A DNA stretch of 64,000 nucleotides from Camelus dromedarius. Lineage: Eukaryota. The stretch covers positions 45,818,001 through 45,882,000 of the forward strand of contig NC_087447.1 of the NCBI RefSeq assembly GCF_036321535.1, in the 5' to 3' direction. The translations under genes and the position numbers were made by a program. The notes beneath the pieces were generated by a model. It saw only the letters and a program-made list of their open reading frames with translations, had not been told where the DNA came from and ran no database searches. Positions 1 through 64,000 of this stretch are shown piece by piece (the stretch's first letter is position 1; every line of letters starts with the position of its first letter).

Positions 1-1780
1 TCTCCACGTGAATATGAATAAGTGACCCAGTTCTGTGGGTTACTGATCTACATAGACAATAAACTCACTAATTTAATTTCAAATATTTTAACAAGTATGA
101 AAGAAAGGCTTATTTTTTGGCTTTGAATTTCACTATGTCTCTTTACAGACAGTTTTTTCCAAACTTTTATAACTGCTTTGAGTTTCCATAGGTATTATGA
201 CCAGTTCTGATTTAAGAATATTAAGTAATCTGTATTTTCAGTCCTTTTTCTAGATGTCCAAGTGGAGCTGATAGTGAAAGTTCTCTCTGCTCTGTTGGGT
301 GAGATGTAAGAAGTGTCCCCGCTGCCTATTTATCCAATTGGTGACCATTTGTCACACCCCCTGTGCTTGCTTCGTTCAGAATACTGATAGAAGCAAAGAA
401 GAGAGAGAGGTGAAGAGAGTGACGTTTTCTAGAACTTAAGTGTGATGAAGCCCCTCAGGCTCCTGCAACTTTTACTTCATGTCTGTGAGTCATTATAATA
501 TCCCACTTAAGGATGCTGTGTTTGCTTAAGATAATATGATTTGATTTGCTGCCACTTGCAGTGTAGTGTCTTACTAATACAGACTTTCTAATTGCCAGAG
601 TTGAGTTTGAACTAAATATAGTAGTGCTTATTAGAAGGGGTTATTCATTCAGATAACTTTTAGTAAGGACCTAACTAGATCCTATCAATATACATGTGAC
701 TACTCCATTTACTTTATGATTTATGACTGCTGTTTGTGCTTGATTTTATTTTATGTCCCAAGAATGTAGAACAAGTGAACTCTATATGCATGAGAGCTTC
801 CAGACATACTCACAGATTCTTTGGCTTTCTTATCATAAAATATATTCATGTCTTCAAAATTTGCTGGAATTACTATGCCTTAACAAACATACAATGAACA
901 ACTTATATGTTCCAGGCACTTTGCTGGACATTGACAAAGATAGAAATTAAAAGACCCTATTTCAGTTATGACTCTATTTCATTGATGTAGAATACAGACA
1001 GTTAAGAAATAATACTGTTGTTTAGACCTATAACTGTCAAAAAAAAAGATATTATATAGCCTTGGTTAAGGAGCAGCTCACCCAATATGCATACTAAAGG
1101 AGGTAATTTATTAAATATGTTGCAGAAAATCAAAAATATAAATGAATGAAATATTTGCTTGTTCCTGGTTTTCACATTTAATACATACTTCACAGGAGCA
1201 TTTTTATGGTTTATTTGATTTTGCTGATGACACGTACATCCCCCTACAGCTCTCCCCACCCCAGCGCCACACACATAGCCTAGGTGTTTAGGAGATGCTG
1301 ATTCTATGTGTGTATGTGTGTACATGTGTGTGAGTGAGTGAGTGACTGTGATTAATTTTTTAGTTCACTTTAGTCACTGTTGACCATGTCTGAGTTATTT
1401 AGAGCCATATTTGCTTTAACCTAAATGAGCATACTAATTTTCTTTTTTTTTTAAGAATAATACTTTGAAGTTTATTTAACCATAAGTAAGATAGTGTTTC
1501 ATGTGGCTGTTGTTGATATAGTCATATAGCTGGTTTTGCAGAGACAGGAAAAGGGGAAAAGAAGATGGCAAACAGAGTTATCAGCATATTATTATAATGC
1601 CAAGCCATCTAGTATGTTGTTGCTGCTAAATTAAATCAATAATTTGAAATTTGATGAGCTTGCTGTATATGCAGTACATATTTGTCTCATTCTTTATTAC
1701 TTCACTGTCGCTCTCAAATCCCTACATTTGTTTCACAATTGCCAAGTGACCTGAGCATTCATTGCAGCTGAAATTTCCCA

Positions 1781-2722
1781 TCAACCTGGTTTCCCACATA
1801 ATTTTGTAAGGATCAGACTTCTAATCTGCTGACTCTTCACCGAGTACACAACGGGATTCATTAGAGGGGGAACCAGAAGGAAAGTATCAGCTATGACGAC
1901 CCTAATAAGTGGGGAAACACTTTTGGCAAAGTGGTGAATAATAGCCAAGGTGACAATAGGCACATAGAAGATGAGCACAGCACAGATGTGGGAGATGCAA
2001 GTGTTGAGGACTTTGAGACAGCCCTTGTGTGAGGCAATGCTCAGAACAATTTTCAGGATCAGGACATAAGACACAGAAATACACACCAAGTCTAACATAG
2101 CCATTAGAGCCACAAGTAATCCATAGATGATATTGACCCTGTTATCAGAGCAGGCCAGCTTCATGACATCCTGATGGAGGCAGTAGGAGTGGCATAGAAG
2201 GCTTTTCTTACAGAATTTTAGCCTCTTTAGAATAAAGGGGAAAGGAAAGACCAATAGGATACTTTTCACAGCAAATGCAAGGCCAACTTTCATGACTCTG
2301 GCACTGGTCAGAATGGAGGTGTATCGCAGAGGGTTGTAGATAGCTATAAAGCGATCGATGGACATGATGAGAAGAACTGATGACTCCATAGCTGAGAATC
2401 CATGAATGAAAAACTCCTGAGCAAAGCAAGCACCAGGGGAAATTCTAGTGACGTTGAACAAGAAGATTCTCAGCATGGTTGGAAGGGAGGAGATGGACAG
2501 TCCCAGATCAGAAAAGGCCAGCATGGAGAGGAAATAGTACATAGGCTCATGCAGAGAGGTCTCTGTTTCTATGAAAAAGAGGATGGTGCAGTTCCCCAAG
2601 ATGGCAATGAGGTACATGAGGCACATTGGGATAGAGACCCAAATGTGAGCATGCTCCATGCCTGGGATCCCAGTCAGGAAGAAGGTAGAGATTTCCACTT
2701 CAGAGGTGTTAAAGATGGACAT
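1781..2722 (-). CDS. Class I olfactory receptor, OR51A subfamily (OR51A7-like), intact, 313 aa
   Basis: Single-exon ORF with OR motifs GN (TM1), LHEPMYYFLSML, MSIDRFIAIYNPLRY, HSYCLHQDVMKLAC, KVLNTCISHICAV, PPLMNPVVYSVK. N-terminal NTS sequon. Splice acceptor ccattgcag|gaag (AG at 2770-2769). Confidence 0.95.
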   Translation of the reverse strand: MSIFNTSEVEISTFFLTGIPGMEHAHIWVSIPMCLMYLIAILGNCTILFFIETETSLHEPMYYFLSMLAFSDLGLSISSLPTMLRIFLFNVTRISPGACFAQEFFIHGFSAMESSVLLIMSIDRFIAIYNPLRYTSILTSARVMKVGLAFAVKSILLVFPFPFILKRLKFCKKSLLCHSYCLHQDVMKLACSDNRVNIIYGLLVALMAMLDLVCISVSYVLILKIVLSIASHKGCLKVLNTCISHICAVLIFYVPIVTLAIIHHFAKSVSPLIRVVIADTFLLVPPLMNPVVYSVKSQQIRSLILTKLCGKPG

Positions 2723-3189
2723 TGCTGGAATATGAGGGGCTCAGGATATAAGTCTCAGAATAGACTTCCTGCAATGGCAGAAATTGATTTGCTTAAGTGT
2801 GTATTTGTTTAGCCATTTGATCAGTGAAAATCTCATAGTTATAGTGTTCTACAATAATTCTTAGACTAAAACAAAACATTTAAAAAATATGAACAGAAGC
2901 AATATCATAACGTATATTAGTAGAATATCAAGAGAACTGTGAAAATATATTTATTCCACATATATTCCTCAATAGTTGGATATAAATATTTGAAAGGCTT
3001 TTCTTAGACTCAGTACACAGGAAGGAAATAAAATTTTCCAGCCTCTATTTCCTACATAATATTTTGTTAGGATAGTGATGCTATATGAATTTGGAAATTG
3101 TATACATTGATATAGGTTAGGTTCAAATCAAGAATTTCACACTACAAACGCAGTTGCAGTTTTAATATTTAAACTTTGAGAAATTGCAT

Positions 3190-4290
3190 TCTTTTTCAAA
3201 AATGATGATAGGAAAACTGGATTGGCATGGAAAAGAATTAATTTCAAACCCTACCTCATACCATATAAAAATAAGACATATCAAAATATTTATTTATATA
3301 CAATAGCTAAACAGTAAAACTATTTAAAAGAAACTTAGGAGTAAATCTTTGTGAATTTAGGTTAGGCAATGGATTTATATGGCACCAAAAATACACACCA
3401 AAAAAAAGAAAAAATACATAAATTAGGTTTAATCATAATTTTTAAAAGTTGTGATTCAAAAGATACCATCAAGAAAGTCAACAGACAGCCTACAGAATGA
3501 GAGAAGATATTTTCAAGTCATATATCTGGATATGCATTCAAAATTTAGAAAGAATCCTTACAAATCAGTGATGAACATGGAAGAGATCCTCCTCATCGTT
3601 GATCATCGAGGAAATGTAAGCCAAAACCCCAGTGAGAGATCATTCCACTTCTTTAGGTTAGCTAAAATTGAAACAATAGCAAGTATTGACAAGGATCTAG
3701 AGAAAGCTGAACATCTGCACATTGCTGGTGGAATTATAAAATGCTGTGCAAACTCTGGAAGGCAGTTTGATAGTTCCTCAAAATGTCGAACACAGTTACC
3801 ATATGACCCAGAAATTACATACTTAGATATATTGCTAAGATAATTTTTTTAATTAAGAAACAAATCAAAACCTGTACACAGCCCAATTTTCCATCAGCTG
3901 ATGTGTGAATAAACAAACAGTTCTGCCTCCATGCAGTGGACTATTATTTGGCTATAAAAATGAATGAGTACTGATAAATGCAATAGCACAGTTGAACCTT
4001 TATAACATTATCTCAGTGAAAGAAGACAGTCACAAAATACCACACATTGCATTATTTCATCTATATAAAATGTTTAGAAGCGGCATCCATAGAGGCAGAG
4101 AGTATATCAGTGATTTTCAGGGCCTGGGGAAAGGGATGAATCAGTAGTAGCTGCTAATGGATAAAGGATTTCTTTGGGGGTTGTTGAAAATGATGAAGAT
4201 AGTTGTAGAACTCTGTGAATACACTAAAACCCAAAGAACCATATAATTTAAAATCATGAATTTTATGTTAAGTGAATTAAATCTCGGTAA
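3190..4290 (+). mobile_element. Old LINE-1 (L1M-type) ORF2 3' end / 3'UTR fragment
   Basis: Degenerate L1 phrases (aaaccctacctcataccatat, cagttaccatatgacccagaaatt, ctgtgaatacactaaaacc). A-rich, no open frame. Confidence 0.75.
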
Positions 4291-6489
4291 AGTTATTTAT
4301 TCCTCCTAAATACTTACTTTTATTACTCCTTTATATATAAAATTTACAATATGAAAGTGGCATTATGAAAAGCCACTTGGGTACCTTGATTCCCTGTTAC
4401 TAAGGTACAGAGTAGACTAGTCTGAATGCTATCTAGGAAAATTTGAGGTTAACTGAGACAGCTGGCCTTCTGCTTTAAGGTAAAAGGTCCATGATTTTAG
4501 GTACCAAATATGAAATAGGAATACCAACCTTGGGTCATTTTTAAAAGGGTTCTGCCAACACAGTGAGAACATGGGTTGAGGAATTAAGATCAGTCAACTA
4601 AAGGAGAGGCAAAGCTCAAAGGAAAGTAGCACTGAGAGGATCTAGCTGGTGAGGGGTGGGAGGATGGTCTGTGAAGATTGCAGAGATGTCCTGATGAGAA
4701 AAAGGGAGCCTCAAATATCTCCCAGAATTGGAAAGCCTGAAGCCATCTTATGGCAAAACTAGTCAAGTAAAATGTTCTCTGTCTACAATTTTTTCTCCTC
4801 TGTTCCTATACTCCAACCTCTGAAAGATCATCAGCTGGGTGAAGAGGGAAGTGGTATGGGAGAAAGGGCTAGGAAGACAAACATCTCTTCCCTGTTGGGA
4901 AGGTGCTATTTGCAACTGACTTCAGCTTGGAAAAAGTAAGAAATCTTACTTTTGACTGAAGATAGAAGCAGTTCACTAAAGGTTTTAATTATGAATTGTA
5001 TTTTTTAAATTGAATTGACATCAACACTTTCTTTTACCTAGGGATTACCTAGAATGTTATAGTATCTGCCCCAGTTTATATCAAACATCCAGGAATGGAC
5101 CACCTACATTTTAAAAGTTTAAAAGTGATAGGAGAAGATACCAAAAAAAAAAAAAAAAAAAATTGTGCCTTTGTTTTTTTATTAACCCCCATGATTTCTG
5201 CTTTTTGTCTTGTCATGTTATGGAAGCATTTTTGAACTAGAACAAAATAGACACATAATATTTAGCTGTCAAAATTTATGATTTTATGAGTTATCTAAAG
5301 AAAAGGAATTGAAAAGTTAGAGTAAAACTACAGTTAATGTTTTACATTTGTTTGATGATATTTACTGTCTAGGGTGCTGAACATGGTACTTTCCACAATC
5401 ATACTTAATGGGGCCACAAACTGGGAATTTAAAATTTGCCCTGATTGTAGAATACGCCCTGTGATATGATAAGGGCATAAGGATTTTAGATCAAGGGAAA
5501 TATTGCTTTCCCGGAAAGGAATTTTTGAGTCCCATTAGGAAAATAAATAATACGGATTTTTTTCTTTGTCATGGGCAAAAAATATGGGACTAAATACTTG
5601 TAAGAGTGATCACTGCATAATTCAGGCCAGAAAGGGATGTTCATTGCCACTCTCCTCCCTCTTCATATCTAACTTCCCTCTTAATGCCCCAGTCCACTTC
5701 CTTCAATTTCCAGAATATTATGCTGTTTCAAGTCTCTTGCTTTTACATGTGATAAAAATGTTTTTCCTTTCCTTGTCTGCCTTTATTCTAAATCCTTTCC
5801 TGGAACATTTCTTCACCTTCCACCCAAAATAGAATATGCCTTTCTTTATGTCCTTTGGCATGTTTATCATATGAATTATGATCCACTTATTTGACATCTG
5901 TTCCTTCTACTCCACTGTTGTCTTTGTATTTTGTACTTACCTGGATGTCCCTTGATGTTTTTGCACATTTGGTTCTCAAGAAGTATTTGTTGGATAAATA
6001 TAAGCTGTCTTTCTTAACTGGAGACTGATGGAATGCAGGCCTCGAATAAAATGAATAAGGGTAACTGCTACACATGGATGACTGCCTCATCTGGCATCAA
6101 TTCTTTACCCCAAACCTTGACTTGCTATCTGATCTGTATGAGTAAAGTAGTCCCAGAGGGTCAATGTTAGTTACCAGTGAGGATTAAAAGGCAACATTTA
6201 AGTAAGAGATACACATTTTAATGTAATTGATGACTGGCTGTCATTTTGTGCTGGCATTAAAGCAATATCATTGATGATAACTTGTTCACATTATTTAAAC
6301 AGATCGTTAATGTCCCAAAGTGTCAAAAGACACATTGCAAATAAATGTAAGTTTAACATATATGGTTTGCTTTCCTACAAATTTCTAATGACTAGGGAGT
6401 TGGTATTACCTCATAAAGTGGTATATTCGTCAACTGTTTATTACGCCATCTTGTTCTCTTTTTTACTCTCTCTTGTTCTCTCATGTGTT

Positions 6490-6697
6490 TGTTTTCCTAT
6501 TGAAGTATAGTCAGTTTACAATGTTGTGTCAGTTTCTGGTGTACAGCATAATGTTTCAGTCATACATATACATACATATATTCCTTTTCATGTTCTTTTT
6601 CAATATAGGTTACTACAAGATATTGAATATAGCTCCCTGTGCTGTACAGTATAAATCTGTTTATCTATTTTATATATAGTAGTATCTGTAAATCTTG
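6490..6697 (-). mobile_element. Young lineage-specific L1 3' end with 17-bp TSD
   Basis: tacaatgttgtgtcagtttctggtgtacagcataatg... L1 3'UTR. Flanks ttgttctctcatgtgtt (6473-6489) and ttgttctgtcatatgtt (6698-6714), 2 mismatches. Confidence 0.85.
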
Positions 6698-8730
6698 TTG
6701 TTCTGTCATATGTTACAAAAGTCTTGCAGATTCCTTTTCTACACCATCAGTATCAACTTTTCTACCACTGAATCTTTTTCTAAATATGCTTATCCTCTCA
6801 CTCTCACAGAAAAATAAAGTATTAAAGTAAACAGACAGGGGATAATAGGCTAAATAGTGAAGAATATGGAGAAAATTCTAAATGTAATTAGCACAAAAGA
6901 AGGTAAAAACATTATAAGCAACTGATTCAATAGCTATTACATTTATGTTTAGAAGGAACTCACCACTACTATCAGAGGAAGCCGTATGTCTCCACAGTGT
7001 CTTTGTGCCAGGTGCCAGGCTTGTCTTCCTGTAATGTTAGTTTTGTCTTCTGTCTTCTCTTAAGAAAATCAGAATAACCCCCTCTTCCCAAAGTCAAACA
7101 CACTGACTGACGTGCAAAGCCCTGCCCGCTTCCTTGTCAGGTACACACACTTCCAGCCTCCTGGTCAGCCCTGCTCCCCACTTAAGTCCAATGTTGCTAC
7201 CAGGTGGGTTGATTAGCCCCTAAACACACCTGTCATAATGTTCTCTGCTTCCATGTTATTGCTTCAGAAGATAATCTGAAATGAAAGAGTGCCTTGATGC
7301 ATGTAAAGCAATAATTACTTTTTAGTTTTACATGGGGCACCCTAGGAAAGAATTTGAAATTTTTGATATTACAAAACTTGAGCAACATCTGTTGTTGCTT
7401 CTGTTTGGAAATCCAGTTGTGTTTTGGTGGGGGGGGGGGTTGTTTGTTTGTTTGTTTTGCTCTCATTAGTTTGCTTCCTTGTTTTAACCTTGACTAGTGA
7501 ACATAAATGAGTTTACAAAATTTAGGTCAAGGGCTAACTATGTAATTAGAGTAATAATAACTCAGTGAGTAGTGTCCTTTTGGTGATAATTTTACTGCTG
7601 CTTTTCCTCCTCCCTGTATATGGTATCCCATATAATCATATATAATTTTTATATACATTGACATTAGCTGAATTAATGAAAATTGTATCCTCAGCTTAGA
7701 GTCCTCTATCTGAAAATTAAATGATTAAATGGAATTTGTACAAAATTCACCTTTACATGATTTATTAAAATTCATGAACTAGTAATAGGTAGCTTTTTGT
7801 TAGAACAGTAAAGTTGCTTTCTTGTTAATTAAGAGAGGAAAATATAAAGATTTAAAACTAACTGAAAGCATGCTGTCTTAGGACAGACTATAGAGAGGAA
7901 AACTCCAAATGGTCATTATTGTTTTCTGATTGATAACCACTGCAAATTTAGTGGTCTTGCATTTTAAACAACTTATACTAACAATATATGTAAGACAATA
8001 ACAATAATGTAAGACAATAACTTTACACTCTGCAATTATGTCACCCCAGAGCTAGGTCCAGCAACCTGACTCTGAATTTCTTTCTGTGATCAGATGATGA
8101 TTCTGGCCTAGAACCTATTTGATTTACATGGGTTATCAGGACATGAAATTCCATCAATGTTTCTGCAGAAATTGTTGGACTTTTTATAAGATTGGTCTGA
8201 TAATACCCATCCTAATCACTGGAAGACCGCAGTCAGCTAGATAATATGAGAAATGTTGCTTGAGCTGGTACAAAGAAAGATAGCAGCTGTGAACAACAAG
8301 AAACTTACCAGCAAATGAGTAGAGAGGTCATCGGTCCACACATCAGAGTAAACAAAAAACAGGAGGTACGAAGTTACCGGAGATTCACTGATGTATAGAC
8401 ACACCAATGTACCCCAACCTACAGCGTCTATTCATGCCTCTCTGATACTTTCCCAGTGGTCCAGAAGCCTCTGTGGAATCCAGCTCAGCAAGCTGTACTC
8501 AGAGGGAAAAAAAACTCCCTGAAAGATGAACTCTCAAAGTTGAGTGGAGCAAAGGAGAGTCATTCAGCATCCTATAAAGGGTAAATTCGATCTGTGGACA
8601 AATCTTAAGCCTCCTCTGTCTCTCTAGCGGAATTATGCTCCTCTTTTCCATGATTGTGAGTACCATGTGAAAAATCTTAGAGCAGTTTCACAGTGTATAA
8701 CTGTGCCTTTAGGTATCTATTTCTATATCA

Positions 8731-9348
8731 AATTCAGAGCTTCTTCACATGCTCGAGTCTCCAGAGTCTCTCCATTCTAAAGCTGATGAAGCTGTAGCTG
8801 TGCCACAAGGCCACCAAGCTAAAGAGGCTGCCCAGAAAGCAGTTAACGGAGCCACTGGTGGTCCAGCTGTTTAAAACTGACCAGGGACCACGAAAAAGAA
8901 ACTCATGCTTCACAGAAGAAAAATACCTAAACATCAAAAGAGTTAAATNNNNNNNNNNNNNNNNNNNNNNNNNNNNNNNNNNNNNNNNNNNNNNNNNNNN
9001 NNNNNNNNNNNNNNNNNNNNNNNNNNNNNNNNNNNNNNNNNNNNNNNNNNNNNNNNNNNNNNNNNNNNNNNNNNNNAAAACAACAAAAAAGCTACAAAAA
9101 AAATANNNNNNNNNNNNNNNNNNNNNNNNNNNNNNNNNNNNNNNNNNNNNNNNNNNNNNNNNNNNNNNNNNNNNNNNNNNNNNNNNNNNNNNNNNNNNNN
9201 NNNNNNNNNNNNNNNNNNNNNNNNNNNNNNNNNNNNNNNNNNNNNNNNNNNNNNNNNNNNNNNNNNNNNNNNNNNNNNNNNNNNNNNNNNNNNNNNNNNN
9301 NNNNNNNNNNNNNNNNNNNNNNNNNNNNNNNNNNNNNNNNNNNNNNNN
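8731..9348 (+). pseudogene. PABPC1: 5'-truncated processed pseudogene of PABPC1 (last 47 codons plus 3'UTR)
   Basis: 8731-8874 translates [47 protein letters not shown], matching the PABPC1 C-terminus as recalled ([47 protein letters not shown]). It runs without introns into PABPC1-like 3'UTR (gaccagggaccacgaaaaagaaac...). Most of the UTR is N-masked. Confidence 0.9.
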
Positions 9349-10489
9349 TTCTATAGGAACTCTTAATGAATCTACTGTTAGACTATTTAGAATCTACTAA
9401 AAGACTATTAGACCTAATGAGACAAACAAAGTGGCAGGATACAAGTTTGATATAGGAAAATCAATTATATTTATATACACTTGCAATGAACAATATAAAA
9501 AAGAATTTAATAAAATAATTCAATTTATAACAGTATTAAAAATAGTTAAATATTCAGAAAAAATTTAACAAGAAAGTGAAAAACTTATACTAGGAAAATA
9601 TCAAAACATTAATGAATGAAATTAGAGAAGATCATCAAAAATATTTTTTAAAAAAGATCTTTAAGACAATTTCCATTTATTAGTGGGAAAAATCCCATGT
9701 GAAGAAATAAGATTTAACCATGTTAAGATGGCAGTACTTCTCAGCTGATCTACAAATTCAATAAAATCCTTAACAAAATCATAGTTGACTTCCTTGTGCA
9801 AAATGACAAGCTTATCCTAAACTTCTTTTGAAATTGCAAGACACAGAATGGTGAAAAACAATCCTATTAAAGAAGAATAAAAAAAGACAACTCACATTTC
9901 CAGATTTCAAAACTTACTGCAAAGCAACTGTGATCAAGACAATTTAGTTCTAAACATAAAGATAGACAAAACATATCAATGGAATAGAATTGAGACTCTA
10001 GGAACAAATGTATATATGTATGGTCAACCGATTTTCAACAAGGATGCCAAGACCATTCAATGTGAAAACACCATTTCAATAAATGCTAGGAATACTAGAT
10101 AGCTGTATGCAAAGGAAAAAGAAGATTACACCATTTCAAAAATGAACTAAAAATAGATCAAAGATATAAATGCAAGAGATAAAACTACAAAACTTTCTTA
10201 GAACAAAATGTAAAGGTAAATTTTTATGATCTCAGATTTGGCAGAGGTTTTTAATATATGACACCAAAAGCATGAACTACAAAAGAAAAAAAAATGGACT
10301 TCATCAAAATTAAAATATTTTGTGCTCCAAAGGAAAGGATACCACCAAGAAAGTGATATGACAACCCAGGAAATGGGAGAAAATATCTGCAAATCATATA
10401 TGATAAGAGCCTTATATCTAGAATATATAAAATAATAAAAAGACAAAGAAATTTTCAATGGTCAAGGGACTTGAATAGACACTTCTCTT

Positions 10490-11400
10490 TTTTTATTGAC
10501 GTATAACCAGTTTACAATGTTGTGTCAATTTCTGGTGTACAGCATAATATTTCAGTCATACATTTACATACATATATTCGTTTTCATATTCTTTTTCATT
10601 ATAGGTTAATACAAGATATTGAATGTAGTTCCTTGTGCTATACAGAAGAAACTTGTTGTATATCTATTATATATATATATATACATATATATAGTAGTTA
10701 GTATCTGCAAATCTTGAACCCCCAATTCATCCCTTCCCACCCTCTTCCCCCTCTGATAACCATAAGTTTGTTTTCTATGTCTGTGAGTCTGTTTCTGTTT
10801 TGTAAATAAGTTCATTAATATCTTTCTTTTTTTAGATTCCACATATAAGTGATATCATATAGTATTTTTTTCCTCTTTCTGGCTTACTTCATTTAGAATG
10901 ACGATCACCAGGTCCATCCATGTTGCTGCAAATGGCATTATTTTATTCTTTTAATGGCTGAGTAGTATTCCATTGTATAAATATACCACAACTTCTTTAT
11001 CCAATTATCTGTGAATGGTTTCCATGTCTTGGCTATTGGAAATAGTGCTGCTATGAACATTGGGAACATTGGGGTGCATGTATCTTTTCGAATTAGAATT
11101 CCCTCCAGATATATGCCCAGGAGTGANNNNNNNNNNNNNNNNNNNNNNNNNNNNNNNNNNNNNNNNNNNNNNNNNNNNNNNNNNNNNNNNNNNNNNNNNN
11201 NNNNNNNNNNNNNNNNNNNNNNNNNNNNNNNNNNNNNNNNNNNNNNNNNNNNNNNNNNNNTTTGTGGACNNNNNNNNNNNNNNNNNNNNNNNNNNNNNNN
11301 NNNNNNNNNNNNNNNNNNNNNNNNNNNNNNNNNNNNNNNNNNNNNNNNNNNNNNNNNNNNNNNNNNNNNNNNNNNNNNNNNNNNNNNNNNNNNNNNNNNN
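10490..11400 (-). mobile_element. Young lineage-specific L1 3' end nested antisense in the older L1
   Basis: Poly-T start then tttacaatgttgtgtcaatttctggtgtacagc... It splits the host L1 between gaatagacacttctc and taaggaaatgatac. The right TSD would fall in the N gap. Confidence 0.85.
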
Positions 11401-11840
11401 TAAGGAAATGATACAAATAGCCAAAAAACACATGAAATGATGCTTGACATTATTGGTCATCAGTGAAATGAAAATTGAAGCCACAATGAAATATTATTTT
11501 ATACCCACTAGAACAGTTAGAATAAAAGAGTCAAATAAGAACAAGTGTTAATGAGGATATGGAGAAATTAGAACCCTTATACACTGCCAGTGAAAATGTA
11601 AAATTTAAAACTACTTTAGAAAAGTCTGGCAATTCTACAAATAATTAAAAATTCGAGTTACTATATAATCCAGTAATTCCACTCTGAAGTAAATAGCCAA
11701 GAGAAATGAAATTACATGTCCACACAAAAAATATATACAAGAATATATATCTCAACATTATTGATAGTAGCCAGAAGGTGGAAATAAACCAAATGTTCAT
11801 CAACTATCTGAATGATAAACAAAATGTGTGATACACATTT

Positions 11841-12375
11841 TGATGAGTTTGAGGATTTGGGGAGTGATCAAGGAAAAGGTTTGACCACAAGATGGCAGTA
11901 GCACACACTGAGATTCCTTGGGCAGCACTTTGACAGCTTGTGTGGTAGGGCAAGTCCCACACAGCAGGAGACTTTCCAGAGGTAGTGGCCAGTGCCATCA
12001 CTCCAAGGGGAAAAGGGCAAGGAAAATCCTGGAGCAGAGGGTAATTAGACAGGGGCATATGTTTCTTGATATTATCTTTCAGTGGCATGGAAGGTAGTCT
12101 CTGGGTCAGAGAGCCCTGGAGGGCAGCAGTGATTTGGAATCTTTTATAATCCCAGGGTTTGTCTTATCTATAGCTAGCAGAAGTTGGGTACAGTTTTGTG
12201 AAGTATACCAATCAAGCAGTTTCTTTATGGTTGTCATTGTGTCTGTTTGGAATGTATTTGAAGCAATTGAATGTGAAGCATTTCAATTTGGTGCCAATGG
12301 GCTTGAACTCAAGGTCCTATTTGTTGAAGAAGTAAACAATATACAGATCAATGTACAGGGGCTATCTTTAATTCA
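11841..12375. mobile_element. Probable solo LTR inserted in the old L1 3'UTR
   Basis: About 535 bp of more GC-rich non-L1 sequence, starting TG and ending CA, interrupting the L1 phrase aaaatgtgtgatacacat...gttattcagcc. cattt occurs at both ends. Family not recognised. Confidence 0.45.
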
Positions 12376-12799
12376 TTTACATAACACCATAAAGTGAAAT
12401 GTTATTCAGCCATGAAAAGAACCAAAGTACAGATACAGGCTACATCAGTATGCTAAGTGAAAGAAAACAGCCACAAAATACCACATTATTTATTATTGCA
12501 TTCATAAGGAAGTCCAGAGTAGGGAAATCTATTGAGCTAGAAAGTAGATTTATGATTCATCAGGACTAGACGGAGGATATGGGATAGAGGTGATAGCTAG
12601 TGTGTGAAATTTTTTTGAGAAGATAAAACAGTTGCCTATTTTGATGATTACACATATCTGTTAGTATATTTAAAAACAGTGAATCGTATACTTTAAATGG
12701 GTGAGTTGCATAGTGTGCAAATTATATCTGAGAAAGCTGTTAAAATTTTAAAATGTAATAAAACAGTACTTAGCAAACTAGGCCCCTAAAAGTATGTAC

Positions 12800-13110
12800 T
12801 TTTTAAATAAAGGAATGGAGAAAGATATACCATGCTAATGCTAATTAAAAGAAAGCTGGAAAAGTTATATTAATTTCAGAAAAGACATACTTTAAAATGA
12901 GAAAAATTATCAAGGATAAAGAAGGGCATTACGTTTTGATAAAGTGATTTCCAAGAAAACAGAACAAATCTTAATATTTATGCACCTAACAACAAAGCAT
13001 CTAAATACCTAGGGTAAAACTGAAAGAATAACAAGGAGAAATAGAAATCCATCATAATATTTAGAGCCTTTAACATCTCTCTTTCAGTAACAGATTAAAA
13101 GCAAGCAGAA
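12800..13110 (+). mobile_element. Old L1 ORF2 endonuclease-region fragment
   Basis: aaaggaatggagaaagatataccatgctaatg...gataaagaagggcattac...atgcacctaacaac is typical of the L1 EN region. Confidence 0.75.
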
Positions 13111-13835
13111 AATGGATAGAAATCTGGGTCTCAGAAGTGTCCCTACTACTCAGAGAAGAAAGACCTCTGTAGGTTCCTAGACACAGAAACATTATTGTTT
13201 CTGGATTATCTGAGAGCTACCCAAATCAATTCAATTATTTTGGCCCAAGTTGCCTTCCTTTCATACTTCTGAAAGTGTGCTGAGATTCATTCAGTTATCA
13301 TTTTCTTTTGATAGAAGTCTTTCCTGCTGGAAATATTTTTTTTTCTCTCTTAAACAGAAAAATTTTAAATGCTTTAAAAATATTTTCATTTTAAGGTCCA
13401 TTTTTGTGGGGAAATATTGTTGATCTAGACTACAGAGTCTATATTAGCACTTGAGTCATCTTGAAATCCACTTTTTTTTCATAAATTGAGGACCTTCTGA
13501 AGTATAACCAATAACTTCACTAGATGGTTGATGTGGTGACTCTTTTAGTTTCACAAACATTGATTGCTAATTATTAAAAGGAAAGTTATAGCTCTGCTAA
13601 ATAGCCTAACCTGGGTTTAGTGACAATATTCTCTAATATGTCAACATGAATATAGAACAAAACCATGCCTTTATTCTCTATACTGAAAAGATACAGATTG
13701 CTATTACTGAGGTTTCTATCTAGTATCTTAAAATATTATTGATAATATTTCAATTCAAATATCTACGTTAGTATGAAATACTCTCACTAATATAAAAGTA
13801 GGGGAAGAAAAGTTGTGTTTTAGGGTCTCTTTCAC

Positions 13836-14777
13836 CTAAACTTTCTGTTGCTTGAATTTCTTGAGGATTCTGTCACGAATCTGCTTGGTCTTGACACTGT
13901 AGACAATGGGGTTCATGAAGGGTGGCACCAGCAAGTAAACATTAGCCATTAGCACATGGACAATTGGGGAAGCATGCTTCCCATAGCGATGGATCATCGA
14001 TAACCCAATCATTGGTGTATAGAAGGTGAGTACAGCACAAATGTGGGAGATGCAGGTATTGAGGGCTTTCATCCTCTCTGTCATGGAGGCTATACTCAAC
14101 ACTGTGCCAAGGATGAGGATATAGGAGAGGAGGAGGAGCACTGAATCAAGTCCCATGGAGCAGATGACCACCATGAGGCCATAGATGCTGCTCACTCGAC
14201 GGCTGGATACAGTTGTCTTTATAAGATCTTGGTGCAGGCAGAAGGGGTAGGAGAGAACATTGACAGGATGATATTGGAGCTTCTTTAGGAGAAAGGAAGC
14301 TGGAAAGACCAGAGCCAAAGCCCTTCCAGCAATTACCAAAGCAATCCCAATGATTACATCATTGGTTAGAATGGTTGCATAGCGCAGGGGCTCTCGAATT
14401 GCTACCAAGCGGTCAAAGGCCATGGCCAACAGCACAGCTGACTCAATAATTGAGAAAACATGAATGAAGTACATCTGGACCAGGCAAGCATTGAAGGAGA
14501 TCTCCCGGGCATGGAACCAGAAGACACCTAACATGGTAGGCAAGGTTGTAGTGGATAGGCCCAGGTCAGTAAGTGCCAGCATTGATAGAAAGTAATACAT
14601 TGGTTGGTGGAGGGAACGCTCAGTTCTGATGATAAATAGAATGGTAATGTTCCCTGCAGTGGAGGTGGCGTAAACCAAGAAGATGGGGAGGGAAATCAAG
14701 CCATATCTGCTTTCAAGGCCTGAGAGGCCTGTCAGGAGGAAGCGAGGGTATAGGGCAGAGCTATTGAAGACAGACAT
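13836..14777 (-). CDS. Class I olfactory receptor, OR51 family (probably OR51P-like by synteny), intact, 313 aa
   Basis: LHQPMYYFLSML, MAFDRLVAIREPLRY, FCLHQD, KALNTCISHICAV, PPFMNPIVYSVKTKQIR. NSS sequon. Acceptor ctcccatatag (AG at 14803-14802). Confidence 0.93.
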   Translation of the reverse strand: MSVFNSSALYPRFLLTGLSGLESRYGLISLPIFLVYATSTAGNITILFIIRTERSLHQPMYYFLSMLALTDLGLSTTTLPTMLGVFWFHAREISFNACLVQMYFIHVFSIIESAVLLAMAFDRLVAIREPLRYATILTNDVIIGIALVIAGRALALVFPASFLLKKLQYHPVNVLSYPFCLHQDLIKTTVSSRRVSSIYGLMVVICSMGLDSVLLLLSYILILGTVLSIASMTERMKALNTCISHICAVLTFYTPMIGLSMIHRYGKHASPIVHVLMANVYLLVPPFMNPIVYSVKTKQIRDRILKKFKQQKV

Positions 14778-16914
14778 TGTGCTGATGGAAGTACCTTCAG
14801 TCTATATGGGGAGACAAGAACATGGGACAATTAGGGTAAATGTCAGTATTGCAAAAAGAAACAATGCTCTGATGCATGCTGCTCCATTTACTGTTTTCAA
14901 TCATGCCTCTGCTCATTATATATAACTACCACCTGTATTATTTTACCAATTATTTTACTCTTTATTGCACATTTATTGAGAACATATTTTCTTAAAGGAA
15001 ATCTGGTAGTGTTAAATATAAAGAAATATACAAGAAATGCCTTCAAATATTTACAACCTAGTGGATAGAGAGTGCTAAAATTAAAATAAATCATTAGTTT
15101 AAGGCAAGGTCCTTTAAAACACAGTAAGAGGAAACTAACCTGACCCTAGGAGGTCAGGGAAGATTTACTGAAGGTAATTCTTGAATTAAGTCTCAAATGA
15201 CAAATATGAGTTAGATAGAAACAAAAGGCTATGTAAGACATTCTGTGCTGATTGACACCCCTGTAAATGCAGAAAGATATTAGTATTACAAGTGTAAGTG
15301 AATATATTTCAGCAAAGGTATAAGGTAGGGTGGCTCTTCAGATGGTTGTTGGAGCTAAGACTGAATAGAAATGGATCAGAATTTCTGAGGGAACTAATGT
15401 ATAAATATAAAATGCTTGGACTTAAATCTTAGAAGACACAAGATAGTCATTCTAACAAAAAGTAAAGTATTTGATCAGATTTATATTCTATCACTGTCAA
15501 ACTACAATCAATGTTAAGAATGGTCTAAATGTAGACAAAAGAGAAGGCAGGGAAATCCTTTAAGAGGCTGTTAGAGTAATAACTTAAAAACAAAAGGATG
15601 AAAGCAAATGTAATAGTGGGTATGATAAAGGATAAATAGACACAAAAGTTATATGGGGAGAAAAGAAAAAACCCAAAATAATAGTCATCACATGCTGAGA
15701 ATGAGAAAAGGAAAGAAACCCAGGACAAGTTATTTGGTAGATTTTGATGTCATTTATTGAAACAAACAAAAATTCAGGAGGACCTGCGTGAAAAGTTGGG
15801 GAAACTAGAGGGTAAAATTAGGATACATTTGAGGTATGTGTGTTGAGAAGCCAGTGGTATACTGGGCTTCACAGAAGGTTGTCAAAAGGGAAGTTACCCC
15901 TACTAAGAGAATTTGAAAAGATGCCTCGTAGAGCAAGGAGAGAGAGAGAGAGAGAAAAAAAAATGTTCCTAGGGGAAAAAAATCGAAACTACCACAAAAG
16001 GAACTCATGGCATGTTATAAGAAGAGTGTAAGAGCCTCAGTGCTTGGGGCTCAGGTGCTCAAGAGATGGAACGCACTGTAGGCCACACAAGAGGCAGAGT
16101 TTACCCGGGGCTGGAGAAGATGAGGCATTGTAGTGGGAACCATGGAGACTCCCATTACTTAGCAACATGCTGGCCATCCAATTCCTGTTACTCTGGGCAT
16201 CAAACAGCGATAAAATTTTTCACTTAGCATATTTGCCAAAATTCCCAGAGTTTTCCCCAAATTCATATGGCCCCCAATCTATTTTGTTCCATTAGTATAT
16301 AATTATACTTTATAGTTTCCTCTGACAGACTTTTTTAAAAAAACTAATTTCTTAACCCTCCATGGGGGTCATGGTAACTTTTCCAGTCTGACACCACTTC
16401 TTCTTTCTTTTGAGGAGCGGATTCAGTAGGAAGAATTCTTTATATATTCTTGTCCTGTGATTTATGTACTATACTAATCATCACATAATAGGCAGTACTG
16501 GTCTTCATACACCTCCCTTACCTTCATCGCTTTTTTGGTCACAAACTTCTCCTGTCCCCTTAATCAACATGGAACAATAACTGCCATCACTTTAGCTCTT
16601 GCACACAATTATTTTCTTCTTTCTTGATACCCTTCCTCAAATCTTTGAATACCTTCAGAAACTCCACCCTGCCCAGGTATGCCAGGTCTTCCCCTTTAGA
16701 TCACTTTCTCCTACTTCTTCATAGAAAAGTCTCTGACTTAGGATATTCATAATCCTTTTTCCATATAGGAGTCTATTGGCTATAGCCATAAGCACTCTGC
16801 TTTCGGTGGCTGCTCCTCTAGGGTCACAGAAATTCTGATGATAAATGTCATTCACATCTCCATCACTTTGGAGAGATGAATAAATCTCTTTGAGCAAACT
16901 AGGAATTGTATTTC

Positions 16915-16920
<6 letters not shown>

Positions 16921-16982
<62 letters not shown>
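16921..16982. repeat. (TA)31 microsatellite
   Basis: Uninterrupted TA run. Confidence 0.98.
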
Positions 16983-16988
<6 letters not shown>

Positions 16989-19900
16989 ATAATATTTAAG
17001 AGACTTAAGAAAATATATCTAATTTTGTCACAGTGTCTGAGATCTAGGAGATACTTTGGGCTTCAGTGAAGCAAAATGTTAATGGAGATGCTGAAGTAGC
17101 CATAATCTTAAGCACATCAGCCCTGTACCACAGTGATCCAAAAGCGGGTATGACCTGGAGTGCCCAAGTTATCACTTGTTAAAGATGTTACTCCTCAGGG
17201 CTTCTCTTCAGAATTATTTTGCCTAATTCCCTTTTTGGCCTGTAATATTGCTAAGTGTGTATAATTTACTTGAGAATGAGATAGAGGAGGTATTCAAATC
17301 ATCATCATCATCTTCATCATTATTTTTAACATTACAGTTTTTAGTTAATATCAGATAGAAATGATTTCAGAGCCCAGAGGTTTTAATACATGGATTCCCA
17401 TTATATGTACTATCTATGCCTGGACTTGAGTTTACAGTGGCATCCATCCCAGAGCTCTCCTGAGCAGCTTTGAAGAGGATAGTATGGCCCCTTCAGGGAA
17501 ATGGCAACCCGCACCTCTAACCTATCCCAAAACAGTGATTTCACAAGAGCAATGGTTAGTCCTACCTGTTGACTTTCCTTTCTATTTCCTGAATTCTTCA
17601 AATATATTGAGTATTAATCTGTTACTCATTCTTTACACCTCAGAAGCCTTCCGTCAGGATAGATAGCTATTTATCTTGCTGTAGGTTGGCTGGGTCTCCA
17701 GTCTGCAAAGCATAGCGTTTCTCGTAGGTAGAGAAGCTCACTGAAATTGGGCATAAGAGAAGAATCAAAACCACAGTGGATCCTAATGCTGATAGTTCTT
17801 CAAGGAAGCATGGGTGTGACCAAGTGGGACATCCGTTTCTCCTTCAGCAACTCCAGGGCCAAGATAGGATATTTTTGGGTTCAGCATCTTTGATTCTATC
17901 CAGCTAGGTGCTTTATCAGCACTACACTTCTGTGCTTTAACTACTGTAATCTGCATGTCTCCTTTTGACTACTCCATTCCTTCAGGACCAATCTTTTTCT
18001 TAATGTGACCTCTAGGGAAGATAAATAATGTCATGGTCATTGGAAGACTGTCTTCTGCTCAGGGAAATGAGGTGATCACGCCAAATTTCCAATCCCAGGG
18101 TAATATAAAGGCAAACAGCATGAACTCTAGAACCATGATAGGAAGGAGCAAGGACTGTAGATCTAGAGGCCCTTATCTTTGGATCTCATTCTGGCATTCC
18201 TTGACTTTGTAACCTGGAAAATATTACTTAGCCATTTTTGCCTCTGTTTCCTTATGTATACAATGATTGCATAATAATTTTATCTGTCTCCTATTTTTTT
18301 AATGTTAAATGAGTTAGTATTATATATAGCATTTAGAATATATTAAATACTGAATAAAAAATAATCAGAAGTTGATTATCTGTTCCTTTGATACAGATTT
18401 GATATTAAAGTATTTATTCATAGTATTCTGCCAGTCTATCAATTCTCTGACCCTGTATTTTGTGCCCTGACCTTAAACTGTTTTCAAAAACCCTGGCAAG
18501 TATTTTCAAAGAGTACATCAAATTTCATAGCCATTAAGTAATTAAATAGTAAGACTAATTTCTCTGGGTCTGGTCTCATGACTATCAGGCAGCCTTTTAA
18601 CCATGATTTAGATTTCCATGTATACTTATTTTCAGAAAGGAAACTCTCTTCCCTTGGGAAGTATGCATCTAGTTTAGAAAAGCTGCATTCCACATATTAA
18701 TGTAATATGTTGACATTCTAACATATCAAATGGGTTTGGTTTGGGAGAACTAGCTCTCTTATCTTATTAGTCATAAAATATTAATAAGACTGAAATAGTC
18801 TAGGGAAAATATAAATAAGAAAACCAACTGATAATCTGTCTGATATTTTTAAACTCTTTTTTACCTCCATCTAATTCAGTAAGTTTTGGTTAAATGATTA
18901 GTTGCTTTGTTCATTATTTTCTTGAAGATTACTAATTCCTTATTCCTAGTATTCCAGGATAACATAATTTTCCCAAATCTTGTTTAATATCTTATTTTTC
19001 ACATATCATTACAATATATTTCCATAGTTACATTCATCTTTCTCTTAAATAAAATTTTATAAGCATTGTTCACTGAGCTGATGAGGGAATGAATAGGGCA
19101 ATGTTCTATCTCAGAATAAGTTTTCTTTACCAAAGAAAACTATTTAAATGTATTTAAGGAGAGCAGTTGATATTTATTTTATATTTAAGTGTCATCCATA
19201 CTTAAATTATCTTTAATTAATTCACATTATAAAGGAATTAGGATAGTGTCAATGTATGTATACGTGTATGTGTGTGTGTGTGTGTATGATAGGAAATCTG
19301 GGAAGCTTTCATTTTCTTAACATGATATGTTCACAGGAACACAAGTTCATCATTGATCTTGGTTCAAAGAGTTCATGTGGAGGGTGTGTGAAAGTTGACA
19401 ATGGAGAGTGATACGGCTTAAAATGTGTGACTTAATGAAAACTGGTTATTACATGGAAAAGTATTTGAATTTCATATCCTAATACTGAGCATTTCTTAAC
19501 TCTTCTTATTGGCTGTTGGAGTTCGTTTTGTTTCCTGAGTCAATTTGTTTATTGAACATAATACAGGCAGCAGGAAATAGAAACCATGGCTCTTTTCCTC
19601 AAGGCACTTTATTTGGGAAAGAGCAAACTTTCTCTGAAATAAACTGGTGCTATACATCCAAAATTGGGTATCAAAAAAAAAAAGATAAAAAAAAAGGCAA
19701 ACAAATAAATAGAACAGAGAGAAATTTGCATGTGAGACATATTCAAAAGTTCTAACACATAGTGGAGAAGAATAAGAGAAGAGAACCATTTCATTAACTC
19801 TTTAACATTAAGATCATGCATTCCATTTTTTTATATATACAGTATTGAAAATAGTAATTGCTACAATAGGTATTTGATACTTCTCAGTATATTTTTTACT

Positions 19901-20977
19901 AGATTCATGAATAAGCAATAGTATTTATACTTACAACTATTTATGAGCACTCATGACAGCTGGGGAATACCAGCCCCATAGTGATGTGTTAGAATAGCAG
20001 TCATGACCCCATGCTTAAAAAATTTGTAATACAGCTGAAAAGAAAGTGAATATATATAAAATAATAAAATGTCACCAACAAAAGCATATGTGTAAATCAT
20101 CTTAATGAAGAAGAAAAAAGTAATGGATTATCAACAATAAAAGAATTGAGAAAGAAGATATTAAAGATCCACACAGACGTGTAGCACAAGAGGAGAAAAT
20201 GTTATTAAGAGATGAGGATGGTTATCATGCACAACTCCCAATCTACTCATAGATGAAGACATGAAATCCTGAGCTATAGTACTGAGGAGGAAATGTACAC
20301 ATTTGCCCAGATGTTTAGATATACACTATCAGGCTTTCTTGGGCAACTCCTGTGTGTCTGTCTCAGTATTTGCTGGTGAGTTGAAGAAGCAGATAGATCT
20401 ACAGTGGCATTGGGAGAAAGAACACATCACCCAGTGATGAGGTGAAGACTTATTCCATACCCAACAGGACAGAAGCAGTTCAAAGTCCTTCTAGGAACTC
20501 AAGTTCCAAACTTGCCCTAAGAATCCATAAATATTTTCATAAAAAGTTATGACATTTTGGCATGAGAAACAAAATATGGGCAAATGTATTAGAAAAAGAG
20601 AAGTTGATTTCTGAGTTTAGGTCATAAACATGAGAAACTATGTAAACATAGTTACATAAGGAAAATATTGCTATTATCATTAATAACAATATAATAATAT
20701 TAACAAAATGTACAGTTTTCAAAAACAATCTCTTTTACATACATTGTCTATTGTATGCTTCATAATTATCTTGGGGCTAGAAAAGGCCATACTTACAATT
20801 TGGCTATGAAAAAATCTGAATCTCATAAGGATTGATGGTTAACTGAGATCACATATCTAGGAAGTGAAGAAATTAGACATTTAACCAGATGATCAAGCTT
20901 CAGATAGTTTACTTCTCATCTACTCAAACAGCTGCCCCAAGATCTTTTCAGTGGAAAACCTGGAGGATAGAGGTTAC

Positions 20978-21925
20978 TTAAAGCTTCCTCCTTAGTCCAA
21001 ACTTGCGGAGAATTCCTAGACGAATCTGCTTTGTCCTGACACTGTAGACAACAGGGTTCAGCAATGGGGGGAGAAGCAAGTATATGTCAGCCATGAGGAT
21101 GTGGACAATGGGAGACAAATACTTCCCAAAGCGATGGACCATTGATACCCCAATAACTGGCACAAAGAAGATGAGTACCATGCAGATATGGGATACACAT
21201 GTGTTGAGTGCCTTTAGCTGTTCTTCACGAGATGCAATGCCCAGCACAGCCTTCAGAATTAGGACATAAGAAAGAAGTATAAAGACTGAATCCACACCCA
21301 GTGTGGCAATAACTACGCACAGTCCATAAACACTGTTGATGCTGGCATCCGAGCAGGATAGTTTCAGAACATCCTGGTGCAAACAGAAGGCGTGGGAGAG
21401 GGCATTGATGTGGCAGTAGTGATACTGTCTCAGTAGCAAAGGTGTGGGCAGTACAACTCCCATGCTTCTTAGCAAGCAGGTCAAACCAATCTTGCCTATT
21501 ACACTGTTGGTGAGGATGGTGGTGTAGTGCAGTGGACGGCAGATAGCAATGAAACGGTCAAAGGCCATGGCCAGCAGCACTGAGGACTCCAGGAATGTGA
21601 ATGTATGGATGAAGAAGAGCTGAACATAGCAAACACTTGCCCGAATCTCCCGAGCATCCAAACATAACACAGCAAGCATGGTGGGAAGTGTGGACAAGGA
21701 CAAACCTAGGTCAGTTAGTGCCAAGATGGAAAGAAAGTAATACATGGGCTGCTGGAGGGAAGACTCTGTCCAAATGACAGAGAGGATGCTAACATTACCA
21801 ATAAATGCTAACAAGTATGCAAGACAGAATGGGATTGAGAGCCAGGAATGAACATACTCTAGTCCAGGAAAACCCCTCAGAATAAATATAGGCTCCATAG
21901 TATCATTGTTACTCCAGACCACCAT
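20978..21925 (-). CDS. OR51L1: Olfactory receptor 51L1, intact, 315 aa (start at MVVWSNNDTM)
   Basis: Near-collinear with recalled human OR51L1 (EPIFILRGFPGLEYVHSWLS, HTFTFLESSVLLAMAFDR, VVIATLGVDS, VRTKQIRLGIL). Same length and same position next to MMP26. An in-frame ATG also exists at 22000. Confidence 0.93.
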   Translation of the reverse strand: MVVWSNNDTMEPIFILRGFPGLEYVHSWLSIPFCLAYLLAFIGNVSILSVIWTESSLQQPMYYFLSILALTDLGLSLSTLPTMLAVLCLDAREIRASVCYVQLFFIHTFTFLESSVLLAMAFDRFIAICRPLHYTTILTNSVIGKIGLTCLLRSMGVVLPTPLLLRQYHYCHINALSHAFCLHQDVLKLSCSDASINSVYGLCVVIATLGVDSVFILLSYVLILKAVLGIASREEQLKALNTCVSHICMVLIFFVPVIGVSMVHRFGKYLSPIVHILMADIYLLLPPLLNPVVYSVRTKQIRLGILRKFGLRRKL

Positions 21926-22496
21926 GGTGACCCTTGGCAAAGAGTGAGGAATATTTTCTGTTAGCCTTTTTTGTCCCTCAGAGTCATCCCTTGTGAGCAT
22001 AAGTAGAGCAGTCAGGATACATCTTTCCTCTAATCCCGCTGAGGAAGGAAGGAGTTACAGTTCTTAGGTAAGAAACATTTCCCGGTAGTAATGAGCACCA
22101 AATTCTAGAGCAAAAGTGTGTACTACAGAAATCTGGTCATTTCTGACAAGAACTTTGATGGCTTTGCATTGAGGACACTAAAAAATTTAAGCAGCAAAAG
22201 ATTAGAGAAAGAAATCTTTACTATGTATTATAAAATTACAAACAGAGAAAAGTCAGAGTAAATGTCTCTGGATTTGCATAAGCTTCCAGCCAGTAATGTT
22301 CTTGAGTTAACCTTGATTGTTTCTAGGCTATCTTTTAATTCCTGACAACAGAATTTGTCCTAAGGACTCAACATAATTTCGCTTCCTACTTATTTAATAC
22401 TTATACATACTTATATAATAATTTATAATGTTAAAAATATTTAATATTTTAATAAAATTCAGTACCCATTATATGAAAAGAGGGCATGAAAAAGAA

Positions 22497-22521
22497 TATA
22501 TATATATATATATATATATAT
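22497..22521. repeat. (TA)n microsatellite
   Basis: Direct reading. Confidence 0.95.
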
Positions 22522-23574
22522 CATAAGGTCACAATGTAACTATTAAAGCTCTTCCTATCTGCCTGCACACAAAATAATATTAAAATAAAAAATGTATATA
22601 TTTAGTTTAGACATCTATTATATATTATGTGTCTTAAATTAGTAATAATGTGTAATATATCCACTTCATTTCTATTTGTCATTTCTTGCTTATTTTTTCT
22701 CTCAAAATGAGGCTGATACATAATCACATTTTTAAAAATATTCAATAAAATATTAAACGTTTTTCTAATTTTTATGCCCCTTTGCACCTACCTCCTTGAA
22801 CCCAAAACAATCTCATAAATGCAGCTCTAAGTACTCACCATCAGTGGGTCTCAGAAACAACCAAGTTCTTTTTCCCTTTTGAAAATGCAATTCTAACGTC
22901 TGGCTTTACTCTCCTTGAGCAATCTTCATTGCGATTGCCTCTGCTAATGCTGTCCTTGCTGTACCCCGTGTTGATGGCATTGGGCACAGCAGCTAAGCCC
23001 TATGGGATTCTCTGTCCCTTCAGTTCTCTGTTTCCTTATGTTAGCTGTGTCCAGCCCCATTGACTGTCCTGGAGAAAATTCTTCACTTATGTGCTCCTTT
23101 AGTGTCTAGACTTCATTGACTTCAGATACCTTCACTGCAATGTCTCAGCATCTCTCTCATTCTTCCTATAGACACTTAGTCTCTAACCACTAAAAAACTG
23201 AAAGTTCTCAAGCTAAACAATCTGTAATTCCAATGAGGACTTTGGCTTAGCATCTGTACCTGAGAAACAGAAGGAAATACCCAGCCATTCTCTCTCTCCA
23301 TGCAATAAGAAGGATTTGCTGCTTTCTCCCTTTTTCCTCCAGTCTGGCCATCCCCATCCTCTAAGAGTCTGATGTCTCTCTGGTACTCTTCTCCAGCCCC
23401 AAGCAGGCTACACTGAGCTTTAACTGGGACCCCTGGCTTAGATGAAGCAGTCAGCTACTCACTGTCTTCTGCATCTACCAGGCAGAATACTTGCTCAACA
23501 CATTTATTTTTCTTTACCTCCAAGCAACACTTCTTTCCTAGTCTTCAGAATTTACTAAAGCCCTAGTTGACTTT

Positions 23575-24095
23575 CTTTGTTTTTATTGATGTATAGTTGG
23601 TTTACAATGTTGTGTTAGTTTTGTGTGTACAGCAAAGTGATTCAATTATATATATATATAATTTTTAGATTATTTTCCATTATAGGTTATTTCAAGATAT
23701 TGAATATAGTTCCCTGTGCTATACAGTAGGTCCTTGTTTTTTATCTATTTTATATATGGTGGTGTGTATATGTTAATCCCAAACTCCTAATTTATCCCTC
23801 CCCTACCCCTTTCCCCTTTGGTAATAATAGTTTGTTTTCTATGTCTGTGAGTCTATTTCTGGTTTGTAAATAAGTTCATTTGTGTCATTTTTTTAAGATT
23901 CCACCTATAAGAGATATTTTATGATATTTGTCTTTCTCTATCTAACTTACTTNNNNNNNNNNNNNNNNNNNNNNNNNNNNNNNNNNNNNNNNNNNNNNNN
24001 NNNNNNNNNNNNNNNNNNNNNNNNNNNNNNNNNNNNNNNNNNNNNNNNNNNNNNNNNNNNNNNNNNNNNNNNNNNNNNNNNNNNNNNNNNNNNNN
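23575..24095 (-). mobile_element. Young lineage-specific L1 3' end
   Basis: tttacaatgttgtgttagttt...gtgagtctatttctggtttgtaaataagttc, same family as 6490 and 10490. The 5' part is N-masked. Confidence 0.85.
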
Positions 24096-26178
24096 CCCAT
24101 AAATTTTGTTCTATTTCCTATTCAAGTCTCAGCTTATCAAAAGGCTCTAGACATTATCATTGAAGTATACAGAACACATATACACACACAAAGATTAGAT
24201 TGTAGCCGTATTAGAAAAGTAACTTAATTTTCCCCATGCCAAGAAATTAGTCCATGCATTCTACTTTAATTCTTCTAACCTTAATATAAAACACATTTTC
24301 TTTAATTCTCAGAGAAGTTGCAGAAATAAAATGGATCACTGTTTTTTAAAAATGCCTTTCTCCCTGCTCTGAGTCCTCTAAGAGCAGATTTCAATGTTCA
24401 GAAAACTTCAGTGGCAGGCCGGTGCATAGACTTAAATTTAGGACAGGCAGGAATATCCCTATGTATACTCTCTCTTTCTTATCCTTCTCTCTCACTGACT
24501 CAGCTGTCATGTCTTTCACTTTTTCTCAGTCCCTTCATCATTGTCCTTCCTTTCTTCATCCTCTGCTGATGCTATATCTATGTCATTAACAATGATCTTT
24601 GGGGTACTTTGCTTATTTTAATACAATTTAACCACAGTGATGTGAAAAATAAATAGTAGGAAGAGACTAGGCTAATGACAAGACTGTCTCAAAGGGCAGA
24701 GGCCTGAAAAGACTCACGTAATACAGTTATCTATCCTAAGAAATGGAGAGAGAACCACTGAGGATAAGAAAATCATTTTATTATAGCCCCTCCAGCATCT
24801 TACCTGCAGTCCTCAGATACTATCTTTCACTAACCAGCCTATCTTAAAATTGTTGGAAAAGATTGAATTAGGATGTTAAGATACGTCATAAACTTCAAAA
24901 TTTTTCACCTCTAAAGAGAATGACACCCATATTTCCCTTCTTCATAAATTTGTTGTTCTTTAATGATTTTACTCTCTTTAGCCCTTGTGTCATAACATAA
25001 TCTATGCCAAAATCTATCCACTACTTATTAATAATTTAAAAATTAACACCTGAAATTTACTCATAAGTCTATTTCATCGATATGAATGCTGAATCATGCA
25101 ACCAATAACCGGTTTCCCAAAGATCCAGTTTCATATTGCCTTTTTCTGCCTACACTGTCCACCATCACAGGTAAAGTCACATTCTGTTTCTGTTTCTGTA
25201 GCATTCTCTCTCTCTCTTTTTGTTACCCCTGCTATTGTTCCTATCTTTCTTCTCATTTCTTTGTACTTCTGTGCATTTAGTTCTTGCTCTCTTTGCTTTA
25301 TCCCTCACCTGAGAAGAGTTCCCATCGCCATCTGAAGGTCAAACTTGAACTGATTACAGATGCTACAATTTTGATTCTCCATATACCTTAGGTTTTCAAA
25401 ACCTTTGACTCCATGGATAGTGAGGCTTAAATGCTTCCATCATCTCTATACATACTCCTGGTTTCTCCTGGGATAGTAAATAAGGGATTGGCATCAGAGT
25501 CTTCTGGGTCCCTAGAGATGAAATTAATATAAACAGCCCTTAACCACAGCTGTGCCAAGGGCATAAAATCCCGGAAGTTGAAGAAATGTGTGCCTACTTC
25601 TATCCACCACTCCCAGTCCTTTTTTTCAAATGTAATAGTTTTCTCTTCTTGAAAGTGCATCTGAGAGTTCATGACCACAGTCTAATATTCCAGAGGAATA
25701 GTGAAATCTCAGCTTCATTGAGGACATCCATATAGAACTATGGCAATTAAGTGCATTGATAAGTCCTCCTGTTAGAAAGTGTTTACCATTTCTTGCTGAA
25801 CAGGGTCATTCATTAGCTGTTTGTTTAATAATCGTGTGTTAAGCACCAACAGGATTCAAGTCTCCATACTCAGCTCTATAAAGGCAAAAACCATTATCTG
25901 GTTCGTCATGACTTCCACTTTGCTCAGTATGGAGATGACTTTCTAATCCATTCTTTTTCTTAGCTCATATCCACCTCTTTGCATTTATTTATAAATTTTA
26001 GAAACAGCTTATCAATTTGCACCAAGATATACATTGGGACTTTTATTGACGATGTATTGAATCTACAGATCAATTTTGGAAGAATTGAAATATCTAATTA
26101 CCAGATCTTCCAATCCAAGATAATGGACTTCAATTAATTAATGTTATTATTTTTTCTCAATATTGTTTTATACTTTAC

Positions 26179-27029
26179 TGTTATAAAAAAAATTAATACA
26201 GAAAATGCAATTGAATAAAGTTGGGAGACCAGAAGGAGGAGCTCTCACCCCTTGCAATAATAGCAAAGCCCAAGAAGAAGAAGAAAGACTCCTCTCCTTT
26301 CCTGACAATGACTCAGTCAGTGAAAAGACATGAACTCTGTTTACCATGGCTTCCCAATTTCCTTTTTCTCTCTATAAAAGCACTTTTCTTTCCTTACCTT
26401 ATGGGGACTTGCACATGGCTCACCATGGTTGCAAGACCCCAAATTGCAATTCCCTGCTGATCCCGAATAAACCCATCTTTGCTGGAAGACTAGCTGGCTG
26501 ACTATTTATTTCAGGTTGTCAACTGAAAAAATATACACAACCTAAAAGTTAAGAGTTATGTTTTATTTGGCGGACTTTCAGAGGACTCAAGCCCGGGAGG
26601 CAGCCTCTCAGATAGCTCTGAGATACTGCTCCAAAGAAGCAGGGGAGGAGCCAGGCTATATAGGAGTTTTGCCACAAAGGCCAGGTAATCAGAGCATCAA
26701 AAGGTTACTGTTAATTAAAGAAAACCAGACATCTCAAATTAAGGAATTTAGTGCTTTTCTATGTATGGGAATGTGCAAAAGTCTTGGCTTCTTGAAATCA
26801 TTCCTTTGATGTACACCTTAGCTATCTAGGGCCAGTATCCTCTTCTTTCCCATCCTGAGTTCCCTCAGTAGGTGGCTGCAGAGGCTGCCTTCTGGGCTGC
26901 CTGCTTACCTCCATCCTGAGTCCACTCCCGTCACTGTCGGGGGCAGTGTTAGTGGCTGATGACTTGATGGCCACAGCATCCTTTGTTTACTGAAATGGCT
27001 GGCAATATTTTTCATTCACAAAGTCAACA
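26179..27029 (+). mobile_element. ERV1-type LTR (family A), interrupted near its 3' end by a family-B LTR
   Basis: TATA-like ctataaaag and AATAAA (26467). The end tatttatttcaggt...caaca is split at 26516/27021. Confidence 0.65.
26517..27020 (-). mobile_element. Solo ERV1-type LTR (family B, copy 1)
   Basis: TG...CA termini, 4-bp flanks aggt/aagt, homologous to 28068-28543 and 29441-29865. Confidence 0.8.
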
Positions 27030-27522
27030 GTTAAGAGAGAATATATATCTTACATTAGATTTGTTCTTAAGTATTTGATATTAATTTATGCTTATGTGAC
27101 TAGCATTTACAAATTATCTAAATCTTTGGTCCTGATATATAAAAATGAAATCAATTTATATTTGGTCTTTTTTTTCTGAAAAACTTTTAAGCTTATATTT
27201 ATTTCTATTAAGTAATCTATATAATCTTTATTCCTTACTTTGTACTAATCACACTTTTATTAGTAATGTCAACTTCTCTCTCCCTTATTTCCAATCATTA
27301 TATCTTTTATTATATTTATTGACATTTTGTGCCAGTCTCAGCCTATTGATAACCAATGTTGTGGCTGGACCAGCCCTTGTGATTCTTACTTCAGTTAGAA
27401 AATATCTTCAGGAGACTTTGGGGGAAAAAAACAGGTTTATTACTAGAAGTTCTGTGTTGGGGAGGAAGAAATTATGAAATTTTAACTTTTAGACTGTGAC
27501 TGTGCACTTATTTCAGTTGACA

Positions 27523-28067
27523 AGGGGAGCAAAATTTGCCACCCCAAAATGTGTCTCTTTGGCAAGAGGATTAATTTAGGCTGATTATTTTTAAGAAACA
27601 GAAGATTCAGGAAACCTTTCTTTTTAACTCCTCCTTAGCTACCTATAGAATTTAGATAAAGGGCCAGTTCCTGGCTCTCACCAGAGATACATGCAAAGAA
27701 TATGGGCTAGGTGTGGTGTGGGAAACTCTAGGCAGGTCCTCAAGATCAAAATCAACTCTGTGTCTCATTGTCTCTGCACAGCACTGTAAACATTTGTTTA
27801 CCAAATATTTGCTTTTCCACCCCCTTGTGAATTGCCTCCCTCCCCTTTGAAGTCCCAGAAAACTACTCCCAACCTCCTCTTTTGTCTTTAGCTTAAGATA
27901 GTAAGGAGGGGGTTTTGGCCATTTTCGTGAGTTAATCAGTTTTCCTGGGTCTCTAGCGTGTATACATGTTATTAAACTTTCGTCTGACGTTCTCCCATTA
28001 ATCTGTCTCATATCAATTTAATTCTTAGACCAGCCAGAAAAACCTAGAGAAGGGTAGAGGAACATTT
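27523..28067 (+). mobile_element. ERV1-type LTR (family C)
   Basis: ggagcaaaatttgccaccccaaaatgtgtctctttggc start; ATTAAA then gttctcccattaatctgtctcatatcaatttaattcttagaccagcc. Related to 34852-35391. Confidence 0.75.
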
Positions 28068-29000
28068 TGTCGACTGAAATAAATGTGCAGCCTAAAAGTT
28101 GAGAGTTTTGTTTTATTTGGCGAGAGGACTTGAGCTGGGATGACAGCCTCTCAGATGACTCTGAGGGACTGCTCCGAAGAGGTAGGGGAGGAGCTAGGAT
28201 ATATAGGAGCTTTACAACAAAGACCAGGTAGTTGAAACAATAAAGATTACTTATTATTTAAAGAAAACCAGGCATCAAGTTAAAGAATTTGGTGCTTTTC
28301 TGTGTCTGGGAGGAAGCAAACATTTGGGCTCATTGAATTCATTCCTTTGACAAGCACCTAGCTATCTAGCACCAGTATCCTGTCCTTTCTTATTCTGAGT
28401 CCCCTCAGGGTGCACCTTTGTGAGTGGCTGCAGATGCTGGGCTGCAGGCTAGTCTTCACTCGGGGGTGGCGGCAGCTGCTGCTGACTTGATGGCTTCAGC
28501 ATTCTTTGTTTACTGATATGGTTTGCAGTATTTTTTGTTCACACCCTCCGCCTGGAAATTACAGGGCAGGCTGTGAGCCAAAGAGTAGGTTAAGAATAGA
28601 GAGAAAGAGAGAGAGAGACTGTGAGCTCACTCAGGCCTGAGGTTCTGCTTTTATTGTGATCAAGGGTGGGATTTAGCATTTGGGGGGCTCACGCTATTGG
28701 TCAATTTAAAACAAGAGCAGAAATTTAAAGTATGAGAAGAGAAAAAACAAGTGGCCCAAAGGGTCAGTTATCTAGGGAGTTTGGTATGTGTGTGGTGAGT
28801 GGGTAGAGTGGTGGCCTGGCTCTTCAATTAGTCCAGTACTCAGCTTTGTGTTTATTTGAGATAGCTATTTTTGAAGCAGATTCCTCTTTGAAATAGATGC
28901 CTCTAGGCAATCAAAGCTTAAGTTAGGTATTTGCATTACAAAAACAAACAAACAAAAAACCTACCTGTCAGGGCTTACACTACAGTTGATTTGTGGCCCT
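28068..29000 (-). mobile_element. Proviral remnant: 3' LTR (family B copy 2, 28068-28543) plus polypurine tract and about 450 bp of putative internal sequence
   Basis: On the minus strand, purine-rich aggcggaggg abuts TGTGAAC at the LTR start. No TSD is found around the LTR alone. Confidence 0.6.
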
Positions 29001-29440
29001 TTTTAAGGCTTCTAGTGCAGTTTGGGGTAGAAATGATGAGAGTTATGTTATTTTCTCTTTGTAAATAGGTAATACTCTCAACATTTCATCTTTAAAGTAT
29101 GTTTGCTAGGATTTTTTGTAATTACCTTTATCAGAGAACATGATTACTTTCTATTCGTTAAGTGTTTTATCAAGAATAGATGCTGGATTTCATAAAATTA
29201 TTTTCTGTGTCCATGAGGTTTATGACTTATGATCCATATGATTTTCCTTTAATATCCTATTAATATGATTAATTATATTGATTGATTTTTAAATATCAAC
29301 TTTACATTTCCAGAATAGATCCAGGTGGAATCTGTCACTTTATTTTCCTTTATTTATTGCCAGATTTGATCTAATATTTCATCCAGGATTTTTACATCGA
29401 TGTTAACGAGAATGACCTAAAATTTTCCTTACTTATAATG

Positions 29441-29865
29441 TATAAATGAAAAATGTTACCTGCCATATCAATGAACAAAAGATGTTGCAGCCATCAAACT
29501 AGTACAGCCACCCTGATGGTGAGCCCTGAGGGAACTCAGAATGGGAAGGAACAGGGTACTGGCCCTAGATAGCGAAGGTGCACATCACAGGAATGATTTC
29601 AGTGAACTCAGACTTTTGCATTTTTCCATACATAGAATATTATTAAATTCCTTACCTTGAGATATCTGGTTTTCTTTAATTAACAGTAATCTTTTGATGT
29701 TCCAACTACCTGGTCTTTGTTGCAAAAACCCCTAAATATCCTGGTTCCTTCCCTTATCCTCAGAGCTATCTGAGAGACTTTCTTTCAGGCTTAAAGTCCT
29801 CAGAAAGTCTGCTGAGTAAAACATAATTCTCAACTCAGGTTGTGCATTTGTTTTTTCAGTTGACA
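29441..29865 (+). mobile_element. Solo ERV1-type LTR (family B, copy 3) with perfect 4-bp TSD
   Basis: tataaatgaaaaatg...ttcagttgaca, flanked by aatg (29437-29440) and aatg (29866-29869). Confidence 0.85.
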
Positions 29866-30399
29866 AATGTCTTTCTCACGCTTTGCTATAAGATTATGAG
29901 GAGCTTAAAAAATAACTTAGGAAAAAATTTTTTTCCAACCAGAAGATTTTCATATGGTTTGCAGGTTTATTTATTAAATGACTATCTATATAGTATATTA
30001 TCAAGGAATAGTTTTGAATTATAGTTTTGATAGATAATAGTTAAAGGACAATTCAGATTTTCTTATTTGTCAGTCTTTAAATGACTTGTGGCAACATCTA
30101 ATTATAAATTTTATTTCCAAACATTTATAGGACTACTTGGATTTTCTATTTCTCCCCTTTGCCTAGTTTTGTAAGTTGTGTTTATCTAAGAATGTGTATT
30201 TTGGATAAACATATTTGTATTTATTGGTTATATATTACTCACTATGTATCTTTATGATTTTTCAATGTCTTCAGAAGTGTCAAGATACTGCCTTTTTTCA
30301 TTACTGATGTTGGTTTTATATGCAATCTATCTTTTACACTTGCTAGTCATGCAGTAGATAAATAATGTCATTGACCTTTCAAAAGTCATTTTCTGGGTA

Positions 30400-30700
30400 C
30401 ACCAGAAGTAGAGACTAAGGCAGAATTTGGGATGGAAAGTATTTATTAGGAATCAACACCTGTGAGGGGAAGAGAGAAAGCAGAATTTGGCAAAGAGAAA
30501 AGTGAACTGCAACACAGACCTGACAAAATCTTGGCCAACACCGGGGACTCTCTGCAATATGACTCCAAAGAATTGCCCACATCAGGTGGAAGTGGCGAAC
30601 AAACACATTCCAGATTCACTCATTCATCCAATGTGGGGAGCCCTAAGAAGTGTGTGACCTCAGGGAAAAGGCTTTCTGAAACTAAGGCAAATCATAGGAC
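30400..30700 (-). mobile_element. Ancient ERVL LTR fragment (LTR16/LTR33-like)
   Basis: ccagaagtagagactaaggcagaattt...atttattaggaatcaacacctgtgag resembles these families as recalled. Confidence 0.55.
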
Positions 30701-31439
30701 TCTGTTCATGTCATATCCCTTAACTCAAAAGGTTCACGCCAATTTTACTCACTTCTCTCTCACCTACTTTCTTCCAGTTGCTCTTTGAAATGCAACATTA
30801 TTTTATGCAACTAATTTGAGATTTTCAAAAATCATTCCCAAATACTCTTTATATTTTCAGAAATATATATGCATACATCCTAATATATTAGCTATTTTCT
30901 CTTTTATAATGAAAACACTGATATTAAAACACTTTTTAGGAAATCTTCTTTTTATATGACTTCTTTTTTTCTGCCCTTTTTTAGCCCTATTAGTGCAATC
31001 TTTCCTAACCCATTTCTGAAATGATGTCTGTAATGTACTAGCCTGACTTTCCTAGGCAGATGTCTTTACTTCAGCTTACCACTCAGAACTCAGTTTCCTC
31101 ATTTCAGGTTTTTCATTACCAAGGGGATGTTGTGTAAGGCAGAACAGCCCCTTCTTTAGAAAGTTCCCCTAATGTGTCTTGATTCTAAAAAAGGAAAATA
31201 AATGCTTATGTCTGGCTGAGTGGACTCATCTTAATTAATACATTGTATAGCTCCTCCTGGCTTCTACTGTATCTGATGACATGCTGCTGCCTACCCATTC
31301 CAAACTCTCCATCTGGGGTTTCTTCCTTTAAATGCAGTCAGTGGGATGTGGACTTAGTACATATTTTTATCTAATATCTCAACAACAATATTAATAATAA
31401 CAAAAAATTGTGTTACCAAGCTTTGATTAATGATGTTTA

Positions 31440-31550
31440 CATTCATTATATCATTTAGCCCTAGAAATTATTGCAATTATTTAGCAAAAGTGAAATTGAG
31501 TCAAAAAGAGGTTAAATAACTTGCCCAAAGTCTCAGAGCTAATAAGGGAT
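31440..31550. mobile_element. MIR SINE fragment
   Basis: gaaattgagtcaaaaagaggttaaataacttgcccaaagtctcagagctaataag MIR core. Confidence 0.75.
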
Positions 31551-31815
31551 AAGCCACCATCCTAAGCTGGTCTCTGTAGCTATATCTTCAACAGCATAAA
31601 CAACGTTCCGCAAACTCTACCCATGCACTAACATACTAAAAATCTATTCCTGATCTTATTTTTTTTTTCCTTTTCAGCTAATTCAAGAGTTCCATGGCAC
31701 CTCTGCTAGAATTTTCTACTTTACTATACCATTCTCTCACCCTGCTTTCAGTGACTGATTACCAAATGTTGAGACATCCAAATTGTAAGCACACAATTTC
31801 ACTTTTAAAAATAGG

Positions 31816-31821
31816 TTTATT
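31816..31821 (-). terminator. MMP26: MMP26 polyadenylation signal AATAAA
   Basis: TTTATT on the plus strand, about 160 nt past the MMP26 stop codon. Confidence 0.75.
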
Positions 31822-31981
31822 GTGATCTGGAAGTGTTCTGAATTTTGACTCAGCTGCCCTAAGTTCCATTCCTTTGGGGCTCATTCGATTGGTCTCAGAG
31901 GTGGATTTAGTGCTTTGAGTTCTTAGATCCTCCAGTGAAGCCACTGAAAGGCCAGATTGAATGATTTCTTCTGTGCCAGCA

Positions 31982-32010
31982 TTAGGGCTTTTTAGATGAA
32001 CATCTTTCTC
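31982..32010 (-). CDS. MMP26: MMP26 exon 6 coding part GERCSSKKP*
   Basis: Acceptor tccccataag|GA after a 78-nt intron; similar to recalled human GEKCSSDIP*. Confidence 0.88.
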
Positions 32011-35000
32011 CTTATGGGGACAGAAGAAAACAGTAAACTCCAAGTGGAATTTCCTGCCCAGATCCCCGCCCTTTCGGCAGGCACAGACCATAGAGTTGCT
32101 GGATTCTTTGGATATCGTCAACACCAAGGTGGAAGGTTCTAAGGTCCCGATACATGTATCTGGGGTACATTATGGAGTTCCAATTCCTGGAGTGCTGCAG
32201 GCCCAGAGAGTGACCTAGCTCATGAATGGCAACCAGGAACAGATTAAATCCTGAAAAGGAACAGACAAAAGGATAAAAATTATATATGCATAGGAAAGGC
32301 AGAAAGTCTGTAAAAAAAAAAAAAAAAAAAGGAAGAAAAAAGAGAACAGAAAAGGAAGAAAGAGCAAATGTAAGAGAGCAAAGAGAGGTGGACAGAATCT
32401 AGGTGAGAAACAAAATGGCAAATTAAAATGAACAAACTGGAAGTGAACAGAAGTTGAGAGAATGATAAATGGAAACAAAGGGATAAGAGAGAGAATGCAC
32501 AATATGATGATGTTTATCATAGAAGTATCTTTGTTCAGAAGTGATCCCACCTCCCCCCACTCATTAGAAGACCCAATTCCTCAGCTAAATCATCCCGCCT
32601 CACCCTGGCCACTCTGAATCCTGCCTTCTACCTTCTTCACAATATGCTAGGCCCAAATGGAGACCATCAATACCAACCCCCAAGCTCCCGGAGAGTTCTA
32701 GCACTCCCACCAGTTCAGGTCTTTACCTCTGTATGAAGTCGACCAGTGTTCTCCCTTGTCAAAGTGGATAGTTCCTGCAGCTCCAGAATTTGGTAAAAAG
32801 GCATGGCCTAAGACACCACCTGGCCCATCAAATGGACAACCATCTCCATGGGCTGTGAACGACAGAAACTATTGCCACAATAGGGTTTCGCGGGCAAGGG
32901 CAGGAATGGTCTTAGGTAAGCCTCAGTGCCTCAGTGCCTCATGCACGCTGCAACTGCTACTGCTGGAGAGGTGAGAGGGCTGAGGCACCATCTATGTAGA
33001 AAAATAGGATGGGGCCAAAAATCTAGCTACTCCCTATCTTCTGTGGCAAAAAAAAAAGAAAAGAAAGGTGGAAGAGACTGAGTGAAGGTTGTATGTTAAA
33101 CACAAAGATCTCTTCCCAAAATGGAGGAAAAGAGGGGAAGGGAACTTAGGCACTGCAGGCTTTCATAAATAGGTTTGATCAACTCAGTAGAATTTCAACA
33201 GATTTGAGAGCCACACAACTCTCTTTTGACAGGAGAATGTGCAATAGGCTTTCCCTCACTTTATTCACACAACAGTGCATCCTCCAGTCCCCTATCTACT
33301 ACCTCATTGTTCCAAAAATATCTTTCCTGGTATAGGTTTATTGATTTCCATTAGGGTTTTGCCTTCCTTTTTTCTCAGCAGCTAGATTAGGCGGACTAGG
33401 TTTTTGTTTCAGAACTGAGACCATTTGCCTTTTACATGGGACACCATACCCTCCCTCCCATGTTATTTTCTAACCCAGCTCCCAGAAAGAAATCTTGATG
33501 TCTGCATCTTCACTCTCCACTTGCTGGAAGATCAAGGGGGTCACATTGCTCCAAATGGAAACTGCATCATGTATAATGTTTTTCACTGTGGATTGCTTCA
33601 GATCATTTGGGTAATTGATAATCCTGAAAGAAGAAATCTTTAAGTAGAACAGCTCAAAGGTATAGGAATAATCCAGCTCTAAAAAGGCATGACTCTGCTT
33701 TGGAGAAAATCACTTAATACTTTGGGGCCTTATTTTACTATCCGAAAAGAGAATAAACCCCAGACAAACTGAATCAAAAGCCCAGGAAATTAAACCTGCA
33801 AAATACAGATGTTTAAGAATTTTTACAAATTCTCCACATTGTTCTTATCTACACTAAGTCCTGAGAATGACAGCCCTATAGGGTAATTGTGAGGAAAAAA
33901 ATCATGATGGACTCCATTGAAATGTATGGCATTTCATATAGTTTAGTATTGCTTTGTTTTGGCTATCCCTAATAGCCAAAATGCTTAGGATCCCCAGTAG
34001 AATAAGTAACATGGATGTGGAGCAAAAATACATCAAATTATATCTTAACACCCCCCTCCCCCTCCCCACCCCCACCACTTACACACAGGGGGATAAAAGT
34101 ATGTTTAGTTAAGGGAAGAATGATAGGTTCACAGCCAAAGAATAGTAGTTAGGCTCCACTTCCAAAAGAGATGATCTGGGGAAGCTAGAATGAGAACTGA
34201 GAGAATTGCCTTTTCTGAGGAAGACTGGGGCTTTGGAGAGACTGCCAGCGAAAGCAGAAGACAGTAGAGGTGCCTCCAGGAGGGACATTGCAGGCAGTCA
34301 CCCCGCTCATCCCTCCAGGCCGTAACCACAAGCACCTGTAGGTCAGAGTGTGCTTATTCCATTTAGAACTTGCTGCAGAGGCGGAGTCGTGATCAACATC
34401 AGTAACTCCACAGCGGGGCTGGTGTAGCACAGTCAGCGTTTGCTCCTCCCTCAGGTTTGCCTCGTTCAGATGGAACTGCGGCAGGAGCTGTATCTTTTCC
34501 CCCTGGGTAAGGAGTGATGGTTCTTTCTTGGTCAAGAAAAACTGATGGAAATAGTCCTGGGTGGAAGATTGGGAATGAGGAGTACTTAGAGACAGCAAGG
34601 ACAGACTCACAGCATCAGTAGCCCAGGCATAGCCTCCTTTGAAGGCCTGGGAAGGATGGTGCTTTGTCTCTCTGGTCTTCTTAAATGTCTTATTCTCAGC
34701 TGAATGATGGCAATGATGCCCGATTCTCCTGTCACTCAGTAGGTAACATTAAACATGGGTGATAAAATTAAAATGGCCTGGATAACCCATTAAAACTTCT
34801 CTGAAAATAAAGCATTAAATTTTCAGAACAGAGAGGCCCAAAGGCAAAGGTTGTCAGGGTAGGGAAAAACTACCCCCCTCCCCATCTTGAGTTCCTATCG
34901 CTGGACTAATAATAAAATTAACACGAGACAGATTAACAGGAGAAAAAGAAATACATTCTAGTTCATGCACATGGGGTCCCATAGAAATGGAACTTAAGAA

Positions 35001-36608
35001 GTGGCCAAAGCAGGCAGCTTTTATACTTCTCAGACAAAGAAATGATATATTTGGGAGGAATTGACAGGACAAAGAAACTTAGGTTTGGGTGCCCAACTGG
35101 TGAAGAATCTAAACAGAGTTTGGGCTTGGGGTAGTAAAGTTAAAAAGTAACAGCGTTTGTTTATCTAGGACTCTTGGCCTGGATTCCCTCTTTGGTGGTA
35201 AGGGTGTCCTTCTACCTCCAGATACAGGGAGCGCACCTTTTATATGAGAGATTTATTTCCTGCTTTCAGGGAGACAGAAAGGAAGATCAGGGTGTCCCTC
35301 TTGGGTCGGCCATTTCTTAAGCAACTTTAATTCAAAATAATCATTGTGCCATTGAGGCACATTTTGGGACAGTCCATTCTGGGCTCCAGAAAGGTCATGA
35401 AGGTATAGATGGGAATTGCTCAGGGAAAATGACCTCTGATCTTTCTCATCGATTGAAGTTTTCTCAGTCAGGACAGAATCTATGACTCCTAGGATATAGA
35501 ATTTAGCTGCTTCTGTATACTCAGTCCATTTGCATTTACATATCAATTCCATTAAAATACTTCTAAAAATCTCATTCTTCACCTACTCCCTGTCCACACT
35601 GACTTTCTTAACAATCCAGTGAACTAAACTTCAACCTCCAGGGCAGGGAGTGAAGGTGGGGAGGCACATTGTATTATAGTAACTCTTTCTATATCTTTAT
35701 TTGAACTCTAGCTGGGCTGAAAGTACTTTAAGGGCATTGCTCATGTCTAATGAAATTTGGTCTATACTACAATTCTTATAAATCATACTTGATCTTTGAT
35801 TGATATTTGAGATTGATTGATTTTTGAGTTTTGTATAAAATTGCATTCTTATTATACCTTTAGTCTATTGTGACCTTGGCTGGGCACTCAGAGGCACATG
35901 ATTTACCAAATTTTTCTAGGTTAGATATTAGCAGGAAATTTTACCAGGTCCCTGAATGATCATAAAGCAGATGACTGAAACCAGTTATAAAGAGTTTTAG
36001 GTGTTTTGAATGCTAGAAAGTTTTGGAACAAATGCAGTTTCTTGAGGAATTTGAAAGTGTTTGGTAGACAGGTTTAAGAGATTTCTCAGTCAATAGGAAA
36101 AACACATCAGTCCATTTGAATCACTTCCCCAGATCCCTCACCACCTAGTAGGCTCAGAGATCCAAACCTCTGAGTGTACACTTTGCCATATGGAATAATA
36201 GAAGAGTGAGACATGAACATTTGCACTGAATTATTCATTAGGTACCATAAGCAAAATTTATTGAACTCTTACCTGGAAGAGTAATTTGTATAAGCACCAT
36301 TCTTTTACCAGCCCCCACAAATGATTTCATTTATTTTAAAATCAGAAGAAAAGAAATGAACTTAGAGATTGAAGAGAATGATTTACTATGAAACAGTAAA
36401 TATATTTGTCTTTATACCATGAAGCAATGTGTATACATATAACACACATCTGGGAGAAGAACCCACCATAGTCATAATGTGATAATGCGGTCCTGATTAA
36501 CCCACCTACCTTAGCAAAGTCCAGTCCTTTAAGGTCTGTAGCAGGGGGCACTGGGAAGGCAAGGCACCATGGCAGGAAAATTGTAGCTTTGAAGATGTCA
36601 GGCTGCAT
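31982..36608 (-). CDS. MMP26: Matrix metalloproteinase-26 (matrilysin-2/endometase), six coding exons, intact, 261 aa
   Basis: Exons 36608-36510 (99), 34556-34336 (221), 33623-33475 (149), 32852-32727 (126), 32250-32089 (162), 32010-31982 (29) = 786 nt, all GT-AG, phases compatible, no stop. Signal peptide, PRCGVTD switch, [11 protein letters not shown] zinc motif, SIMYP Met-turn, no hemopexin domain. Collinear with recalled human MMP26 ([26 protein letters not shown], ...LYGE.CSS). Confidence 0.97.
32089..32250 (-). CDS. MMP26: MMP26 exon 5 (catalytic zinc motif and Met-turn)
   Basis: [54 protein letters not shown]; acceptor ccttttcag|GA; donor G|GTCTGT. Confidence 0.97.
32727..32852 (-). 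CDS. MMP26: MMP26 exon 4 [42 protein letters not shown]
   Basis: Acceptor ttcacag|CC; donor G|GTAAAG; structural Zn/Ca ligands H158, D160, H173, H186, D165, E191. Confidence 0.96.
33475..33623 (-). CDS. MMP26: MMP26 exon 3 [49 protein letters not shown]
   Basis: Acceptor ctttcag|G; donor G|GTTAGA; 149 nt, the usual MMP exon-3 size. Confidence 0.96.
34336..34556 (-). CDS. MMP26: MMP26 exon 2 (propeptide, cysteine switch PRCGVTD)
   Basis: Acceptor ttccacccag|GAC; donor AG|GTGCTT; DYFHQFF...[10 protein letters not shown]. Confidence 0.96.
34852..35391 (-). mobile_element. Solo ERV1-type LTR (family-C related) in MMP26 intron 1, sense to MMP26
   Basis: Perfect 4-bp TSD aggt (34848-34851 and 35392-35395). 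TATAAAA on minus at 35019-35025. 3' end homologous to the LTR at 27523-28067. Confidence 0.85.
36510..36608 (-). CDS. MMP26: MMP26 coding exon 1 (signal peptide) [33 protein letters not shown]
   Basis: Kozak gccATG; donor AAG|GTAGGT. Confidence 0.93.
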
Positions 36609-36665
36609 GGCAAAGCTCATTTCTCCCCAGCCTGAATTCATGTACCAAGCATGGATCAGCAGGAC

Positions 36666-36806
36666 TTTATAGCCATGCCAGCAATGCCCAGTGACTCACA
36701 CTGCCAGTTTCTCCTTTCTTTGCATTGGTTCTTGCCGTCACTGCCCATTCTGGGTTGAACGCAGAGCCAGCCTGCCAGAGTGATGCCAGCAGCCATGGGA
36801 TTTATT
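36666..36806 (-). promoter_or_regulatory. MMP26: MMP26 proximal promoter: TATAAA (36666-36671), AP-1 TGAGTCA (36692-36698), CCAAT (36724-36728), upstream AATAAA (36801-36806)
   Basis: Motifs read directly. TATA lies about 60 nt upstream of the ATG with AP-1 20 nt further, the standard inducible-MMP layout. Confidence 0.85.
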
Positions 36807-37254
36807 TTCACCTCCATTTCACACCTGACAGCCCTCAGGACACATGGCCATAACCTTGGTTAAGGAAATACTGGAATATCTCAGATTATAGGGGATATTA
36901 TTCTTTAAAAATAGAGGGGGGAAAAAAAAGAAACAGGAGACATAGGAACAATTTATTAAAGCTTTATCTGATATAATTTCTTTACTAGTCACCGACAAAT
37001 ATCTTGCTCCAGAAGCTAAAAAGAGAAGTTGAGGAAGGGAATAGCATCCCCTGTAGTGAAGACTCAGGTCATAATATGAAAAAAAATCTCTGAGACCCAC
37101 CTAGGAGAGAGAGGAACCCACAGAAAGAGAAAGTTGCTGTGTTTGAGAATGTTTGAGAAAATACATCATTGATAATAAATTGAGAGAGACACAGAGATAA
37201 GCATACACACCCATAAGGTTTGAGCTGATAACCTTTGAAATCACAGGTACGGGT

Positions 37255-37320
37255 CTGAATATCAGCTCTGCTACTTAAAAGCTGATTTGCCTTAGGCAAG
37301 TTATTTAACATTATAAAGCC
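37255..37320. mobile_element. MIR fragment
   Basis: cagctctgctacttaaaagctgatttgccttaggcaagttatttaac. Confidence 0.65.
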
Positions 37321-38094
37321 TGACTCTGACTTGTTCTTGAAATTCTGGTGCAGAATTGTTAATAAGTGAAATCCCCATATGTTTACAGACTCATAAACTA
37401 TACCATAGACTCACTGAGGACAGAAACTTCTTTGATTTGCATTGACAGCTGTAGTACATTCTTTGGAACCTAAAAGGAACCTCTTATTTATTAGATGAAT
37501 GAAAGTGTTCAGTGAAAGCATCTCATGGCCACTAACGAGACTGGATGTAAGTTCTTTGTGTCTATTTTGCTAGTGGTAAATATGAGCATGTAACTCAGAT
37601 CTCTTGATTACAGCAGAAGATAATCATAATAACTTATTAAGTACATATGCTGTGCCAATAATGCAGTGTCTCGCTTCATGAACACAACCATTTGTGAAGT
37701 AGAAGTTTTATTTTCATATTATTGTTCAAGAAAGGAGGCTTCACGTCATTTAACTGTCATTTAGATAGTCACAATGCTCAAAGTGATATGTAGACATTAT
37801 AAACAAAAAGTATTCTACTCTGAAAGCAGCATTTTTAATCACTGGACTGGACTGCCAATTTCAAAGGGCTTGCTCCATCTCTCGTGATGCCACAAGCTGC
37901 CGTGATGCTGTTTCTGGCACTCCCAGTGTGCACCAGCAGTCTGGTTAGGCAGACTCAGGTGAGCAGTCACCTGTAAGACGGGCCCAGTGTTCAAGTAAAT
38001 GAGTGCAGGATGCTGAGACCTAGGTAACCTACGAAAGTAAATAAGTGACTTATTAATGATTTAGCTACAGATAAGAAGTATGTATTTGAAGTAT

Positions 38095-38260
38095 AGCAGT
38101 GTTTCTCAAAATGTAATGTGAGTACGAATCATCTGAAGATGTCGTTAAAAGTACAGATTTTGATTTAAAAGGTCTCAGATGGGCCTAATATTTTTAGTTT
38201 CTAACAAGCTCCTAAGCGATGCTAGTGCTGCTTGTCTGAAGATTATACTTTTTGAACAGT
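38095..38260. mobile_element. MER5-type hAT-Charlie DNA transposon (non-autonomous)
   Basis: cagtgtttctcaaaatgtaatgtg...tttctaacaagctcctaagcgatgctagtgctgc. Confidence 0.75.
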
Positions 38261-38842
38261 TATGATGTAGTGGCTGTTGAGAATGTAGGGAGTGTAGAAG
38301 CTGTGAATTCAACCAGATAATTTTTAGAATGGATACTAGATTTTTATATTTTGTTTAAAAAATGAGGACCTTTGAGAAATAAGAACCCATGTCTCCTCCC
38401 ACCCTCACCTATACTTTCACCCTCTTCATCATTCTCATAGCATCTGATGCCTGGGGATAGAAAAAAATCTGGCTTATGTCCAAAATCTTTCCCAGCAGAG
38501 TATAGATTGTTTGCCAGCTCCTTCTGGGTAAACTGTCTCAGTGGCAGAAGGAAAAATATTTTTGAAGCACAGAAATATATGACCTCTGTTTCCGTGATTG
38601 AGGTAGTAAGGTGGCATAGGGAGATTTGGGGGGACATTTTCCGGAGCTGAGAAATTATTGCCTTTGTCATGCCATCGATAACTCTGCTGGGAAAGGGTGA
38701 CTCTATGTCTAATTCATCCTGAAATAGAAGAAATGTTTCCACAACTGAACCTGACTTGGTGCTTACACTGAGGAAAGAGTTACTGCTAGAGAGTTTAGGG
38801 GATAATCAGAGATTGGAACAAGGGGACTGTTCCAATTTTTAT

Positions 38843-39583
38843 ATTTTATAAATGTGTATTTGTATTATCAGTGTTTATTCAAATAAATATAATAATAATT
38901 ATAAAAATGATAACCACAATAATAAGGAGCGGCCAACTTTTACCAGGCAGGCATCAAAGTTCCTTTGGTGGTACTGAGCAACACAGATGTTTAATTATCA
39001 TCCCATTGAATTATTTAATTATGTAAGTGTACATTTTCTCTTCTAAAACTATCCTGCATTTACAATTTAATTTTTCTGTCCAGAGAATGCCATGCAATTT
39101 GTGATGCAAAGGTTATTATGATACAAAGCCTGCCTTAAATTAGTTTACCAGCTCATAGAATGACCTGTAAATTATACAATTGTGAGACAGTGACCAGCCT
39201 TGTAATAAATATATATACAAGTTAGACTCGAGACTAACTGGATGAGATGTTAACCTGCCTGGGTTGGGCAGAGGAAGTAAATAAAGGAGATGAAGTACTC
39301 TGGGTTTTATATTTTAAAAGTTTGTAGGAATTCAGAAGAAAAAGAACCTTAGGTCATTACTTTTGGTTGAAGTATAGGTTTGTATTGAGCAAATCTCTTT
39401 CATGAAGATAAAAATTAAGAGAGATGTAAGAAACAGGCGAGGGTTTTAGAAGTCATGTAGAATAAATTATAGTCTTTACATTTTATAAATGTGTATTTGT
39501 ATTATCAGTGTTTATTCAAATAAATATAATAATAATTATAAAAATGATAACCACAATAATAAGGAGCGGCCAACTTTTACCAG
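38843..39583 (+). repeat. Perfect 104-bp direct repeat (38843-38946 and 39480-39583) around a 533-bp unique spacer
   Basis: Base-by-base comparison shows no mismatch. Confidence 0.95.
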
Positions 39584-39710
39584 TCATTAAGTGTCACACG
39601 CTATTTGCATGAATTGTTTCATTATTCCTCATTTTACAGACCAGGGAATTAAAACTCAGAGAGTTAAATAATTTTTCCAAAGTTGGGAAGCTTTAACTAG
39701 CAGAGTCTGC
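39555..39710. mobile_element. MIR SINE
   Basis: cattattcctcattttacagaccagggaattaaaactcagagagttaaataatttttccaaagtt. Confidence 0.75.
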
Positions 39711-39899
39711 AATGTTTACCTACAATACACACACATACATACACACGGGACACACATACACACACACACACACACACATGCACACATATGTATTTTATAA
39801 AAATTGTACATGTGTAACCAAACATGGATCTGCCTACAGATCCAGAAGGAGCTCCACAACCTAGTTCCAACCTTGTTTGACCAATGTAAACAGAGGCAT

Positions 39900-42827
39900 T
39901 TCTGTCTGCCCAGGGACCCAGCAAAAATCGTGCTAGTTGACACCTCTGTTAACAAGCTTGATGACTCATAAGCAGCCTTTGACTTGGCTTGACCACAGTC
40001 CTAGAGATAGTCCTATCTGTTCATAGACCTGGCAGAAGAAGGACTTTTCTTGCCAAAACCAGACTATAAAGACCAGAAAAGGTGACAGCTCCTTAAAATG
40101 CACAGACACCAATGCAAAGCTACAAGAATCATGAAGAATAAAGCAAATATGACACCAACAAATAAAACTAATAAAGCACCAGTAACTGACTCTATAGAAA
40201 TGGAGCTCTGTGAACTGCTTGACAAAGAATTCAAAATAATAATTTTTTAAAAACTCAATAAACTGCAAGAAAACACAGACCACTAAACAAAATCAGAAAA
40301 ATAATACAAGAACACAATGAGAAATTAAAGAAATAAAAACCATAAAAAAGAACCAAAGAGAAATCCTGTAGCTGAAGAATGCAATTCATGAGCTGAAAAT
40401 TCAATAGAAAACTTCAATAGCAGACTTGATTAAACAAAAGAATCAGTGAGCTCAAAAAGAAATCATTTGAAATTATGCAGTTAGAGAAACAAAAAGGAAA
40501 AAAAAAAAGAATTAAAAAGATTAGGAAAGCCTACAGGGTTTACACAGCACCATCAAGAGAACCAATACATACATTATAAAAGTCCTAGAAAAAGAAACAG
40601 AGAAAGGGGCAGAAAGCTTATTTAAAGATATAATGACTGAAACTTCTCAAATCTAGGAATGTTATTGACATCCAGATACGAGTAAAGGAACACAAATAGG
40701 TTGAATACAAAGAGGTCTACACTGAGTCACATTATAACTAAATTATCAAAATAGAAAGATAAAGAGAAGATTTTAAATCAGCAAGAAAAAAAAGTGAATT
40801 GGCACATCCAAGACAGCCCCCAGAAGACTATAAGCAGATTTCTCACCTGTCAAGGAGAGAGTAGGATGATATAATCTAAGTATTAAGAAAATAAAATGCC
40901 AACCAAGAATGCTTTACCCCATAAATCTGTCCTTTAAGAATGAAGGAGCGATAAAGACTTTACCAGACAAATAAAAACTAAGGGAATTCGTCACCAATAG
41001 ACCTGCCTTACAAGAAATGTTTTATGTTGTTTAGGTTGAAGAACTTTAAGTTGAAGAACAAGCTGTTCCAGTTAAAGTTCAAGTAGAAGAACTTCAAAGA
41101 GTTCTTCAAGTTAAAGGAAAAGACACTTAACAACATAAAAGTAAAAATCTCACTGATTTTGCCTAAGAAAATAAAAATGTCACTGTTAAATATATAAAGA
41201 CAAATACAGAATATTATAAAACAGTAATGGTAGTGTATAAGTCACTTTTAACATTAATGTATAAACTTAAAAATAGTAAAAAAAAAAAAAAAGAAACAAA
41301 ACTATAACCACTGAAATTTGTTAATGAAGAAAACAGTATAGAAAAAAGAAAATTTTGAAATCAGTTGCATAAAGTGTGCAGACATAAGGAGGTGTAGAAT
41401 ATTGAGATGAGGTTATAGTTAGTCATTAGCTTAAAATAGACTGCTGTAGATATAAAATGTTTGATGTAAACCCCATGGTGAACATGCACACATACATACA
41501 CACACACAATATATAGTAAATACACAAAAGATAAAAAACAAGAAAATGCTAAACACACAGAAAATATTTAACAAAATGGAAATAGTCATTCTTACCTTAC
41601 TGTATAAATGAAGTTTGTAGTAATAAACACCTACTTAAAAATGAAGAGAACCTCAAATAAACAACCTAACTTTACAACTCAAGGAACTAAATAAAGAACA
41701 AACTGAGCCCAAAGTAATCAGGAAAAAGAAATTAAAAAGATGAGAGCAAAAATAAATAAGGTGGAGAGTAGAGAAGTACTATAAAAATTAAAACAATTTC
41801 TTTTGTGAAAAGATAAACAAAATTGATAAACCCTTAACTAGACTAAGTAAAAAGAGAGAAACCTAAAAGCAAGCAAATTAGAAGTGAAATAGATGTTACC
41901 ACAGAAATAAAAAGATAATAAAAGAATGTTATGAAAAATTATATACCAACAAATTGAACAACCTCAAAATAATAAATTCCTTCATAGAATCTATGAAGAC
42001 TGAGTAAAAAAGAAATAGAAAGTCATACAGACCTATAACAAATAAGATTGAAGGAGTAAAGAAAAATGCCAAACAAAGAAAAGCCCAGGACCAGATGGCT
42101 TTACAAGTGATTTCTGCTAAACATTTAAGAAAGATTTAAAGAATTTATATCAATTATTTTTAAATTCTTTGTAAAAGTGGAAGTTATATCCTGAATTAAT
42201 TCTATGAGGCCAGCATCACTGTAATACCAAAGCTAGACAAAGACACCACAAGAAGAGAAAGATACAGTACAATATCCCTGATGAACNNNNNNNNNNNNNN
42301 NNNNNNNNNNNNNNNNNNNNNNNNNNNNNNNNNNNNNNNNNNNNNNNNNNNNNNNNNNNNNNNNNNNNNNNNNNNNNNNNNNNNNNNNNNNNNNNNNNNN
42401 NNNNNNNNNNNNNNNNNNNNNNNNNNNNNNCCTCACAAAATGAAGGGTGAAAATCACATGATCATCTCAATAGATGTATAAAAAGCATTTAGTAAAATTC
42501 AGTACTTTTAGTAAAACTCAAAAAACTCTCAAAAATTAGATATAGAAGAAACTTATCTTAACTCAACAAAGGCACTTTAAGAAAAGCCCACAGCTTACAT
42601 CTTACTCAGTGGTGGAAAGCTGAAAGCATTCCCTTTAAGATCTAGAACAAATCAAGGATGCCTCCTCTCATTTCTTCTTTTCAACATAGTATTGAAAGAT
42701 CTAGTCAGAGCAATGAGGCAAGAAAAAGAAATAAAAGACGTCCAAATCAGAAAGGAAGTAAAACTATCTCCGTAGGTGATACGGTGATCTTATATGTAGA
42801 ACACCCTAGACTCCACATGTGCACACG

Positions 42828-42871
<44 letters not shown>

Positions 42872-42985
42872 TGTTAGAATTAGAAAGCAACTTCAGTAAG
42901 GTCACAGGATACAAAAAGCATACAAATATAGTGACCTATTCAAAAAGGAAATTCAGAAAATGATTTCATTTACAATGGCATTCCT
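39900..42985 (+). mobile_element. Old, internally deleted L1 (ORF1, inter-ORF region, ORF2 to RT region), degenerate
   Basis: ORF1-like caaagaattcaaaataataattttttaaaaactcaataaactgcaagaaaacacagac; ORF2 aaaagcccaggaccagatggctttaca and cacatgatcatctcaatagatg. Most of the EN domain appears missing near 41590-41620. Confidence 0.85.
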
Positions 42986-43008
42986 TCATACTTGCCTAGT
43001 TTTGATGG

Positions 43009-43357
43009 TGTAATGGACTTAATATGTGTTTATGTTTCCCTAAAATTCATGTGTTGAAATTCTAACCCCCAATGTGATGATATTAGAATGTAGGGCCTTT
43101 GGAAGTTAATTGGGTAATAAAGATGGAGCCCTCATAAATGGGATTAACACTCTTATAGAAGAAACCTCCAAAGAGTTCTCTAGTCCTCTTTCTGCCATAT
43201 GATATAGCAAAAAGACTGCTGTCTTCATCAGATGCCCAGTCTACCAGCACCTTGATCTTGGACTTCTCAGTCTCCAGGATTGTGAGAAATAAGTATTTGT
43301 TGTTTAAGTTGCCCAGTCTATGGTATTTTTGTTCTAACAACCCAGATGGACTAGACA
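43009..43357 (+). mobile_element. MaLR solo LTR (MLT1A-like)
   Basis: TG...CA, ctaaaattcatgtgttgaaattctaacccccaatgtgatg, ccagcaccttgatcttggacttctcagtctccag; 5-bp flanks gatgg/gatag. Confidence 0.85.
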
Positions 43358-43790
43358 GATAGTAAATAGACAATTGCAGAAGCCACAGTTTGAGAAATGT
43401 ATGGTGGCCAAAGATGAAGTGCTGGCTGATGCTGGCAAGAATCAAAAATGAACAGTAGAAAAAGAAATAATATATAACAGTTGTGACCTCATAACTGCTA
43501 TTGTAAGGGGCTATAGATCATTCCACTAACCACCCTCTTGTTAGTTCCCAATTTTTTTTTTTAAAGCCATATGAATCCTTGGAGAAGCTGCTTCCAAAAT
43601 GCCAAAATTACTGATGCTTGTGGATTCAAGCATGCAAGGAGTGCACTGTCTATACCATCCAGATCTCCTGTCCTGCCAGGCTTTAAGCACTCATTTCTCT
43701 ACAGAGAGTGTTAACAAGTGATAGAGCTCATCTGAGTCCTTCTTGGGAACTGCTGTCTTCATATTGAAGCTGTTGCAGGAAAATGGGGCA

Positions 43791-44315
43791 TGAGAGGATG
43801 GTCATGAACCAGGTCTCTGAGTCCTTGGAACACACCCTGCCAAGTGAGGGTTCTTGGCTTCAGGCAGGAAAGAATTCAAGAGGGAGCCATAGTAAAGTGA
43901 AAGCAAGTTTATTTAGAGAGATACACACTCCATAGACAGAGTGCAGGCCATCTCACTCAGAAGGGAGAGCAGCCAGGAAGTGTGGAGGTTGTTAGCTTGT
44001 ATGGGCTGGGCAATTTCATGTGCTAATGGGGAGGAGGATTATTCCAGCTATGTTATGGGTGGGGATTTCCAGGAATTGGGCTCCCGCCCACTTTTTGGCC
44101 TTTTGGGGTCAGCCTGGGAACTGTGTGGCGCCTGTGGGTGTATCATTTAGCATGCTAATATATTAGGATGAGCGTATAATGAGGGTCAAGGTCTACCTCG
44201 AGTTGAATTTTTCGCCATCTTGGGCCTAGTCAAGTTTTAACCAATTTATGTCCTGTCCTCAGTTGCTGTGTCATTCTTTTAATGGTTGTACCCTGCCCCC
44301 TTCCCTCCTTTCTCA
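43791..44315 (-). mobile_element. ERV1-type LTR, apparently nested in an older ERVL-like LTR that ends near 44680
   Basis: gagggttcttggcttcaggcaggaaagaattcaagagggagcc...aagtttatttagagag. Downstream aataaatttctgcacacaaat...ggaacccaacttgtgac resembles an ERVL LTR end. Confidence 0.6.
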
Positions 44316-47300
44316 AAGCCACCTCACCCAAAATCCTGTCTCCTCTCTGTGGACAGATAACATCTAATGGCCAGTTAATGGGTAGTTTAAAAGGCCCATA
44401 TTTTTCTTTAATTCAGGACAATTCTAAAAGGTCATCTCAGTTCCAGAGATCTCTGCAGGATTGAATGTGGCCTTTATTATAATTGAATGGAGTTTAATCT
44501 TAGCAATGTTCTCCTAGGGCTGTCTATCCCAACAATTAAATGGAGTTTAACTTCTCCCTCCACTAGTTCTATTGTATTCTTTCCCCCTAGATATTTAATC
44601 TCAGGGCACTCTCCAAATAAATTTCTGCACACAAATTTTCACCTCAGTGTTCCGTGCAAAAGGAACCCAACTTGTGACCAATGTTAACAAAGACAAATAC
44701 AAGTGACACAAGAAAAAAAATTAATTGCAAGTCACATCATAATAAAAGGTTTTATAATATAGAAAGGACTCCCACAAACTAATAACTATTTTTTAAAAAG
44801 ATGTACTTGACTAGCCTCTAAAAAGAAATTCAAATATAAAATGTGACAGCGGATCCAGACAGCCACAGCAGTTGCTCTGAAATTGCAGGTGAGGGAGCAA
44901 TTAATTCTGCTTCATGGAATAGAGGGGCCTTCTGGGGTATTAACTGTAAATGGCTAGTTCATATGCATAATGGGAATTCAGTTGAACTGTCCTTGAATTA
45001 ACTCATTTAAGGACTTGCCTTTGGGTTTTTTAGTCTTTCTTGGTACAGCTTCCTGAATTGTCATCCCCAGAGACCCTTATTATACTAAAACTGCAGCAGC
45101 AGAGAAGGACTAGATTCACACTGTCATGATCAGTCCTTGTGCCAAACAACTGGGACTGGGGTGCCTTCATCCTGAGTTCATCTCTTTTTCCACCCTGAAA
45201 TGTAAATGAGGTGGCCAACCCCTTGATAAGTACTTGAGAACCCTCATGTTGTAATTATGGATTTTATCAGTCAAGAACATAAAGATGTGTATCTTATTCC
45301 TAAGAAGTTGTTATGCTTTTACTGTTTAATAACTGCTTCAATCTCTGGATATACTCAACACCTGAAACAGTATGGATAACACTACCATGCTGATTACATA
45401 AAGAATACGATAAACAATCTCATTTAATAATTCTCATATAAATAATGAACTTTATTCTAACTCCATCCTTTAAAGATATTCTGTATCTGTTACTTAAACT
45501 GCAATATTTATGTATTTGCAAACCAGAGAATTGGGTTGGGAAGGCTTTCTGAACTGAAAACAACATACTGGGAAAATCTCTGTACAGTATTCTGCTTTGC
45601 TCTAGACTCTCTAAAAAATGTTGCCCTTTAAAGCAAATAAAATAGCTTTTCTAGGGTATATTATTATCTAAAGAAAGCCATAATTTTTTTTTTTTTTTGG
45701 TAGTTCAGGGCAAGTAGAGGTTGATAATGAAGAGTAAATAATGTGCTTTTTGAAAAATTTATTACTTCATTTTTCTTGATTGATCAGTGAACAGATAAGT
45801 CTTAATTCTATTAAGAGAACTGATATGAACACAGAGTTATTCATAGGATTTGGTATGGAAAGATTTATAACTCAGAGCTCAAAATGTTTAAATTGCTGAA
45901 AAGATTCAGAACTATTAAATAGATTACTATATGTCAAAAACAACACCAAGTTACAGGCAACCTATGACGTTTGGGATAAAGTTTGCTAGATAACCTCTGG
46001 GAGAAAATTGCAAGAGAATCAGTCTCCATTTAGCCAAGGAGGAACTGCTTGGAGTAGGGGTGGAGGCATTGACAAGGAAGGCTGATGTTAAAGACTGATC
46101 TGGTGAGTTTAACAGACAAGTCAGGCAGAAGAAGATCCCCAAGCAGCAAAGAAATATTCTCCTCAAACATCTCACTTAGCCCTGGAAGTCTGATGCCATC
46201 TGTCCTGGAGAGAGAGAGAGAGCCAATCTCTGTTTAACTGTATGATTACACAGATCAAACAAACAAAACTCTTGCGCAGTCTCTGTTGGAATAAAACTTG
46301 TTTTTCTTTGAACATTTATCTCACTCCTTTCAGATTAGCGTCATAAGCAAGTTTTGGAAATTCTAAGACTAGACCTAACAGGTAGCCCTCCACTGATAGT
46401 TGTATGCCTTGGCACAACTGGATTAGTGTTTAGGCAGACATATCGCAATGGTATTAGTCACAGTATAAAGTTTATTCATTGCCTTTCTATCAATTTTTAT
46501 GAGTCTCCCAAAGTATAAGATGAACAATATCCAAACAGCTGTCAGGTTTTTTTTTCCTTTTTTTTTAATGCATGTAATTTATTATAAAATCCAGGACTTC
46601 CTAGGCATTTCTTTCTAATTGTCTGTCTTCTTGATATCTAATGTCTAAAGAAAATAAATGTCACTAAAATGTTGCAAACAACCTAGAAATAGAAGTATTT
46701 TAGACAGAGGAAAATAATTATAGCAAGATGGAGGTGGAATCCAGACCGGAAAATTCAGTTCAGGAAGCAGTTACAACAGTTCAGAAACAACTGAAAGTGG
46801 ATTGCAGTCATTAGAGTTTGAGACTGCAGGAGGAGAAAAATTGCAGAAAATAAATGGTTAAGAACGTGAACATGAGCTTTAGGAATTCTCCACCATGGCC
46901 ACATGATTATAGTAACACAGCAGTTGAAGATATAAGTAGATAAGAATAATAGTACTAAGAAATTGCCTAAATATTTCAGATCTGAGAGATATTATCAAAC
47001 TCCCACGACAAGGATTGATGATAAAACCTGCAATTAGCTCTAGTATATTATTGAATAAATTGATACATTAATCCACTATTTTACAAACAGCACAAGATCA
47101 AATATTTTTTCAACAAAATTATTTTTTCCTGAACATAAGCTTTAACAATTTATATTTCTAAAATTGTATTTAAATTTTGATGGAGCATTTTATTCAATAT
47201 GGTGTAGTGAGCTGAATCAGGTATGTCAATTTCCACTACACACCAAACATGTAACAACAACAGATACAATAAAAAATGATAAAAAATACATCACCATGCT

Positions 47301-47962
47301 TCTTAGGTCAAACAAATAGAAAATACATGATAGATAGACTTAGACAGACAGACAGACAGACAGATAATTATGAGATGCAGTGTAAAAACATATAACTGTG
47401 TGGTGAAATTGAATCCAGAAAAAATGACCAGGTATTTTTGAGAGGCAGAAAAGAAGATTTGAGAAAAGAAAACTAAAACCCATTTTTACATGAGAAGACA
47501 TTGTTTGAAAATACATTACTTATCTCTGAATTTTATGTAAAGTCATTGAACTTTTAATGAAATTCTTAACAGTACAAAAATAATTGTATTTACACAAGAA
47601 AAACAAAACTTTCAAATTCTTCAATTGGAAAATAGCACTTGTATAATTGTCTAGTTGAACCATTGGCCCTTGTTTTGAAGTTGTGTCTTTTATAATCCAT
47701 GTGTTGTTAAGTTTCAATTTTAATATCAATTTGTTTTCTTTTTCTCTCAGTTTTCATTTTTAGTTGAATATTGCTATCTACCTCTGTACCTATCTATTTT
47801 TCTCCATTTAGATTTGTACCTAAGAATTATGTGAACATCACTTGGATTCACAAGACCTCAATGATTGTAATAGGATAGAGTCAGTCATTTGAGTGAGTCT
47901 CTTTTCACCATTGCAGGAAGCCTCTCCTGAACGTCTCATGTTGATTTCCTTGTATACCTGGC

Positions 47963-50900
47963 ATATCCACCTTCAACACCTCTGAAATTGGTGTCTCTGC
48001 CTTCTTCCTCATTGGGATCCCAGGGATGGAGTCTGCCACCATTTGGGTCTCCATCCCCATTTGCCTTATGTACCTTGTTGCCATCCTGGGGAACTGCCCC
48101 ATCCTCATTTTCATAAAAATGGAGCCTTCTCGGCATGAACCCATGAACTATTTTCTCTCCATGTTGGCTCTCTCTGACTTGGGACTGTCCCTCTCCTCTC
48201 TCCCTACCATGCTTAGAATATTCTTATTCAGTGCTCCGGGAATTTCCTCTGATGCCTGTATTGCCCAAGAGTTTTTCATTCATGGATTCCCAGCTATGGA
48301 ATCATCAGTACTTCTCATCATGTTTTTTGATCACTTTATTACCATCTGCAATCCTCTGAGATACACCTCCATCCTAACCAGTGCCAGAGTCATGAAAATA
48401 GGGCTTACTTTTTCTCTCAAAAATATTTTATTGATCCTTCCTTTTCCTTTAACTTTAAGACATCCAAGATACTGTAAGAAGAACCTCCTTACAAGGTTAA
48501 TGTCATCTATGGCTTATTTGTAGCTCTCACAGGCATCCTAGACTTCACATTTATTTTCATGTCCTACATGCTGATACTTACAGCCATGTTGAGCATAGGA
48601 TCACAGAGGGAAAGACTCAAGGTCCTCAATATATGTGTTTCCCACATCTGTGCTGTGCTTATCATCTATGTTCCCATTATCTCCTTAGCTGTCATCTACC
48701 TGTTTTCCAAACACAGTTCCCAAGTCATGAGGATCCTCATGGCTGATGTTTTCCTGCTGGTACCGCCATTGATGAACCCCATTGTATACTGTGTGAAGAG
48801 CCAGCAGATAAGAAATCTGGTTTTACCTCCCTACAAATAAAAGTCCAGGACCAGATGGCTTCACCGGGGAATTCTACCAAACATACAAACAAGAACTCGT
48901 CCTTCTCAAACTCTTCCAGAAGATTGAAAAAGAGGGAATACTCCCAAACTCATTCTATGAAGCCACCATCACCCTGATACCAGAACCAGGCAAAGATANN
49001 NNNNNNNNNNNNNNNNNNNNNNNNNNNNNNNNNNNNNNNNNNNNNNNNNNNNNNNNNNNNNNNNNNNNNNNNNNNNNNNNNNNNNNNNNNNNNNNNNNNN
49101 NNNNNNNNNNNNNNNNNNNNNNNNNNNNNNNNNNNNNNNNNNNNNNNNNNNNNNNNNNNNNNNNNNNNNNNNNNNNNNNNNNNNNNNNNNNNNNNNNNNN
49201 NNNNNNNNNNNNNNNNNNNNNNNNNNNNNNNNNNNNNNNNNNNNNNNNNNNNNNNNNNNNNNNNNNNNNNNNNNNNNNNNNNNNNNNNNNNNNNNNNNNN
49301 NNNNNNNNNNNNNNNNNNNNNNNNNNNNNNNNNNNNNNNNNNNNNNNNNNNNNNNNNNNNNTGGTGAAAAACTCAAAAGCTTCCCACTAAAATCTGGGAC
49401 AAGACAAGGATGCCCACTATCACCACTCCTATTCGACATAGTCTTGGAAGTCTTAGCCACAGCAATCAGGCAAAAGAGAGAAATAAAAGGGATCCGAATT
49501 GGAAAAAAAGTGTAAAAGTGTCGCTATATGCTGACAATATGTTACCATACATAGAAAACCCTAAAAGGTCCACACAAAAACTACTAGAGCTGATCAAAGA
49601 ATTCAGCAAGGTAGCAGGTTACAAGATTATCGTACAAAAATCAGTTGCATTTCTTTACACTAACGATGAATCAACAGAAAAAGAAAGTAAAGAAATAATC
49701 CCCTTTAAAATAGCACCCAAAGTAATAAAATATCTAGGAATAAATCTAACCCAGGAGGTGAAAAAATTATACACNNNNNNNNNNNNNNNNNNNNNNNNNN
49801 NNNNNNNNNNNNNNNNNNNNNNNNNNNNNNNNNNNNNNNNNNNNNNNNNNNNNNNNNNNNNNNNNNNNNNNNNNNNNNNNNNNNNNNNNNNNNNNNNNNN
49901 NNNNNNNNNNNNNNNNNNNNNNNNNNNNNNNNNNNNTTTCACAGAACTAGAACAAATCATAATAAAATTTATATGGAACCATCAAAGACCTAGAATTGCC
50001 AAAGCATTACTGAAGAGAAAGAAAGAGGCTGGAGGAATAACTCTCCCAGACTTCAGACAATACTATGGAGCTACAGTCATCAAGACAGCATGGTATTGGT
50101 ACAAAAACATATAGACCAATGAAACAGAATAGAGAGCCCAGAAATGAACCCACAAACTTTTGGTCAACTAATCTTCGACAAAGGAGGCAAGAATATACAA
50201 TGGAATAAAGACAGCCTCTTCAGCAAATTGTGTTGGGAAAACTGGACAGCAGCCTGTAAAACAATGAAGCTAGAACACTCCCTTACACCATACACAAAAA
50301 TAAACTCAAAATGGATCAAAGACTTAAACATAAGACAAGATACAATAAACCTCCTAGAAGAAAATATTGGCAAAACATTATCTGACATACATCTCAAAAA
50401 TGTTCTCCTAGAACAGTCTACTCAAGCAATAGAAATAAAAGCAAGAATAAACAAATGGGACCTAATGAAACTTACAAGCTTCTGCACAGCAAAGGAAACC
50501 ATAAGTAAAACAAAATGACAACCTACGGAGTGGGAGAAAGTTTTTGCTAATGAAACCGACAAAGGCTTGATCTCCAGAATGTATAAGCAGCTCTTATGAC
50601 TTAATAAGAAACAACCNNNNNNNNNNNNNNNNNNNNNNNNNNNNNNNNNNNNNNNNNNNNNNNNNNNNNNNNNNNNNNNNNNNNNNNNNNNNNNNNNNNN
50701 NNNNNNNNNNNNNNNNNNNNNNNNNNNNNNNNNNNNNNNNNNNNNNNNNNNNNNNNNNNNNNNNNNNNNNNNNNNNNNNNNNNNNNNNNNNNNNNNNNNN
50801 NNNNNNNNNNNNNNNNNNNNNNNNNNNNNNNNNNNNNNNNNNNNNNNNNNNNNNNNNNNNNNNNNNNNNNNNNNNNNNNNNNNNNNNNNNNNNNNNNNNN

Positions 50901-51607
50901 NNNNNNNNNNNNNNNNNNNNNNNTTACCATGCAACCCAGGAATCCCACTCCTGGGCATATATCCAGAAGGAACACCACTTCAGGANNNNNNNNNNNNNNN
51001 NNNNNNNNNNNNNNNNNNNNNNNNNNNNNNNNNNNNNNNNNNNNNNNNNNNNNNNNNNNNNNNNNNNNNNNNNNNNNNNNNNNNNNNNNNNNNNNNNNNN
51101 NNNNNNNNNNNNNNNNNNNNNNNNNNNNNNNNNNNNNNNNCATTTGCAGCAACATGGATGCTCCTGGAGAATGTCATTCTAAGTGAAGTAAGCCAGAAAG
51201 AGAAAGAAAAATACCATATGAGATCGCTCATATGTGGAATCTAAAACAAACAAAAAACACACAAACAAAGCATAAATGCAAAACAGAAATAAACTCATAG
51301 ACATAGAATACAAACTTGTGGTTGGCAAGGGGGCGGAGGGTGGGAAGGGATAGACTAGGATTACAAAACTGTAGAATAGATAAACAAGATTATACTGTAT
51401 AGCACAGGGAAATATTCATAAGATCTTATGGTAGCTTTCGGAGAAGAAAATGTGACAATGAATATATATATGTTCATGTATAACTGAAAAATTGTGCTCT
51501 ACACTTGAATTTGATACAACATTGTAAAATGATTATAAATCAGTAAAAAATGTTTAAAAAAAAAAAGAAATCTGGTTTTAGAGAAGCTGTGTCAAAAATA
51601 CAGCTGA
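47963..51607 (+). pseudogene. OR51A-subfamily pseudogene (start ATG>ATA, about 52-nt frameshift deletion at 48490/48491, split by L1; last codons at 51581-51607)
   Basis: ISTFNTSEIGVSAFFLIGIPGME...KKNLL|[missing xHSYCLHQDVMKLACSD]|KVNVIYGL...[11 protein letters not shown] [L1] EKLCQKYS*. Acceptor ccattgcag|gaag at 47916. Confidence 0.93.
48826..51564 (+). mobile_element. 5'-truncated young L1 (ORF2 RT to 3'UTR, poly-A) with perfect 16-bp TSD
   Basis: TSD aagaaatctggtttta at 48810-48825 and 51565-51580. Begins [18 protein letters not shown]; includes [20 protein letters not shown]. Carries stops and frameshifts (e.g. TGA at 50516-50518). Confidence 0.95.
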
Positions 51608-51612
51608 CATGG

Positions 51613-51718
51613 CAGGTGGAGGGTATAGCTCAGTGGTAGAGCACATACCTGGTGTGCACAAGGTCCTGGGTTTAATCCCCAGTGCCTCTGCTAAAGGGGA
51701 AAAAAATTTTTTAATGAA
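51613..51718 (+). mobile_element. tRNA-Ala-derived SINE (camelid vic-1-like)
   Basis: ggagggtatagctcagtggtagagcac...aaggtcctgggtttaatccccagtgcctc with A-rich tail. TSD aaaaatacagctgacatgg (51594-51612) / aaaaatgcagctgacttgg (51719-51737). Confidence 0.88.
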
Positions 51719-52929
51719 AAAAATGCAGCTGACTTGGATGCTTAATGATAGTGAAAACCCAATCAGTAAATGACATAGAGAAAGCAGAATTAATCAATAA
51801 GGAAGCACACCATACGTTAATCACCTTACAATATCATCTCTCAGTATGCTTATGAAGACTGAAGACTCAGCCTCGCAAATTTACTGGTTTAGGATTTAGG
51901 ATTTAGAGCTCTTATGTAAACATAAAATGTATTCGTAGTTCCACTTTCACACACCTTACCAGCCTTATGAACACAATATAAGCTTGTTTTCATCATTTTA
52001 GAGTAATATTCTGTGTGTTCATTTGAGAATTAGCAGTATACATTTATATGACAACTGCCTAGTGATTGGAGGTGACAGAGGATTGCTTATTCATTTACAA
52101 TATCCCTTTTCAACACACAGTTTTCCCTTTTATGACACATACCTATTCTCTCAGGAATTGAAATTGAAAAGGGCAATGACAATGCACACATGGAACAAAT
52201 ATGCATTCGTGCAGAGTTTACAAAAATATAAGAATTAAATTCATTTATTTGTTTCAATATTTCTTTCCTGAACATTAAAATATCACTTTATAAGTTATTT
52301 AGGGTTGAAAATTCTCTGTCTACCAGATTTCTACAGGAGTTCTACCTAATGCCATAACTCATTATACCGTATATGTCTCACTCCCATGCAAGACTGTAAA
52401 CCCTGATAAAGATTAATTTTCAAAATTTTACTGTTCTCACAAAGAAATAAATTGAACATCCATATAGATCTCACTTAGCTGATTTTTAATGAATGAACCA
52501 GGCAAATGATACAACCAGTTCAAAGAGACCAATAAAAGATACATTTATAAATAGCAATGTTTCCATTAATTTTCAAATGAGTTCAACTATGACTTCTTTC
52601 ACCTGTGGGACACATACCAATTGACCCTCGACCAGTTTATTCACCTGTCTACCAATGTGAATTACTTTGATTGCATTTAGTATCTACAACTTACAGAGTT
52701 GGAAAAAAGCTCAAAGACAGTGAAAACTCTAAGTCCCTACATAATCAGAATTAGATAACCCATAGGGGTGGGCTGTGAACAATGCAGAGTTTTCCACTGA
52801 AGCACGTATCTTTTTTTTCATATAGTCTCCCCCATTTTAATAAAACATTATTTGAAATAAAGATTATTCTTGATCATAAAACAAGGCTCTCCTCATTAGG
52901 TTTGGCCTCATTATTTATACAGATGAAAA

Positions 52930-53900
52930 AATTCACCAGAAGGTCTTCTTAAGTTTGCAGTGCTGGAGACTTCCATACAGAATCTCAGACAGGATGTTAT
53001 AAAGCTGCTATTATATTCTATATCTAGGAGAGGAAGCTATAACCAAAAAAATTATCTCCATCAAATTACTCCTTCAGGTAGCCACACACTTGAGTAATAT
53101 TTTATTTTCCTGAACTCCCCAAGACATCCTGGGATCCTTGGCTTGCCTCCCTTTCCACCTCTAAGAGATCGGCCCGTAAGCCAAGCAACAGGCTAATTTA
53201 CCTGGGATTTTGTCAGCACAGACTCTATAAAGTCAACCTCAGTTCCCTAAAAGTGACTGGTCCTACGTGATTAAATCAGAAACATTCTCAAGTGTGATAT
53301 TCTAGGAAAGGCCCTAGTTGCACAATCAATTTTTAAAATTATATCTTAGTTAAAAATAGGACAGGTTTTTAAACTGTACCTATAAAAATAATACATTGTC
53401 CTGAAAAGCAAGGACACTCATTAAGGGTTTCCTGAACTCAGAGTATTCAGTGAGAATCAGCTATGACTTCAAAATGTTTGATTTAGTTTACAAAAGCAGA
53501 TTCTACTAGATTAGTACAGTTTAAGAGAATGATAAAAAGCCTTATTATATATTCAGAAAATAGAACATAAACCACATCAACAATATTCCAAACACATAAT
53601 AAGATGTTACTTATCAGTTAATTTAGTTCTACACAATTAATTCTTGTTCCACCGGCTCTTGAGTTAGCAGTCTCATGAAGGTGTTTGTTGTTAGGAAGAG
53701 TCATGGAAATCACAACTCAGCCCACTAGAAAAACCTGAAAGTTACCCAAAAGCTGGTTCTTTGAAGTTTGCAGTACTTGCTGCAGTCCTTTTCCGTGAGC
53801 TCTGGTGGGGTCCTTCTCTGTTGAAGACGAAACTCCAGCCTATTGCTGATTGCAGATCTTTCATGAATGCATCAGAGCCAAACAAAAATTATCTATTGTT
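52930..53900 (-). mobile_element. ERV1 internal-region remnant (MER4/MER34-int-like)
   Basis: ctctataaagtcaacctcagttccctaaaagtgactggtc...cattctcaagtgtgatattctaggaaaggcc resembles these internals as recalled. No ORF. Confidence 0.5.
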
Positions 53901-56900
53901 TTAAGATAGTTAAGCTAACTTAAGAGAGTTAAATTTATCTTTATATGTATTCTTTTTCATTATATGTTATTACAAGATATTTATACTTATCTTTAAATGG
54001 CCATTGTTAATTTATTACTTATGCATTCAAATGTAAAAAGTCTGATGAGAGTTGATAACACAAATAGTGCAACTGACAAGTAAATTTGATTGTCTCCATG
54101 GCATGCAAAACAAGATAATAAAGCTATTTCCAAAAAGAGAAGTTTAAAAAAAGTCTCTAAGGATAATGATATAGACTATATCTGAGGACAGTAATGTTTC
54201 ATCTGATATATACAAATAAATAAGCATAATTTTTACAATGGAAACAATATCGATACATAGTATAATAATCATGGGAAATGATATGCATAATGTACCAAGG
54301 AAATACCAAGATTGCCAAGAATATCAAATAAAGAGATTCAGTGAATCTAGAGTAAGCCTAGATATTTGTATTTTTATAAAACTCCATAGAGAAGTCTTAT
54401 GTGCATCCCAGGTTGAAAACTACTGTCCTTGAACATGCTAGATGAAAATGAAAATTTCAAAACATTCTCAGAAGAAAACATCTATAAGTTTAAGGGAGTG
54501 AAATCTAGAGGAGGAGGCAGACACAAAAAGGCATAGTTGTCACATATGGTGAAAATGCTCTGAGATTATTCACATGATTCTGTCAATCAGAGAAGACAGG
54601 GACATAATTCTGCCAGAGGGAGCAGAAGGGCTTAAGGGGTGTTTTCCTCAAAGGATTAATTCTTCCCATTTACAGGGGGTTGGATGACTCTCCTTGGCTC
54701 CAGTCCCTGTTGAGTTTCACCCACAGGGAGTTTTCTTTTTCTCTGGGTGCAGCCTGCTGGGCTGGAATCAAAGTTTTCTGGGCTAATAGGAAAGCATCAG
54801 GGAGGCAGGACTAGATTCTGTAGGTCAGGATTAAATGGTCATGACCGCACAGCAGTGGAATTGTGGTGACTGACTGCATGCCACCTTCATTTCCTCTTTA
54901 CTCTGGCATGTGGGTACAATGACTTACCAACTTACTGGTAAGTTTCCTGATGTTCATAGCTCTTTGCACCAGCTCAAGCAAGAAAATCCACATAGTATAT
55001 CTAATTGTAGTCACTACATGCTTAGGATGGATGCCATTACCCCGACCTTCTAAAAAGTCCCACAGTTATGTAAATGCACGGTAGAATTCCAGGGTCCTGC
55101 CAAATTGATGGCAATCAACCAAGTGCCAGGCCCAAAATCACTGACTGAGCACAGAAGGAAATTCAAAATCAGCTACTTGGACCTGCCTCTTGGGTGATAT
55201 GTTTGCTGAATGGTAGTTATCGCCTTACATGTTACTGTAAGTTGTTTCTGGTCTCAGACCACTGAGTTTGCAGTGGGCATCAGTGAGAAGGGAATAGTGA
55301 CCACTAGGAGTTTCTTTCTCCATGGTATGTCCTAACTCAGCATGCTTCTTATTAGACTTAAATCTCTGCCTTACATTTTTCCTTTCTTGATAAATAAGAA
55401 AGCAATCTTATGATTCTAACAAAAAACTGCCTATGAGTTCATGGATTTTAAGTAATGGTGTAGAGGTGGGTTTTGTATATATTCTCTTCAATCATCTACT
55501 CTACATATAGAGGTCTCCAAATTGAGGGTATAACTTCATTCATTCAAGTATATGCGTGTATATCAAAATGATGTCTGCTTCTATTAGATTCTATGAAGCC
55601 AGATGGAGGACAAAAAATATCAGTAATATCAAGGAAAGCGCACTATACACCGATACACTTGAATGGGAGGCGGACAAAAGTCTCAGGGAAGGATTGTAAA
55701 GGACTTAATAGCTAACTGAGGATTTGAACAAAGAAAGTCAAGGCAAGGAAGAGCATTTTTACCATTTGCAAAAGGAGAAGACTTGAAAAGCACAGATAGA
55801 AAAAGCATATTGTAGAAATTTAACAGTAGCTGGAACATGAACTGGGGAGTGAGTTTGGAGAGGGAGGAGGGTGATAATTAATGCCTCTTTGTGGCCAGGA
55901 TTACACTGTGATCACTATTACAAGTAATTAATCCCACACTTTCTCTATTTTCTGTTCACTGCATGGAAAAATATTCATGTTATTTTCCTAATTTCCTAAT
56001 GGAATTCAACAATTCCTTTTTGGGAAAGTAACATTTCTCTTGAATTGTCTCTGAAATTCTTCTTCCCTTACCATATCACAAGGGGTATTCCACAGTTTGA
56101 CTGTGAATTTTAAGTTCCCAATTTGTGGTTCTGTTAACAATGATTACGGTAAACATTATGTTCTGCACCCTGGACTATAAATATAATCAAACAAATATTA
56201 AATATTAACTGTGGTTCTGCTATAACTTTCAAATCCTTTTTTTTCTAGCTGATTCATAAAATCTTAGATTTACAGAGCTAAAAACATATGTCTCCATCCT
56301 GCTCTAGTCCAGATAGTCTGCCATAGCATGACAATACAATAAGCAGTAACAAGAGGCTTAATTTTAAAAAGAAAACAAAAGAGAGTGAGAGCGAGAGAGA
56401 GAGAGGGAGGGAGGAAAGTTTATTTATCTCTGTCAGTTTTTACCTGTTTAAATGCATATTGTTTTTTCTTAGCTATTTGATAGAAACTGGATCAAGGAAC
56501 ATGATATTTCAAGTAATTCTTATGTAAAAGAAAGTTTTAGGGTCAATTTAACTTAAAAAAGGACAATTACTATATCATATACTTTACTAAGAGAGAAAGT
56601 TCTAAACCCAACAGAAGTCTGAGAGATTTTGCACAAGATTCACCATCTCTCTGTCATACTTAGTTATTAAGGACCTCTCTCCAACCAAAATAGACCCTAA
56701 TTCAAGGACTAGATAATTATTTCATTTCTTTGGTATTAACTATCTCTGTGAATTTACTGTGTCTGCACATGTTTATTCGCAGTCTCAGAACAGATCCAGG
56801 TCAGCTGCAATCCCTGGAGAGCTCAGCACCCCTCAAGCAAGGGCACTAGGAGAGAAGAAAGAGACAAGCCCTCATATATGAAGAGGAGACCTTGGCGACA

Positions 56901-57870
56901 GACAAATGCAATAACTTCTGGGATTTTATACTAAAATCCTTCTACTTTCAAATATCCACTCTCTGGTAAGTACTCAGATATCTTCATCTATTTTGCTTTC
57001 ATTTTACTGCTTTTTTTTTTTTTTTTTTTGTAAATCAACCACATGGAACTTCATACAGAGCAGGAGACACTTCCAAAATTCATGTATCTAGGAAAATTGT
57101 TCCTTTCAGAGACTATACAAATAAACTATTTACCTTTAGGGGAATTGTTCTTCAACAGAATTCAAATTCTCCTAAATTGTGACACTTACCACTTCAGGTT
57201 ATTGTTCTCTTGTCAGCACTCCACAAATGGTCACAAATTCCAGGCCAGGAGAAAATTAGACATAATTTGTCAGTAATCTCTGCAGTGACTGCCCTTACAA
57301 ATACAAAAATAATTTGAAAATCAAGGGAGTTTTTAAAAGATACTTAAATAACCAACAATCTAGCAGGGGATAGCACTAAGAGTAGTTTGGTTTTGAGAAG
57401 ACCATACTTTTGTGAGAATTCCAACAAGTAGGAAGAAATTAAATTTTGAGACTCCTCTGCCTTCACATAGTGTCATTCTGGAAATCATATATTCTAACCA
57501 ACATCTTATCTAGAATGTGAAAGCAAGAACTCATAGAGGAGTCCGGATTAATTGACTAGGGTCTACTAGTATGTTACTAGTAGAAAAAGAAACCAGCTTT
57601 TCATCTGATTGCAAAATATATTCCTGGTTTCTCTATAGGAAAAAAATGGCCAGAAGAACTTCTTTAAATCTATGATCCAGGAAATTCCAGTCTAAAGTGA
57701 AAGCCACTTCTCACTATATAGTCACATAAATAACTTGCTCTATCAAAAGACAGTTGAAAAAACCCAGAAACTTCAGAACTGCTTTTTTTCTACTAAATTT
57801 CCAGATATTCACATTTTATCTACTCAAGACTTCCTGTGATTCGCTGCAGAGCCCTCTAAATTAATTGATC

Positions 57871-58815
57871 ATGTCCATTATCAACATGTCACATGTTGAA
57901 ATCACCACATTCTTCTTGGTTGGGATGCCAAGGCTGGAATATGCACACATCTGGATCTCTATTCCTGTCTGCAGCATGTACCTTGTTGCTATTCTGGGAA
58001 ACTGCACCATCCTTTTCATCATCAAGACAGAACCCTCACTGCACGAACCCATGTACTATTTCCTTTCCATGTTGGCCCTGTCTGACATGGGCTTGTCCTT
58101 TTCCTCTCTTCCCACTATGTTGAGGATCTTCTTATTCAAGGCTTCTGAAATCTCTGCTAATGCCTGCTTTGCCCAGGAATTCTTCATCCATGGATTCACA
58201 GCACTGGAGTCCTCAGTGCTCCTGATCATGTCATTTGACCGCTTCCTCGCCATCCACAACCCTCTGAGATACAGCTCCATTCTTAAAACAGTCAGAGTTG
58301 CCCAGATAGGAGTGGTATGCTTTTTCAAGAGCTTCCTCCTGGTTCTTCCTTTCCCCTTCACTTTGAGAAGGTTGAAATATTGTAAGAAAAGCCAATTATC
58401 CCATTCCTACTGTCTCCACCAGGATGTCATGAAGTTGGCCTGCTCTGACAACCGAATTGATGTCATTTATGGCTTTTTGGGGGCACTCTGCCTTATGGTA
58501 GATTTTATGCTCATTGCTGTATCTTACATCCTGATCCTCAAGACTGTGCTGGGAAAAAACGCATCCCAAAAGGAGCAGCTCAAGGCCCTCAATACTTGTG
58601 TTTCACACATCTGTGCAGTGACCATCTTCTACCTGCCCATCATCAACCTCGCCATTGTCCATCGCTTTGCCCGGCATGTCTCTCCCCTCTTCAATTTTCT
58701 TATGGCAAATGTTCTTCTACTTGTGCCTCCACTGATGAATCCCATTGTGTACTGTGTGAAAACTAGGCAGATTAGAGTAAGAGTGGTAGCAAAATTATGT
58801 CAGAAGCAAATATAA
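57871..58815 (+). CDS. OR51A4: Olfactory receptor OR51A4/OR51A2-like, intact, 314 aa from the second ATG (316 aa from 57865)
   Basis: MSIINMSHVEITTFFLVGMP, LHEPMYYFLSML, MSFDRFLAIHNPLRY, SDNRIDVIYGF.GALCLMVDF, HRFARHVSPL closely track recalled human OR51A4/A2. Acceptor cgctgcag at 57849. Confidence 0.92.
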   Translation: MSIINMSHVEITTFFLVGMPRLEYAHIWISIPVCSMYLVAILGNCTILFIIKTEPSLHEPMYYFLSMLALSDMGLSFSSLPTMLRIFLFKASEISANACFAQEFFIHGFTALESSVLLIMSFDRFLAIHNPLRYSSILKTVRVAQIGVVCFFKSFLLVLPFPFTLRRLKYCKKSQLSHSYCLHQDVMKLACSDNRIDVIYGFLGALCLMVDFMLIAVSYILILKTVLGKNASQKEQLKALNTCVSHICAVTIFYLPIINLAIVHRFARHVSPLFNFLMANVLLLVPPLMNPIVYCVKTRQIRVRVVAKLCQKQI

Positions 58816-60829
58816 CAGTCATATATAGTAGAAAACATCTGGGGGGAATGTCTCAGTAAGAGATTAAAGGTGAGTTTGGCAAAACCTAATATTTGGTACA
58901 AATAATCAATATATTTTTATTGTTATTGTCATCAGATTTATTTCAATCAAACTGTATACTGAAGGTGGGCATAAAATAGGAAATGGAGTTCATTCTGGGG
59001 TGTCTCCATCCTAATTAATAAAAAAAAAGATGCCTTATGAAGTCATCTTTGATAAAAGCAACAAATTATAGTCAACACTGACAACAGTAATGTCTATCCT
59101 TGTGACAGATTTTCATTCCTCATTCTAAGATTCTATCTATCTGTTAAGTCCTTTTGATTCTAGACCCAAATTACATCTCAAGTCTACCTCCTCATTCTCT
59201 CCATTTTAATCATCCTTGTATGTCACCAGCACTTCTTTAATGACATGCTGCAGTAAATTCTTTAGTTTCTTAATGTGTACTCTGACTACTTTCTAACTGA
59301 TTTTCTGTGCAAGATGAAAATGATCTTTTTAAAAGACAAATTGAATGATGTAAGGTCTCTTTTAAATATAAACTCTTACTTCTCTGAGAATAGAATTAAA
59401 ACAATGAAATACACACCATCAGATGACACATGTTCTTTACCTGCTCTGCCTCTCCAACATTACCAGATAATCAAACTCTAGTTACATTGGCCTTCTCAAA
59501 ATTCATTGAATTTGTAAATTTTTCTGTTTTGTATAACTTCTCACATCTGAACCTTTTTCTTAGAATGCTGTATATAACTCATTTCTATTCACTTTTTTAA
59601 AGGTTTCCACTTAATTTCATCATAGATTACCTATCACCCTCAGTTCAAATTATGACCCTCTCTTTTTATTGATCTCTTTTTTTGCTTGTTTGTTCTTTAT
59701 TCTTCATTATATTCATTATTATGAGTATAATGTATTAAATATAATGTATGTTTATTTCTTTTCTTTCTACTTCCCAAATAGAGTGTACTATCATTGAAGG
59801 GAGAGACCATACTTACTTTCTTTCTGTCTGTGTGCCTAACATCTAGGATTTGCTGACACAGAGTATATCTCCAATAAATAATTGTTAACAAATGAATGTG
59901 AAAATGAGGCTATATTGAGGAAGATGAAATTGTTGAAGAGTTCAGTAATACTCCATCCATATGGGATATAACTTTCTTAAGTTTGTATCAAGGGCAGGCA
60001 TATCATAAATAGGCAAAGTTACCGAGGCCCTTTCCTTAGAATCTTCCCACAGAGATGATCTCGTAAGCACAAGAGCTCAGGAAAGCTGGAAGCCTGCTAA
60101 TTTCTAGAATTCCATCTAGTTGTAATGTGCAAAAACAATTGTTATATTGCATTAAATCAAAGACAGTACTGATTATCACCTGCATTCCAATTTCAGAGAT
60201 ATTAAAATGTGAAGAATGTGCATCTTAGAACACACAAAATACAGTATTATTTATTTATGGAAGTTGCTCCTGGTCATTTTGAATAAGAGTTTTTTCAGAA
60301 ATATGAGGATCCTCTAAATCTTAAGGTCATCAATGGCAAGAGACTCAGAAATTAATGCCTCAGTTTCTTGCACACACTTTAAAAAGTTTCTTTGCATTTT
60401 CTTTCTCCTTCTCTTTATATCTTTTTTTTTTTTTTTTTGCCCCTCTCATTCACACTCTATTTCTATTTCTGTGTGGCCATTTCACAATCATTTTTTTTCC
60501 ACGAGACCCTTAATTTTCAGCTGGAGATGTTTTCCTATAATTTGTTTTTTGCTATCTTAAGCTGTTTCGTAAATTGCTGTTCCCAGAAACTGTGCAAAGA
60601 TTCTCATTATAAGCCCCTGTTAGAGTGCTCATTGATGGCATGCATATTTAATGATGTAGCATTAGTTTCTTCAAAAGCTATTTGTTAAATATCTACTTTG
60701 TTTCAGTCACTTTACTACATGCTTGTGAAAAAATGATTAATGCCATGAGAAAATACTGTATAACACATTTTAACTGAGTATCATCAACCCAGTGAATTGA
60801 ACTGTAGTATAAGCCCTGACAGTTGATTT

Positions 60830-61675
60830 TTTTCTCTCGCATAATGCAAGTGTCTGACTTAAGCTATGATTACAAGAGACATCTTCAAAGAGGGATGTCT
60901 CTAATGGACACATTTGCCAGCCACACAACTAGAAAAGCCAGGCCAACCCCTTCCCCCAATCAGGCCACTTTGTTTTAGAGATGTTGCTTGATTTCAATAG
61001 TTGACCATTTGGAGTCCTTGTTTTTTCCTCTTCTCCCACTAGAAATTCCCACTCCTATGTTTTAAATTCACTAATAAAAAGTGAGTCTGATAGACTCATG
61101 GACATAGAAAACAAACTATGGTTACCAAAGGGGAAAGGGTTGGGGAAGGATAACTAGGAGTTGGGGATTAACAGACACACACCACTGTATATAAAATAGA
61201 TGAACAACAAGGACCTACTGTATAGCACAGGGAACTATATTCAATTTCTTGTAATAACCTATAGTGGAAAAGAATTTGAAAAGAAAAAATATATATATAT
61301 GTATGTATATGTGTAACTGAATCACTTTACTATACACCTGAAACTAACACTGTAAATCAACTACACATCAATAAAAAATTTTTTAAATATGAAAGGAAAA
61401 AAAAAGTGAGTTTGATAAACATTAAGGCTCCCACCATCAACACCAATAAACTCAGAACCCAGGTCTGTTTCTCTCTCTCTCTCTCCCCCAGTGTCCTCAC
61501 TGTGTGGCCCCAGGTATGCCATGTAATTTCTAAGACTTATAAGTAATAAAACTCTTTTTTTCCCAAAGTTTCCTCATGGTTATTGCTGAGGGCATCCTGA
61601 AATCTTAATAACTGCAAGGGCCAGTCTAGCCACGAACATTGGTTATTGATAGTAAGAGGTCAGCACAAAACAATA
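60830..61675 (+). mobile_element. ERV1-type LTR split by an L1 3' end
   Basis: Continuous ...ctaataaaaagtgag|tttgataaac...aagtaataaaactc...cagcacaaaaca across the L1 insertion. Boundaries approximate. Confidence 0.55.
61093..61400 (+). mobile_element. Young lineage-specific L1 3' end with 17-bp TSD
   Basis: gactcatggacatagaaaacaaactatggttacc...atcaataaaaaa. TSD aaaaagtgagtctgata (61076-61092) / aaaaagtgagtttgata (61401-61417). Confidence 0.88.
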
Positions 61676-62514
61676 ATTGAATGTATCATCATTTCTCAGT
61701 AATTCAAAATCCCATACACACCACATACCACATATTAAACATGTATATTATATCTGTGCATGTGTGTGTCTGTGCATGAGTGTTCCCCGTGTGTTTCTGA
61801 AGTAGATAGGCCTGAAAATTTTCTTCTTTTGATTTTTGTAAGATCATTGCCATTCTTCAACTATATCAGAATTTTTAAAAATACACATTTAAATCATTTA
61901 AATTAGAATAAACTAAAAAGATATCATTACAATAGAAGTTAAAAAAAAGTTCAATAAAATATGATAGCCATGCATAATTTTAAAAGATTCTTAGAACGCA
62001 AGGAGTATAAAAGGACTGATTTCATGTTAAATAGTGAAAATTAAACTCCTCCCTCAAAGCAAAGAATAAACCTTAAAGTCAGTGACAAAATATTAAGATA
62101 GCCCTTTAAAATTCAAGAAAAGACCAAGATTCCCTATATTATTATCTATATTCAGTTTTGATTCAGGCCTTAGAACACTAAAATAAGTGAGAAAATAACC
62201 AGAATGGGACATACAGCTGATATACAAGAATTCCTGCAGAGAATCCCAGATAAAAAATGAACAAATAATTCAAAAGGAAAATAATAATAAATTTTAAAAT
62301 ATAAGACAAACTACACTGATTTTAACACAACATACATGCTCGTTAGTCACTCTAATTGAAGAGAGACAATTTTTATCAGTTACATTTACTTGACTATTAT
62401 CTTTAAGTTTTTCCTTTTTCCTTGACTAAACAAATCACTCCCAAGCAAATCCAACATGACTGACAGATTTGCTTCCATCTACCAAAACTATGTAGTAGGA
62501 GACAAAAGTAGCAT

Positions 62515-62672
62515 GTCTCAAAGGGTGGTCTTTGGACCACCAACATAGGCATCACCTGGGAGCTTGTTAAACATATAGTAATTTATGATCCACTCAAGTA
62601 TCTTGATGAAAATGTTCATTTTAACAAAATTTTCAAGTGATTCATCTTCACATTGAAGTTTAAAAGACACTT
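62515..62672. mobile_element. MER5-type DNA transposon
   Basis: tctcaaagggtggtctttggaccaccaacataggcatcacctgggagcttgttaaac...cacattgaagtttaaaagacact. Confidence 0.75.
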
Positions 62673-64000
62673 CACTAAACCACTTCTTTATTGCCAAATG
62701 TAGAGAATTTGTGTGTGATTGTGTATTGTGAAGGTTGGAAGACTTGCAAAGATCGTAAACAAAAAGTGAAAGCCACAGTGAATTTGTTTCTCTCTAATTT
62801 CCAAACTTCTAATTAGATCATAGGTTATTATATTTGAGAAATTAGATATGATTTACACTGCAAAGACTGGTTGGTCACATGTGATTGCTGACCTATGGTT
62901 TGCTCCTGTTAATTCCAAAGGGAATCCCTGCCTACAAGTAAGTACAGCATAAAATCTACATAGCCTAACATGGCTGACTCCATCAATTGAATAAACAGGA
63001 TTGAGTAAGAGACTAAAGAGACAAGCAGTAAAGTGGAAGAACATAAGTGCTATACATCACCAACAAGTGGCTGAGCCTATATTTATTAAAACACTTCTGT
63101 AAATCAATTATGGAAAGACAAACAATCCAATGGAAAATGGGCAAACAGCTTCAGTAGATGCTTCAAAAAAAAAAAATAAAAATGACCAATAAACATATGA
63201 ATAGAGAAATATAATTTCATGTCAGAAGAAAATTAATATACAATATTGGTAGCCTGATCTCTTTCAGAACTTGAGATTCTAAATACCTAGCTGATTTGTC
63301 CCAAGAAATGTTGGCAAATGAGCCAAGGGAAAGAGTTGATGAATGGCTGTTGAATTTTAATATGGCCGCCAAGATCTTATCATGCTCAGTTTCCTCAATC
63401 TGAGCCTGCATTATGAGCTCAGTCTTAGATCACTGTTCCTTGAGACAACCCTTTAGAAGATTTCCATGAAGTATGGTGTCATTCATCAGGCATCTCCTGC
63501 TTGTCGTCAACCCCATGGGTTCTCTAGGCTTTATAAGACAGTGCCTACAAAGCAGAAAAGGGGAGTCTAAAGGATACTTCCCAGCTTCTAATCTCTTTCT
63601 TACTTTAGGGTGAACTGTCATCTTGGTGGAAAAAGAGTCACAAAGGAGGTAAGATATAATTCTACTCTTTCAGAATATTTAATATAATTTGCATTCTGTT
63701 TGCTATCTCATTGGATCCTGAAGAGATTTAAAACAAAAACAAATCAAGAGATGCCCATGGAGCCTGAGAATCTTATAGAACTACCAAGAAGAGACAGAAT
63801 GTACACGTTGGTGGGGCTATGTGTCCAGAGATGTTTTAGAAATCCCCAGTCTGAATGATACATGTGACAAGGTATGTATCTCAAACATCACATGATTCAT
63901 TTTCTTTACGTCTCCTGGCAGGTAGATGCATGACCTTGGATAAATTATTATACCTCTAAGAACTATTGTCTTCCCTATAAAGGGAAAAAGATAATCACAT

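Follow-up and report, generated by a model that had tools for sequence, protein, structure and literature searches.

An MMP26 gene in a dromedary olfactory receptor cluster

The window, a stretch of 64,000 nucleotides of dromedary DNA, carries on its minus strand the gene for MMP26, also called matrilysin-2 or endometase, the smallest matrix metalloproteinase (MMP). Its six exons, separated by introns that all run from GT to AG, splice into a 786-nt coding sequence of 261 codons and a TAA stop (31984–31982) (Table 1). The spliced product is identical at 261/261 residues to the RefSeq protein XP_010988966.3 (matrix metalloproteinase-26, Camelus dromedarius), so the gene model is not a chance open reading frame. 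An earlier, sequence-only reading had described an intact six-exon GT-AG MMP26 with a 786-nt ORF and 261 aa, and all of its elements were recovered on the minus strand with the same coordinates; its guesses that the host was a camelid and that automated annotation might already list the gene were likewise correct, the host being the dromedary and the listed product XP_010988966.3. Except at masked N runs, the window matches GCA_036321535.1 (CM070321.1) base for base, with a gene span of 4627 nt in both. Camel MMP26 is a real and functional-looking gene that is already known, given the identical RefSeq model and the annotation of the gene across placentals.

Table 1 Features of the dromedary MMP26 locus in order of transcription, with positions in the window.
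Feature	Position	Strand	Remarks
AP-1 consensus TGAGTCA	36692..36698	-	about 20 nt 5' of TATA box; conserved in 7/8 species
TATA box TATAAA(G)	36666..36671	-	about 58 nt 5' of ATG; invariant in 8 placental species (promoter alignment)
Two extra upstream ATGs	36641-36639, 36620-36618	-	in frame only in camelids
Exon 1	36510..36608	-	99 nt; ATG at 36608; putative signal peptide and start of propeptide; followed by GT donor
Exon 2	34336..34556	-	221 nt; propeptide including cysteine switch PRCGVTD (34418-34398)
Exon 3	33475..33623	-	149 nt; start of catalytic domain; PF00413 positions 11-57, E=1.5e-10
Exon 4	32727..32852	-	126 nt; structural zinc and calcium ligands (H158, D160, H173, H186), Cys162; PF00413 positions 61-99
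Exon 5	32089..32250	-	162 nt; 11-residue zinc-binding motif (32224-32192) and Met-turn; PF00413 positions 106-158, E=5.3e-19
Exon 6	31982..32010	-	29 nt; C-terminal ERCSSKKP and TAA; agrees with C-terminus of XP_010988966.3
Polyadenylation signal AATAAA	31816..31821	-	161 nt 3' of stop codon

The promoter and poly(A) signal claimed for the gene were also found, as a TATA box with an AP-1 site upstream of it and an AATAAA downstream of the coding sequence, the latter being the sole AATAAA or ATTAAA on the minus strand within 31400–31990. The human MMP26 promoter is reportedly driven by AP-1 and Tcf-4 (PMC7608139). Exon 1 is 100% identical to that of alpaca and two other Camelus assemblies, and the AG acceptor and GT donor of exon 2 are conserved across 8 placental lineages. 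The in-frame upstream ATGs could extend the true N-terminus of camel MMP26 by 4 or 11 residues; the ATG at 36641 is the start in earlier RefSeq models (272 aa) and in the C. ferus isoform X2 (272 aa), while isoform X1 (288 aa) arises from reading through the exon 5 donor. XP_010988966.3 is itself a computational RefSeq model, as its XP_ prefix denotes.

MMP26 is flanked by four intact class I olfactory receptor (OR) ORFs (7tm_4) and one frameshifted OR pseudogene. The sequence-only reading had placed the gene in an OR51 cluster containing a pseudogene; the class I cluster and the pseudogene stand, and the name OR51 holds to family level, as the neighbouring receptors are 48–55% identical to primate OR51L1-like proteins, a resemblance at the level of the family only. 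The downstream receptor at 20978–22000 was considered as an OR51L1 orthologue and rejected, being just 53% identical to primate OR51L1-like protein. Primate gene predictions fuse MMP26 with an OR51L1-like ORF, which shows that MMP26 adjoins an OR gene in primates too.

Camel MMP26 has the features of a minimal matrixin

Exons 3–5 each match Pfam Peptidase_M10 (PF00413) above the gathering score and colinearly along the 159 positions of the family, which is the best match for all three exons with any Pfam match. Weak, sub-threshold matches of exon 5 to related metallopeptidase families were also seen. The cysteine switch PRCGVTD occupies residues 80–86, with Cys82 and Gly83 invariant and Thr in place of Pro85, and would be expected to confer latency. 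The zinc motif HExxHxxGxxH spans residues 208–218 and the Met-turn SIMYP residues 224–228. In an alignment of 28 MMPs, H208, E209, H212, H218, M226 and Cys82 are invariant, as are the structural-zinc ligands H158, D160, H173 and H186; the cysteine switch, the full set of zinc ligands and the Met-turn that had been read from the DNA are all confirmed. The N-terminus is hydrophobic at residues 8–18, consistent with a signal peptide. The architecture is minimal, with 261 aa, no linker or hemopexin domain and an end only 9 residues past the final catalytic-domain helix.

An AlphaFold model of the catalytic domain, with block-mean pLDDT of 67–97 and mainly above 85, superposes on MMP-12, MMP-13 and MMP-3 with a TM of about 0.9 and an rmsd of 1.2–1.5 Å, and the best full-length structural match of the camel model is pro-MMP-3 (1slm). 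By domain, motifs, ligands and modelled fold, camel MMP26 is a matrixin (peptidase family M10A, MMP), with zinc-dependent proteolysis as its predicted activity.

Human MMP26 resembles the camel protein closely (about 68% identity): it too has 261 aa, minimal domains, a G-E-K/R-C-S-S C-terminus and the same zinc and Met-turn motifs, and it too lies among class I OR genes, with TATA and AP-1 promoter elements. The two differ at the position of Cys162, where human MMP26 has Trp, and in the cysteine switch, which carries His in human, chimpanzee and gorilla (PHCGVPD), whereas the camel has the ancestral Arg but Thr for Pro. The human MMP-26 switch has been described as unique, PHCGVPDGSD (PMC7608139). 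Judged from the aligned sequences, its His is a great-ape novelty, the canonical Arg being kept in camel, horse, macaque and xenarthrans.

MMP26 is an ancestral placental gene

Annotation lists MMP26 in carnivores, bats, pangolins, horses, rhinoceros, afrotherians, xenarthrans, lagomorphs and every group of primates. These placental genes form a clade (SH-aLRT 99) that mirrors the species tree, with camelids inside Laurasiatheria, and the camel protein is 62–75% identical to full-length placental MMP26 versus 46% or less to MMP7 and other MMPs. Across alpaca, horse, fox, bat, pangolin, armadillo and elephant, exons 1–5 agree in length, phase and GT-AG sites; only exon 2 varies, in frame, being 3 nt longer in armadillo and elephant and 9 nt shorter in the bat. 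Exon 6 lacks a conserved acceptor in armadillo and elephant. The view that MMP26 is primate-restricted, which goes back to early surveys (PMC1867822, 2007), was a premise of the sequence-only reading and does not survive the finding of annotated orthologues, all within a single clade, from eight or more placental orders besides primates. By these sequence comparisons, the label is outdated and MMP26 is an ancestral placental gene, inherited vertically; its ancestry is possibly therian. The useful results of the analysis are corrective, on this point and on the great-ape origin of the His in the human switch.

A search of 5.8 billion protein clusters returned 85 strong matches, which included camelids, all other laurasiatherian orders sampled, afrotherians and xenarthrans. 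There was no rodent MMP26 among the 85, absence from mouse and rat having been a premise of the earlier reading, and no MMP26 of ruminants, pig, hippopotamus or whales, whose genomes are well annotated. From this distribution we tentatively suggest that camelids may be the sole lineage of Cetartiodactyla to retain MMP26. If so, the loss would postdate the camelid split, and camelids versus ruminants or pig would offer a natural contrast for the uterine role of MMP26, given its very high endometrial expression in the mare.

Selection on MMP26 in camelids and other placentals

Selection analyses were run without exon 6, on account of its unconserved acceptor in armadillo and elephant. Pairwise NG86 dN/dS values were 0.25–0.58, with all bootstrap intervals below 1, and a GY+F3X4 codon model gave omega 0.62 (lnL -3436.5, versus -3448.7 at omega = 1), rejecting omega = 1. 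On the camelid stem, about 22 nonsynonymous and 16 synonymous changes were reconstructed, a ratio of 0.37 (p = 0.004). Between dromedary and alpaca, exons differ at 6/786 positions (0.76%) versus 119/3822 (3.11%) in introns (p = 5e-5), and the other Camelus assemblies show merely 1–2 changes, all synonymous (three Camelus assemblies compared). The pairwise ratios, the codon model, the camelid stem and the exon–intron divergence all agree with the purifying selection proposed earlier and support moderate constraint on the MMP26 sequence, in camelids and across placentals (omega about 0.4–0.6).

Intact MMP26 copies are also present in three further camelid assemblies, in which a check for disabling changes in sister species found none; the four camelid assemblies retain every one of the ten splice sites, along with the start and stop codons and both promoter elements, TATA box and AP-1 site. 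At positions that are otherwise conserved, camelids have derived residues: P85T, P182A, V184T, P235L and Cys162, which is Trp in most orthologues. Thr85 is common to camelids, horse and rhinoceros, and Cys162 occurs in camelids only, at a position that varies in other orthologues (W, F, L).

Expression of MMP26

In mid to late pregnancy, MMP26 ranks 12th in abundance among the endometrial transcripts of the mare (PMC6855469), and horse MMP26 protein has been found in uterine extracellular vesicles (PMC7835857). A functional laurasiatherian MMP26 in reproductive epithelium is therefore on record already, for horse (PMC6855469, PMC7835857). The horse protein is 71–73% identical to that of the camel and shares with it the PRCGVT switch and exon structure; unlike the camel gene in the literature searched, it has direct expression evidence, as transcript and as vesicle protein. 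No camelid study came up in our literature search on MMP26 in camel or alpaca; a paper on cetacean MMPs includes the dromedary and gives no specific information on MMP26 (PMC12143041).

Among sequencing runs compared by k-mer share, eight labelled as RNA represent intron 1 about as fully as the locus overall; these look like unspliced or genomic material rather than mRNA and give no indication of splicing. Runs labelled as reproductive-system RNA contain 11–27% of the words of the locus, many of them with intron 1 represented equally. Six runs (X8, X10–X14) contain 6–11% of the locus, with intron 1 below the listing threshold, a depletion that is compatible with mRNA and only suggestive of it.

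Interpretation of the camel gene

The locus very probably holds an intact, vertically inherited dromedary orthologue of MMP26 under moderate purifying selection, whose product would be a latent secreted protease. Such a gene would be transcribed from the conserved TATA/AP-1 promoter and its product secreted as a latent proenzyme, in which Cys82 would cap the catalytic zinc coordinated by H208, H212 and H218; loss of the propeptide would then activate the enzyme, with E209 acting as the catalytic base. By analogy with human and horse, we infer the site of action to be the uterine glandular or luminal epithelium.

That the gene is instead a misnamed paralogue, such as one related to matrilysin (MMP7), is effectively refuted. 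MMP7 shares with MMP26 the same fold, the restriction to propeptide and catalytic domain, the lack of a hemopexin domain and about equal length; it is the only other secreted MMP known to be built in this way, and in a PDB sequence search matrilysin was the closest minimal-domain match, just under pro-MMP-3 and pro-MMP-10. The camel protein is, however, only about 42–46% identical to MMP7, against 62–75% to MMP26, and MMP7 forms a separate clade and lies in the 11q22 MMP cluster, not among OR genes. We rejected this reading on the tree, in which the camel protein falls in the MMP26 clade (SH-aLRT 99), and on synteny, the OR-cluster location being as in primates.

An orthologue with an intact ORF might still be unused in camelids, as a recently silenced unitary pseudogene whose disabling mutations are yet to come. 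The equal shares of intron 1 and locus in the best RNA runs, the only moderate omega, the several camelid-specific substitutions at conserved sites and the lack of any other cetartiodactyl MMP26 among annotated proteins, which hints at dispensability in that order, would fit such silencing. We nevertheless consider it very unlikely, because exon divergence between dromedary and alpaca is four times below intron divergence (p = 5e-5), dN/dS on the camelid stem is 0.37, the three Camelus assemblies differ solely by synonymous changes, and none of the four camelid assemblies shows damage to the splice sites, start, stop, TATA box or AP-1 site. It is also unlikely, if a little easier to entertain, that camelid MMP26 is expressed with a shifted function, its latency or redox behaviour altered by the PRCGVTD switch and an extra unpaired Cys162 near the structural zinc. 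The camelid-only occurrence of this cysteine speaks for such a shift, as does Thr85, shared with horse and rhinoceros, and the unique human switch PHCGVPDGSD (PMC7608139) indicates that the switch region varies by lineage; against it, neither Cys82 nor E209 nor any metal ligand varies, the Cys162 position is variable elsewhere as well, and omega below 1 throughout gives no sign of positive selection.

As a discovery the camel gene carries little weight, its model with an identical product being in RefSeq already and MMP26 being annotated across placental mammals. With no MMP26 in mouse, the available non-primate models are the large domestic animals that have kept the gene, namely horse, camel, dog and rabbit, which is of practical use but not surprising.

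Identity and gene model of dromedary MMP26

By translating the minus strand of 31500–37100 and setting exon boundaries by exact string search, we recovered six MMP26 exons whose five introns all begin with GT and end with AG, giving a 786-nt coding sequence that encodes 261 residues and ends in TAA. Pfam Peptidase_M10 matches exons 3, 4 and 5 at consecutive profile positions, all above the curated cut-off, and the structural-zinc ligands H158, D160, H173 and H186 are unchanged throughout a 28-sequence alignment. Every detail of the sequence-only reading that was checked here, including the cysteine switch, zinc ligands and Met-turn, was correct, and dromedary MMP26 looks functional.

Features of the MMP26 locus and its neighbourhood (window coordinates unless residues are given)
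Feature	Position	Strand	Basis or remark
Exon 1	36608-36510	-	string search, assembly
Exon 2	34556-34336	-	string search, assembly
Exon 3	33623-33475	-	string search, assembly
Exon 4	32852-32727	-	string search, assembly
Exon 5	32250-32089	-	string search, assembly
Exon 6	32010-31982	-	string search, assembly; TAA stop 31984-31982
Cysteine switch PRCGVTD	residues 80-86		motif search
Zinc-binding motif (11 residues)	residues 208-218		motif search
Met-turn SIMYP	residues 224-228		motif search
TATAAAG	36671-36666	-	invariant in 8-species alignment
AP-1 site TGAGTCA	36698-36692	-	~20 nt upstream of TATA; 7/8 species
AATAAA	31821-31816	-	161 nt beyond stop
Intact class I OR ORF	1781-2722	-	Pfam 7tm_4
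Intact class I OR ORF	13836-14777	-	Pfam 7tm_4
Intact class I OR ORF	20978-22000	-	Pfam 7tm_4
Intact class I OR ORF	57865-58815	+	Pfam 7tm_4
OR pseudogene, frameshifted	~47960-48830	+	frame shift near 48493, ~18 residues absent

A first protein search, using the stop-free stretch around exon 2 with scoring restricted to the exon, retrieved proteins named MMP-26 from alpaca, donkey, rhinoceros, armadillo, sloth and orang-utan. The alpaca protein cluster includes XP_010988966.3 (matrix metalloproteinase-26, Camelus dromedarius, 261 aa), to which the spliced window product is identical at 261/261 positions. This protein is encoded on CM070321.1 of GCA_036321535.1, where the gene spans 4627 nt as in the window, and contig and window agree over 24.6 kb at all positions outside masked N. 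Given that both product and contig match, the window is dromedary and camel MMP26 had already been annotated, as the sequence-only reading suspected, and is a member of a family widespread in placentals.

Distribution and gene structure among mammals

A full-length search returned MMP26-named proteins at 56–75% identity (62–75% for full-length entries) from Carnivora (fox, dog, fur seal, sea lion, mink), Chiroptera, Pholidota, Perissodactyla, Afrotheria (dugong, elephants, golden mole, tenrec), Xenarthra, Lagomorpha and primates (strepsirrhine, tarsier, New World, Old World), whereas MMP7 and the remaining MMPs reached at most 46%. A Tasmanian devil protein named MMP26 also stood at 46%. In a likelihood tree, placental MMP26 forms one clade (SH-aLRT 99) with three subclades, Atlantogenata, Euarchontoglires and Laurasiatheria, the last containing the camelids. 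A 2007 survey considered MMP26 probably primate in origin, human, chimpanzee and macaque sequences alone being known then (PMC1867822); the description of MMP26 as primate-restricted is outdated in light of this clade of orthologues across non-primate orders. The annotated proteins in the search list include zero rodent MMP26, consistent with its absence from mouse and rat as assumed in the sequence-only reading. The same list holds none from ruminants, pig, hippopotamus or cetaceans, but does hold camelids and every other sampled laurasiatherian order; MMP26 may have been lost among cetartiodactyls after the camelid split, which we offer as a lead only.

We mapped the camel exons onto loci from alpaca, horse, arctic fox, armadillo, pangolin, bat, elephant and two further Camelus assemblies. 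Exons 1–5 keep all AG/GT sites and translate without stops in 10/10 loci, with lengths and phases preserved except for in-frame changes in exon 2. The acceptor of the 29-nt exon 6 is lost in the armadillo (locus L005, 6430–6460) and elephant (locus L008, 6674–6704), where GG or AA replaces AG, so the Cys-containing C-terminal tail is not universal; the annotated armadillo and elephant proteins have different C-terminal ends. In certain RefSeq isoforms, Camelus X1 among them, the reading frame runs on past the exon 5 donor.

Selection on MMP26

Nei-Gojobori dN/dS was 0.29–0.58 between dromedary and six distant orthologues and 0.25–0.55 for four other pairs, with all bootstrap intervals below 1. 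Under GY+F3X4 across eight lineages, omega was 0.62 (lnL -3436.53), while fixing omega at 1 gave a best lnL of -3448.70 over the kappa profile (2Δ lnL = 24.3). On the camelid stem, changes polarised by the remaining six species numbered ~22 nonsynonymous over 439 sites and ~16 synonymous over 125 sites (ratio 0.37, Fisher p = 0.004), values that are approximate because the codon filter prefers conserved positions. Dromedary and alpaca differ at 6/786 coding sites (0.76%) versus 119/3822 aligned intron sites (3.11%; p = 5e-5), and the dromedary coding sequence shows two and one changes against two other Camelus assemblies, all synonymous. The proposal of purifying selection is thereby supported: dN/dS lies below 1 and sister copies are intact, so we find neither the near-neutral ratio nor the disabling alleles in sister species that would speak against it. 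As read from these alignments, constraint is moderate, not strong.

Expression and transcription start

Fourteen RNA-labelled sequencing runs (X1–X14), several tagged reproductive-system, contain 6–27% of locus words (k-mers). For X1, X2, X3, X5, X6, X7 and X9, the share of intron 1 alone about equals that of the whole locus; these runs thus show no exon enrichment, and their signal is unreadable as mature mRNA. X8 and X10–X14 do not reach the listing threshold when intron 1 is the query, a pattern that fits, but does not prove, an exon-only signal. A literature search returned no MMP26 report in camel or alpaca tissue. In the horse at mid to late gestation, MMP26 ranks 12th by transcript abundance in endometrium and 68th in chorioallantois (PMC6855469), and the protein occurs in uterine-lavage vesicles (PMC7835857); in human uterus, MMP26 is a marker of a population of glandular epithelial cells (10.1101/2024.03.07.583985). 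From these horse and human data, an endometrial role in the camel would be reasonable to infer.

Aligning 200 nt 5' of the ATG from eight species revealed, besides the TATA and AP-1 elements, a conserved CCAATGCAAAGA block farther upstream than the AP-1 site. AP-1 and Tcf-4 are reported factors at the human promoter (PMC7608139). Owing to single-base length differences from other mammals, upstream ATGs at 36641 and 36620 (36618–36641, minus strand) share the reading frame of the MMP26 start in camelids only, and RefSeq versions have alternated between 272-aa and 261-aa models. The TATA position predicts transcription to start near 36641–36646, which could well place the ATG at 36620 within the mRNA, and its use would lengthen the signal peptide by four residues; start codon choice depends on where transcription begins.

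Predicted structure and residue changes

An AlphaFold model from the 28-sequence alignment gave block-mean pLDDT of 67–97, mainly >85, in the catalytic domain, with the propeptide modelled poorly. Its top Foldseek match was pro-MMP-3 (1slm), and it superposed on MMP-12, MMP-13 and MMP-3 catalytic domains with TM ~0.9 and rmsd 1.2–1.5 Å; PDB matches by sequence and Foldseek included no MMP26 structure. The switch reads PHCG (PHCGVPD) in human, chimpanzee and gorilla and LCCG (LCCGVPD) in orang-utan, in contrast to PRCG in macaque, colobines, camelids, equids and xenarthrans. The switch Arg is ancestral, and since PRCG is retained in Old World monkeys and non-primates, only great apes show the change. 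The human PHCGVPD has been called 'unique', yet is common to chimpanzee and gorilla. Eight derived residues common to camelids fall at positions that are at least 80% conserved elsewhere, and camelids carry Cys162 at a position occupied by W, F or L in other species.

Olfactory receptor neighbourhood

The four intact OR ORFs match 7tm_4 with E as low as 1e-119, and those at 1781 and 57865 share 69% identity. The nearby OR pseudogene described from sequence is indeed present, its N-terminal half (ORF 48026–48523) being 74% identical to the OR at 1781–2722. The primate MMP26 90% cluster also holds 'OR51L1-like' proteins, and a 589-aa primate prediction joins MMP26 exons 1–5 to an OR51L1-like ORF; these entries stem from read-through or wrongly joined gene models in primate annotations. 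We rejected all neighbouring ORs as OR51L1 orthologues because they are just 42–55% identical to the primate OR51L1-like proteins (48–55% for the four intact ORFs). An ORF at 49410–50114 (plus strand), broken by masked N runs (48999–51140), resembles by eye part of a LINE reverse transcriptase.

What the first reader, a model, noticed from the sequence alone, without database searches (positions are those of the whole stretch)
34398..34418. Cysteine switch is PRCGVTD: canonical Arg81 instead of the human His81, plus Pro85>Thr
Seen: codon 81 is CGC (34413-34415) and codon 85 is ACT. Established: human MMP26 is known for its atypical PHCGVPD switch and unconventional latency, while Arg is the MMP consensus (PRCGxPD). 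Inference: Arg is ancestral and the primate His arose by one CpG transition (CGC>CAC), so the defining oddity of MMP26 may be lineage-specific. This orthologue may be a conventionally latent zymogen, although Thr85 departs from consensus.
Basis: partly seen in the sequence, partly recalled or inferred. Interest (0 to 1): 0.72.

Follow-up and report, generated by a model that had tools for sequence, protein, structure and literature searches.

The report
Camel MMP26 keeps ancestral cysteine switch
This is the latency ("cysteine switch") motif of an intact camel MMP26 protease gene; its arginine is the ordinary ancestral state, whereas the human histidine is a recent African-ape change at a mutation-prone CpG that has been hit independently in at least six other mammal lineages.

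Summary
On the minus strand, 34418-34398 reads CCC CGC TGT GGA GTT ACT GAT, which is PRCGVTD. These are codons 80-86 of an intact six-exon, 261-aa MMP26 gene. Its product is 100% identical to the annotated Camelus MMP26.

- **Arg81 is ancestral.** It is found in marsupials, Afrotheria, Xenarthra, lagomorphs, lemurs, New and Old World monkeys, camelids, perissodactyls, one bat and the African pangolin.
- **The human His comes from one CpG transition.** Macaque, rhino and camel have CGC; gorilla has CAC.
- **His is not a primate trait.** Among primates only Homo, Pan and Gorilla have it, plus the tarsier separately. Orangutan and lorisiforms have Cys (TGC).
- **His also arose outside primates**, in caniform carnivores, Asian pangolins and Pteropus.
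- On a 59-species tree residue 81 needs seven changes. All six lineages checked at the DNA level show single transitions at the same CpG.
- **Thr85 is not a camel oddity.** It is shared across the sampled Laurasiatheria, and PRCGVTD is the native switch motif of MMP-28.

Whether camel pro-MMP26 is conventionally latent remains untested. I put it at about 0.55, because Arg81, Pro85 and Asp86 all vary repeatedly within MMP26. The camel motif itself is ordinary; the recurrent hits on codon 81 are the modestly interesting result. An earlier scan note (s1-191706) had already called this gene.

The parts
34398..34418 (-). Cysteine-switch motif PRCGVTD, codons 80-86 of MMP26. Arg81 is CGC at 34415-34413, Cys82 is TGT at 34412-34410, Thr85 is ACT at 34403-34401 and Asp86 is GAT at 34400-34398.
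   Evidence: Direct reading; codon numbering from the assembled CDS.
36510..36608 (-). MMP26 exon 1: start ATG at 36608-36606, signal peptide and start of the propeptide, codons 1-33. Two further in-frame ATGs lie upstream at 36620 and 36641.
   Evidence: donor site AAG|gtaggt.
34336..34556 (-). MMP26 exon 2: propeptide including the cysteine switch and the start of the catalytic domain, codons 34-106 plus 2 nt.
   Evidence: 96% identical to alpaca MMP26. Exon-2 words are held by RNA-Seq runs.
33475..33623 (-). MMP26 exon 3 (catalytic domain).
   Evidence: Pfam PF00413, E=1.5e-10.
32727..32852 (-). MMP26 exon 4 (catalytic domain, structural Zn/Ca region).
32089..32250 (-). MMP26 exon 5, with the catalytic zinc motif [11 protein letters not shown] (32224-32192) and the Met-turn (M226).
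   Evidence: PF00413, E=5.3e-19.
31982..32010 (-). MMP26 exon 6: last 8 codons and the stop TAA at 31984-31982.
   Evidence: The C-terminus ...[11 protein letters not shown] parallels the human ...LYGEKCSSD.P ending.

Best explanation
The 21 bases encode the cysteine-switch segment of the propeptide of an intact, probably expressed MMP26 (matrilysin-2/endometase) gene of a Camelus genome, lying among olfactory-receptor genes. Shown: Arg81 (CGC) is the retained ancestral therian state. Thr85 (ACT) is a substitution shared by the sampled Laurasiatheria, not a camel novelty. The human PHCG motif is a derived state of the Homo-Pan-Gorilla clade, produced by one G>A transition at the CpG of codon 81. 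The same CpG was hit independently in the tarsier, caniform carnivores, Asian pangolins and Pteropus (to CAC, His) and in the orangutan and lorisiforms (to TGC, Cys). Inferred: camel pro-MMP26 most likely keeps latency in the usual matrixin way. In that mechanism the switch loop lies backwards in the active-site cleft and the Cys82 thiol is the fourth ligand of the catalytic zinc held by His208, His212 and His218. Arg81 and Asp86 brace the loop, and removal of the propeptide activates the enzyme. I put about 0.9 on the descriptive and evolutionary part and about 0.55 on conventional latency.
For: Sequence and gene model. Matrixin domain: PF00413, E=6.5e-58 on the identical protein P0138. Zinc motif. 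All residues invariant across 128 MMPs are present in the camel protein: C82, H158, D160, H173, H186, H208, E209, H212, M226 (H218 is nearly invariant, >=90%, and also present). Identity 261/261 to annotated Camelus MMP26. Motif survey of 64 orthologues. ML tree with motif columns removed follows the mammal phylogeny and needs 7 changes at residue 81, with every basal lineage Arg. Codons: CGC in camel, macaque and rhino; CGG in Dromiciops; CAC in gorilla, fox, Manis and Pteropus; TGC in orangutan and slow loris. Codon 85: ACT in camel, rhino and Pteropus; CCT/CCC in primates; AAT in fox and GCT in Manis, each one step from ACT. PRCGVTD is the switch motif of MMP-28 (PMC7794804). The AF2 model has three propeptide helices and a beta bridge at residues 81-82; the best structural matches are the proenzymes 1SLM, 9CSX, proMMP-9 and 1SU3 over 224-233 columns. 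RNA-Seq runs from two studies labelled reproductive system hold 0.42-1.00 of exon-2 words but only 0.12-0.27 of the whole 4.6-kb gene. General switch mechanism: PMC11170211.
Against: Latency was not tested. The AF2 propeptide has low confidence (pLDDT 40-67) and its fit to proenzymes has rmsd 7-8 A, so the model cannot show Cys82-Zn geometry. Within MMP26 the switch residues other than Cys82 and Gly83 vary repeatedly: R81 in 7 events; D86 to E in equids and lorisiforms and to A in lemurs; P85 to T, N, A or R. In contrast, 79 of 79 motif-bearing paralogues keep PRCG..D. This suggests the motif may matter less for MMP26 in general, even where Arg survives. The tarsier protein is flagged low quality by its source.
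Confidence: 0.8

Rival explanations
1. Despite the canonical Arg81, camel pro-MMP26 is not held latent by a conventional cysteine switch. On this view the switch has been functionally dispensable in the whole MMP26 lineage, so its flanking residues drift, and latency (if any) rests on other propeptide contacts or on intracellular retention.
For: There are seven independent changes at R81, plus changes at D86 in three lineages and at P85 in several, against 79/79 conserved in paralogues. MMP26 has no hits from ruminants, pigs, cetaceans, felids or rodents, which would fit a weakly constrained gene. Reviews say the mechanism by which human pro-MMP-26 stays latent is not understood (PMC5621753). 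The propeptide is poorly predicted.
Against: Cys82 and Gly83 are invariant in all 59 orthologues and Pro80 is kept in 55 of 59, so the core of the switch is under constraint. The exact heptapeptide is used by MMP-28. Reviews attribute the human defect specifically to the Arg>His exchange (PMC3102199, PMC2715019), which the camel lacks.
Confidence: 0.35
2. The camel gene is an unexpressed or decaying relic, so the motif has no functional meaning.
For: MMP26 appears to be missing from many mammal groups. Camelids have lost the nearly invariant Thr66 of the N64 glycosylation sequon and carry P235L. Splicing was not verified.
Against: The ORF is intact at 261 codons with six canonical GT-AG exon junctions. 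All family-invariant catalytic and structural residues are present. There are only 3 amino-acid differences from alpaca. RNA-Seq runs hold exon 2.
Confidence: 0.07
3. His81 is ancestral for placentals, or for Boreoeutheria, and Arg was regained repeatedly.
For: His is widespread: 17 of 59 species in five clades.
Against: All marsupials, Afrotheria, Xenarthra and lagomorphs, and the basal members of every His-bearing group (Smutsia, Miniopterus, Old World monkeys), carry Arg. This reading would need many more changes, each a non-CpG A>G reversal.
Confidence: 0.02

Closest known systems
Human MMP-26 (matrilysin-2, endometase), P0121
   Same: Orthologue. Both are 261 aa with the same minimal architecture: signal peptide, propeptide and catalytic domain, with no hemopexin domain. 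They share codon numbering and a location among olfactory-receptor genes. Identity is 68%.
   Different: Human has PHCGVPD and camel has PRCGVTD. Reviews describe the human switch as non-functional because of His81. Camel also lacks the N64-x-T and N221 glycosylation sequons that are used in human (PMC9067285).
MMP-28 (epilysin) cysteine switch
   Same: The switch heptapeptide PRCGVTD is identical (PMC7794804).
   Different: MMP-28 is a different paralogue. By my recollection it is furin-activated and has a hemopexin domain. Only the motif was compared; its sequence was not examined here.
Pro-stromelysin-1 (proMMP-3, PDB 1SLM) and proMMP-10 (9CSX)
   Same: These are the best sequence and fold matches among solved structures (E=1.7e-55; Foldseek E=6e-25 over 224-232 columns). 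They share the three-helix propeptide plus catalytic domain and the canonical switch mechanism (PMC11170211).
   Different: About 43% identity. They carry the PRCGVPD consensus with Pro at the position of camel Thr85. The predicted camel propeptide is low-confidence.
Matrilysin-1 (MMP-7) zymogen, PDB 2MZE
   Same: The other minimal-domain MMP. It aligns over residues 30-260 (E=7e-53).
   Different: A separate paralogue that is conventionally secreted and latent.

Membership tests
Matrixins (peptidase family M10A, MMPs) | Peptidase_M10 catalytic domain | tested here: met
   PF00413, E=6.5e-58, residues 98-253 of P0138, which is identical to the window protein. Single exons also hit.
Matrixins (peptidase family M10A, MMPs) | HExxHxxGxxH zinc-binding motif and Met-turn | tested here: met
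   [11 protein letters not shown] at 32224-32192. H208, E209, H212 and M226 are invariant and H218 nearly invariant (>=90%) in the 128-sequence alignment.
Matrixins (peptidase family M10A, MMPs) | Propeptide cysteine switch PRCGxPD | tested here: met
   PRCGVTD at codons 80-86. Six of seven consensus positions match. The Thr variant equals the MMP-28 motif.
MMP26 orthologous group | Closest relatives are annotated MMP26 proteins, and it groups with them on a tree | tested here: met
   261/261 identity to Camelus MMP26. Top hits are all MMP26. It sits with alpaca inside the Laurasiatheria on the orthologue tree.
MMP26 orthologous group | Minimal domain structure (no hemopexin domain, about 260 aa) and a position inside an olfactory-receptor cluster | tested here: met
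   261 aa with a single Pfam domain. Four intact 7tm_4 ORFs lie in the same window. That the human gene lies among OR51 genes at 11p15 is my own knowledge, not tested.
MMP26 orthologous group | PHCGxxD motif, often quoted as the hallmark of MMP-26 | tested here: not met
   Camel has Arg. The survey shows His is not a property of the orthologous group (39 Arg, 17 His, 3 Cys), so it should not be treated as defining.
Conventionally latent cysteine-switch zymogens | Cys thiol coordinated to the catalytic zinc in the proenzyme, released on activation (APMA or proteolysis) | not testable with these tools
   The AF2 output gives no coordinates or metal, and the propeptide pLDDT is 40-67.
Conventionally latent cysteine-switch zymogens | Arg and Asp of the motif present to brace the switch loop | tested here: met
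   R81 and D86 are present. Their bracing role is from my recollection of proMMP structures and was not verified here.
Conventionally latent cysteine-switch zymogens | Second proline of PRCGxPD | tested here: not met
   Thr85 (ACT). The position also varies in 6 of 79 paralogues (A, S, L, Q) and is Thr in MMP-28, so it is not strictly required.

The most novel reading that the evidence does not exclude
Codon 81 of MMP26 acts as a natural, recurrent 'switch-breaker'. The seven or more independent CpG-driven losses of Arg81 would then be convergent, selected conversions of a latent secreted zymogen into an unconventionally regulated enzyme, not mere drift. The losses are in African apes, orangutan, lorisiforms, tarsier, caniform carnivores, Asian pangolins and Pteropus. 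Arg-keeping species such as camel and macaque would preserve the ancestral latent form. Closely related pairs (gorilla/macaque, Manis/Smutsia, Pteropus/Miniopterus) would then give ready-made natural experiments.
Probability: 0.15. Interest if true: 0.6.

Novelty: new member of a known kind. Interest (0 to 1): 0.35.

Why it matters
Reviews describe MMP-26 as the only MMP without a working cysteine switch and attribute this to a His next to the switch Cys (PMC3102199, PMC4964549, PMC5621753). The survey here shows that this is a property of the human, chimpanzee and gorilla protein and of a few unrelated lineages, not of the gene as a whole. Macaques, marmosets, rabbits, horses and camels carry the consensus Arg. 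Results on activation and latency should therefore not be transferred between human and animal MMP-26 without checking residue 81. The Arg-bearing and His-bearing sister species offer natural controls. I found no paper in the searched library that reports this distribution. It can, however, be read directly from public annotations, so the novelty is modest. The camel motif itself is ordinary.

Tried and rejected
1. **Marchenko et al. 2002 (JBC 277:18967).** This is the primary paper on the human PHCG motif, but it is not held in the library. I therefore could not check what a His81-to-Arg mutant did, and I relied only on how reviews summarise the paper.
2. **Literature searches.** Searches for His81, H81R or Cys82 with MMP-26, and for MMP26 with camel, found nothing relevant. 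A search for mutagenesis or salt-bridge literature on PRCGVPD was also unproductive.
3. **First AF2 run.** With 38 sequences it gave mean pLDDT 61 and an unusable propeptide. The second run with 128 sequences improved only the catalytic domain. Neither can address Cys-Zn geometry.
5. **Missing DNA.** The look-up of encoding contigs returned no DNA for tarsier, elephant or armadillo because the files were too large. Their codons are unknown.
6. **Rejected readings.** His as the ancestral state, an assembly error at codon 81, and the gene being a pseudogene are treated under rival explanations.
7. **Masked sequence.** Runs of N in the window were left untouched.

Full report
**Observation**

Reading the minus strand of 34100-34700 gives ...CAC CAG CCC CGC TGT GGA GTT ACT GAT GTT GAT..., which translates to [14 protein letters not shown] occupies 34418-34416, CGC 34415-34413, TGT 34412-34410, ACT 34403-34401 and GAT 34400-34398.

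**Gene model**

A six-frame scan found a matrixin zinc motif, [11 protein letters not shown], at 32224-32192 on the same strand. Open stretches matching a small MMP lie in between. From the splice signals I assembled six exons:
- exon 1: 36608-36510
- exon 2: 34556-34336
- exon 3: 33623-33475
- exon 4: 32852-32727
- exon 5: 32250-32089
- exon 6: 32010-31982

All introns are GT-AG. The CDS is 786 nt and 261 codons, ending in TAA. In this model Arg is codon 81 and Thr is codon 85. Exons 3-5 each hit Pfam Peptidase_M10, and the whole protein hits it at E=6.5e-58.

**Identity of the gene and the genome**

Searching the exon-2 peptide found annotated MMP26 proteins, with alpaca best at 96%. Listing that cluster and comparing it with my translation showed 261/261 identity to Camelus dromedarius MMP26 (P0138) and to the Camelus isoform X2 core. 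There are three differences from alpaca.

The window is therefore a Camelus genome, and the gene is already annotated in public databases. It lies among four intact olfactory-receptor ORFs. An earlier scan note (s1-191706) reached the same gene call.

**Distribution of residue 81**

A profile search returned MMP26 orthologues from about 37 sequence clusters. Listing the cluster members extended this to 64 species. The aligned motif falls into three groups:
- **Arg:** five marsupials, eight afrotherians, two xenarthrans, two lagomorphs, five lemurs, four New World monkeys, six Old World monkeys, both camelids, four perissodactyls, Miniopterus, and the African pangolin Smutsia.
- **His:** Homo, Pan, Gorilla; the tarsier; four canids, five pinnipeds and mink; two Asian Manis species; and Pteropus.
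- **Cys:** orangutan (LCCGVPD), and slow loris and galago (PCCGVPE).

A partial Phyllostomus protein has a degenerate PCYE at this place.

I built a maximum-likelihood tree of 59 orthologues with the motif columns removed. It follows the accepted mammal phylogeny and needs seven changes at residue 81, most simply five to His and two to Cys. Every basal lineage carries Arg.

**Codons**

DNA was obtained for nine other species. Codon 81 reads:
- CGC in camel, macaque and white rhinoceros, and CGG in Dromiciops
- CAC in gorilla, arctic fox, Manis javanica and Pteropus
- TGC in orangutan and slow loris

Every derived state is a single transition at the one CpG. G>A gives His and C>T gives Cys. The orangutan Cys and the African-ape His must be separate hits on CGC, because TGC and CAC differ at two positions.

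But the event is specific to African apes, not to primates, and it is one of at least seven such events.

**Contrast with paralogues**

Among 83 other MMPs in the same search results (matrilysin, MMP-12, MMP-13-like and others, from fish to mammals), all 79 with a recognisable motif keep P-R-C-G-x-x-D. Within MMP26, only Cys82 and Gly83 are invariant:
- Pro80 is kept in 55 of 59.
- Arg81 is kept in 39 of 59.
- Position 85 is P, T, N, R or A.
- Asp86 is Glu in equids and lorisiforms and Ala in lemurs.

The flanks of the switch therefore look less constrained in MMP26 than elsewhere in the family.

**Thr85**

ACT is shared by camel, rhino and Pteropus. Thr is present in 14 species: camelids, perissodactyls, bats, pinnipeds and mink. 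The canid AAT and the pangolin GCT are each one step from ACT, while primates have CCT or CCC.

This points to a single Pro>Thr change early in the Laurasiatheria, not a camel feature. The heptapeptide PRCGVTD is also the cysteine-switch motif quoted for MMP-28 (PMC7794804). Thr at this position is therefore compatible with a working switch in another MMP.

**Mechanism**

In matrixins the propeptide is a three-helix bundle. An extended loop from it runs backwards through the active-site cleft, and the switch cysteine binds the catalytic zinc and displaces the catalytic water. Removal of the propeptide activates the enzyme (PMC11170211).

Reviews state that human MMP-26 is the exception, and they attribute the loss of the switch to the His next to the Cys (PMC3102199, PMC4964549, PMC5621753, PMC2715019).

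The camel protein has P80, R81, C82, G83 and D86 together with all the catalytic and structural ligands. An AF2 model built on 128 sequences gave three results:
- The catalytic domain was confident, with pLDDT above 90.
- It predicted three propeptide helices (26-40, 51-57, 70-77) and a beta bridge at residues 81-82.
- Its best structural matches were proenzymes: 1SLM, 9CSX, proMMP-9 and 1SU3.

However, the propeptide pLDDT is only 40-67 and the rmsd to the proenzymes is 7-8 A. The model is therefore only consistent with a conventional zymogen and is not evidence for one. I rate conventional latency at about 0.55. The main rival, at about 0.35, is that the switch flanks are dispensable throughout MMP26.

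**Expression**

Fourteen DNA-type runs hold 0.96-0.98 of the gene's sampled words. RNA-Seq runs labelled 'reproductive system' come from two studies. They hold 1.00, 0.79, 0.47 and 0.42 of the exon-2 words. The three of them that also appeared in the whole-gene search hold only 0.12-0.27 of the 4.6-kb gene.

This pattern suggests spliced mRNA, and it would fit the endometrial expression known for the human gene.

**Literature and novelty**

A 2022 survey of primate MMPs reports positive selection and a human-chimpanzee Ka/Ks above 1 for MMP-26, but it does not mention the switch motif (PMC9085222). MMP26 was also among the genes listed in the Nielsen et al. human-chimpanzee selection scan (PMC1088278). 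No searched paper describes the Arg/His/Cys distribution.

**Verdict**

The camel motif is the ordinary, ancestral, already annotated state. The modestly new point is that the textbook oddity of MMP-26 is a recent change in African apes at a repeatedly hit CpG.

Noticed in passing
window 1781-2722 (-), 13836-14777 (-), 20978-22000 (-), 57865-58815 (+): Four intact ORFs of 313-340 aa are olfactory receptors (Pfam 7tm_4, E=1e-108 to 1e-119). MMP26 therefore sits inside an olfactory-receptor cluster.
   Followed up: partly
window 34458-34466 (-), codons 64-66: Camelids read N-E-A where 55 of 57 other orthologues have Thr66. This destroys the N64-x-T glycosylation sequon that is used in human MMP-26 (PMC9067285). 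The human N221 sequon is also absent (camel reads SRNWNSI).
   Followed up: partly
window 32141-32143 (-), codon 235: A camelid-specific P235L (CTT) occurs at a position that is Pro in 52 of 56 other orthologues. With T66A, it is one of only two camelid-specific departures from a 90% or higher consensus.
   Followed up: no
window 36606-36641 (-): Three in-frame ATGs lie at 36641, 36620 and 36608. Older NCBI models (272 aa) start at the first and the current 261-aa model starts at the third, which aligns with the human start.
   Followed up: no
window 34479-34481 (-), codon 59: Camelids have Pro59 (LLPQF) where most orthologues and at least 90% of 128 MMPs have Gln. Pinnipeds, mink and Smutsia also have Pro here. 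By my recollection this is close to the reported autolytic activation site of human MMP-26; that was not verified.
   Followed up: no
search results (no window coordinates): No MMP26 from ruminants, pigs, cetaceans, felids or rodents appeared among the ranked hits. Camelids were the only artiodactyls. This hints at repeated gene loss.
   Followed up: no
L002:1868-1873 (orangutan) and P0035 (Phyllostomus): Orangutan carries two changes side by side, P80L (CTC) and R81C (TGC), giving adjacent cysteines (LCCG). The partial Phyllostomus protein reads PCYE, so the switch Cys itself is lost there and the gene may be decaying.
   Followed up: partly
   Followed up: no
runs X15, X17, X19, X28: RNA-Seq libraries labelled 'reproductive system metagenome', from two studies, hold camel MMP26 exon 2. 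This may indicate uterine or reproductive-tract expression, as for human endometase.
   Followed up: partly
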